Below, piece by piece: positions 1-39,314 of a stretch of DNA of 39,314 nt. The translations under genes and the position numbers were made by a program. The stretch covers positions 1-39,314 of the IMG/VR virus record IMGVR_UViG_3300033067_000415. One strand, given 5' to 3'. Positions within the stretch are counted from its first letter, which is position 1. Every line of letters begins with the position of its first letter. The stretch comes from a virus. Taxonomy: Duplodnaviria > Caudoviricetes. The notes under the pieces were generated by a model. The model saw only the letters and a program-made list of their open reading frames with translations, did no database searches and was not told the DNA's origin.

Positions 1-118
1 CGTCCCTCGTCTCCGTGTCGATGGCGATGACTCCGGACCCTCTCAGGTCCGGAAGCACCTCGGGAACGCTCCAGTCTGTCGACGGAAGCATAAAGCTCAT
101 CGGAAGCTGGTCTGCCAT
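1..118 (-). CDS. DNA polymerase, family A, N-terminus only (runs off the left edge)
   Basis: Not in the ORF track. Hand translation from ATG at 118 gives MADQLPMSFMLPSTDWSVPEVLPDLRGSGVIAIDTETRD; IAIDTET is an ExoI 3'-5' exonuclease motif. The ATG overlaps the upstream stop (TGATG). Confidence 0.75.
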   Translation of the reverse strand, partial: MADQLPMSFMLPSTDWSVPEVLPDLRGSGVIAIDTETRD

Positions 119-495
119 CAGACCTCCGGAATGTATGCTTGAGCCTGACGACGACCGCGAGTGTAGGAGTTCATCGCCTTGGTCTCGGTGTCCTGAGCGA
201 CGTAGGCGGGTGTCGGCTCAGCCGCCTTCTCCAGACGCTGGCGAACGCGGTCGCCACTCAGCTTGGCGTATCCGGCAATGTCGTCCCAGTGCTCGGCAAT
301 GTCCGGATTGCCCGTCACGACCCGACCCATCTTGTGAGCGATCATGTGCAGGGTCTCCTTCTGGTCGGCGGCGAGGCCAGCGAACCGACGGTGCTTCGCC
401 AGCACGGCCATGATCTCCTGCGTACAGTCGGCGTGTTCGGTATAGTCTCCGTGCGTCTTCGCGCGCTCGGCCAGAATTTCGTCGATGTTGGTCAT
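118..495 (-). CDS. Conserved phage helical protein (DUF6378-like), possibly nucleotide metabolism
   Basis: Start re-called to MTNIDEILAERAKTHGDY (ATGA overlap with the HD gene). Pattern IL.ER...HGD...KMGR...G......HWDDIAGYA is typical of this family. Confidence 0.7.
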   Translation of the reverse strand: MTNIDEILAERAKTHGDYTEHADCTQEIMAVLAKHRRFAGLAADQKETLHMIAHKMGRVVTGNPDIAEHWDDIAGYAKLSGDRVRQRLEKAAEPTPAYVAQDTETKAMNSYTRGRRQAQAYIPEV

Positions 496-992
496 CTCAC
501 TATGCCCCTCTCGATGTGGCTGTTGACTCTTGCTCTCTCGTCGTCGTTCGCGCAGAGTGAGAGCGCCGCCTCCGCAGTGCGGGAGACGATAGGTTGCGCG
601 AGCGTGTTGCCCCTGAGGACCTCCTCGGTGCCAAACTCCCACATCTCCAGCAGATCGCAAATCTTGATGAAGCGTGCGGCGGTCTCGGTAATGTCGTCAG
701 TGTCGTCACCGACGAGCTCGATGCGCTTCTCCCGCTCCACCCGATCGTGCGCCGCCTTGAGGTCGGGATTGTTGCGCTTCGACGGGAACGGCGCGTCCCC
801 TGGACCGATCTCTCCGATGTCGTGGTACATGATGGCCCGCACCACGCGCACCGAAGGCAGACCGAAGATTGAGTCGTAGATGCGAAGAACGTGCAGCGTG
901 TGCTCGGCGTTGTTCTGCTCGCGAATCACGGGCCAAGTGTGATACCTCTTGACCAGCGAAGCGAAGCGAATGCTCGCAGTTACGTCGATCAT
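492..992 (-). CDS. HD-domain nucleotide phosphohydrolase (YfbR/5'-deoxynucleotidase-like)
   Basis: C-terminal part of track ORF 492..1757, start MIDVTAS. Motifs VKRYHT, QNNAEH, YHDIGE..PGD.P, KICD.LE. ATGA overlap with the upstream gene. Confidence 0.85.
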   Translation of the reverse strand: MIDVTASIRFASLVKRYHTWPVIREQNNAEHTLHVLRIYDSIFGLPSVRVVRAIMYHDIGEIGPGDAPFPSKRNNPDLKAAHDRVEREKRIELVGDDTDDITETAARFIKICDLLEMWEFGTEEVLRGNTLAQPIVSRTAEAALSLCANDDERARVNSHIERGIVR

Positions 993-1960
993 GCGAGCCT
1001 CCGATGCATCCACTCCAGGACCGCCCTGCGCCAGTCCAGCGCCGAGATGCCCTCCGCCACGCGCAGAGCCGTGACCCGCGATCCGAACTTCCACTCGTAG
1101 TGGGCGAGCCACATCTGTCGAGCGACGTAAAGGAACCACGAGTTGCTGTAGGAGTTGGGACGCTCCGGGTGCGTCATGAACTTGAAGAGGTCCGCGTCCC
1201 AGTCGCTCCAGTTCTCCCCGATGGAGTATGTGGTCGGATATGCCGCCAGTGGGTCCTGAGCGAACTTGGGGCGGACGCTCTCGTACAGATGCCAGTTGTT
1301 GCTGAGCTGATAGTACTTGCCGACCCGGACTCCGATCATCCCGGCCATGTACTCCTGGAGGAAGCTGAAGTGGACCGCGTTCGCTCCGTAGGCACCCCAG
1401 ACGACGTCGTTGGAGCGGCAGGTCACGGTGATGTCCAGCGCCCCGTCCACGATGCGCGGATAGATGGCCGTGTTGCACGGAATGTCCCGAGCGATCTCGC
1501 CGCTGAGTGTGTAGTCCTCGCTGCACATATCCATCGCGCCGTCGAGCATCTGAATGACGACGCGGCGGTCCTTGGGATTGGCCCTCAGGCGAGTAACGAC
1601 TGATCCGATCTGGTCGTAGCCGAACCAGTTCCGCCAGCGGTATCCGTAGGCACCCCAGATGCGTCCGGTCTCCGGCTCGGCGTAGCGACTGGAGAAGTCG
1701 GAGACGAAGCGGTCGAGCCACTTGCCGTCGTCGCTGCCCGAGATCATCCACAGGCACTCGAAGAAGTGGAAGAACGGATTGGCGTCGCGGTGGCGGTTGA
1801 ACAGCACCCTCTGCGTCGGACGCTCGTAGACCGTCATCACGGGGAACGGCGCTGCGGTGACGTCTCCGTTGCGAGACTCCTCCGGAACTCCGAACTTACT
1901 CATCGCGATGACGGCCTTGTCGTAGGCGTCATTCACGTTCACTGCCTGGATGGTCAGCAC
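989..1960 (-). CDS. Thymidylate synthase homologue, likely dUMP hydroxymethylase (5-hmdUMP synthase)
   Basis: SRNG, catalytic PCN, RSNDVVWGAYGANAVHF and NWHLY motifs. Asn at the specificity position points to dUMP. The WG..GAN form and neighbourhood resemble YuA/M6-type hydroxymethylases. Confidence 0.85.
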   Translation of the reverse strand: MLTIQAVNVNDAYDKAVIAMSKFGVPEESRNGDVTAAPFPVMTVYERPTQRVLFNRHRDANPFFHFFECLWMISGSDDGKWLDRFVSDFSSRYAEPETGRIWGAYGYRWRNWFGYDQIGSVVTRLRANPKDRRVVIQMLDGAMDMCSEDYTLSGEIARDIPCNTAIYPRIVDGALDITVTCRSNDVVWGAYGANAVHFSFLQEYMAGMIGVRVGKYYQLSNNWHLYESVRPKFAQDPLAAYPTTYSIGENWSDWDADLFKFMTHPERPNSYSNSWFLYVARQMWLAHYEWKFGSRVTALRVAEGISALDWRRAVLEWMHRRLA

Positions 1961-2274
1961 GGCTTACCTCTTCTGTTGCTGAGTGTCGTTATCCCGCCGT
2001 AGTTCTTCTCTACGTACGACTGGGAGAACGTGTAGATGTCGTCGGCGAGGCGAGATGCCTCGACGTTCATTTGCTCGTGGGCGGGGTCGTCGGAAACCAC
2101 GTCACGCATATATCGCACAAGAATATGGGCGCAGACAAGCATGTTGAGCGCGCAGATGTTGTGCTTCCGACCGACGAACTGCATCATGACGATCAGGTCA
2201 TTGGCCGGAGCCATGACGTTCTGCTCGTTCTCGCAGTGGCAGGAGGGGTGGCTTCTCCTGATGTCGTCATCCAC
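1954..2274 (-). CDS. Hypothetical protein
   Basis: 106-aa ORF overlapping both neighbours and filling the gap between the glycosyltransferase and the TS homologue. No motif recognised. Confidence 0.6.
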   Translation of the reverse strand: MDDDIRRSHPSCHCENEQNVMAPANDLIVMMQFVGRKHNICALNMLVCAHILVRYMRDVVSDDPAHEQMNVEASRLADDIYTFSQSYVEKNYGGITTLSNRRGKPC

Positions 2275-3076
2275 GCCCGAACGCCTTCTTCCAGAAGATG
2301 GTGACCTCGGTCCGCGTGCCGAACTGGCCTCCGGTCTTGTTGACCTTGGTGCGGAGCTTGACGAACGGATGGTGCAGCTCGGCCAGCTTGCGAGCGGCGT
2401 CCTCGTGCAGCTGATGCGTGCGATAGGTGCTGCATCCGCCCGGAGCGTTGGTCATCTTCTGGTCCTGGGACCACCATCCGACGTTGTAGTTCGGCAGACC
2501 CATGCGAAGCAGCTGAAGGTTGACGTCGAAGTCCTCCATGACGGGGACGCGCCCGTGCTGCGCTTTCAGGAAGTCCCGCGTCCGATAGCACAGAACGCGC
2601 AGAGTCCGGGTGTTCTCCTCGCCGAGCTCGCTCCACCGACCGACGCCCATGTTGTTGTTCCCCTGACGAGCGGAGATGCCGACGTGGGCGTGAGTGTCGA
2701 GCTTCTTCTCGACGCAGTCCCACATCATGTCGACGTCCTCGTCGGTACACTTCACGAGGCCCGTGGCGTCCACCGCCATCCTGCGAACGAACCGAACGTC
2801 GTCGTCGACCATAGCGAACTTACCCTCCCCGCTCTCCGCGCACTGTACGCCGATCCAGTGGCGGGTCGCAGCGATCCCGAGGGCGGGGGTGGAGACAATC
2901 TCTACCCCGTCGGACAGAAGTCCGGTCTTGCCGAGGGTCTGACGGTAGTCGTCGAACTGCGCGGGCGGGACAACGTACACCGTCCGGTCGCGAACTTCTC
3001 CTGAGAAGTCGGCCACGGGTCCGGCGAGAATGCTCGCGGCGTCGCTGCGTCCGGCGCTGGGAATGTAGATCTTCAT
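2267..3076 (-). CDS. GT-A fold glycosyltransferase, base-J glucosyltransferase/GREB1/TAGT-like
   Basis: Start re-called to MKIYIPSAGR (ATGA overlap). IYIPS.GR first strand, MVDDD (DxD), MEDFD..LQLL..G and NAPGGCS motifs. Confidence 0.8.
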   Translation of the reverse strand: MKIYIPSAGRSDAASILAGPVADFSGEVRDRTVYVVPPAQFDDYRQTLGKTGLLSDGVEIVSTPALGIAATRHWIGVQCAESGEGKFAMVDDDVRFVRRMAVDATGLVKCTDEDVDMMWDCVEKKLDTHAHVGISARQGNNNMGVGRWSELGEENTRTLRVLCYRTRDFLKAQHGRVPVMEDFDVNLQLLRMGLPNYNVGWWSQDQKMTNAPGGCSTYRTHQLHEDAARKLAELHHPFVKLRTKVNKTGGQFGTRTEVTIFWKKAFGRG

Positions 3077-3390
3077 GACGGCTTCCTCTCTATGTCTTCC
3101 TCGGAACACAGCGTCCCGAACTGCATCTCTCGCATGACGACGTCGCCAACGACAGCCGTCACTCTGTGCCAAACTCCGCAGGGGATCGTGAAGCTGCTGC
3201 CAGCCGATCCGAAGTGGACCTCGTCGCCAATCTCGACCCTGACCGTGCCGTCGGCGATGAACCAGACCTCGGACCTGTGACTGTGGCGCTGAAGGCTCGT
3301 GCTGCGTCCCTCGAAGATATACATCGACTTGAACACGCAGGTATCCGTTCTGAGGTGATCCGTGTAGGCACCCCACTGTCTCTCGATCAT
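3073..3390 (-). CDS. Cupin, phosphomannose isomerase type II C-terminal-like
   Basis: Start MIERQWG. Motifs R.WG, SLQRHSHRSEVW, IP.G.WHR, EMQFG...EEDIER. Confidence 0.85.
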   Translation of the reverse strand: MIERQWGAYTDHLRTDTCVFKSMYIFEGRSTSLQRHSHRSEVWFIADGTVRVEIGDEVHFGSAGSSFTIPCGVWHRVTAVVGDVVMREMQFGTLCSEEDIERKPS

Positions 3391-3809
3391 GCCGCCTCCT
3401 TGATGGGCCAGATGTAGTTGAGCTCGGGCTCCTCGGACCAACCGAACTGCGAGTACCACTCCGGAGCCTTGTGGAGCAGAGCAGCGCGGTGAGACGCGTG
3501 GAACTTTTCACATCCTAGCCAAGGAGGCATCACGATGTCAAGAAAATAAGGTGCCGTGGGGTCCAGCATCAGCGGCATGTTGTTCTCGAAGCCCCTGCGC
3601 GTCCACTCGCGGATGCAGGCGTCGGTGTACGCCATCAGGGCCGTGGTGTGACCGTCCCACATCTTGGTCGCGGGATGGTTGGACCAGCCGCCGCCGTTCT
3701 GCAGAGCGTTCTGGATCTGCCTGCCCTCCACGCGCTGCTTGCCGAGGCGCTTGTCGTCCAGACACATGGCTGACGCTACGAAGTTGGGGTGAGGAAGGAA
3801 TGTCTGCAC
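3387..3809 (-). CDS. Pyrimidine-dimer DNA glycosylase / T4 endonuclease V-fold protein (MSMEG_6728-like)
   Basis: GTG start after AGGAG gives MQTFLP; motifs LDDKRLGKQRVE, W.NHPA..MW.G, PPWLG...HASHR..LL.K, YIWP. Confidence 0.85.
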   Translation of the reverse strand: MQTFLPHPNFVASAMCLDDKRLGKQRVEGRQIQNALQNGGGWSNHPATKMWDGHTTALMAYTDACIREWTRRGFENNMPLMLDPTAPYFLDIVMPPWLGCEKFHASHRAALLHKAPEWYSQFGWSEEPELNYIWPIKEAA

Positions 3810-3836
3810 GTTTTCTCCTGAGAATTGTGTTCTACC

Positions 3837-3865
3837 AGTATAGCGGTTGAACGCGCTGCGGACTA
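3837..3865 (-). promoter_or_regulatory. Putative promoter for the glycosylase-cupin-GT-TS-HD-polymerase operon
   Basis: Minus strand reads TAGTCC-N17-TATACT, with GTTC-aac-CGC directly before the -10; intergenic and upstream of an RBS. Confidence 0.6.
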
Positions 3866-4090
3866 TTGCTCGCCCGTGTGTCTGCGCCACGCAAGCTCTA
3901 TCTGGTCCTCCGGAGTCAGGTTCTCGCGGAACGCGCCCCTTATGCGGTTGACCTCGTCGGAGTTCTGCCGCGCCATGTACTCGATGAGCTCGAGCTGCTC
4001 CTTGGTCACCCACCATCTGGGCAGCGGAACGAATCCCGCTGCCCTGAGAGCCTGCGCTCCTCTGCTCTTGAGCTCGGAGCCGTTCGACAT
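3863..4090 (-). CDS. Hypothetical protein
   Basis: 75-aa ORF, TGATG-coupled to the upstream gene. Confidence 0.65.
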   Translation of the reverse strand: MSNGSELKSRGAQALRAAGFVPLPRWWVTKEQLELIEYMARQNSDEVNRIRGAFRENLTPEDQIELAWRRHTGEQ

Positions 4091-4269
4091 CAGTAGCTCG
4101 TGCAGCTGACCGTCGTGCCGATCATGGTGCAGCGGGTGGTGGACGAGATGCCGCCGCCCGACGTCGTGCAGGTGTAGGTCGAGCCGATCCAGTAGCAGTT
4201 CGTGGAGGTGTATGCCTGAGCCGAGGATGCCATCAGGGCGGCGACGACTGCAATCTTGAGTTTCTTCAC
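4090..4269 (-). CDS. Small secreted four-cysteine protein (59 aa)
   Basis: Not in the track. MKKLKIAVVAALMASSAQA-YTSTNCYWIGSTYTCTTSGGGISSTTRCTMIGTTVSCTSY. AAAGGAG RBS, GTGA overlap upstream, TGATG overlap downstream, signal peptide ending in AQA. Confidence 0.8.
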   Translation of the reverse strand: MKKLKIAVVAALMASSAQAYTSTNCYWIGSTYTCTTSGGGISSTTRCTMIGTTVSCTSY

Positions 4270-4460
4270 GTCAGTTCTCCTTTGTTGAAGTCCTTCAGGG
4301 CGAAGTCTCGCACCACGCCCTTCTCAGTGTCGAGTGCTTGCAGAAGCCACTGCGGCTCCGGATGCCACTCGGTCGCACCGTACCACACCTTCAGCGGCAC
4401 GATGCTTCGGCGCGAGGTCTCCCCGCGCCAATTCTTGTAGACTATCTCGAGAGGCCTCAT
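4266..4460 (-). CDS. Stand-alone WYL-like domain protein
   Basis: Start MRPLEIVYKNWRGETSRRSIVP...QWLLQALD.EKG..RDFAL matches the WYL pattern (Y....G..S.R...P, W.L.A, R.F). Confidence 0.75.
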   Translation of the reverse strand: MRPLEIVYKNWRGETSRRSIVPLKVWYGATEWHPEPQWLLQALDTEKGVVRDFALKDFNKGELT

Positions 4461-4789
4461 ACGTAGAGCCTCGGCGGCGTCGGTATCGGCAGGAAGTGCG
4501 GACGCCACATGTGAAGACAGTACGGATGGATGTTCACGTGCTCGCTCGGCGGAACGTGAAGCTGCATCGCAGTCTCGTCGTCGCGGAAGAACGCCCGCTT
4601 GACGCGCTCCATCTCGTCCCACGTCGGACACCGATCCGGTCTGCTCACAGAGACGTGATCCCACCCTCCCGCCCAAGCGGCGATGATGTTCAGACCGCGG
4701 AGTCGGAAGCACCCTCCGTTATTCGGGTCAGGCGGGGGGACGCCCGGTCCGAAGACGGCCATGTGCTGAATCTCGGAGAATGGTCTCAT
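4457..4789 (-). CDS. Conserved phage protein (GWDHVSVS..RCPTW family)
   Basis: Start re-called to MRPFSEIQ (ATGA overlap). Motifs GWDHVSVS, RCPTWDEM..VK..FF, QLH.P....VN.HP.CLH.W. Confidence 0.75.
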   Translation of the reverse strand: MRPFSEIQHMAVFGPGVPPPDPNNGGCFRLRGLNIIAAWAGGWDHVSVSRPDRCPTWDEMERVKRAFFRDDETAMQLHVPPSEHVNIHPYCLHMWRPHFLPIPTPPRLYV

Positions 4790-4941
4790 GGCGATATGCT
4801 TTTCTTTGCTTCGCTCTTGTTCCAGGCTGTCTTGATTTTGGGGTTGTTCAGCCATCCATCTTCTGCGCCCGCGAGAAAGCCTTCGCTGAATGCTTCCTTG
4901 ACCAGCTTCCTCAGCGCCTCGATCAGGTCGTTGTCAGACAT
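4786..4941 (-). CDS. Hypothetical protein (51 aa)
   Basis: Not in the track. MSDNDLIEALRKLVKEAFSEGF...ISP; AAAGGAG RBS; stop overlaps the next ATG. Confidence 0.65.
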   Translation of the reverse strand: MSDNDLIEALRKLVKEAFSEGFLAGAEDGWLNNPKIKTAWNKSEAKKSISP

Positions 4942-5239
4942 GGTCGTCTCCTTTCAGGGCGGCGACAGTAGCGCGGGCCATCAACGTGACCCTTTCAAGG
5001 TTTGCATCAAGATCGTCCGATATGAACTCCAACGTCTCAAGTGCTTTTACCAGCTTGGCTTCCAACTGGTCTGCGCGGCGCTTCTGGGCGTCAAGGTTCT
5101 CGCCAAGGTTGGCAATCTCGCTCTCCTGCGCTTTCGCATCTTTCACCAGCAGTTCAATGCGGTCGGCGGCGGCGTTTGCCATAGTCTCGCCCTGATACGG
5201 CCAGTCCCGCAGCCGTGCGATCAGTTCTTGGTCAGTCAT
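4934..5239 (-). CDS. Hypothetical coiled-coil protein (MTDxELIxRLRD / AADRIE module family)
   Basis: Shares N-terminal, central and C-terminal blocks with neighbouring genes. Confidence 0.7.
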   Translation of the reverse strand: MTDQELIARLRDWPYQGETMANAAADRIELLVKDAKAQESEIANLGENLDAQKRRADQLEAKLVKALETLEFISDDLDANLERVTLMARATVAALKGDDHV

Positions 5240-5390
5240 GTTCTACTTCCCTCTGCGCGACCACATGGTAGTCGCCATTCTGTGTGTCGATCACGGTCAC
5301 GATGCGGAAACCCTCTTGCGCCAAGTTTGTCACCATCAGGTGCAACTCATGGACGCCACGGGCGGTAAAAACTCCGGCTTCACTCTTCAT
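5232..5390 (-). CDS. Hypothetical protein (52 aa)
   Basis: Not in the track. MKSEAGVFTARGVHELHLMVTNLAQEGFRIVTVID...; GGGAG RBS; overlaps both neighbours. Confidence 0.6.
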   Translation of the reverse strand: MKSEAGVFTARGVHELHLMVTNLAQEGFRIVTVIDTQNGDYHVVAQREVEHD

Positions 5391-5694
5391 TGTCGATCTC
5401 CCCTAGCGCACCGCTGGCAACGTCTTGGGCATGTGCAAACGCCAGTTCCCATTGAAGAGCGGTGACGCCGTGGATTTCACCGCCGCTGTGGACGTCGTTG
5501 CTCTCGATCTCGCGCAACGCCGCCTCCAGCCGTTCGGCGCGGGCGTTGATGCGGATGATGGTCTCGGCCTGTCTCTCGACGACCTCAACCTGCGCGCGAT
5601 CCGCCTTCACCAGCGCCTCAATGCGGTCGGCGGCAAGCCAAGCAGAGCGGGTTCCAAGGTCGCGCAGCCGTGTGATCAGTTCTTCGTCGGTCAT
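5380..5694 (-). CDS. Hypothetical protein (MTDxELIxRLRD / AADRIE module family)
   Basis: Shared blocks with neighbours; ATGA coupling; RBS present. Confidence 0.7.
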   Translation of the reverse strand: MTDEELITRLRDLGTRSAWLAADRIEALVKADRAQVEVVERQAETIIRINARAERLEAALREIESNDVHSGGEIHGVTALQWELAFAHAQDVASGALGEIDNEE

Positions 5695-6299
5695 GGCTTG
5701 TCTCCCTTCAGGGCGGCGTCGAAGCCAGCCGAAGTTTCAGGACAGGGCTTCAGGTGGCGGGTTGCCTCACGATAGGCTCTCCCTGCCGCCTCCAGCCGCT
5801 CGGCGCGAATGCGATGGCTGGAGGCAAAAGCGCGTTCCCTGCCACACCTCACAATCCACTGATCCCTCTCCTTCACCAGAGCCTCAACCCGCTTTTCCAA
5901 CACGTCGACGCTGTGCCTTGCGCTGTCCAACTGGTTGGTAGCTTCATCCCGCTCCTTCACCAGCGCCTCAATGCGGTCTGCGGCGAGGGGTGTGGGGGTA
6001 TCAGCGTTCTCATATGTTGCTGCGAAGATGTCAGGCTTGCAGGGATAAAACTCGCCTTTCACGCCACGAATGATGAAATCGCCTACGTCTGCGTTCATCT
6101 TACCTTCAAGGGTAAAGATTTTCAGACCCTCACGCGCCACAAGTTCGGAGTACTGCTCCCACATCATTCCAGCATGATGGGTTCGGGTGTTGAGTGGACC
6201 GTCTGTAAAGCAGATTACGTCGCGCAGGTTTTTGCCTGTCCACTTGATTGCCTCAATCACAACGGGCCTTTTGCGGTATTGGGTGGGGGTGTCAGTCAT
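5691..6299 (-). CDS. Conserved phage domain (YRKRPVVIEA...TLEG...GEFYPCKPDIF) fused to an AADRIE coiled-coil module
   Basis: Widespread phage hypothetical domain in the first ~100 aa, followed by two EALVKERD units. Confidence 0.8.
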   Translation of the reverse strand: MTDTPTQYRKRPVVIEAIKWTGKNLRDVICFTDGPLNTRTHHAGMMWEQYSELVAREGLKIFTLEGKMNADVGDFIIRGVKGEFYPCKPDIFAATYENADTPTPLAADRIEALVKERDEATNQLDSARHSVDVLEKRVEALVKERDQWIVRCGRERAFASSHRIRAERLEAAGRAYREATRHLKPCPETSAGFDAALKGDKP

Positions 6300-6511
6300 T
6301 GGGCGTGTCCCCGAAGGGCGGCGCGAAGCTGGTACATCTCAGAGATGACGCTATCCAACGCCCTGATAACAGACCCCACCTCTGGCACCGACAGGGCCAC
6401 CCCTTCCCTCACGGCGGGCAGGGCGGCGATGGCGTCTACCATTTGCTGCGCGGCCTTAAAGCCACCGCGACAAGCATCTCGCAGCCGTGCGATCAGTTCT
6501 TCGTCGGTCAT
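6296..6511 (-). CDS. Hypothetical protein (MTDxELIxRLRD family)
   Basis: ATG at 6511 overlaps the upstream TGA; carries the 31-nt start repeat. Confidence 0.65.
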   Translation of the reverse strand: MTDEELIARLRDACRGGFKAAQQMVDAIAALPAVREGVALSVPEVGSVIRALDSVISEMYQLRAALRGHAQ

Positions 6512-6807
6512 CACACGGTCCTCACGTTGACGCCGTGGCGCACGGACAGTTCGGTTTCCTTGGTGTCGGCCTCCTGCTCTGCGGCATCGGCAACGGCGCT
6601 CAGGTACTCCTCCATCGTGAAAACGCCCTTCTTAATCAACAGCGCCACAAGGCCCGCCTGATCCGACTTCGACAGGTCGACCCCGGTGCGGAGGTCTTTG
6701 TATTGGTCTCGTGGGCGCTCCGGGTTGAAGGCGATTGCCGTCTGCACTCGGTGCGCCGCCTGCATGTAGCGTTCAGCGTCTTTCGCTCTCTGTCCGTGGT
6801 CAGTCAC
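6511..6807 (-). CDS. Hypothetical phage protein
   Basis: 98-aa ORF with GGAGG RBS, overlapping both neighbours. Confidence 0.7.
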   Translation of the reverse strand: MTDHGQRAKDAERYMQAAHRVQTAIAFNPERPRDQYKDLRTGVDLSKSDQAGLVALLIKKGVFTMEEYLSAVADAAEQEADTKETELSVRHGVNVRTV

Positions 6808-7246
6808 CGAGGAGTTCCTCCAGTCTGAGTCCGGTCACGCGCCGCGCGACGGGATTGTTGTACTCTCGGCACAGGCCGCTGGGATGCGGCAGACTGCACC
6901 ACTCGTAACCCGCGCGCGAGCACCAAAGCGCCGCGCTCGAGGGCCGCTGCAAATTAAGCACCCCAAGCACCGCCCCACCCAACAAGACCACTCGACGGCC
7001 TTCCCAGCCGCTCTCGAGGGCCTCGTACTTGCGGCGGGCGGCAATGGGGTCCCATATGCGGCTGTCGCACAGGTTTACGAACTCCAGCGAGCGGCGGAAC
7101 TCGGACCGCGAGACGCCGCAGACCTCGCTCACCATGCGCCAGAGATTCCAGCCCGCGCTGCCCCTCGGGTACGGAAGAAGTGCCGCCCTCGGGTCCTCCG
7201 AGAGCGGGTTGTTCATTCCGACTACGACCGCCCGCGTATCAGGCAT
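6800..7246 (-). CDS. Uracil-DNA glycosylase superfamily-like protein
   Basis: Motif A-like VVVGMNNP, GSAG..LW.M, VNL, VVLLG..V, and motif B LPHPSG...YN. Confidence 0.7.
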   Translation of the reverse strand: MPDTRAVVVGMNNPLSEDPRAALLPYPRGSAGWNLWRMVSEVCGVSRSEFRRSLEFVNLCDSRIWDPIAARRKYEALESGWEGRRVVLLGGAVLGVLNLQRPSSAALWCSRAGYEWCSLPHPSGLCREYNNPVARRVTGLRLEELLGD

Positions 7247-8396
7247 CTGCGGGTGCTCCGACCACGGCGGACACCAGCTTGTTCAGCAGGAAGGTCTGCA
7301 TCGCCCGCGTACAGTCGTCGAGCTTGTGGCGCTTGTGGAGCCACTCCTCGTAGAGCGTGACTGCGGCATAGCGGTCGCCCTGACGCAGCGCCTCGCGGCA
7401 CACGAAGATCTGGTCGCGCTCCCTGTGGTACAGACCCATCACGTTCGGGCCGAGCGTCTCGGTGACCTGCACCTCGTACAAGTCGAGGTCGCACTCCATG
7501 TACTCCAGAATGGCGAATGCCTCGCGCAGCACGTTGGACTCGTCCGGGGTCGGGGTGTGCTCGGGCCAGCAGCCGTCGCGCTGGTCACCGCTCTCCACCA
7601 TGCGACGGACGTTGTCGGAGACGTTCGCGTCGTTGCGGAAGCGCCGCGCCACGTTCATGAAGACCTCGGACGGTGCGGCACAGTACGTGAAGTTGAGGTT
7701 CTGGTCCCACGTGTCGGAGCCGCTGATCAGCGCGTGTGCGATGCGCTCGCTCTTGGTGGTGGGAATCTTGGTCTCGAGCAGGTACTCCAGCGCCCACATG
7801 CTCTTGAGAGTGCGGTCCTCGGTCAACTCGAGGTTGGCGGTCACGTTGTAGGTGAAGCAGCACTTCTCGGGCAGCTGAGCCACCCGCACCCCGCGATAGT
7901 ACACGAACGAGCTCGGCTGCGGGTGAATCTCGACACCGTCCAGAACCTCCAGCGGCTTGCTCTGCAGGAAGATCTCACCGCGCACCGAGTAGACGCGCTC
8001 GACCTCTGGACCCTGGACCACGAACACGGTGTCGTCGGTGGTGGGCTTGTCGGTAATGACGCCACTCTCGTCGAGCGTGTTGGAGTGCAGCTCGCGATAC
8101 GCCTGCCACACCTCCCAGTTCTTACCGAGGTCGGTGGTGAACGGAAGCGGCTCGTCGTTCATAAAGACCTGCCGGAAGGTCCGGCCGCGCACCTCGACGT
8201 CGCGAGTCGTGAAGGTGTAGGTCGTCCCGCCCGTAAAGAGCGAGATGTAGTGTCCGGTGCGGAGCAGCGTCGCGATTGCGAACTTGAGGCCCGTGCCGAA
8301 GTAGCCGATGGGCGTATCCGTCTCCTTGACGCTTACGCCCATGACCCGAATAACGGAGAGGTCGATGTGACCCCTGTTGGCGAAGTAGACTGGCAT
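7239..8396 (-). CDS. GHKL-type ATPase with a C-terminal zincin-like region
   Basis: F.N.G, MG.S.K and IGYFGTGLK (G boxes); RELHSNTLDE (N box); C-terminal MGLY.....IF...TLYEEWLH. AGGAG RBS. Confidence 0.7.
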   Translation of the reverse strand: MPVYFANRGHIDLSVIRVMGVSVKETDTPIGYFGTGLKFAIATLLRTGHYISLFTGGTTYTFTTRDVEVRGRTFRQVFMNDEPLPFTTDLGKNWEVWQAYRELHSNTLDESGVITDKPTTDDTVFVVQGPEVERVYSVRGEIFLQSKPLEVLDGVEIHPQPSSFVYYRGVRVAQLPEKCCFTYNVTANLELTEDRTLKSMWALEYLLETKIPTTKSERIAHALISGSDTWDQNLNFTYCAAPSEVFMNVARRFRNDANVSDNVRRMVESGDQRDGCWPEHTPTPDESNVLREAFAILEYMECDLDLYEVQVTETLGPNVMGLYHRERDQIFVCREALRQGDRYAAVTLYEEWLHKRHKLDDCTRAMQTFLLNKLVSAVVGAPADA

Positions 8397-8426
8397 GTGG
8401 ATGGTCTCCTGTGTTGCTGTAAGCCT

Positions 8427-8456
8427 ACCATAGCGTAGGAACAGCCCCGTGGACCA
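8427..8456 (-). promoter_or_regulatory. Putative promoter for the GHKL gene block
   Basis: TGGTCC-N18-TATGGT with GTTC-cta-CGC before the -10; followed by GCAACAC-AGGAG. Confidence 0.6.
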
Positions 8457-8460
8457 GCCG

Positions 8461-8910
8461 TCACCGCGCCGACTGCGGTCCTCGCTCCTGATTCTGGTAC
8501 TTGCCGACGTAGGGCGAGTCGGTCTCTCGGTCCAGCGCGTGGAACAGGATCTGGGCCACGGGCGTCCCCTCCGGAAGAGTCAGTACCTCGCGCTGATGGT
8601 TCGTCAGCTCGAGTGTCAGGTATCCGCACCATCCTGGCTCGATGACCGTATTCTGAACGGCGAGTCCCCTCCGCGCCCACGTGGACTTGTCGTGAACGAT
8701 ACCGACAACGTCCTTCGGCATCATGAAGTACTCGAGCGTCGAGGCCAGTACGAAGTCGCCCGGAAGGAGTACGACACCCTGATCAAGACGAACGTCGTAC
8801 CCGCAGGCACTCACGCCGAAGGTGGTTCCGGTCGGCTCGTGCAGAGTCCGCTCGACGAACGGGGAGACGGGCTTGATGTAGCGCAGAGTCTGCGCGCTGA
8901 GGACGGTCAC
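8461..8910 (-). CDS. dcd: dCTP deaminase
   Basis: GTG start (MTVLSAQT, GTGA overlap). Motifs GYDVRL, LASTLEYF.MP, DKSTWARRGL, IEPGW.G.LTLEL.N, AQI.F, Y.GKYQNQ. Confidence 0.92.
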   Translation of the reverse strand: MTVLSAQTLRYIKPVSPFVERTLHEPTGTTFGVSACGYDVRLDQGVVLLPGDFVLASTLEYFMMPKDVVGIVHDKSTWARRGLAVQNTVIEPGWCGYLTLELTNHQREVLTLPEGTPVAQILFHALDRETDSPYVGKYQNQERGPQSAR

Positions 8911-9197
8911 AGTCTGCTCTCCCGCATTGTCCGACGGAACTCTTCTCGGTCTCCGTGCCGAATCTTGCCACCAGCTACGATCTGCCACTTGTTCGCGCTC
9001 GGCCAGTACTGAGCCACGGCCCTCACGTTGCGATACACGTTCCAGTGACGCTCCGACATGATGCGGATGGTATATCCTCCCGCCTCCGCAGCCTCGACGA
9101 ACTGCTGCCACTCCGACTGAGCAGCCTCCAGCGCGTCGAGCCTAGACTCTCTGCGGTGATCCTTCATCGCCTTGAACAGATCGATCATGTCACCCAT
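8907..9197 (-). CDS. Hypothetical phage protein
   Basis: 96-aa ORF (MGDMIDLF...YWPS..KW) overlapping both neighbours. Confidence 0.7.
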   Translation of the reverse strand: MGDMIDLFKAMKDHRRESRLDALEAAQSEWQQFVEAAEAGGYTIRIMSERHWNVYRNVRAVAQYWPSANKWQIVAGGKIRHGDREEFRRTMRESRL

Positions 9198-10068
9198 GCG
9201 GATAGACTCCGCGCGGCCTGCCCTGTCCCAGACGAGCTCGCTCGTACTTGTCGAACTCGCAGAGGGTGTGCTCGACGTCGCGCATCTCCAGAGCGGGCCA
9301 GTAGGCGGGCCAGAGGTCGGGGTTGCGGGAGGTGTCGAGTACTGCTCGCATCTCGCAGACGAACAGGTGCTTCTTCTGCTTGCTGTCGAGAGGGCGACCG
9401 TAGAGTCGGTTCAGGCCGCGCATCGCTCCGGGACCGGGATTGGCCCACGACATGATGTCGGTCGCGTCGCGCAGAAGACAGGTCCAGCGCAGGTCGGTCA
9501 CGAACTCGTAGCTGGTGAAGTCGGCGATGTGATTCACCTTGCGGAACTGATCCCACGCATGCTCCAGAGTCCGAACGCGGCGAATCTCATCGAGGAACTC
9601 GTCTCGACGGTTCCAGACCCACTGAATCATCTGCAGAACGCCAGTCAGCTTATCCATCCCGTTGGGGCTGTTGATGATGTACGCTCCGGTGCAATACGGA
9701 CCCTTTCCGCAGAACGAGCGGATGGACGGTGCCATGCGGAACGCATCTCCGGACGTGATGAAGTCCTCGAAGGGCGTCAGGCCGTTGATAATCTTCTGGC
9801 AGAAGATGGCCTCTCCGGTGGTGTTCCGATTGAATAGACGGAAAACCACGGTCGCCATCATCGTGCGCAGATCGTCGTGATCGTATCTGTGGCGAGCGTT
9901 TCTGGCGAACCAGAGAGTCACGTTATCAAGCTCGCGATACACGTTCGTGAAGCGGAACTTGTGAAGGATCGGATCGTCGGTCCACGGTGCGGGGAGCTTC
10001 TGCTCAACCCGACGCAGATAGATCTTGTGACGCTCCTTGGCAAAGTCGAAGAATGGTCTCGGGTCCAT
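9190..10068 (-). CDS. aGPT-Pplase1 / 5-hmdU DNA kinase helical-domain family protein (HhH-glycosylase-like fold)
   Basis: Start re-called to MDPRPFFDF. Hallmarks F..ERH.IY.RR....PAPWTDDPIL...RFTNVYRELD, FRLFN, TGAYI, F.SYE...DL, NPGPGA.RGL, EH.LCEFDKY.R. Confidence 0.88.
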   Translation of the reverse strand: MDPRPFFDFAKERHKIYLRRVEQKLPAPWTDDPILHKFRFTNVYRELDNVTLWFARNARHRYDHDDLRTMMATVVFRLFNRNTTGEAIFCQKIINGLTPFEDFITSGDAFRMAPSIRSFCGKGPYCTGAYIINSPNGMDKLTGVLQMIQWVWNRRDEFLDEIRRVRTLEHAWDQFRKVNHIADFTSYEFVTDLRWTCLLRDATDIMSWANPGPGAMRGLNRLYGRPLDSKQKKHLFVCEMRAVLDTSRNPDLWPAYWPALEMRDVEHTLCEFDKYERARLGQGRPRGVYPHG

Positions 10069-10095
10069 CGTCAAACCTCGTCTCGTGTTATGAAT

Positions 10096-10123
10096 GGTCC
10101 CCGTGCCTCTCGACACGGGGACC
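10096..10123. other. Perfect 10-bp inverted repeat in the leader of the aGPT-Pplase1 gene
   Basis: GGTCCCCGTG-cctctcga-CACGGGGACC. Confidence 0.75.
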
Positions 10124-10171
10124 GCCTCCAGCAACAGAGGGTTTGCGCGGCGACCAAACCAGCGCACTTGA

Positions 10172-10201
10172 AACATAGCGCCGGAACAGTGTATCGCGCA
10201 A
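10172..10201 (-). promoter_or_regulatory. Putative promoter
   Basis: TTGCGC-N18-TATGTT with GTTC-cgg-CGC before the -10. Confidence 0.65.
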
Positions 10202-10209
10202 GCCCCAAT

Positions 10210-10926
10210 TTACTCGGAGATTTCGATGAAGCCCTTGCGGACGTCCCAAGCGATGTCCTCGGTCTTCACGCCCTTCTCGATGGACGCGCCGATGGTCATG
10301 CCATCTTCGTACAGCGCGAAGCGATCGTGCGACGCCGAGCCAGCCCGCTTCGGGTTGTTCGTCGGGCCGTACTGGACGCCCTCGGCGTTCAGCAGCAGAC
10401 GGATCTTGTGTTCGCGATTGTAGCGCTCGGCCTTCGGCTCCTTCGGAGCGGCGGTCTCGCCCTCGGCCTTCGCGGCCTTTGCCTTCTTCGCCTTCGGAGC
10501 TTCGGTCGCTTCGGTGGCGGCTTCGGTGGTCGGGGTGGTAGCTTCCATCTCTCTTGACTCCTTTATCGAGAGTTTGCGATCGCGAACGATCAGTTGAACG
10601 AGCTCTGCGGGGTCCGTCGGTGCAGGTCGTGCCTTCTCTGCGAGTGCGACCCAGACGTGCTGAGCATACTCGTCAACGCGACGAATGCGCTGAGAGTGGG
10701 TCGGTGCGCCCATGCAGGTTTGGATCGTATCAGCCAGATCTCCTCTGCCGATCCGACGCAGGATGCGCGGAATCTCAGCGAGAGTCAGTCTTGACGTGAT
10801 CTTCTTAGGTCCGTCGATGATGCGGTCACCGTACTGAACCAGCGGATGACTGTCTGCGTCCGAGAAGTTACCGAACGCCCACAGTTCTCCGCGCCCATCG
10901 CGAGTGATTGCCACACATCCTGTCAC
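10210..10926 (-). CDS. Hypothetical protein with an Ala/Lys/Glu/Thr-rich linker and a small C-terminal NPKR-type domain
   Basis: The track's TTG start at 10983 coincides with a -35 box; the GTG at 10926 has a GGGGA RBS. C-terminus NPKRAGS.S..RF..Y..GMT......G....D..WD...GFI. Confidence 0.65.
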   Translation of the reverse strand: MTGCVAITRDGRGELWAFGNFSDADSHPLVQYGDRIIDGPKKITSRLTLAEIPRILRRIGRGDLADTIQTCMGAPTHSQRIRRVDEYAQHVWVALAEKARPAPTDPAELVQLIVRDRKLSIKESREMEATTPTTEAATEATEAPKAKKAKAAKAEGETAAPKEPKAERYNREHKIRLLLNAEGVQYGPTNNPKRAGSASHDRFALYEDGMTIGASIEKGVKTEDIAWDVRKGFIEISE

Positions 10927-10954
10927 TGTTGGTCCCCGTGTTGCCAGTATTTGA

Positions 10955-10983
10955 ACAATAGCGGCTGAATTTCGTACGCGCAA
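10955..10983 (-). promoter_or_regulatory. Putative promoter
   Basis: TTGCGC-N17-TATTGT with ATTC-agc-CGC before the -10; followed by GCAACAC-GGGGA. Confidence 0.7.
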
Positions 10984-10990
10984 GTAGAAA

Positions 10991-12490
10991 CTACAACCGA
11001 TAGTAGAGCTTTCCCTCCGGAGCGACGATACTGAGCTTCTGCTTGGCCCTCGTGGCTGCGACGTACCAGACCCGCGCCTCGTCCTCTGGATTCTGCTCGA
11101 ACTCTCTGTGAGTGCGTGCGGCCATGTCTGTCAGGAGTACGACGTGGGTCGCCTCGCCGCCCTTGGAGCCGTGGATGGTGCTGAGTCTGACCCGAGGCTC
11201 GGAGCTGATCTTCTCGCCCTTGCGGAGCGCCTTGAGCATGTACGCTGCCTCGCGAGAGTCGATGCGATCGAGCGCGACGTGCCATATCTCGTCCCGAAGG
11301 AGACCTCCGTGCTCCCTGAGCCAGCGCATACTGACCTCGAGGTCCGGAGCGATGCCGGGAAGCTTCTTGAAGCCACGCTTGACGCCCGTCCCCGTACTCA
11401 TCATCTCGTACACCGTGACGGCCTCCTGCGCCGTGATGTACTCTCCCTTGCGAAGACGCTCCCACAGACGGATGGCGTCCAGCGTGCCGCGCCGCACCGA
11501 CGATCTGCCCTGCACCTCGTACAGAACGCCCTCCTGCTGTAGCAGAGGCTCGGCGTCCCGCAGACTGTATCCGTTGCGAGCCAGAATCAGCACGTCCTCT
11601 GACCAGAGGTCCACCTCCTCCAGATTCATGGGACGAAGAATCTGACCATCGCCCTCTCGCGGCATCCACGCCTTCGGTCGGCGATGCTTGACTCGACCTA
11701 TTACCTCCTCGGCTATCGTCTGCACGTCGATGGGAACGCGCCACGACTTCTCGAGGACCCTGACTCGTCCGGGCATGTCCACGAAGTACTCCACGGCTGC
11801 TCCGGCCCATCGGTAGATGGCTTGGTCGTCGTCCCCCGCCACCACCACCCGCCGAGCGTTCATCGCGAGCTTGTCGACCACGCGCCACTGGAGCATCGAC
11901 AAGTCCTGCGACTCGTCCACGAACAGAACCTCCAGAGGAGGAGCCCAAGAGTTGTCGACGAACATCTGGAGCATGTCGGTGTAGTCGACGAGGTACCTGT
12001 CCTTCTTGAACTGAGCCATGCCGCGACTGAGTCTGTCGACGAAGGACCAGCTCAGGTCGTCGCAGTTCTCGTCGTAAGCCGCGCGGAGCGGGAGGCAGCG
12101 CACTCGCGCTAGATTCTCCATGAACAGAGCTCGGTCGCCTGCGGTAAAGCCGAACAGGGTCGTGTCGTCCATGCGGCGATTGACAGTGAGCTCGGTGCCG
12201 ATCCAGTCCCCGAACTCCAGCATCTTCTTGCCCTCGAAGACGTCGGAGTTACTGAGTCCGAGCGCCCGAAAGCACATGGAGTGGAGCGTGCGGAAGTACG
12301 GAAGGTCTCTCGCCTCGAGGCTGAACTTCTTGCAGGCTCGCTCGACGGCCTCGTGCGCGGCCCGCTTGGTGAAGCTGACGTAGCCGATTCGGTCCGGAGG
12401 AACGCCCCTCGAGAGCTCCTCGTCCACCAGATTGAGGAGCGTCGTGGTCTTGCCAGTTCCGGGCGGTCCTAGGATGATCTCAGGTGTCAT
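10991..12490 (-). CDS. UvrD/Rep-like SF1 helicase
   Basis: Start MTPEIILGPPGTGKTT (Walker A); SFTKRAA, VDESQD, GDDDQAIYRWAGA, STIHGSKGGEA, YVAATRAK. Confidence 0.93.
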   Translation of the reverse strand: MTPEIILGPPGTGKTTTLLNLVDEELSRGVPPDRIGYVSFTKRAAHEAVERACKKFSLEARDLPYFRTLHSMCFRALGLSNSDVFEGKKMLEFGDWIGTELTVNRRMDDTTLFGFTAGDRALFMENLARVRCLPLRAAYDENCDDLSWSFVDRLSRGMAQFKKDRYLVDYTDMLQMFVDNSWAPPLEVLFVDESQDLSMLQWRVVDKLAMNARRVVVAGDDDQAIYRWAGAAVEYFVDMPGRVRVLEKSWRVPIDVQTIAEEVIGRVKHRRPKAWMPREGDGQILRPMNLEEVDLWSEDVLILARNGYSLRDAEPLLQQEGVLYEVQGRSSVRRGTLDAIRLWERLRKGEYITAQEAVTVYEMMSTGTGVKRGFKKLPGIAPDLEVSMRWLREHGGLLRDEIWHVALDRIDSREAAYMLKALRKGEKISSEPRVRLSTIHGSKGGEATHVVLLTDMAARTHREFEQNPEDEARVWYVAATRAKQKLSIVAPEGKLYYRL

Positions 12491-12795
12491 GCTGCAAATG
12501 CCTCCTCGATTGACTGGATCAGTCCCGCCTCGCGCAGAAGCTCGATCACGAGCTCTCCGGCCCGCGTCAGCTCGTACCGTCCGGGCCACTCTGGGTTCGG
12601 TGCGTGGACGAGACCGCGGTCCTCGAGCCGACGACCCGTGTCGACCGACGTATCGCGCAGACCCACCAGCCGCAGGGACTGGACTCCGGTCGCGTGTCGC
12701 TTGTTCGCGACTGAGACGAGCATCACGATCATGCTCTTGGACATCGTCAGGTGGAACGCCACGCTCGTGACGTGATCTGCAAACTTGCTGTTCAT
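12487..12795 (-). CDS. Hypothetical protein, possible winged-helix
   Basis: Start re-called to MNSKFAD (GGAG/GAGG RBS, ATGA overlap). LEDRGLV...YELT.AG resembles a wHTH C-terminus. Confidence 0.6.
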   Translation of the reverse strand: MNSKFADHVTSVAFHLTMSKSMIVMLVSVANKRHATGVQSLRLVGLRDTSVDTGRRLEDRGLVHAPNPEWPGRYELTRAGELVIELLREAGLIQSIEEAFAA

Positions 12796-13163
12796 GGTCG
12801 CCTCTTTCTCCTCTGGTTCTCTCGGTGCGTCACCATCTCGAGATGATCCGGATTGACGCATAGTCTGTTCTTGCACCTGTGGTCGATCTGCTTCTTGCCC
12901 GGAATATACCCGCTGACCAGCGTGTAGACAACACGATGAACGCAGACGGTGTGGCCGTCCAGGCTCATGCGCGGATAGCCGCCGCCCCGTCCATCTCCGG
13001 AGGTCGGACCGAGCCACGTCCAGCATCCGCACTCCTCCGCGCGAGTGCGAGAGAGTATTCGGTCCCATATCGACTGCGGTCTGTCCGACTGGATCAGATC
13101 GGGTCGCGCTTGCTCGCCGGGAGCGGTATCTGCGGGGTCGCCGTGAAGTTGTCCGAGACCCAT
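12792..13163 (-). CDS. HNH endonuclease (start uncertain)
   Basis: CWTW.G....GY......VHRV.Y....G.IP....IDH.C.NR.CVNP.HLE.VT..EN. Confidence 0.85.
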   Translation of the reverse strand: MGLGQLHGDPADTAPGEQARPDLIQSDRPQSIWDRILSRTRAEECGCWTWLGPTSGDGRGGGYPRMSLDGHTVCVHRVVYTLVSGYIPGKKQIDHRCKNRLCVNPDHLEMVTHRENQRRKRRP

Positions 13164-14626
13164 ACCACGTTCACCCCCTTGCTCTTGATGTTGAAGAAGT
13201 GCCTGCCACCGATCTCCTCGGTAATCACCTTGCCGACCGTGTTGCGGCCCCACGACTTGAAGCCCTCCTTCTCCAGGTGCTGCATGAGTGCAGTCAGCTT
13301 GAAGTAGTGCCGACCAGACTCTGGGTCCTGCCAAGGCTTGCCGAGGAATAGGTCCTCCTTGTTCTCTCCGCGATGCCGCGACATGCAGAAGTCCTCGAGC
13401 AGTTCCATGAAGTGACCGCGCACGCTCATCTCAGGCGCTGCCTCCAGGATTATGGCGCTCTCCATCGCGTCTCCAACGATGGTGGCCCACTCGTCGTTCT
13501 TCATGGGCATGTAGAAGACAGTCAGCTGCTCCATGCAGACGAGCTGGAACTCGCGATAGTTCTGGAGCTGACGGGTGTCGAGACTGATGCGCTGCTCCTC
13601 GATGTCGAGGAACCAGATCGGAGGATCGGTGTCCAGCTTCGTGAGGCCAGAGATCTGAGGATACGCGCCGCTGAGACCTACCCCGAACTTGCGCGTCCGA
13701 CACAGACTCGCGTTGCAGTGTCCGCAGAGCGGCTGCTCCTTGCAGGAGTACCGATACTCCTTCTTCTCGATGTTCTTCTGGATCATGATCACCTCCTCGG
13801 ACGTGAGGGGCGGTGTCATGAACATGTGATTGTACTTCTCGAGCATCTCCTTCCACTTGGAGCCGAACTTCTTCTTGCAGAAGATGCCGAGCGCGAACAG
13901 GCCGTTGTTCCGAGTACCCTCCGGGAAGCCCTGCGTGGTCAGGATCTCGAGGCACGGCGGACCGTCGCCCAACGTCTCGTCGACGGGCTTGGTGTCCTTC
14001 CGCTTGCGAGTCTGGAGGGCCGACAGTGGAACCCTCATGCTCTCTGCGCGGTCGAGGAACTCCTCCAGACTGTACGCAGCCATCGTCTTCTTGACGGCGT
14101 ATCTCTCGGTGGAGTCTCCGCCGAGGTACGGCATGTTGAGCCAGTTGCCGAGGTCGCCCTGCTCCTCCAGGACCTTGTTCTGCTTGGGGAATATCTCGCA
14201 GTCGCCCCACCCGAGCTGAGCGGCCAGCTTCCTGACCTCGGCGCGAACGTCCTCGGCGGGGTACGGGGAGTCGAGAAACAGGTAGACGTGAGCTCCGCCC
14301 GACTTGGTGCGACAGACTGTGAGTGGAAGCTTCTGCTCCTCGAGCATCTTGGCTACCGCTGCGAGGTCAATGTCGTACCTGTCGACGTCGATGCAGGCCC
14401 AGAAGCACGATCCGTCGCCAGTGACTGGGATGATGCCGAGAGGACGAGTGCCGCTGAGGTGCTGGTCCCAGACCTCCTCGGTGACAGGAGATCGCACAGT
14501 TCTTGCGCTCTTCTTGATCTCCAGCTTTCCGCCCTTGGCGGCGTTGGAGGCAGTTGCTCCGTGGGTTCCGTGAGCGTCCGGATAGCCCTCAAAGAGACGC
14601 ATCATGCGTCTTGCGTAATCTGTCAT
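13094..14626 (-). CDS. AEP-superfamily primase-polymerase with a PriCT-like region
   Basis: CIDVD, RTKSGGAHVYLF, EIFPKQ and GNWLNMPY motifs; PPCL...EGTRNNGLF. Confidence 0.88.
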   Translation of the reverse strand: MTDYARRMMRLFEGYPDAHGTHGATASNAAKGGKLEIKKSARTVRSPVTEEVWDQHLSGTRPLGIIPVTGDGSCFWACIDVDRYDIDLAAVAKMLEEQKLPLTVCRTKSGGAHVYLFLDSPYPAEDVRAEVRKLAAQLGWGDCEIFPKQNKVLEEQGDLGNWLNMPYLGGDSTERYAVKKTMAAYSLEEFLDRAESMRVPLSALQTRKRKDTKPVDETLGDGPPCLEILTTQGFPEGTRNNGLFALGIFCKKKFGSKWKEMLEKYNHMFMTPPLTSEEVIMIQKNIEKKEYRYSCKEQPLCGHCNASLCRTRKFGVGLSGAYPQISGLTKLDTDPPIWFLDIEEQRISLDTRQLQNYREFQLVCMEQLTVFYMPMKNDEWATIVGDAMESAIILEAAPEMSVRGHFMELLEDFCMSRHRGENKEDLFLGKPWQDPESGRHYFKLTALMQHLEKEGFKSWGRNTVGKVITEEIGGRHFFNIKSKGVNVVWVSDNFTATPQIPLPASKRDPI

Positions 14627-14644
14627 GCTGTCCTCTAAATGAGA

Positions 14645-14672
14645 GACGCCCCCGCAGTCAAGCGGAGGCGTC
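14645..14672 (-). terminator. Hairpin (putative terminator or processing site) between the SSB-like gene and primase
   Basis: GACGCCUCCGC-UUGACU-GCGGGGGCGUC, an 11-bp stem with one G-U pair, followed by a weak U tract (UCUCAUUU). Confidence 0.55.
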
Positions 14673-14685
14673 GTTGCTCAGGCTA

Positions 14686-15471
14686 TCAGATCGGTGCATC
14701 CTCGGACATGTCTGCGGCGTCTGCGGCGTCGGCGTCAGCCCCCGCCTTGACTTCATTCTGTGCCACGGCCTTCGCGAAGGCGAAGCCATTCTCCAGAATG
14801 CTGCGGTCCTGAATCCACCCGTGGTCCTTGACCTTGTACTTGTACCACGACTGAGCGCCCTTCTGAGTGAAGACGGTGCTCAGCTCGTAGCTGCGGGTGA
14901 ACGCAGGAGCCTTGACGTTCTTGCCGGGAATCGTGAACTGCTTCATCAGCGCAGTCCACTGGCGGCTGACCGAGTGGTTCGTGCCGGACATGGCGATCAC
15001 GACCGGAATGGTCTGCTCGCCACGCAGGATGTTGCCGAAGTGATGACGGGTCTCCACGAGACGATTGTTCGTCTCGGGCATACGCCACTCCCTCTTGCCC
15101 TGCGCGTTGGTGATCTCCTCCGCAGCGACAGGGCGAGCCTCGTACGCATACTGAGCGACGGGCGCACCACCCTCCCCCGGCTCTCCGGTCCACTCCACCC
15201 ACTCGTGGGTGAACCCGCAGGGCTGGAAGATCACAGGCTCGTCGAGAGGGAATGTCATCTGGAGCGACCGGATGATCATCATGCCCGCCTCGGCACCCTC
15301 GATGTGGCGCTCGTGCTTCTTCTTGACCTCGCCCGAGTTGTCCTGCAGAATGGACAGCACGGGGATGAGGCTGTCGTCAGCCTTCTCGGAGTAACCGAGA
15401 ACATCCGAGCCGAGCATCTCGTCGCTCAGCATCGGCATGGCATATTCGTCCTTCACCGCAATATCGGTCAT
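14686..15471 (-). CDS. Putative ssDNA-binding / annealing protein
   Basis: DD..IP.L.ILQ..S.EV motif, aromatic beta-rich core, acidic tail ending EDAPI, position in the replication block. Start re-called to MTDIAVK. Confidence 0.6.
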   Translation of the reverse strand: MTDIAVKDEYAMPMLSDEMLGSDVLGYSEKADDSLIPVLSILQDNSGEVKKKHERHIEGAEAGMMIIRSLQMTFPLDEPVIFQPCGFTHEWVEWTGEPGEGGAPVAQYAYEARPVAAEEITNAQGKREWRMPETNNRLVETRHHFGNILRGEQTIPVVIAMSGTNHSVSRQWTALMKQFTIPGKNVKAPAFTRSYELSTVFTQKGAQSWYKYKVKDHGWIQDRSILENGFAFAKAVAQNEVKAGADADAADAADMSEDAPI

Positions 15472-15475
15472 GGTG

Positions 15476-16075
15476 TCAGCGTTCCTTCTTTCTGACAATC
15501 TCGGCGACAGTTTCGTAGGTCGCGCCGATCACCTCCAGGTCGACCGGAGTCGACCCTTCCTCGAGCACCGACCGCACGAAGGCGGTCAGCGTATTCCACT
15601 GCACGGATGGCTCCATCTTGATACTTGCCTCGAGCTCCACCTCGGCCAGCATCTGACGAACCCGCTGCGCGATTGCGAGCATCTTGTCGTCGGACCCCTT
15701 GCCAGCGGAGACGACGAGCGTCTGCTTGATGAGGTCCTCGCCACCGATCTCCCGCAGGTGATCGAAGGCCCGCTGCTTCTTGTCGTCTTCCCACGACGAG
15801 CTGATGCTTGCGTGGCACTTCTGCTTGAGCTCCACGCGAACGCCATCGGACCCCGTCACGTCCACACCAATCTCGTTCATGAGATCGGGAAGCTCCTTGG
15901 TCTGCACGAGGTGACGACGGGTCTTCTTGTTCTTGAGCTGCTCCTCGAGCCGAGTCACCTCGGAGTCCAGGTCCACCAGCTCCTTGGCGAGCTTTGCCAT
16001 CTCCTGCATCTTGCTGTCAGGAACAGCGGAAAGTCCGTCAGCAGCCCTCGCGAACTGCTCCAGTAGGTCGTTCAT
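15476..16075 (-). CDS. Conserved phage replication-region protein with an N-terminal coiled coil
   Basis: Start MNDLLEQF after GGAG; LPDLM.E.G, AF..LR..G..DLIK, V.WNTL.AFVR. Confidence 0.7.
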   Translation of the reverse strand: MNDLLEQFARAADGLSAVPDSKMQEMAKLAKELVDLDSEVTRLEEQLKNKKTRRHLVQTKELPDLMNEIGVDVTGSDGVRVELKQKCHASISSSWEDDKKQRAFDHLREIGGEDLIKQTLVVSAGKGSDDKMLAIAQRVRQMLAEVELEASIKMEPSVQWNTLTAFVRSVLEEGSTPVDLEVIGATYETVAEIVRKKER

Positions 16076-16104
16076 TGTAGTCTCCAGTGTTGCCGCAGAA
16101 CACA

Positions 16105-16134
16105 ACAGTAGCGGTGGACGGCCCATCAGCGCAA
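16105..16134 (-). promoter_or_regulatory. Putative leftward promoter of the replication operon
   Basis: TTGCGC-N18-TACTGT with CGTC-cac-CGC before the -10; followed by GCAACAC-TGGAG. Confidence 0.65.
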
Positions 16135-16517
16135 GTGGTCCCTATTATTTGCCCCTTTACGCGCGCGCGCCCATCACAGTTTTGTTGCGTCAATACGTCC
16201 AGTGTAACCAATAAACCAATAGTCTGCAAGCATAACCCCATGTAGAGCAACAGAAACAGGCTATTGATTGACTATTGAACGCGCAGTACGGGAGGAGCAT
16301 TCTTAATAACTACACGAGCGCGGGGACGCGAGAAGAAGAAACTTTTTCCCTTACATGTGAGAGCGCATTACTGGCAGCGCGGCACCATAGCGCCACCCCC
16401 GCCCCCTGCGACCCCCGTCGAGCGCGTCAGAGGCATCAGCCAGCGACGCTGTGGGGGTTGCGGACCCCACCCTAGCCGCCGCCCGCCTTGGTCGTCTGGC
16501 GTCCTTCGCAGCCGCGT

Positions 16518-16546
16518 TTGCGTCCAGCCCGTTCGTGCGCTACAAT
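16518..16546 (+). promoter_or_regulatory. Sigma70-type promoter of the SNF2 helicase
   Basis: TTGCGT-N17-TACAAT with GTTC-gtg-CGC; then GCAACAG-TAGGAG and ATG at 16575. Confidence 0.75.
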
Positions 16547-16574
16547 GTGCCTCGGCAACAGTAGGAGAAGACTC

Positions 16575-18023
16575 ATGGTCTACGAGTTCAAGACTCGACC
16601 ATACGACCACCAGAAGCAGGCTCTTCGCGAGGCGCGGGGGCGGGAGGCGTTCGCCTTCCTGATGGAGATGGGGACGGGCAAGACCAAGGTCGCCGTCGAC
16701 GAGATCGGGATTATGTTCGACGAGCAGAACATCGACGCTGCTCTGGTCGTGGCACCGAAGGGCGTGTACGCGAACTGGACCAAGATCGAGATTCCGAACC
16801 ACATGCCGGACGATCTCGTCAAGAGCGCCGCAATCTACCTGTGGGACGGGATGGGAACGCAGCGGAGCAAGAACCTCGCTGAGCGGTGCCTGAGCCACCG
16901 TGGACTGAGCATACTCGTCATGAACACTGAGGCGTTCAGCTCGAGCAGCAAGGCCATCGCCTTCGCGAAGCAGTTCCTGAGTCGGCGCAAGGTCGCGATG
17001 TACATCGACGAGAGCACTCTCATCAAGAACCAGTCGTCGGCGCGGGCCAAGACTCTGACGAAGTTGGCTCCTCTCGCTCGCTTCAGGCGCATCATGACTG
17101 GATCCCCCGTCACCCGCAGTCCTCTCGACTTCTTCTCGCAGTTCCAGTTCCTCAAGCCCGGACTGCTCGGGACGTCGAACTGGTTCGCCTTCCGATCGAG
17201 GTACGCCATCCTGGAGCAGAAGGTGTTCGGAGGGCGCAGCATCCTGACGGTCTCCGGCTACCAGAATCTTCCTGACCTGACCGAGAGGGTCCGCAAGAAC
17301 AGCTTCCGCGTGCTCAAGGAGGACTGCCTGGACCTGCCGCCGAAGGTGTTCGTGCGACGAGAGGTCGAGCTGTCGGAGGAGCAGGCCAGAGCATACTCTC
17401 AGATGCGAGACGAGGCATTCGCAGAGCTCGCCAACGATCAGTTCGCCAGCGCCACGGCGGTCATCACGCAGATCATGCGTCTGCATCAGATCGTGTGCGG
17501 TCACATCACCAACGCCGACGGAGACCTCGTCCGCATCCCGAGCAGGCGAATAGACGCGATGCTGGAGACCTGCGAGGAGCTCTCCGGCAAGACGATCGTG
17601 TGGGGCAAGTATCGCGAGGACATTCGCGCAATATGCGCCACCCTCCGAGACGTCTACGGAGACCAGTCCGTGGTCGAGTATCACGGCGGAACGGGGGCCG
17701 AGGACCGCGCCACCGCTGTCCAGAGGTTTCAGAATGATCCCACCTGCATCTTCTTCGTTGCGAATCAGGCGACCGGAGGCTACGGCATCACGCTGACTGC
17801 CGCGTCGAACGTGATCTACTACTCCAACGACTACGACCTCGAGAAGCGACTCCAGTCCGAGGACCGCGCCCACCGCTCGGGCCAGACCAAGAGCGTGACC
17901 TACGTCGACCTCGTTGCTCCCGGGACCGTGGACGACAAGATTATCGAGGCGCTCATCAACAAGAAGAACATCGCCGACCTAGTCACTGGCGACGGTGCGA
18001 GGGGCTGGTTCACCAACACTTGA
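16575..18023 (+). CDS. SNF2-family (SF2) helicase
   Basis: PYDHQ, MEMGTGKT, IDEST.IKN, MTGSP, GGYGITLTAA, QSEDRAHR.GQ. The only credible plus-strand gene. Confidence 0.93.
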   Translation: MVYEFKTRPYDHQKQALREARGREAFAFLMEMGTGKTKVAVDEIGIMFDEQNIDAALVVAPKGVYANWTKIEIPNHMPDDLVKSAAIYLWDGMGTQRSKNLAERCLSHRGLSILVMNTEAFSSSSKAIAFAKQFLSRRKVAMYIDESTLIKNQSSARAKTLTKLAPLARFRRIMTGSPVTRSPLDFFSQFQFLKPGLLGTSNWFAFRSRYAILEQKVFGGRSILTVSGYQNLPDLTERVRKNSFRVLKEDCLDLPPKVFVRREVELSEEQARAYSQMRDEAFAELANDQFASATAVITQIMRLHQIVCGHITNADGDLVRIPSRRIDAMLETCEELSGKTIVWGKYREDIRAICATLRDVYGDQSVVEYHGGTGAEDRATAVQRFQNDPTCIFFVANQATGGYGITLTAASNVIYYSNDYDLEKRLQSEDRAHRSGQTKSVTYVDLVAPGTVDDKIIEALINKKNIADLVTGDGARGWFTNT

Positions 18024-18222
18024 CCGATCGACCGAACTCATTGTGAGCGAGAATGGCCTCCGCGTCGCGGTCCGTGAGACCGTCGATGGACGACTCGTCG
18101 AGCCGAATGGGCTTCCATCCGGCGCAGAAGTTATCTTGACCAGTCGTCGCGCAGCCGCTCGCGAGCATCGCGATCAGCAGCAATGCGATTCTCGACCTCG
18201 TTGCGTGCGTCGTGCCTCTCAA
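18010..18222 (-). CDS. o-spanin (Rz1-like lipoprotein)
   Basis: Hydrophobic stretch plus lipobox LASGC; overlaps the 3' half of the i-spanin in another frame; extra Cys residues. Confidence 0.75.
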   Translation of the reverse strand: MRGTTHATRSRIALLLIAMLASGCATTGQDNFCAGWKPIRLDESSIDGLTDRDAEAILAHNEFGRSVKCW

Positions 18223-18352
18223 GTGCTCTCTCCATGTCAGCGGAACGCGCCTTCGCCAGAGCGTTCTCGATCACGACAGACCTGAGTCGCAGCAGCCCCA
18301 TCACGAAGGCCGCTGCGACCAGTAGCCAGATTCTCCAGTTCAGGCGCATCAC
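18131..18352 (-). CDS. i-spanin (Rz-like)
   Basis: N-terminal TM helix and helical periplasmic part ending RLRDDWSR; directly after the endolysin. Confidence 0.75.
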   Translation of the reverse strand: MMRLNWRIWLLVAAAFVMGLLRLRSVVIENALAKARSADMERALERHDARNEVENRIAADRDARERLRDDWSR

Positions 18353-18972
18353 CTGTCACCGTCCGCCCACCGACGAATGCGCTCGCGCATGATCCAGAGA
18401 GCGGCCAGAACCACCACCCCCGCCAGACCGATCGCGATGATCTGAGCATAGCCGTCGAGAGCACCGACCGCCGCGACCCCCGCACCCACGCCGGAAGCGA
18501 TCTGAACGGCTGACGCCTGGACGGTCGAGGACTGCGCCGGACTGGTCCGAGGGGCGGGAGGTTCGTCTCCTGTTGCCCACTCCGACTCCGGATATGCCTC
18601 GCGGTCGAGCTCGAAGTGAGGACCGTCCTTGAAGGTCCGCCAGTCTCCGCCCCAATTGATTGCCACGCCCTCCGAAGCAGCAGCCGCCTTGACTGCGGGC
18701 GCGAGGCGATTGTAGAGAGGCCAGTCGAACGCGGCCTTGCCGTTCGGTCCGATGGGCAGAAGGTCGACCGCGTGTCCGGTGATGTGGCGACTGTTCATGG
18801 TCTTGGAGGCACCCTCGGCCACGAGCTGCCTCTGGCGCTCCTTGGTCCGCAGGCCCTCGATGACGACAAAGTCGAGAGGACTCTCCTGAAGAGCTCTGTC
18901 TATCACGCGACGCAGATCCGGATGGACGCCAGCGAGGTTCTTTAGACTCCTCGCACTGAACTTCCTTGTCAT
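18349..18972 (-). CDS. Endolysin, M15 (L-Ala-D-Glu peptidase-like) domain with C-terminal hydrophobic helices
   Basis: Start MTRKFSARS; L.GVHPDL, EGLRT..RQ, SRHITGHAVDL, WGGDW..F.DGPHFEL; TM-like tail IIAIGLAGVVVLAALWIM. Confidence 0.9.
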   Translation of the reverse strand: MTRKFSARSLKNLAGVHPDLRRVIDRALQESPLDFVVIEGLRTKERQRQLVAEGASKTMNSRHITGHAVDLLPIGPNGKAAFDWPLYNRLAPAVKAAAASEGVAINWGGDWRTFKDGPHFELDREAYPESEWATGDEPPAPRTSPAQSSTVQASAVQIASGVGAGVAAVGALDGYAQIIAIGLAGVVVLAALWIMRERIRRWADGDR

Positions 18973-19244
18973 CACTGTCCCCCGCTGATTTTGATGATGT
19001 ATGCACATCCCGCGCCGACTACGATCCAGATCAGCTTGTCCACCAGCTGATAGATGACACCGCGCTGGACGGTGACCTTTTCGACGGCGCTCATGCGGTC
19101 GGCAATCTTCGAGTGATTCTCGTCGTACTTGTCCATGCGCTTGAACAGAGTCACCATCCGCTCCTCCATCCGAGCCAGAAGCGTGATTGCCTCGGACATC
19201 TTATCGAGCTTATCTTCTATCCTCGACAGTCTCTCTTCGCTCAC
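18972..19244 (-). CDS. Coiled-coil protein with one C-terminal TM helix (holin/XhlA-like)
   Basis: RLSRIEDKLDK heptads, LIWIVVGAGCAYII TM segment, immediately before the endolysin. Confidence 0.6.
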   Translation of the reverse strand: MSEERLSRIEDKLDKMSEAITLLARMEERMVTLFKRMDKYDENHSKIADRMSAVEKVTVQRGVIYQLVDKLIWIVVGAGCAYIIKISGGQ

Positions 19245-19257
19245 TTCTGCTCTCCCG

Positions 19258-19578
19258 TCAGGCGATGGAGTCTACAATCTCGATCGCGATGAACCCGTCA
19301 GACGGGAACGTCTCGATCTTTCCGTCCGAGTATGTGATCTCGAACTCTCCCTCATACGCTCCGACGGTGGCCGTGTTCGGCGCAGTCCAGCGATACTCGA
19401 CGATGCCCGCCACCGAGACGACCACAGCGGCAGCGTCGATCAGAACAGAGGCTGATCCAGTCTGGCGCATATGGAAGCGAGCGCTCGCGCCCGTGAGGTT
19501 GATAGTTGTGCAGTCGTCGTATCTCAGAGTCGCGCGGAGGGCGGGGGACGTGTCACCCTTCTTGATGCTGAACGTCAT
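19258..19578 (-). CDS. BppU N-terminal-like virion protein
   Basis: F.IK.GDT.P.L...L, I.LTGA..RF.M, G.V.Y.W....T...G.Y.GEFE.T..DG...TFP. Confidence 0.75.
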   Translation of the reverse strand: MTFSIKKGDTSPALRATLRYDDCTTINLTGASARFHMRQTGSASVLIDAAAVVVSVAGIVEYRWTAPNTATVGAYEGEFEITYSDGKIETFPSDGFIAIEIVDSIA

Positions 19579-22466
19579 GCAACCTCCGCGATGTTGCGCC
19601 TCGGCTTTACCTCGGCGGTGGATACTCTGATCTCAGTTCTGGCGCTGCGAGTCTGCCCTGAGATGACGACGACTGAGTTTTCGACGACCTGAACTCGACT
19701 AACGAATTCTGCGCTATACTCTACCGATCGTCCCTCTGAGTTTCTGAGCTCGTTGCCGAGCGTCTCGATTGCCGGAAGGTACGAGTCGCCGTAGATAGAC
19801 ATCCTACGACTAGCGACACCATACAGCAGCGGCGCACCGAGAGTAAAGCCCCCACGACCACTCGTAGACTTCGATCCGACGCCCGATGTTCTCAGACGAG
19901 GCATGGTCGACACACCCGCCGCGCTTATCACGCGCTCGCCCACACCCGAAGCACTCGCCCTACCGAGCAAGATGCTACCCGCAGCGAACACCTCGCGCTC
20001 ACCTACGCCCGACGCCCGCACCTTCCCGAGCGACAAGACACCCGCAGCGGTCACGATTCTCTCTCCGACGCCCGACGACGTCACGCGACCGAGATTAACT
20101 CCCCCCGCCGCCTCGACCTCGCGCTCTCCGACACCAAGAGCCGAGATGCGCCCGAGTGTAACACTGGCCGAGCCGCGCACGACGCGCTCTGCCAGACCTT
20201 GAGCCTGCACCGACCCGAGAGTCGCGCTGCCGGACCCGCGCACGGTGCGCTCTGCCAGACCCTGCGCTCCGAGCCGAGGAAGCAGCGCACTGGACGAGCC
20301 GTTGATCTGGCGGAGCATATACCCGAGAGCGCGAGTGGCGGGGAGGGAGACGCTGCCGTCAGCCTCGATGACTCGAACACCTGCTCCGCTCGCGCTTATC
20401 TTCCCGAGAGTGATCGCACCCGCAGCGCCGATAGCCTTGTATCCGACGCCGGACGCCGAGACGCCGCCGAGGACCGCGGACCCAGAGCCGAAGAACAGGC
20501 GCTCGGCCAACCCACTCACCGACAGTTTTCCGAGGTCCGCGGACCCAGAGCCAGTGACGCTCCGCTCGCCAGAACCAGACGCGAGGAGTGCGGCCAGTGT
20601 AATCGCCGACGCGGACGTTACGATGCGCTCTCCGAGACCGGATGCCTGCGCCGCGCCGAGGGTCACAGCGCCCGAGCCACCTATGGACTTGACACCAGTG
20701 CCGGATGCACTCACGCCGCCGAGTGCCGCAGCACCGGAGCCAGTGAACAGCCTCGCCGCTGCACCTGATGCAGTGATAGCTGGCAGAATGTCGGAGCCGC
20801 TTGCAGTGATACCGCTCACGAGCGGATAGCGTATGATGACGATACCGTCACCGCCCTTTCCGGTCCCGACAGCCGCAGCGCCCGAAACCCAGCTCGTTCC
20901 TCCGGTCCCGCCTCCAGATCCGTCAGCGGCAGAGACTGAGCTTATGGTGGCTGCTCCACCGTTCGTTCCACCACCGACACCACCTGCTCCACTCGTACCC
21001 GTGTTGCGTCTGGCACCACCACCGCCTCCGGCAAAGGGAACCGAACCATCCGCGTAAATCTGGAACGAGAGGCCATCCCCGCCGTTCCCTGCGGAAACAG
21101 TCGTAGCTGTGCCTCCGACACCGCTCGCGCCACCTCCTCCACCTCCGAACCATTGCGAAGTATTGCCCGTGCCTCCGGCGAAGCCCTGACCAGCGATTCC
21201 TGTCCCCGGGAAGCTGGAGCTCGCGTTCGCGCCGCCACCGCCCCCAGAGCCGCCATTCAGGCCTGTGGTGTTCGTACCTCCTCGGCCCTTACCGCCTCCT
21301 GTGGCAGTCAGGCCGTTGAATGTGGTGTTCGTTCCGCGGTTTCCTCCGAGTGTGTTCTGGGCAGCAGTCAGGCCAGCGCCTCCGACACCGATAGCGATCG
21401 GATAACTCCCGGACGCGAGTGTGATTGGTGACCCAAAATTACTCAGGAGTCCGCCCGCGCCGCCACCGCCGCCGCCGATGTCTCGACCTCCGGAGCCTCC
21501 TCCGGCGACCATGATATATTCCACGTTACTGATGGAAATAGCAACAGTGAACGTCGCGTCGTCGACGAAGACGTGATATCTATAGGTCGTCGCACCGATT
21601 GTCTCGTCGAATGTGTTGTTCACCGTGGTGATGTCTACGGGATACCGAATCATGACGACACCGTCGCCACCCTTCCCGGAAACTGTGCTCGCACCGCCGC
21701 CAGCAGAGTATGTGCTGCTGACAGCTCCTCCACCCCCACCTAGTCCGTCAGTTCCGGCGTTCCCAGCGCCGCTTATCTTGCCAGCGCCACCGCCGCCAGA
21801 GCCGCCAGCGCCAACAGTGCCGCCACCACCAGTCGCACCGCCGCCTCCGCCATAAATTGTGGGAGTCCCGGTTATCGTTGACAGGACGCCGTTGCCCCCA
21901 GTCCGCACAGAAGCTGTGGTAGATGCACCCCCACCCCCACCCCCGGAGTGGTTGGTGGTTGAGAAGAAGGTGCCCGCCGCACCAGCGTTCCCTTGACCAG
22001 ATACTCCTGTTCCTGCGATGCGATTAGAGGCACCCGAACTACCACCACCTCCGCCCCCGGAGCCACCGTTTCTTCCGGGTGCGCTGGGACTTCCGCCACC
22101 ACCTCCGCCAGTTGCAGACAGTCCGTTGAACGTCGATGCAGTGCCGTCGTTGCCCTGATTCGTAGCCGCAGCACCACCGACACCGATAACGACTGGATAT
22201 GATCCAGCTGTGAGCGTAATCGGAGACCCGGAGTTGCTTAGAACACCACCAGCACCGCCACCACCAGCAGACGTAGCCGGACCAGACGTCCCAGCGTTCA
22301 CCCCCGTACTGCGCCCGCCCGATCCACCGCCCGCGACTAGCAGATACTCGATGTCTGAACCACCCTCAGTTACCGAGAGCGTTCCATCTCCGGAAAACCT
22401 GTGAAGTCTCCACAGCTTTCCGCTGTCCCACAGATAGCTGACAGTTCCTCCGGAGGCTTTCGTCAT
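19575..22466 (-). CDS. Glycine-rich tail fibre / filament protein
   Basis: Two tandem Gly-rich domains (H.F...T / EY..VAGGGSGG ... GDG.V.IRYP) followed by about 16 copies of a 21-aa repeat. Confidence 0.8.
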   Translation of the reverse strand: MTKASGGTVSYLWDSGKLWRLHRFSGDGTLSVTEGGSDIEYLLVAGGGSGGRSTGVNAGTSGPATSAGGGGAGGVLSNSGSPITLTAGSYPVVIGVGGAAATNQGNDGTASTFNGLSATGGGGGGSPSAPGRNGGSGGGGGGSSGASNRIAGTGVSGQGNAGAAGTFFSTTNHSGGGGGGASTTASVRTGGNGVLSTITGTPTIYGGGGGATGGGGTVGAGGSGGGGAGKISGAGNAGTDGLGGGGGAVSSTYSAGGGASTVSGKGGDGVVMIRYPVDITTVNNTFDETIGATTYRYHVFVDDATFTVAISISNVEYIMVAGGGSGGRDIGGGGGGAGGLLSNFGSPITLASGSYPIAIGVGGAGLTAAQNTLGGNRGTNTTFNGLTATGGGKGRGGTNTTGLNGGSGGGGGANASSSFPGTGIAGQGFAGGTGNTSQWFGGGGGGASGVGGTATTVSAGNGGDGLSFQIYADGSVPFAGGGGGARRNTGTSGAGGVGGGTNGGAATISSVSAADGSGGGTGGTSWVSGAAAVGTGKGGDGIVIIRYPLVSGITASGSDILPAITASGAAARLFTGSGAAALGGVSASGTGVKSIGGSGAVTLGAAQASGLGERIVTSASAITLAALLASGSGERSVTGSGSADLGKLSVSGLAERLFFGSGSAVLGGVSASGVGYKAIGAAGAITLGKISASGAGVRVIEADGSVSLPATRALGYMLRQINGSSSALLPRLGAQGLAERTVRGSGSATLGSVQAQGLAERVVRGSASVTLGRISALGVGEREVEAAGGVNLGRVTSSGVGERIVTAAGVLSLGKVRASGVGEREVFAAGSILLGRASASGVGERVISAAGVSTMPRLRTSGVGSKSTSGRGGFTLGAPLLYGVASRRMSIYGDSYLPAIETLGNELRNSEGRSVEYSAEFVSRVQVVENSVVVISGQTRSARTEIRVSTAEVKPRRNIAEVA

Positions 22467-22663
22467 GCGATGACCTCAGGCGGGGGGACGAAGCCGCCCT
22501 CCGGTGTCCAGAGCCATCCGATTGCAGGATACTCAGCCATGTCAGGAACCTCCACCCACAGTCCGGGGTAGAGGTCGGGATTCTCGTCGATGCGCTCGCG
22601 CGTCACTCGACGAATGTCGGTGACCACACCATCAGTCACCTGAGCGAAGTAGCCAGTCGACAT
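22463..22663 (-). CDS. Small tail-fibre-associated protein
   Basis: YFAQV.DGVV and Y..IGW......F.PP pattern, typical next to Gly-rich fibres; ATGA coupling. Confidence 0.65.
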   Translation of the reverse strand: MSTGYFAQVTDGVVTDIRRVTRERIDENPDLYPGLWVEVPDMAEYPAIGWLWTPEGGFVPPPEVIA

Positions 22664-22671
22664 CAGTCACC

Positions 22672-23052
22672 TCACGAGGCGGGCATGGTCACGGTAAACG
22701 ACGAGACGGAAATGGTGTCGCCAGCGCCGATGCTCAGCGAAGACAGGTTGAGATCGGACCCAGACGTTCCGACGTCACCGCGCAGAACCTCGACGTTGTT
22801 CCGATTGCGGAACATGAACTTGGCGGCGGTGCCTCCGGTCGCGTTGGTATCGTTCGCGATTGCGTTTGCCGTGGCAACGCCCGTCGACGCAGAGCCAAAC
22901 GCCGGATTCGAGAAGGCCAGAAGCGCCACCTGAGCGTCGGCGGACGTCATGATGACGAGGTCGCCGTTGGCGTCCGTGGTTCCAACGTCGATCAGGTCGA
23001 CGACTGCATCGCACGCGGCATTCCGCGCGGTCGTGGTGAGTGTAACGGTCAT
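22672..23052 (-). CDS. Putative virion fibre subunit
   Basis: ARNAACDAV, L.FS.PAFG.A..G.ATA, GTA..F, G.VGTSGSDL.L; small-residue beta protein in the fibre cluster. Confidence 0.7.
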   Translation of the reverse strand: MTVTLTTTARNAACDAVVDLIDVGTTDANGDLVIMTSADAQVALLAFSNPAFGSASTGVATANAIANDTNATGGTAAKFMFRNRNNVEVLRGDVGTSGSDLNLSSLSIGAGDTISVSSFTVTMPAS

Positions 23053-23363
23053 GCGGTGATCTCCAGTTTGATGACTCCGTGAAGCGGAACGTCAATTCGG
23101 TCAGGAAGTTTGAAGTAGTCGGGGCCATCGTATATCTCGGACACGGCCACAAGGGGATCCACGGCGCGATATCCGTCTGCCAGCTTCTCCAGACGCTTGA
23201 TGCCCTGCGCGTCCCGAGCCATAGGTCCGGACCAGATTCCGAGGTCGACTCGCTCCTGAGGAGTGAGCATGGCGACAATGGCCGGATGCAGATTGCTCGG
23301 ATCGTCTATCTTCGGACGACCGTCCCTGTCACGAACCAGACCGAACCCAACCTTTGCCGACAT
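23049..23363 (-). CDS. Hypothetical protein
   Basis: 104-aa ORF with GAGG RBS, ATGA-coupled to the next gene. Confidence 0.65.
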   Translation of the reverse strand: MSAKVGFGLVRDRDGRPKIDDPSNLHPAIVAMLTPQERVDLGIWSGPMARDAQGIKRLEKLADGYRAVDPLVAVSEIYDGPDYFKLPDRIDVPLHGVIKLEITA

Positions 23364-23386
23364 GACTCATCCTCGCGATTTTGTGC

Positions 23387-23415
23387 ATGGTAGCACGGAC
23401 CGTGTCCCGAGGCAA
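23387..23415 (-). promoter_or_regulatory. Internal sigma70-type promoter ahead of the fibre/lysis cluster
   Basis: TTGCCT-N17-TACCAT in the short 23364-23421 intergenic gap. Confidence 0.6.
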
Positions 23416-23421
23416 CTGGAG

Positions 23422-23799
23422 TTAACTCGGAGGGACAGGCCAGACGGGATACCGAGGATCAGGGGTGTGCTCAGGAAGATCTCGCAATTCTTGACGATAC
23501 GCGGCCCAAGCTGTGCGATCCACGGGTGCGTCAGGAACCTGCGTCCAGTCGCAGGCGTAGAGTCGTCTGGAGCGCTCGTCTCTGAACACAATCTCCGCCG
23601 CATCGATCTCCTGCGCCGTAATCTCTGCCTCTGTCTTACTGACCGCAGCGCCGTTCACGACCTTATGCGTCGTGGAGTCGAAAGCTCCGTCCACCCACCC
23701 GTAGTCTGGCTCGTCGGGAAACACGACAGCCCCCTCGGTTCCAGACTGAGTGAAGACAATTTCCCCGGTGTCGATTCTGTATCTTGTCTTAGTGATCAT
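23422..23799 (-). CDS. Tail fibre assembly chaperone
   Basis: R.ER...L..CDWTQ.PDAP....W..YRQ.LRDLP......WP.PP. Confidence 0.88.
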   Translation of the reverse strand: MITKTRYRIDTGEIVFTQSGTEGAVVFPDEPDYGWVDGAFDSTTHKVVNGAAVSKTEAEITAQEIDAAEIVFRDERSRRLYACDWTQVPDAPVDRTAWAAYRQELRDLPEHTPDPRYPVWPVPPS

Positions 23800-26700
23800 C
23801 GCTTTGATTGCAATCCAAAGAGTGTCATGTTGCTCGCGACCTGATTGTTGAACGAAGTCACGACAACGAGTGCAATGACGTTCGTTCCGTCTACACCCGT
23901 TCCGGTGGCGAGCAGAGTGATCGGAGTGTAGTCGAGGTTAGAAGAACTTCCCAGAATCGCAACACCGTTGAGATACATATACACGCTGACGTAATAGTCA
24001 TTTCCACTGGAACTTCTGCTCCCCTTGTACATTCCATAGCTACCGATAATGATCGGCTGCCCCGCGATACCACTCATGTACAGAGTGATGTATGTAATCG
24101 TAGACGCAGATCCGATCAGACCTCCGGCAGCAGAGCCACTGACTGCGACAGTCGCAGCATTGTAAGATATCTTCTGAGTTCCGACGGTAAGATCAGCAAT
24201 CTTGGCGCTGTCGACCTCCAGATTGCCTATCTTGGCATTGGTGATAGCAGCGTCCTGAATCTTAGCTGCCGTGACCGCCGCATTCCCGATCTTCGCGTTA
24301 GTGATTAGAGCGTCGCCAATCTGAGCCGAGCTGGTGATGATGCCACTCGTCGCAAGCAGACCACCAGTGATCGTATTCGCGACGATTCGGTCGCCCGTGA
24401 TGGTGGCGGCAGCAATCTCGGCCGCAGTCACGGCATTGGCTGCAATCTTCGGAGTAGTGATCGCGTCATTCGCAATCTTCGTCTCAGTGATTGATCCATC
24501 TGCGACGTTAGCGACTACGAGAGTCCATGCCGTTCCTGTCCACTGATACAGCTTTCCGTCAGTCCTGTTGTAGATCTTCTCCCCGACGAAGCCGCCGGAG
24601 CCTGGAATGGATGTCACGTCCTTGATTGCGTACAGACCCTGCGCCGTGAAGAGACTGTAGATCCCGTTGGAGAAGTCATCATTGTCGATGAACGCAGTAG
24701 TCGCACTCACGACAGCCGTGAATGCGGACACGTTTCCGGACGTATCGACAGACTTGAGCCAGTAATACTTCGTGACGCTTGGATCGAGATTACTGCGAAC
24801 GAAGTTAGACCCGAATGACGACGAAATCTGAGTAGCAGTTCCGGAGTTGTTCGACGAGTTCTCCCAGACCTGAATGTAGGAGAAATCTGCGTCTGCCGGA
24901 TTGGTCCAGCGCAGCGTGATGTATCCGAATGCTCCGGTCGCGCTGATTCCAGTCGGAAGGGCGGGAGGCGTGGTGTCCTTGCCAACCGTGACGCTCGCTG
25001 CGACGAACGGTCCTCGGAAGCCGTAGATGTTAATAGATCTGACGCGAACATCGTAGACGGACTGATTTAGAACAGAGCCGATGACGTAGGACGTTCCGTC
25101 AACCACTGCGGAGAAGTAATTCGTGTCGGACGACAGCTTCCACTGAATCTCGTAGGAACGAACGAACTGATCCACTGACGCGGGCCACGACGCTGCGATA
25201 GAGCTGACGTAGGATCCGTCTGCCGCGAACTGCACTCGAGGAGTCAGCGTCAGCGACGCCGGAGCATTCGACAAGAAAGGAGACGGAAGAGTCGTGTTGT
25301 TGAGCTCGAAGTTGGACGCAGTCTCGGCTCCGAAGACCGCCGTGCTGATCTCGCGAAGCGTGACTTTCGTGTACAGAGACATATCCTCGGAAATACCGAG
25401 AGACCACGCGACGACCTCGAACCTCTTGTTCGTCCAGCCGAACCGAGCATTCGAGAACAGAATCTCGTCACCGACGGTAATCAGTAGACCGCGCAGATCG
25501 AAGTTGACTGCGATGGTGAGCTGCTCGCGCACCCTTCGGAGAGCCACCTGTCCGATGCGCTGGCACGCTGTCGGACTCGTGGTGAATCGCAGAGGCACGT
25601 CCATGACGTTGGGTCGGCCATTGTCCGCACCGAGGAATGTGTCGACTGTTCCCGTTCCGACACCCACGGCAGTCGCCACGAAGGTGGTCCCCACCGTGTT
25701 CGACGCAGCTCCGTAGAGAGTAAAGTTGGTCGATCCAAGGCTCGTGATCGTATAGCTGAGTCCAACCACCATCTCAGTCGCTAGGGTCGTATCGCGAACG
25801 AGCGGATAGTCTGTGACCTCCCACTCCGTGCTAGCTCCGGCGAACGTTCCGCGAACAGCGTTGAAGTTTTCTCTGCGAGAGTGGCGCGTCGCAGTCTGAA
25901 TGCCGCCGCGAACGTCGTCCTCGTTGAAGGAAAGAGTCGCGGTTGCCGATGCTCCGGGCTTCATGCACCACAGACCGCCCGAGTACCACACCATCCCCGC
26001 CATCGCTGTCACGAGATCGCGAAGAAGCGACGCAGGTTCCTCCGAGGTCAGGAACGCGCCGTTGGTGGAGTATCGAGCTTCGGAGCTCACAGTCTGAGCG
26101 CAGACGTTGGCGGCTGCTGCGACGTGAGTGTCGCTGATGCGCGAGCCGCTCTGGTTCAGACCGTAGTCCGACGCGAAGTAGTCGCGAATGCAGAGTGCAG
26201 AGTTGCTCGAGAACTGCCAAGTTGCCGGATTTGTCTGACGATGGGTAGAGACGCCGAGGGAGGAGTCGTAGGCGGGGGAGGTAGAGTCCTTGCGAGGGTC
26301 GTACAGCTTCTTTCCGCGAACGACTGCGGACACTGCGGGAAGACCATTCGGATATGCGTCGGCATTGTACTCGAAGCGAACGTACAGATATGCCAGACCC
26401 TGGAGTCTGTGCGCCGAGGTCCACTTTCCGTCCACCAGAGCAGCGGTCTCGGAGACGAGGTCTGCGTCTGCCGTCTGAGTCGCTGTTCCGAGGTAACTCT
26501 TAATTCTCACGAGTCCCGCGTACCGCGCGGGCGCGGTAACCATGCCAGCACCGTCCAGAGTAACAGCATCCTCCCCGACGTAGATCGTCTGATACGAGTC
26601 TATCTCGTGACCTGAGAACGCCAGCACTCTGTGAAGATACTTATTGTCTGTTCCTGTTGTCGTGTCGTAGACTCGAGCTCCGCCGACCCTTGTCTCCCCG

Positions 26701-26951
26701 TAGATGATCTGATGGTCAAGAGCCGCGCCGCTCTGTCCATTAATCGCGAAACCCTTGTTCGACATGGACGACATATTTGGCTTCGGAGTCAGCGCATTCA
26801 GCGCAGCACCCATCGCGGTTCCGACAGCAAAGCTCGCGGCAACGGCGGCAATGCCGCTGAGTCCAAGGAACGTGAAGGCTGTTCCGGCAGCGAGGGCTGT
26901 GGCGTATGCCGTTCCAGTCGAGATCGCTGCTACGACGGCAGAAATAGCCAT
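23796..26951 (-). CDS. Tail tip / central fibre protein (lambda J-like) with FN3 domains
   Basis: IIYGETRVGG, HRL.G.AY.Y, V.GKK.YDPR, N.ALCI.DY, FN3-like segments and 10-aa IT..KI repeats. Confidence 0.9.
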   Translation of the reverse strand: MAISAVVAAISTGTAYATALAAGTAFTFLGLSGIAAVAASFAVGTAMGAALNALTPKPNMSSMSNKGFAINGQSGAALDHQIIYGETRVGGARVYDTTTGTDNKYLHRVLAFSGHEIDSYQTIYVGEDAVTLDGAGMVTAPARYAGLVRIKSYLGTATQTADADLVSETAALVDGKWTSAHRLQGLAYLYVRFEYNADAYPNGLPAVSAVVRGKKLYDPRKDSTSPAYDSSLGVSTHRQTNPATWQFSSNSALCIRDYFASDYGLNQSGSRISDTHVAAAANVCAQTVSSEARYSTNGAFLTSEEPASLLRDLVTAMAGMVWYSGGLWCMKPGASATATLSFNEDDVRGGIQTATRHSRRENFNAVRGTFAGASTEWEVTDYPLVRDTTLATEMVVGLSYTITSLGSTNFTLYGAASNTVGTTFVATAVGVGTGTVDTFLGADNGRPNVMDVPLRFTTSPTACQRIGQVALRRVREQLTIAVNFDLRGLLITVGDEILFSNARFGWTNKRFEVVAWSLGISEDMSLYTKVTLREISTAVFGAETASNFELNNTTLPSPFLSNAPASLTLTPRVQFAADGSYVSSIAASWPASVDQFVRSYEIQWKLSSDTNYFSAVVDGTSYVIGSVLNQSVYDVRVRSINIYGFRGPFVAASVTVGKDTTPPALPTGISATGAFGYITLRWTNPADADFSYIQVWENSSNNSGTATQISSSFGSNFVRSNLDPSVTKYYWLKSVDTSGNVSAFTAVVSATTAFIDNDDFSNGIYSLFTAQGLYAIKDVTSIPGSGGFVGEKIYNRTDGKLYQWTGTAWTLVVANVADGSITETKIANDAITTPKIAANAVTAAEIAAATITGDRIVANTITGGLLATSGIITSSAQIGDALITNAKIGNAAVTAAKIQDAAITNAKIGNLEVDSAKIADLTVGTQKISYNAATVAVSGSAAGGLIGSASTITYITLYMSGIAGQPIIIGSYGMYKGSRSSSGNDYYVSVYMYLNGVAILGSSSNLDYTPITLLATGTGVDGTNVIALVVVTSFNNQVASNMTLFGLQSKR

Positions 26952-27412
26952 CAGTTCCCTCCGATGTACTTTCCGTAGACTCTCTCAGTGAGACTGAATC
27001 CGAGCCTCTCGAGGACTGCGTCGAACGGCCTGTGAGCCTTCGTGTTAATTAGTAGCACGGATACCCCGTCATCAGCAAGGCATCTTTCTGCGAACCGAAT
27101 CAGACCTATTCCGGTCCGACCGCGCCTGTAATCCGGACGCAGGTAGATCACGTCGTTGACCGCGAAGACGTGGTCCATGTAGTGAATGTGAGGACGACAG
27201 AACACGATGAAGTATCCCACCAGAACCTGACCGTCCCGCGCTGTGAAGCACTTGAGGATTCCAGACTCCTCGAGCCTGACGTACCCGTCCCAGTCGGGAT
27301 TGAGTCTGATGCGCTCCTTGTTCAGAGCGATCTCTTCCCAGTGATCCTCAACCAGTTTCTTCATCTCGGATGCTATGGTCGCCGTGAACTCTTGCTGGTA
27401 GCTGACTGTCAA
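26951..27412 (-). CDS. GNAT-family acetyltransferase
   Basis: LVGYF, NDVIYLRPDYRRGRTG..LI..AE, LERLGF...E..Y.K; overlaps both neighbours. Confidence 0.85.
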   Translation of the reverse strand: MTVSYQQEFTATIASEMKKLVEDHWEEIALNKERIRLNPDWDGYVRLEESGILKCFTARDGQVLVGYFIVFCRPHIHYMDHVFAVNDVIYLRPDYRRGRTGIGLIRFAERCLADDGVSVLLINTKAHRPFDAVLERLGFSLTERVYGKYIGGN

Positions 27413-27963
27413 GCTGATTTCCTCCCAAAGAAGATTTCTTTATCCTGAAGCGAGGCCACGAACTCTAGGCCCAGATCTCCCGGATAGCGAGTCTGCTGGT
27501 CCTCGTGCGTGAAGCGCCGCACCACGGGACGCTCCAGCAGGACCAGAATATTCTCGACGGAGACCATGATAGCGCAGGTGTCGCCTCTCTCGTCGATGTC
27601 CATCGTATCGATCTCGCCGGAGAACACCTCGACCATGTTCGACGGAGAGCTCACGATGCCGAAGTATATGCGACAGGCGCGACCCTGATACTGAGTCGAC
27701 AGAGCCATCGAGAGATAATTGGACGGAATACCCGTGATGCCGAGCGTGGCTCCCGCAGCCTGAATGTCGCCAGTCTCCTGAATCTCCGACAGAGACAGGA
27801 CGTCCCCGGCCCCGAGGTACACGTTTCCGCTGATCGTAATGTTGTAGTTTCCGGTCCAGAGTCTGAGCGTCTCCGTCGGAAAATACAGCTCGACAGCAAA
27901 GAACGGCTCCACGACAGTTGCCGCAGCGGCATCCTGCATGACTGTTGCCATTGTTCTGGGCAT
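27409..27963 (-). CDS. Minor tail protein (hub / gpL-position)
   Basis: LRLWTG, YLG.G, F.G..D.M, RFT.EDQ...YPGD.G.EFV..LQ. Confidence 0.8.
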   Translation of the reverse strand: MPRTMATVMQDAAAATVVEPFFAVELYFPTETLRLWTGNYNITISGNVYLGAGDVLSLSEIQETGDIQAAGATLGITGIPSNYLSMALSTQYQGRACRIYFGIVSSPSNMVEVFSGEIDTMDIDERGDTCAIMVSVENILVLLERPVVRRFTHEDQQTRYPGDLGLEFVASLQDKEIFFGRKSA

Positions 27964-28583
27964 TATATGACCTCCACGCAGTCGAATGTGATTCCGTAGG
28001 TCGACATCGCGTCAATCTGCCAAGATGAGATGCCGCTCGACAACCTGAATAGACCGACCGTGTTCGAGATTATCACCGCCGCATTGTCTGCCGGAGCAGT
28101 TCGAATCCTCGGCCAGACGTCGATGGTGGCCTGTCCAGAACCGTTTGTCGCCACGTCTGCCAGAACCTTGAACAGTCTCGAGTTGAGGCCAGTTCCGAGC
28201 TGAATATAGTCGCCCGCCTTGAGAAAAGTCGACTGACTCAGACTTCCGCCGTCGATAATCAGCGAGGATCCAGTCTGGTTCGCGCCATTCACGAGCGGAT
28301 TACTCGTGGCGGTTCCCATGACCTGCTTCCGCGCAGGGTCTCCGAGCAGGAACGTACCCGACCGCCCGCGCAGACTCATGAGGAACGCCACCCAAGGCTC
28401 CGAGAACTCCTTCTTGCTCGGAGCCACGGAGACGGAGGCCCGCCAACGCTCCCCCGGATGCTTGAAGACCTGCTGAGAGTACGTGAACGGAGACTCAGAC
28501 ATGGCGTCAGCGTTGTCGGCGTACATCGTGATCTGACTCATACCGATTGTAGTCGGAAGACTCAGTGGATATGTGATAGGCAC
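27963..28583 (-). CDS. Distal tail protein-like
   Basis: SPFT..QQV....GERW.A, W.AFL..L.G..GTF.LGDP, L.AGDY.QLG; directly after the tape measure. Confidence 0.8.
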   Translation of the reverse strand: MPITYPLSLPTTIGMSQITMYADNADAMSESPFTYSQQVFKHPGERWRASVSVAPSKKEFSEPWVAFLMSLRGRSGTFLLGDPARKQVMGTATSNPLVNGANQTGSSLIIDGGSLSQSTFLKAGDYIQLGTGLNSRLFKVLADVATNGSGQATIDVWPRIRTAPADNAAVIISNTVGLFRLSSGISSWQIDAMSTYGITFDCVEVI

Positions 28584-28593
28584 ATTCTTCTCC

Positions 28594-31500
28594 TTAGCCG
28601 AACGTCGACTTCATTGCGCCGCCGCGCTTTCGCGCATCCATTACCGCAGCGGTCGTCATCTTGGAGAGCTGCGGGATCATCTTAGTGATCTCTCTGCGAA
28701 CAGTCTCTGGATCGGATCCATTGACGCTGATGTTGTTGTTCACGGTCACACCACCCACGCCCTCTGCCGAGACACCGAGCCTCCCGTTGGAGCCGCGCTT
28801 GAGCGGGAGGATGCCTTCCGGACCTGCCTCGCCCATCAGACCAGTGTTTCCGCCAGACATCGGGAACGTTGTGGGACCGTCGACCACACCACCGTCCGCA
28901 TACGGCACAACAGAGCCTCCGTAGAACACGTTGCCCATCGCGTTGACCTTTACCGGAGCCCTCGCACCGCCCACGGCGGAGCCGAACGCGCTGAAGGCAG
29001 CACCGAGGATGCCGCCGCCCCCGGCCTGGAACTGTCCAACGATCTGCTGCACCACGATGACGCGATACAGTTCGGCGATGATTGCCCGAGACATGTCCTT
29101 GAAGGCATCGCCGACTGACTTCGTGCCGTCGACGATGGACATGAGAGAGTCCTCGAGCTGGTTCCCGATGAAGTCTCCGAGGCGCTTCATCTCGTCGCGC
29201 TGCTCCACGATTTTGCGGTCAGCCTCGAGCACCGCTGCGGCCTGCTGAATATAGTCCTCGGTGTACTTCTTCTCTCCGCGAGCCACGGCTACGCGAATAT
29301 CGCGCTCGGACTCCGACAGACCGTAGATCTCCTTCTCGATGCGAGCACGCTCGAGCAGTTCAGCGATAGGATCCTTGTCCTTGCTCTTGCTTCCCTTCGA
29401 ATCTTTCTCTGCCTCGCGACGGTCGTCAGTAATCTTCTTGATCTCAGCCTCGAGCTTCGCTTCCTCCGTCTTGGCTGCGATGAAGCTGTCGAGCTCAGTC
29501 TGAGCTCCAGCTCGAATAATCGGCTCAGCCGCTCCGAGGGCGGGGGCAAGTCTGGCTCTCTCGGTGGCGATAGCCGCTGCGAGCGCTGCGTCGGACTCCG
29601 ACTGACCAGCCTGGAGGGCAGCGAGCCTCGCCTGCTTCCCGACATTGCTGAGACCGATGTTGGCGATCTGACCCTGGATTGCCGAAACGAGACCAACGAT
29701 CTGCTCGAACTCGGACTTGGCGCGAGCAGCCTCGGCCGCGAAGTCATTCGCAGCGTTCGTGGCTCCCACCATCTCGTCGTAGTTGTCACGAAGAATCTGC
29801 TTGAGACCCTCCTCGATGTCCAGAGCGTCAACCTTCGCGTAGAACGCCTCGCGGGCCTGCTCCGCCCGCAGGGTCTCCACCCCGAGCGAGTCCTGTCCGT
29901 AGCGAACGATGGCTTCCTGGATTGCAGCCTCGTTCTGCACAGCCACGAGCATATCCTCTCCGGACTTGAGCTCCTTCTGGCGAATAGCCTCAGCCTCCTT
30001 AAGAGCCTCCAGGGTGCGGATGGTCTCCTGCGCGATCTCCTGCGCCTGAGTCTTGAGGTCCTCAGCAGCGTCGGCAGACCCGTTCAGCTCAGCCGTAATC
30101 TCAGCCGAAGCCATGAAGATTTGACGAAGTTGCAGAAGAAGCGCGGCCCCCGGCTTCTGAGTTCCATCCTCTCCGAGAAGAGCATTTCCTTCGGTAGCTT
30201 TTCCGATCATGTCGGAGAGCATCTGGGCAACGCCCTCTACGTCACCACTATTCGCCCGCTCAGTCAGACCGTCGATGTACCCCTGGAACACATCATACCC
30301 GATAGCGAGACCGAGCTCGCCAAAGTTCTCCTGACGCATATTCTCCTTGATTACTTCCATTGGTCTCAGACCCCGCGACATACCCGCAGTGACACCAGCC
30401 AGAGCGTTCTGAACCATGCTCGTGTCGACGAACTCGCTGCGAATCTTGCGAATAGACTCGGAGAGCTTCGCCAGAGCAGCAGCCTTGTCGAGCTCGAGAG
30501 TTGCTCGGGTGACGTCGCGAACCTTCTTCTCGAGGTCTCCGAACTTCTCGCTGAGGTTATCGTCGTCCAGCACGTTCATCGACGAGATATAGTCCCGAGC
30601 CGCCTGATCGAGCGACTGGATGCTGTCCTTCAGAGTGCCTGCACTCTCGGAAGTGAGGTAGAATACGTTCGCCACAGCCGCCGCGATTGCGACGACCGCA
30701 CCGATGGTCGAGCCGATGGCTCCGAACATTCCGAGGAATTGCGGAGCCTGTTGACCGAAGGCGACCAGAGCGCTCGTTCCACCCTGAATCTGCACCGCAA
30801 AGTCTGCGACCTGATAGCCCGCGTTCTGCACGCCGCCCCGCGCCCACCGCTGCCACTGAGTATCGGCCCGGGACATTACCTCCCCGTTCTGGTTGACGAT
30901 GTGACCCATCGACTCCATCTTAGCGCGGACATCGTTCATAATGTCGTTGGCTGCATCCTGCGTCAGGATCTGCCTCTCGACGGCGCGAGTCGTCGTCTTG
31001 ATGGCCTGATCGTACATCTGCTGAGCTTTGATCGCCGGACTGACCTGCGCCCGCAGTCGCTCGACCTCGCCGACGAGTGCAGCGTGAGCCTGCTTGCTCC
31101 GCTCGAGTGCCTGAGTCTCCTCGCGCGTCTGCGCCGCTCGGGCGGAGGTGATGTCCTTAGCGAGCTGAGCCTCCAGGCGCTTCTCAGCCATGATGCGCTC
31201 ATCAACCGTGATGATGTGCTTCATCTCGGCCTGATTCAGAACGTCGATCCCGCGCTGATACTTCTGGTTCGCTGCCTCGATCGGATCGAGGCTGGCTCTC
31301 AGCTCGTCGTAAGCGATCTGAGCGGCCTGAATCGCGCGGGTGTTCTCCGTGAGTGCGCGAGTCTGCGCCTCGAAGTCCTTGGCCCGCTGCGACTCCACCG
31401 TGTTGGACATCTTGTTGGCGAGTTCCTCCATCACGCGAGCTCTCTGCTGCTCGTTGATGATGTTCGCCTCGAGGGCTGCGTCGAGCATCTCGATGTTGCG

Positions 31501-31779
31501 GGAGTACTCGAGCTGAGCTCTGTTCAGCGGATTGAAAGATGCCGCGAGGTCCTGATAGGCTCTCTGCAGACCAGCGGCGGTGCTGACCAGATTCTCGTAC
31601 TCTCTGAGCTCCCGCTGGATCGCCCGCTCCACAGCCTCGGCTGCGCGGATCTCCCGCTGAGCAGCCTCCTCCATGGAGCGAACAGCAGCGTCCCGAGCTC
31701 GAACGAAGCGCTCGACGGCGGCGCTGGCCTCGGCCTCACCCTCAGCTACGAGAATTACGCCGATTTCACCCAGATCCAT
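28594..31779 (-). CDS. Tape measure protein
   Basis: About 1060 aa, helical and Ala/Glu-rich; GYQV.DFAVQ..GG......FGQQ.PQ and C-terminal A.GGVV..PT.F....GLMGEAGPE.I.PL.R. Start re-called to MDLGEIG. Confidence 0.93.
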   Translation of the reverse strand: MDLGEIGVILVAEGEAEASAAVERFVRARDAAVRSMEEAAQREIRAAEAVERAIQRELREYENLVSTAAGLQRAYQDLAASFNPLNRAQLEYSRNIEMLDAALEANIINEQQRARVMEELANKMSNTVESQRAKDFEAQTRALTENTRAIQAAQIAYDELRASLDPIEAANQKYQRGIDVLNQAEMKHIITVDERIMAEKRLEAQLAKDITSARAAQTREETQALERSKQAHAALVGEVERLRAQVSPAIKAQQMYDQAIKTTTRAVERQILTQDAANDIMNDVRAKMESMGHIVNQNGEVMSRADTQWQRWARGGVQNAGYQVADFAVQIQGGTSALVAFGQQAPQFLGMFGAIGSTIGAVVAIAAAVANVFYLTSESAGTLKDSIQSLDQAARDYISSMNVLDDDNLSEKFGDLEKKVRDVTRATLELDKAAALAKLSESIRKIRSEFVDTSMVQNALAGVTAGMSRGLRPMEVIKENMRQENFGELGLAIGYDVFQGYIDGLTERANSGDVEGVAQMLSDMIGKATEGNALLGEDGTQKPGAALLLQLRQIFMASAEITAELNGSADAAEDLKTQAQEIAQETIRTLEALKEAEAIRQKELKSGEDMLVAVQNEAAIQEAIVRYGQDSLGVETLRAEQAREAFYAKVDALDIEEGLKQILRDNYDEMVGATNAANDFAAEAARAKSEFEQIVGLVSAIQGQIANIGLSNVGKQARLAALQAGQSESDAALAAAIATERARLAPALGAAEPIIRAGAQTELDSFIAAKTEEAKLEAEIKKITDDRREAEKDSKGSKSKDKDPIAELLERARIEKEIYGLSESERDIRVAVARGEKKYTEDYIQQAAAVLEADRKIVEQRDEMKRLGDFIGNQLEDSLMSIVDGTKSVGDAFKDMSRAIIAELYRVIVVQQIVGQFQAGGGGILGAAFSAFGSAVGGARAPVKVNAMGNVFYGGSVVPYADGGVVDGPTTFPMSGGNTGLMGEAGPEGILPLKRGSNGRLGVSAEGVGGVTVNNNISVNGSDPETVRREITKMIPQLSKMTTAAVMDARKRGGAMKSTFG

Positions 31780-32128
31780 CCTCGGACTCCTCATTCTTAC
31801 TCAGGTATGCGATGTCGAGGCGCTTGACTGCATCGACCTCCCACGGGGTGAGCGACCATCCCGTCAGACGAGACCAAGACTCGATGTCTTGGTAGCTGAG
31901 AGGGTTCGGACCATTTATACCATAGGACCGTCCACGATGTATAGACAGAAAATGGTCCCAGACGTATCTTACAACGTCCGGAAACTCCGGCAGAGTGAGT
32001 TCGTGAGGCGTGACTCCTGTGACCTTCTCCTCCTGCTCAAGATGCGCCCGCAGTGGGACGCCCTCGACTTCCCTGTCGAGGGCGAACCTGCGCTCAGCAT
32101 ATGAGACGAGTGATCTGGTCAGCTCTTC
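31766..32128 (-). CDS. Tail assembly chaperone extension (gpT-like), reached by -1 frameshift
   Basis: Not in the track; open frame with no ATG. EELTRSL...YVWDHFLSIHRGRSYGINGPNPLSYQDIESW..LTG..L.PWEV..VKRLD.AYL, starting at the slippery site. Confidence 0.85.
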   Translation of the reverse strand, partial: EELTRSLVSYAERRFALDREVEGVPLRAHLEQEEKVTGVTPHELTLPEFPDVVRYVWDHFLSIHRGRSYGINGPNPLSYQDIESWSRLTGWSLTPWEVDAVKRLDIAYLSKNEESEDGSG

Positions 32129-32517
32129 AAAAAAGCCTGCGAGTCCTCCATCTCGACCTCGATCTGCTCGCGCATCCAGGGGAAGCGCTCAAAGATGGAT
32201 CGGATGTTCTCCGGGGTGCATTCCGGGAAGACGCCGTCGAGCTGGATGTTCCAGCTGTCGACGCAGCTGACAACGAGCTCCAGACGGTCTGCGACGATCT
32301 CGGCAGCGGACAGTTTCATCTTGCCACCGCGCTCGGCGCGCTTGAGGCGAGCATTCTGCTGGTTCTGCTGAATCACGCGATAACGCTTGCTGTACTTCCC
32401 GCAGACCGTGACGGTCATGCTGGAGCCATCGTCGTTCTTGAGTTCGATATTCTCTGTGGGGTGGTACAGAGCAACGACCGCAGTCTCGCTCTTCACTTCC
32501 AGTGCGTTCAGGTCCAT
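32119..32517 (-). CDS. Tail assembly chaperone (gpG-like)
   Basis: Start MDLNAL after GGAG; L.HP, G..S..YR, W.REQI; ends AFLKS over T TTT TTG. Confidence 0.85.
   Translation of the reverse strand: MDLNALEVKSETAVVALYHPTENIELKNDDGSSMTVTVCGKYSKRYRVIQQNQQNARLKRAERGGKMKLSAAEIVADRLELVVSCVDSWNIQLDGVFPECTPENIRSIFERFPWMREQIEVEMEDSQAFLKS
32128..32134 (-). promoter_or_regulatory. Programmed -1 frameshift heptamer T TTT TTG
   Basis: X XXY YYZ in frame at the end of the gpG-like gene; the -1 frame stays open for 120 codons. Confidence 0.85.
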
Positions 32518-32602
32518 AGTGTAGTCTCCAGTCGGGTTGTCGGGGGTTGGAGCGGAAGGTTCCCCGACGATAACCTCCCGCTCCGGTATCCTCCGAGGAG
32601 GA

Positions 32603-33514
32603 TCAGGCTGCGTTGGTACGAATGATCTTGAGGTTCGTACCCTCTGCGGCATTGTACTCTGCGCGGAACGGCAGAGTAATCACGCGACCCTGCGGATTGG
32701 CGACGGGAGTAGCGGCCCCGTCGTACTTCACCGAAGGGAAGACAAACTGGTGAGAGTTCGCGCCAGTGCTGTCGTCGACAGTAACGCTGATGGACGAGGA
32801 GGTCTCGTTCAGGAACTTGTCGATGAGAGCCTTGTTCTGGTAGCGAACGGTCATGGTCCCGGTAATCGTCGCGAGACCGTAGTCGACCATCGCAGAGAGC
32901 TGCGAGCCAATGACCGGAACGTTCGCGCGACCGTTGTCGATCGTGAAGTCGAGCGAGGTGACGACACCGAGAGCAGAGCCGCCCTCGAGGATTGCGCCGA
33001 ACGAGTCGAAGGGCTCGTACCCAAGATCTGCGGTGGGTGCAGATCCTGCTACGGAAGTCGTCGCCTGCGTCATGTCGCGACCGATCATGTTGAACGTCGC
33101 CGCGACCATCTGGTCCGGAGCGATGCTCACGTTGAGCGAGTTCACGGTCATGCCCTTGAAGGCCCGATACTGAACGATGTCGAGGGCTTGGTCCTCGATG
33201 GTGAGGTACTTCGTGGTCGTCCCGACCTTCAGCACGTTCGAGGCCCACGTCCCCATGAGTGCAGCCTCGAGGAGCGTGTCGTAGCTGCCGCGACGAAGAT
33301 CGACCTCGATCGAGCCTCCGGCGCTCTTGCTGCCGTGGCGGGAGAAGCGCGGAATGCGGTCACCCTGGATGTCGTTCGACTGAAGAACGGTCTTCGACAG
33401 ATCGAGACTGTGCGTCTTGTACGGAAGTTCGATGAGCGTCGGGGTGGTCGGGGTGGTGCCGTAAACGGTCTCCACCACATATCCGAGGCGGGTTCTGGAG
33501 CCTTGTGCCGTCAT
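32603..33514 (-). CDS. Major tail tube protein
   Basis: AQGSR..L.Y..E..YGTTP, S.DI..DR, RHG....GG.I; lies between the terminator gene and the chaperones. Confidence 0.9.
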   Translation of the reverse strand: MTAQGSRTRLGYVVETVYGTTPTTPTLIELPYKTHSLDLSKTVLQSNDIQGDRIPRFSRHGSKSAGGSIEVDLRRGSYDTLLEAALMGTWASNVLKVGTTTKYLTIEDQALDIVQYRAFKGMTVNSLNVSIAPDQMVAATFNMIGRDMTQATTSVAGSAPTADLGYEPFDSFGAILEGGSALGVVTSLDFTIDNGRANVPVIGSQLSAMVDYGLATITGTMTVRYQNKALIDKFLNETSSSISVTVDDSTGANSHQFVFPSVKYDGAATPVANPQGRVITLPFRAEYNAAEGTNLKIIRTNAA

Positions 33515-33526
33515 GTGTTTCTCTCC

Positions 33527-33931
33527 TCAGTTGTAGGTGTACCAGCTTACGACGACTGGAGTACAGAAGAATGGTGTGTCCTGATAACTGAGGCCGAGCT
33601 CAGCGTAGTCGATGCGAACCGTGACGCCGTTCCTCGTGATGTCCGTCGTTGCGTCGAACCTTGCGAGGAGAGAGTCAGCGGCTTCGAGACCCGCACCCTC
33701 CCCGACGTAAGTCGGAGAGCATACGAGCAGATTGTACAGACCCTCGTAACGCTGCATCGGATTCGGTCCGCGAACGTCAGGACGACGCGAGCGCGGAATG
33801 AACTGTGCTCGAACGAAGAGAATGTTCTCGTCGGGGTCGAACTTGATGTTCGGAGTGGCTATCGGAGGCACTCCGGACATCGTCCGCAGGTGGTTCTCCA
33901 GCACAGCGCGAATATCGTTCATGATGCTCAT
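33527..33931 (-). CDS. Tail terminator-like protein
   Basis: IRA.LE..L, N..FDP, Y.G.Y...V..P...G.G.....AD.L...F; synteny. Confidence 0.8.
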   Translation of the reverse strand: MSIMNDIRAVLENHLRTMSGVPPIATPNIKFDPDENILFVRAQFIPRSRRPDVRGPNPMQRYEGLYNLLVCSPTYVGEGAGLEAADSLLARFDATTDITRNGVTVRIDYAELGLSYQDTPFFCTPVVVSWYTYN

Positions 33932-34377
33932 AGCTTGCGCTCCGACACCATGTTTCGGATGAACTCGATCGTGTCGAGCCTCGCCCTGGAGTAGACAGCG
34001 TACCCGAATGACTTGCTCGATCCGTACTCGACGAACCTCGCGTGCAGAGCGTCATTCGCGATCACCGCAGCCCGAGCGTTCCCGATCTCCTCGGTCTGCG
34101 CGAGCATACGAGACATCGCTGCGTCAGCGTGAGCGTCCTTGGGCTGGTTCCTCGGCTTGCGGTGCGACGACTCAGTCGCCTGAGCTCCGGAGCGACCCTG
34201 CCGAACGTTGTGCGAGTCGAGATATGTTCCGGTGTCGACTGGACTGTAGTCCACCACGCGCCCGACCATGAAGCGAACAGCTTCTCTGTGGAGCTCACCG
34301 ACGGCAGAGTCCATCGCCTCCAGCGCCCGAGCGGGGCTGGTCCTACGATCGATAACTCTGATACGCGTCTTGAGCAT
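33928..34377 (-). CDS. HK97 gp10-like tail completion protein
   Basis: SPVDTG.Y..S, N...HA..VEYG. Confidence 0.8.
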   Translation of the reverse strand: MLKTRIRVIDRRTSPARALEAMDSAVGELHREAVRFMVGRVVDYSPVDTGTYLDSHNVRQGRSGAQATESSHRKPRNQPKDAHADAAMSRMLAQTEEIGNARAAVIANDALHARFVEYGSSKSFGYAVYSRARLDTIEFIRNMVSERKL

Positions 34378-34397
34378 GTAGATAGTCTCCTTGCGCC

Positions 34398-34426
34398 ATC
34401 ATACACTCTGTCGGCGCAGATAGCAA
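34398..34426 (-). promoter_or_regulatory. Internal sigma70-type promoter ahead of the tail genes
   Basis: TTGCTA-N17-TATGAT followed by AAGGAG, in a 50-nt gap. Confidence 0.7.
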
Positions 34427-34427
34427 G

Positions 34428-34790
34428 TCATCCTTGCAGTGTGCAGACATACAGAAGACCACCGTCAGTTCCGACGAATGTCTCATGAATCTTGGTGATC
34501 TTCATATTGTCACCCACCCCGACGATCACGTCGCTGGTCTCGACACTAACGGTACAGTCACCGACTGTGACGTAGGCTCGTCTAGACTGCGTCGTCGTGA
34601 GTCCAGACTGCTCGGAGTAGTCGTCGCGAGTGAACGCAACGCGAGCCTGATGGTCCGCGGTCGTGACGGTGCGAATGCCAGTGTCGACATCGTAGGATCC
34701 GGTGGACATCTTGCGAAGAGTGACGCACTGTCCGAAGTCTCGGATGAGGCTCCTCGCGCTTTTCGCGAGCTCAGTACGAGCGCTTGTCAT
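34428..34790 (-). CDS. Head closure / stopper protein
   Basis: LI..FG..VTLR....G.YD..TG; synteny. Confidence 0.75.
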   Translation of the reverse strand: MTSARTELAKSARSLIRDFGQCVTLRKMSTGSYDVDTGIRTVTTADHQARVAFTRDDYSEQSGLTTTQSRRAYVTVGDCTVSVETSDVIVGVGDNMKITKIHETFVGTDGGLLYVCTLQG

Positions 34791-35229
34791 CTCGGGTCCC
34801 CACGAGAATCTCGTCTACTGTGAACATCGAGGGAACACGATCAGGATCTTCCTCGACGGACTGAATCTCGGACAGAGACAGACCACCAGCGTCAGGCATC
34901 CCGAGACCAGTCGATCCGTACTTCTTGGACTGCTTCTCCATCTCTGTGGAGAGATCGTGATAGTGCTTCTGGCGCTGCGAGTACTTCGCCGAGATGCCAG
35001 TCTGGTCCACCGCCGTGTCCACGAGCCGACCGTAGCGTGCTGCGATTGAGCGAGCAGTGATGGCGGCAGCGGCGTAGACATCGTCTCCCGCTTGTGTCAG
35101 AGCGAAGGTAATCTCCTCATTCTGAACCTGAGGATCGTCCTTATCCACGTCGCCGACGAGGTGGCGTACAGCGTCCAGCCGCGACGACGCTGATGTCGTT
35201 CCAGGTCTTCCGCTGTACGTCCACGACAT
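34771..35229 (-). CDS. Head-tail adaptor protein
   Basis: WTYSG.P, D.VR.LVGD, Q.EEI.F.L, AA...A..IAA.Y; synteny. Confidence 0.8.
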   Translation of the reverse strand: MSWTYSGRPGTTSASSRLDAVRHLVGDVDKDDPQVQNEEITFALTQAGDDVYAAAAITARSIAARYGRLVDTAVDQTGISAKYSQRQKHYHDLSTEMEKQSKKYGSTGLGMPDAGGLSLSEIQSVEEDPDRVPSMFTVDEILVGTRDDKRSY

Positions 35230-35231
35230 GA

Positions 35232-35597
35232 TTAGACCTCACCTGCTCGATGGGCTACGATCGCCTCGCGCTGAGCGATCTTGGTTGTCTTGATGGGAGC
35301 GCCCTCCGCACGGGCGATACCCTGAAGTTCGGCCAGACTGTCGACGGCATTGACGTCAGCGGTCAGAACCTCCTTGGCCGGAGGTGCGGGGGGAGGCGTC
35401 GGTTCGACGGTCTGTTCGTCGATGTGGCCGACGTGATTGGCCTCGAACATCTGCGCGACGCGACGCTGAGCGATCGACATGCGCTTCCAGTCGAAGGGGT
35501 CCCCCTGCGAGAAGGAGCGACCCGCCGCGACAAAGTCGCGGCGAGCCACCAGAGGCTTCTTGGGATCGAAGGTTCGTTCGACGAGGCGTCTGGTCAT
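35232..35597 (-). CDS. Hypothetical head-associated protein
   Basis: 121 aa right after the capsid gene; GGAG RBS; Pro-rich linker and short helical C-terminal domain. Confidence 0.7.
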   Translation of the reverse strand: MTRRLVERTFDPKKPLVARRDFVAAGRSFSQGDPFDWKRMSIAQRRVAQMFEANHVGHIDEQTVEPTPPPAPPAKEVLTADVNAVDSLAELQGIARAEGAPIKTTKIAQREAIVAHRAGEV

Positions 35598-35615
35598 TCG
35601 TCAGTACTCCTTCGA

Positions 35616-36617
35616 TCAGGCGACGATCGTGTCCCAGAAGAAACCGAGGTCGCCAGCGACCAGCTTGTGATCGAAGGCCATGCCGCCCTCGATACGATCG
35701 GCCTCTTTCAGGTCCATCGGGATGCGCTTCATCGCGATACCGAACTCGTTGCCCTGATTCAGATAGCCGGTCCACGAGAACGTGTAGCCAGCCGACGGAG
35801 ACATCAGCGACGGGGTCGGAGCGGCATAGGTCAGAAGAGCCTTCTTGCCACCGATGAAGGAGTGGGCGTTCGTGATGCCGTCGGCAGCGGTGTTCTGGAT
35901 CGCGTTGGAGACGACGACTTCGTCGACCTCGAACAGAGTCGCCAGAGCCTGACGCGACACGCGAGCCGGATTGTTGTTGCCAACGCCGCCCGAGTACTTG
36001 ACGCGGTCGACAATATCCGGGTGATCACACAGAGCGTCGTACACGCGACGGCCGACGACGAACTTGTTCGCCTCGAAGCCCGTCGATTCCATGATGGCGC
36101 TCTTCGCGTCACGCACGTCGCCGATGGGATCGCCGTTGGTGTAGTCCGACCACTGGATGACCTGATTGGTCGAGGGCGAGGATGCAACGCCGTCGTAGTC
36201 GAAGGTCCAGACGCCGCCAGCGAAGTACTTCGACATCCAGTCGACTTCCTTGCGGATCAGCAGCTTCTGCATCACGTACTCGGACGCGGCCTGCGTCAGA
36301 TTCAGCACTGCATCGGCGTTGACCATCGTCTGCCACGGAACGTCGTGGTGGAACGACGTGACCGGAGCGTAATAGGTCGGCGTGTTGTCCAGGTTGAAGC
36401 CAGCGCCTGCCGACTCAGCGCCCGGAGCGCGAACGCGAGCCTCGTCGCGGTTGAAGTCACCGCGATCGAAGGTGTAGTAGCGATCGGACTGCTTGGACAC
36501 GGGAACGTTCGGGAAAACCCGTCCGGCCACGAAGTTGTTCCGATTCTGAAGATATGCGATGCTGATGTTGGTCAGCACGGCATCGACGTGAACCTGCATA
36601 TTGGTGGGGGTCGTCAT
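35616..36617 (-). CDS. Major capsid protein
   Basis: HVD..LTNISIAY, F.A..VFP.VPV.KQSD.YY, DPI.D, L..HPDI.DRVKY, PSAGYTF.W; follows the decoration gene. Confidence 0.93.
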   Translation of the reverse strand: MTTPTNMQVHVDAVLTNISIAYLQNRNNFVAGRVFPNVPVSKQSDRYYTFDRGDFNRDEARVRAPGAESAGAGFNLDNTPTYYAPVTSFHHDVPWQTMVNADAVLNLTQAASEYVMQKLLIRKEVDWMSKYFAGGVWTFDYDGVASSPSTNQVIQWSDYTNGDPIGDVRDAKSAIMESTGFEANKFVVGRRVYDALCDHPDIVDRVKYSGGVGNNNPARVSRQALATLFEVDEVVVSNAIQNTAADGITNAHSFIGGKKALLTYAAPTPSLMSPSAGYTFSWTGYLNQGNEFGIAMKRIPMDLKEADRIEGGMAFDHKLVAGDLGFFWDTIVA

Positions 36618-36646
36618 CTCTTTGTCTCCTGTTCAGGTCGATGCGA

Positions 36647-37015
36647 TTACGCCGAAGCGCCGCGAGGATGGAACAGCATAGCGATGATCGCACCGTTGGC
36701 ACCAGTCTCCAGCGCAGTGCCGAGAATGATGTTGCCCGTGGCGGCGTTCACAGCCTTGCCAGCACTGTCAGACGCGACGGGACCGCCGCGAGTCACGACG
36801 CCGCCGCACTTGACGCGGACGATGCCGCCGATCGCAACTTCCGCAGCGCGGCCAGCAGCGTTCGGATCGTTCTGAAGGATCCCGTCGGCGGAAAGGCCAG
36901 CGCCGAGCACTGCCACCTGACCGCTCGAGTTCACCTCAACGAAGCAGTACTGCGACGCCGACAGGTCTCCACTGGCCGGGATCGTCACAGCTTGTTTGTT
37001 GTCTTCGAAAGCCAT
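36647..37015 (-). CDS. Capsid decoration / cement protein (DUF2190-like)
   Basis: A..DLS..QY.FV, GILQN.P, G.V.V..G..V..G..V.SD..GKA, G.ALE. Confidence 0.85.
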   Translation of the reverse strand: MAFEDNKQAVTIPASGDLSASQYCFVEVNSSGQVAVLGAGLSADGILQNDPNAAGRAAEVAIGGIVRVKCGGVVTRGGPVASDSAGKAVNAATGNIILGTALETGANGAIIAMLFHPRGASA

Positions 37016-37033
37016 CTGTCTTTCTCCTCAGGC

Positions 37034-37804
37034 TCAGTTGCGTTTCATCGTCTCAGCCGCGAGCTTGCGACCTTCGGCGGATTTGATCACCTCGGCGTAT
37101 GCGGTGTGATAGGTCACACCCTTCTCCGCAGCGTAGTCTCCGGCCATCTTCTCGAGCTTGGCGGAGGGGGTCGAGTCGTCGACGAAGTCCGACCCGCGCT
37201 CTTCGAAGCTCTTCTTGACAGCCGCGTCGGCGGACTTCAGCGACTTGAGGATGGCATCGCGCACTGCCGCGTCGGAGACACCTTCCACCGCCTTCAGCAG
37301 AGCAGCCTTCTCGTCATCGGTGCCGACCATGTTCGGCATGTGCTCGACGGCACGCTTCTTCAGGTCGACGAGCTGAGCAGCCTTGCGGAGATCGTCAGCT
37401 TCCTTTGCGGACTTCTCGAGCTGAGCGAGAACCGGAGCAGGAATGGTCGACTTGGCGATCTTCTCGCCGGAGATCTCGATGAACTCCTCCTCGGTCTGAG
37501 CGGACTTCGAGATAACCATCTCGCCATCCATCTCTTCCATCGACATGCCAGCCTTCTCCATGGCGGACATCATCTTCTTGTACTTGGACTCGTAGTCCAT
37601 GTTCGCCTTCTCGAGTCCGGAGACCTGAGTCTCGAGCTCCTCGAGCTTCTTCGCGAGTTCCTCGGGATTCATACGATCCCCTCCTTTCGTTGCATCAGCT
37701 CTCTTCCACAGCACGACGGTCGATCCCTTGTTCGCCGGATCGCTCACGTGACTGATCTCGTTCAAGACCAGATTCTTGATGACATTCCGCTTACTCTGCG
37801 GCAT
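37034..37804 (-). CDS. Scaffold protein with an N-terminal protease-like peptide
   Basis: N-terminal L.EIS.V..PAN; helical E/K/A-rich body; C-terminal AY.EV. GAGGTG RBS for ATG 37804 and a second strong RBS for ATG 37672. Confidence 0.75.
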   Translation of the reverse strand: MPQSKRNVIKNLVLNEISHVSDPANKGSTVVLWKRADATKGGDRMNPEELAKKLEELETQVSGLEKANMDYESKYKKMMSAMEKAGMSMEEMDGEMVISKSAQTEEEFIEISGEKIAKSTIPAPVLAQLEKSAKEADDLRKAAQLVDLKKRAVEHMPNMVGTDDEKAALLKAVEGVSDAAVRDAILKSLKSADAAVKKSFEERGSDFVDDSTPSAKLEKMAGDYAAEKGVTYHTAYAEVIKSAEGRKLAAETMKRN

Positions 37805-39314
37805 GGCGCTCACCTCTTCCACCGATGGAGAATGCCGGAAGATCCCCCGACTTTACCCCGCTCCAGGTCGCATCGTCGAGGACCTTGAAGCCAGCGATGA
37901 GACCCTCGCGATCAGTCGTGATCCCGAGAGCGTCGGCCAGAGATTTCGAGAGCGGGAGCAGGGCGATAACCTCGCTCGTCTGCTTCCCGAAGTGCTCGGT
38001 CTTGCCGACCCGATAGTTCCGCATGAAGTCGACCGAAGCCTTGGTCAACTCCTCCATCGGGATGTGATCGCCGTGAACGTCGTAGACAGGCAAGCCTGCC
38101 TCAGTCGCGACGGAGACCCAACCCCACACGATCCGCTGCTCGTCGTCTGCCTTGATGATACTGACAGAGGAGCTGATGTTGTTCGACTTTTCCATCACAG
38201 CACCGAGGATAGCACGGATTGCAGCGTCAAGCAAGTCCCCATTTGACTCATCCTCGCTCTCAGTTTCGTCCTCGTCCTCACTCTCGGGCCACAGGGACTC
38301 GACGTAGTCCTCCTCGTCCTCGCCCGGACGGTAGTAGAGCTGACCGTCGACGATGACGTAGTGAATGTCGCCGTGCAGACCGAGATCGACGGACCGCGCC
38401 ATCGCCCCGAGCATGTCGGTGAACAGGTCGTCGGTCACCTGACGCTTCTCCACTCGCTCGGAGATACTCTTGGCCCAATCGACGCCCGTGGTGCCGCCCC
38501 ACAGCAGCCACGCCACGTGACCAGCGTCCTTCCACGGCTCGCTCTTGTACTCAGGAGCGACCTCCGAGTTCTTGCGATGACGATTGAACTGAGCCATGCG
38601 CTTCACGGTGTCCAGACTGAGCTTCTCCCCGCTCGACAGCTGATTGGCGCGAGTCCAGCCGACCTGAGTGCCGCCCTTGACTGCGTCACCGTGCTCCTTC
38701 TTCCACTCGATCGCCCTCCGAGCGTTGTTCCGAGCCGACTCAGGCGGGAGGTAGCCCTCCGCCTTCCTGACCTTGCGGCGGCGAGAGCGCCAGTCGGTGG
38801 AGGGAACGTGAACTGCGTCGGTGGTCGGGTCGCTCTTCTCCACGACCTTGTCGGACCAGTTCGGGTCGATGGGTCGGTAGGTCAGAGGACCGAGAACGAT
38901 GTCTCCGTCGAAGGGCTCGATCGAGTTGACGTCGAAGTCCGGACCCGCCGAGTACGTCAGCGAGATGTGAGGCTGATATCCGTCCCAGCTCCAGGATGCA
39001 CCAATGCGACGATGATCGAGCCACTCCTGCGTCAGATCAAGCGAGTCGAGCTTGAGGACCAGAGCATTCTTCTCGGAGCCGAACAGATCGAGGGTCCGCT
39101 TGCCGCCGCGAATGATGCGCCTGTCCGCCCACATGCCGACAGGATCCGACAGCATCGGGTCAGGTGCAGACATGAACGGAGTCTTCGAGTAGACGACCGT
39201 GACGTGCATGTCGTCCGGCAGAAGGGTCTTCTCGAGACCGCTCGACTGCGCCCACGCAACGATCTCCTCGGCGTTCAGGACCGGACGGAATCCGTACAGA
39301 GGAACGGCACCGCT
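37791..39314 (-). CDS. Multidomain head protein (5' end outside the window): Acb1-like 2H phosphoesterase, middle domain, XkdF-like prohead protease
   Basis: Frame is open to the window edge (SGAVPLYGFRPVLNAEEIVAWAQ...DDMHVTVVYS). 2H motifs HVT and PHIS. C-terminal QRIVWGW, D.HGD.I, EH, FSIGG. Confidence 0.85.
   Translation of the reverse strand, partial: SGAVPLYGFRPVLNAEEIVAWAQSSGLEKTLLPDDMHVTVVYSKTPFMSAPDPMLSDPVGMWADRRIIRGGKRTLDLFGSEKNALVLKLDSLDLTQEWLDHRRIGASWSWDGYQPHISLTYSAGPDFDVNSIEPFDGDIVLGPLTYRPIDPNWSDKVVEKSDPTTDAVHVPSTDWRSRRRKVRKAEGYLPPESARNNARRAIEWKKEHGDAVKGGTQVGWTRANQLSSGEKLSLDTVKRMAQFNRHRKNSEVAPEYKSEPWKDAGHVAWLLWGGTTGVDWAKSISERVEKRQVTDDLFTDMLGAMARSVDLGLHGDIHYVIVDGQLYYRPGEDEEDYVESLWPESEDEDETESEDESNGDLLDAAIRAILGAVMEKSNNISSSVSIIKADDEQRIVWGWVSVATEAGLPVYDVHGDHIPMEELTKASVDFMRNYRVGKTEHFGKQTSEVIALLPLSKSLADALGITTDREGLIAGFKVLDDATWSGVKSGDLPAFSIGGRGERHAAE

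Follow-up and report, generated by a model that had tools for sequence, protein, structure and literature searches.

The window analysed here is the whole IMG/VR record IMGVR_UViG_3300033067_000415 (39,314 nt, a virus of the Caudoviricetes), which is approximately 67% complete; two relatives are 82% and 90% complete. At its left end, a chain of minus-strand genes leads from an EndoV-fold protein to the start of a DNA polymerase A (Table 1). The initial annotation had described this chain, and all of its genes were indeed found in place, with overlapping ends: ATGA overlaps occur at four junctions, overlaps of 8 and 7 nt at two, and a TGATG at the polymerase start. The contigs X3 and X4, which stem from other runs and were obtained in studies different from that of X1, cover the EndoV-cupin-glycosyltransferase (GT) stretch wholly or for the most part without gaps; the layout therefore did not arise from assembly. 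Two genes further upstream, encoding a PF18723 protein and a dCTP deaminase, had been overlooked. Base composition and tRNAs of the record were uninformative.

Table 1 Features of the module and its surroundings (positions in the window)
Feature	Position	Strand	Basis and remarks
DNA polymerase A, start, cut by the record end	1..118	-	resemblance, judged by eye, to the beginning of the L005 polymerase; gene order of relatives
DUF6378-like small protein	118..495	-	PF19905, E 2e-5; 25.1 bits, Pfam cut-off 27.1
HD-domain YfbR-like nucleotidase	492..992	-	PF12917, E 3e-8; slot of M6 gp59
dUMP hydroxymethylase-type thymidylate synthase homologue, core	989..1960	-	PF00303; phrog_5131, E 5e-87; key residues
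Small hypothetical protein, clade-restricted	1954..2274	-	no family match; 1/80 loci
TAGT-family GT-A glycosyltransferase, core	2267..3076	-	PF20691, E 1e-13; phrog_842, E 2e-32; predicted sugar transfer to hmU-DNA
Mannose-6-phosphate-isomerase-type cupin, accessory	3073..3390	-	PF01050, E 1e-13
EndoV-fold (pyrimidine-dimer-glycosylase) protein, accessory	3387..3809	-	PF03013, E 2e-24; NF038085; MSMEG_6728 family
Promoter-like element, TAGTCC-N17-TATACT type	3837..3865	-	upstream of the chain; recurrence in relatives
Possible uracil-DNA-glycosylase-fold protein, recurrent near the module	6800..7246	-	Atlas neighbours; a lead only
dCTP deaminase	8461..8937	-	PF22769, TIGR02274 (both over cut-off); predicted source of dUMP for the synthase
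PF18723 protein (old name aGPT-Pplase clade 1; M6 gp55 homologue), core	9190..10068	-	PF18723, E 1.5e-46

The promoter proposed for the chain is a putative one. A similar element is found again at 8456-8427 and, in the related loci L005 and L088, upstream of the same gene, a recurrence to which no chance rate can be attached because the pattern was derived from these very sites, but a scan with the sigma-70 consensus missed the element at 3865-3837 and gave one match, inside the EndoV gene, with 1.7 expected by chance. Of the polymerase, the window holds just the initial 39 codons, from the start at 118 to the end of the record at base 1. The gene keeps its name for the reasons listed in Table 1, although a profile search found no family match for these codons.

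The EndoV-fold and HD-domain assignments were confirmed by their family matches, the latter also by the gene order of M6. An EndoV-like gene is present in many, not all, related loci, and the HD protein probably shapes the nucleotide pool. The DUF6378-like protein fits in position and in likeness, but its score falls just short of the cut-off; in relatives, DUF3310 or a different small family takes its place. ORFs of similar size to the small hypothetical occupy its slot in L088 and L182. The supposed sugar isomerase is indeed a cupin, but a role in supplying the sugar of the pathway was not supported: it was found in 1 of 80 related loci, and in close relatives it forms the C-terminal half of a nucleotidyltransferase-cupin fusion. 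In L005 it is joined to a CTP_transf_like domain, ORFs of the same size in L183, L184/L185 and L186 are built alike, and in L182 the cupin stands alone. The cupin was rejected as a core part; the gene preceding the GT differs between loci, and L088 encodes an epimerase. The protein encoded at 6800..7246, present in 10 of 80 loci, has no Pfam match, but its Atlas neighbours reach 0.95, and 12% of one cluster among them carries PF03167.

The synthase homologue and the glycosyltransferase

The synthase homologue is approximately 41% identical to the M6/YuA enzymes and contains the RSND..WG..GAN motif pointed out in the initial annotation. It has the catalytic Cys (C162), Asn194 at the position of ThyA N177 and an acidic Asp159 at that of ThyA L143, two positions which have been tied to hydroxymethylation and to the choice between dUMP and dCMP (PMC13326640). 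Residues D159, C162, N184-D185 and N194 are those of SPO1 gp29, SP10 gp188 and M6 gp58; the enzyme of PhiW-14 shares D159, C162 and N194, the ViI synthase was left out and the Asp of T4 gp42 was displaced by the aligner. Asp185 is retained at the D169 position, which is D169N in hydroxylases. D159, C162 and N194 thus side with the dUMP hydroxymethylases in the comparison of dUMP- and dCMP-type enzymes that had been suggested, which supports a putative dUMP hydroxymethylase that, like the enzymes of SPO1, SP10 and M6, would make 5-hmdUMP. That the enzyme makes dTMP or a cytosine derivative, and that cytosine is the base glycosylated by the GT, as it is in T-even phages, would agree with the CMP hydroxymethylase MilA being its best solved-structure match by sequence and with TAGT enzymes being best known on hmC. 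However, Asn194 lies opposite an Asp of MilA, so that the residue shared by the dCMP hydroxymethylases/hydroxylases T4 gp42, MilA and RB69 gp48 is not found, the ThyA leucine is replaced by Asp159, a dCTP deaminase is encoded, and a TET/JBP dioxygenase gene was found in none of 21 records, in a search in which no positive control rang; we regard this reading as hardly credible.

The GT is a member of the TAGT family (52.1 bits to PF20691, Pfam cut-off 27.5), whose members were reportedly predicted by Iyer et al. in 2013. Its predicted structure (pLDDT 94.9) has a GT-A fold, and R10, D91-D93 and E181-D182 are invariant among 70 aligned homologues. It is homologous to T6 ggt (E 5e-14) and 38% identical to gp22 of PhiJL001; a sequence search of the PDB gave no match, neither for the GT nor for the PF18723 protein. 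The R..DDD..EDF motifs reported for DNA-acting phage GT-As and for JGT (Pyle et al.) are present, and it is in these that the expected likeness to JGT consists. The solved-structure matches of the model are all general GT-A enzymes (Z 12-14), HIGH nucleotidyltransferases and cupins are found in phage surface-glycan clusters (PMC7824862), and approximately 65% of phage GT contigs have no base-modification neighbour (Pyle et al.), all of which would suit a GT acting on a host surface glycan or a virion protein in a phage that merely runs an hmU-to-T cycle. Such a non-DNA acceptor is very improbable, since the closest predicted structures are TAGT-type phage proteins, the position of the GT between PF18723 and the synthase is near-invariant across 13 divergent groups of loci, and the GT was never found together with an amino-acid:DNA transferase (AADT). 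From its gene context, the GT probably acts on hmU in DNA. The beta-glucosyl-HMC-alpha-glucosyltransferase of T2/T6 and the TET-linked phage GT-As of Pyle et al. belong to the same DNA-acting family but act on cytosine derivatives, whereas the partner synthase is of the uracil type here and no first GT was detected. A second GT was found neither in this record nor in its two closest relatives or PhiJL001; additional GT-like genes are present in 4 of 17 near-complete GT records.

Linkage in related phages and comparison with known systems

Clustered at 90, 70 and 55% identity, the 80 GT loci collected form 44, 23 and 13 groups. A synthase lies beside the GT in 79 of the 80 viral loci (≤300 nt apart in 65) and is always of the uracil type (DxPCN 79/79, Asn 79/79). 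Exactly one TS homologue was found per record (21 records); the TS tree is mostly without resolution (4 of 16 branches starred). PF18723 is encoded in 74 loci, at a distance of ≤300 nt from the GT in 40 of them, and the other six loci end less than 700 nt upstream of the GT. The AADT (PF18724) and the kinase (PF18748) were over cut-off in none of 44 GT records, 15 of which are near-complete (0/15), while both controls, M6 and Pam3, were positive; the same holds for five further records, including this one. PhiJL001 gave one PF18724 match below cut-off, inside its PF18723 gene. Because a third or so of the present genome may hold further genes, the argument from absence rests on the relatives, and with kinase and AADT missing in 44 of 44 GT records the GT occupies the place of the M6-type cassette.

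When 80 loci were anchored on PF18723 instead, 23 contained a GT, five an AADT and none both. The most frequent class of PF18723 plus TS loci, 32 of 80, lacks both GT and AADT and carries a methyltransferase-like gene. Weak kinase-like matches came from seven loci in which there was no GT and no AADT was detected. The two sets of loci overlap partly and are biased towards kin of the query. In a FastTree of 58 PF18723 proteins the cassette labels are interleaved, with support too weak to count swaps. A scan of bacterial genomes yielded two loci: L190, where a phage-like contig within a MAG carries the complete module, and L191, a lone GT without synthase.

Order and families are as here in PhiJL001, a cultured phage of Alphaproteobacteria (gp19-gp28, AY576273; PF18723, TAGT GT, dUMP-hydroxymethylase-like TS, HD, small DUF and polymerase A), which, like this phage, has no kinase or AADT over cut-off. 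Its order is PF18723-GT-Nmad5-TS-HD-DUF3310-polymerase, that of M6 a cassette plus PF18723-Nmad5-TS-HD-DUF3310-like-polymerase, whereas in this phage PF18723 lies 6 kb upstream, Nmad5 was not seen, and the EndoV-like gene and the cupin are inserted. The GenBank record of PhiJL001 already names a glucosyl transferase and the likeness to the SPO1 hydroxymethylase; nothing on the chemistry of its DNA was found in the literature searched. With the phages M6, YuA, PaMx11, ViI, PhiW-14 and SP10, which hypermodify thymidine by the 5-HMUDK kinase and an AADT, this phage has the synthase type and PF18723 in common, and with M6 also the TS-HD-small gene-polymerase backbone, but in the approximately 67% of the genome covered a GT-A stands in place of the cassette of P-loop kinase, AADT, PLP and M6-type radical SAM proteins. 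Base J of kinetoplastids (JBP1/2 and JGT) would be the same type of product, an O-glycosyl-hmU, and JGT shares the GT-A motifs (Pyle et al.); there, however, a dioxygenase makes hmU on DNA, whereas here the TS homologue would make it before replication.

PF18723 and the fate of hmU

The PF18723 domain fills the whole 292-aa protein, and a kinase domain is absent. E266, H267 and C270 are invariant in the alignment (96 aligned of the best 120 of 2559 matches). A motif pattern search on the PF18723 proteins of the GT loci (44 EHxxCE, 14 other, 16 none) was unreliable and the alignment was preferred. The best fold match of the model is PaMx11 gp46 (Z 10.6, rmsd 4.1, 220 aligned), tied with DUF2419 at Z 10.3; Foldseek gave E 0.18 against AADT, and the sequence-profile match was not significant. 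The protein may thus be a helical relative of the amino-acid:DNA transferases, with a modest likeness. Its Pfam name, 5-hmdU DNA kinase, suits the SP10 gp186 fusion; since the kinase activity of SP10 is confined to the N-terminal domain (PMC8989533) and no P-loop domain is present here, a function as kinase was rejected.

PF18723 was found in M6, ViI, PhiW-14 and SP10 and was absent from SPO1 and Goe10 in a profile search. The virions of the four carriers are without 5-hmdU, which is turned into a hypermodified base or thymine (PMC8989533); the correlation of PF18723 with packaged T thus sets four carriers against two non-carriers. In the same source, M6 gp54 together with gp51 and borohydride is described to give dT (PMC8989533). 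We tentatively regard PF18723 as a candidate for the enzyme that converts hmU to thymine, somewhat short of an even chance. Against this step counts that the AADT chemistry as demonstrated requires a phosphate leaving group and the GT phages have no kinase.

According to the initial annotation, hmU replaces T and is glycosylated in part; the rest would then stay free in the virion as in SPO1. The evidence from synthase and GT is identical for this reading, and a kinase that could create the leaving group used by the known Glu/Cys chemistry is lacking. Nevertheless, this reading is unlikely, since every GT locus with sufficient flank retains PF18723 (74/74) and the virions of the four characterised carriers that were checked contain T but no hmU. 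The hmU-plus-sugar proposal is supported as to the dUMP hydroxymethylase and a probable GT for hmU-DNA, but not as to a virion that keeps hmU in place of T (PMC8989533). Nor would ordinary T in the virion argue against a sugar, as had been assumed: M6-type phages turn unmodified hmU into T and package no hmU, and PF18723, which SPO1 lacks, is common to them and to this phage.

SP10 makes glutamyl-T with PF18723 present and PF18724 undetected, which suggests that PF18723 may be a group transferase. It could install the first group on hmU (or use the GT product as its leaving group), after which the TAGT would act on that group, in the manner of T6 ggt on glucosyl-hmC; the product would then be a compound, linker-plus-sugar base and not base-J-like. 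The homology of the GT to T6 ggt, an enzyme described as adding a second sugar onto a sugar and not onto the base (PMC13390438), the proximity of PF18723 to the GT and the linker-sugar thymidines of SP-15, YerA41 and Carin-5 (PMC12686479) would agree with this. However, M6 gp55 is dispensable for the group transfer observed in lysates (PMC8989533), PF18723 goes with every cassette type, which fits a shared housekeeping step, and a linker-synthesis cluster was not seen in the loci; a second-acting GT is therefore improbable, and we retain direct glycosylation of hmU. In SP-15, YerA41 and Carin-5, sugars are likewise found at T positions and GT genes lie near the polymerase, but there the modification comprises an 88-104 Da linker, phosphate and several sugars, made by multi-gene clusters in genomes of 145-222 kb (PMC12686479), compared with one GT and a genome type of roughly 60 kb here.

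Proposed pathway and its meaning

In sum, an hmU-type synthase and a DNA-type GT lie in one chain whose layout is widespread in related phages, and we therefore favour, with moderate confidence, a phage that adds a sugar to part of its hmU by an M6/SPO1-type synthase and a TAGT and would convert the rest to thymine before packaging, with PF18723 as the candidate enzyme. In this pathway, dCTP deaminase and synthase would supply 5-hmdUMP, from which the phage polymerase A would build hmU-DNA. The GT-A would then move one sugar from an NDP-sugar directly onto the hydroxymethyl oxygen of hmU in DNA; since the hydroxyl attacks the sugar donor directly, a kinase would be unnecessary, and such direct transfer, which fits the lack of kinase and AADT in the relatives, is quite probable. 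Finally, the conserved Glu/Cys of PF18723 would form an exocyclic methylene, and a hydride would give T. It is rather likely that T is present in the virion DNA. As to the sugar, a hexose or pentose made by the host is probable; beta-glucose, which would give true base J, is one option only and a doubtful one. The likely purpose is protection from host nucleases.

Part of this is already known: the pairing of synthase and GT is visible in a GenBank record, and contigs with GT-A and ThyS were surveyed in 2023-24. In agreement with the initial annotation, which knew of no confirmed phage example, we found no report of a glycosyl-hmU attached directly in phage DNA in the literature searched, which covered few subscription journals; its statement has to be narrowed in that sugar-bearing thymidines on a long linker are known (PMC12686479).

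If true, the pathway would extend phage thymidine hypermodification by a sugar branch, provide a base-J-like nucleotide from a prokaryotic virus and offer a small single-domain enzyme with which hmU in duplex DNA could be labelled. More speculatively, and rather unlikely in its full breadth, a widespread group of phages would make base J or analogues with lineage-specific sugars by a kinase-free, pre-replicative hmU route, with TS and PF18723, the long-missing hmU-to-T enzyme, as a constant core combined with exchangeable cassettes (amino-acid, GT-A, GT-B and methyltransferase-like), each giving its own base. PF18723 is a candidate to fill an old gap, the formation of thymine at the polymer level in hmU phages.

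Gene chain and conserved core

The record (39,314 bases, linear, ~67% complete) carries its genes on the minus strand, replication genes at 1-18 kb and a siphovirus-type head and tail at ~19-39 kb. As described in the initial annotation, a chain with overlapping stops and starts runs from 3809 to the record end and encodes an EndoV-like protein, a cupin, a TAGT glycosyltransferase (GT), a hypothetical protein, a TS homologue (synthase), an HD protein, a DUF6378-like protein and the start of a polymerase. All or most of the EndoV-cupin-GT stretch was spanned gap-free by contigs of other studies. The promoter placed before the chain fared less clearly: the element has one further copy in the window and copies in two relatives, but was not listed by a consensus scan.

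The best 80 out of 168 confirmed IMG/VR loci were compared; at 55% identity they cluster into 13 groups. The synthase was found in 79, the sole exception stopping inside the GT, and PF18723 in 74, the six exceptions ending <700 nt upstream of the GT; cupin and hypothetical gene had a match in one locus each. Because of this near-constant co-occurrence, the core consists of GT, synthase and PF18723. The module had been placed at 1..3865, which includes the first two but omits the third. Nearby were a HIGH-type nucleotidyltransferase (33/80), a radical SAM gene (9/80) and an FkbM-like methyltransferase (6/80). The three families are likewise grouped in LuckyBarnes and Ralstonia phage RSL1. A whole PF18723-GT-TS-polymerase module also lies on a 28-kb contig binned in a Woesebacteria MAG (L190), probably a phage contig.

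Features of the window and of related loci (L handles)
Feature	Coordinates	Strand	Remark
Synthase	989-1960	minus	core
GT	2267-3076	minus	core
Promoter-like element	3865-3837		
Small protein	6800-7246	minus	possible uracil-DNA-glycosylase fold; near module in 10/80 loci (best 80 of 168)
phrog_8203 protein	7239-8396	minus	385 aa; own copy of promoter-like element
dCTP deaminase	8461-8937	minus	
PF18723 protein	9190-10068	minus	core
GNAT acetyltransferase-like gene	26951-27412	minus	within tail module
Head-protease gene region	37791-39314	minus	cut by record end; XkdF-type protease domain preceded by a fused anti-CBASS Acb1 domain (PF23474, E 3e-20)
PF13489 SAM-methyltransferase-like gene	L097:9144-9983		immediately upstream of PF18723 and TS
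GT-B or GT-B-like genes, other lineages	L116:11893-13230, L149:11663-12691, L130:11315-12310, L057:10828-11838		between PF18723 and synthase; some loci also with radical SAM/SPASM or FkbM genes
RSL1 ORF238-230	L004:7265-15659		three TAGT-type genes, APS kinase, sulfotransferase and nucleotidyltransferases by PF18723 and Asn-type synthase

Synthase and glycosyltransferase

The nearest cultured relatives of the synthase are from YuA/M6-like Pseudomonas phages and Pam3 (~41-42%). In ThyA, N177 is the dUMP/dCMP switch and L143 correlates with methyl versus hydroxymethyl products (PMC13326640). Aligned with E. coli ThyA, the synthase has D159, C162, D185 and N194 at L143, C146, D169 and N177; SPO1 gp29, SP10 gp188, M6 gp58, PhiW-14 and PhiJL001 gp24 have the same residues (alignment without ViI), whereas MilA carries Asp opposite N194. 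Since D159 and N194 match the SPO1, SP10 and M6 enzymes and MilA differs, the dUMP type assigned initially was upheld, and dUMP hydroxymethylase is the best reading of the sequence. All 79 synthase neighbours of the GT (best 80 of 168 loci) have DxPCN and Asn, and each of 21 records had exactly one TS gene. LuckyBarnes also has Asn at the N177 position, contrary to its genome announcement, which guessed a dCMP hydroxymethylase. The dCTP deaminase would feed the synthase.

TAGTs were reportedly predicted by Iyer et al. in 2013. The GT, a homologue of T6 ggt, exceeds the PF20691 cut-off; its model has a confident GT-A fold and, among predicted viral structures, most resembles TAGT-type proteins. 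R10, D91-D93 and E181-D182 are invariant across 70 aligned homologues (of 120 listed, out of 736 matches); motifs of this type were reported for DNA-acting phage GT-As and JGT by Pyle et al. (bioRxiv 2023.12.21.572611), who also noted GT-A contigs that carry ThyS genes. Among GenBank phages only six records matched, PhiJL001 gp22 best. No second GT-like gene was found in the window record, PhiJL001 or the records of the related loci L005 and L088, and one was present in just 4 of 17 near-complete GT records; thus, in most carriers, no GT besides the TAGT was detected, and 5-hydroxymethyluracil (hmU) is the only evident hydroxyl acceptor.

PF18723 and the exchange of modification genes

M6 has the order amino-acid:DNA transferase (AADT, PF18724) gp51, PLP gp52, radical SAM gp53, 5-hmdU DNA kinase (PF18748) gp54, PF18723 gp55, Nmad5, TS, HD and polymerase, PhiJL001 the order PF18723, GT, Nmad5, TS, HD, DUF3310 and polymerase. 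In whole-record searches of four GenBank phages and the 40 longest of the 80 IMG/VR records, together 44 GT carriers of which 15 are near-complete, neither AADT nor kinase exceeded the cut-off, while the controls M6 and Pam3 were positive for both; five further records, including the window record and its 90%-complete relative, also had none. Anchored on PF18723, the best 80 of 418 loci, which overlap the GT-anchored set and are, like it, biased to kin, comprised 23 with GT-A, 5 with AADT and none with both; 32 had a methyltransferase-like gene, 9 GT-B, 8 another GT-like gene and 3 none of these. The 32 methyltransferase loci (L097 and kin) had no GT, kinase or AADT; an O-methylated hmU product is speculation.

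Its Pfam name (kinase helical domain) suggests a kinase, but PF18723 stands alone in the window, and in SP10 gp186, of which it is the C-terminal part, the N-terminal domain alone is the kinase (PMC8989533). According to the same paper (Lee et al. 2022), SP10, PhiW-14, M6 and ViI virions contain no hmdU, which these phages turn into hypermodified base or thymine. PF18723 was found in all four and was absent from SPO1 and Goe10; Lee et al. 2018 describe the class as restricted to hypermodifying phages among those compared. The best match of its model was PaMx11 gp46 (Z 10.6, rmsd 4.1, 220 aligned), tied with DUF2419, and its invariant E266-H-x-x-C270 parallels gp46 E243-T-x-x-C247, which provides metal ligand and catalytic cysteine (PMC11472151). 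Because T-packaging phages carry PF18723, the Glu/Cys pair parallels gp46 and AADT with borohydride yields dT (PMC8989533), we propose PF18723 as a candidate hmU-to-T enzyme. Two points count against this: PF18723 could be a transferase in SP10, where no PF18724 was detected, and the established chemistry requires a phosphate that GT phages cannot add by a known kinase. In M6, gp55 was described as not required for group transfer (Lee et al. 2022, PMC8989533). The available text of PMC13458397 does not mention clade 1 (PF18723). The link of the family to uracil is not strict: Microbacterium phage Casey (L170) has both a PF18723-like gene (gp55) and a synthase of the cytosine type (gp50), with Asp at N177.

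Sugar donor and product

The position before the GT is occupied by a nucleotidyltransferase-cupin fusion in the related loci L005, L183, L184/L185 and L186; the window and L182 have a cupin alone there, and L088 has an NAD-dependent epimerase/dehydratase. This pattern fits a donor that varies among GTs and suggests that the lone cupin is a remnant. Since the available part (~67%) of the phage genome contains no intact donor pathway, the most parsimonious donor is a host NDP-sugar. In the cultured jumbo phage RSL1, the gene content suggests a sulfated oligosaccharide on hmU.

Thymidines bearing sugars on a long linker are known from SP-15, YerA41 and Carin-5 (PMC12686479), and phage T-dioxygenases linked to GTs were described, with no sugar product in the available text (PMC13229309); the literature searched contained no paper that documents glycosyl-hmU chemically in a phage. 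For the base-J-like product first proposed, a sugar on hmU in this phage is likely, but glucose is not established and base J in the strict sense is doubtful. We lean towards the full model, in which the synthase would make hmU, the GT would add sugar to part of it and the rest would become T before packaging. The module is common to a cultured phage, PhiJL001, so the hypothesis is directly testable.
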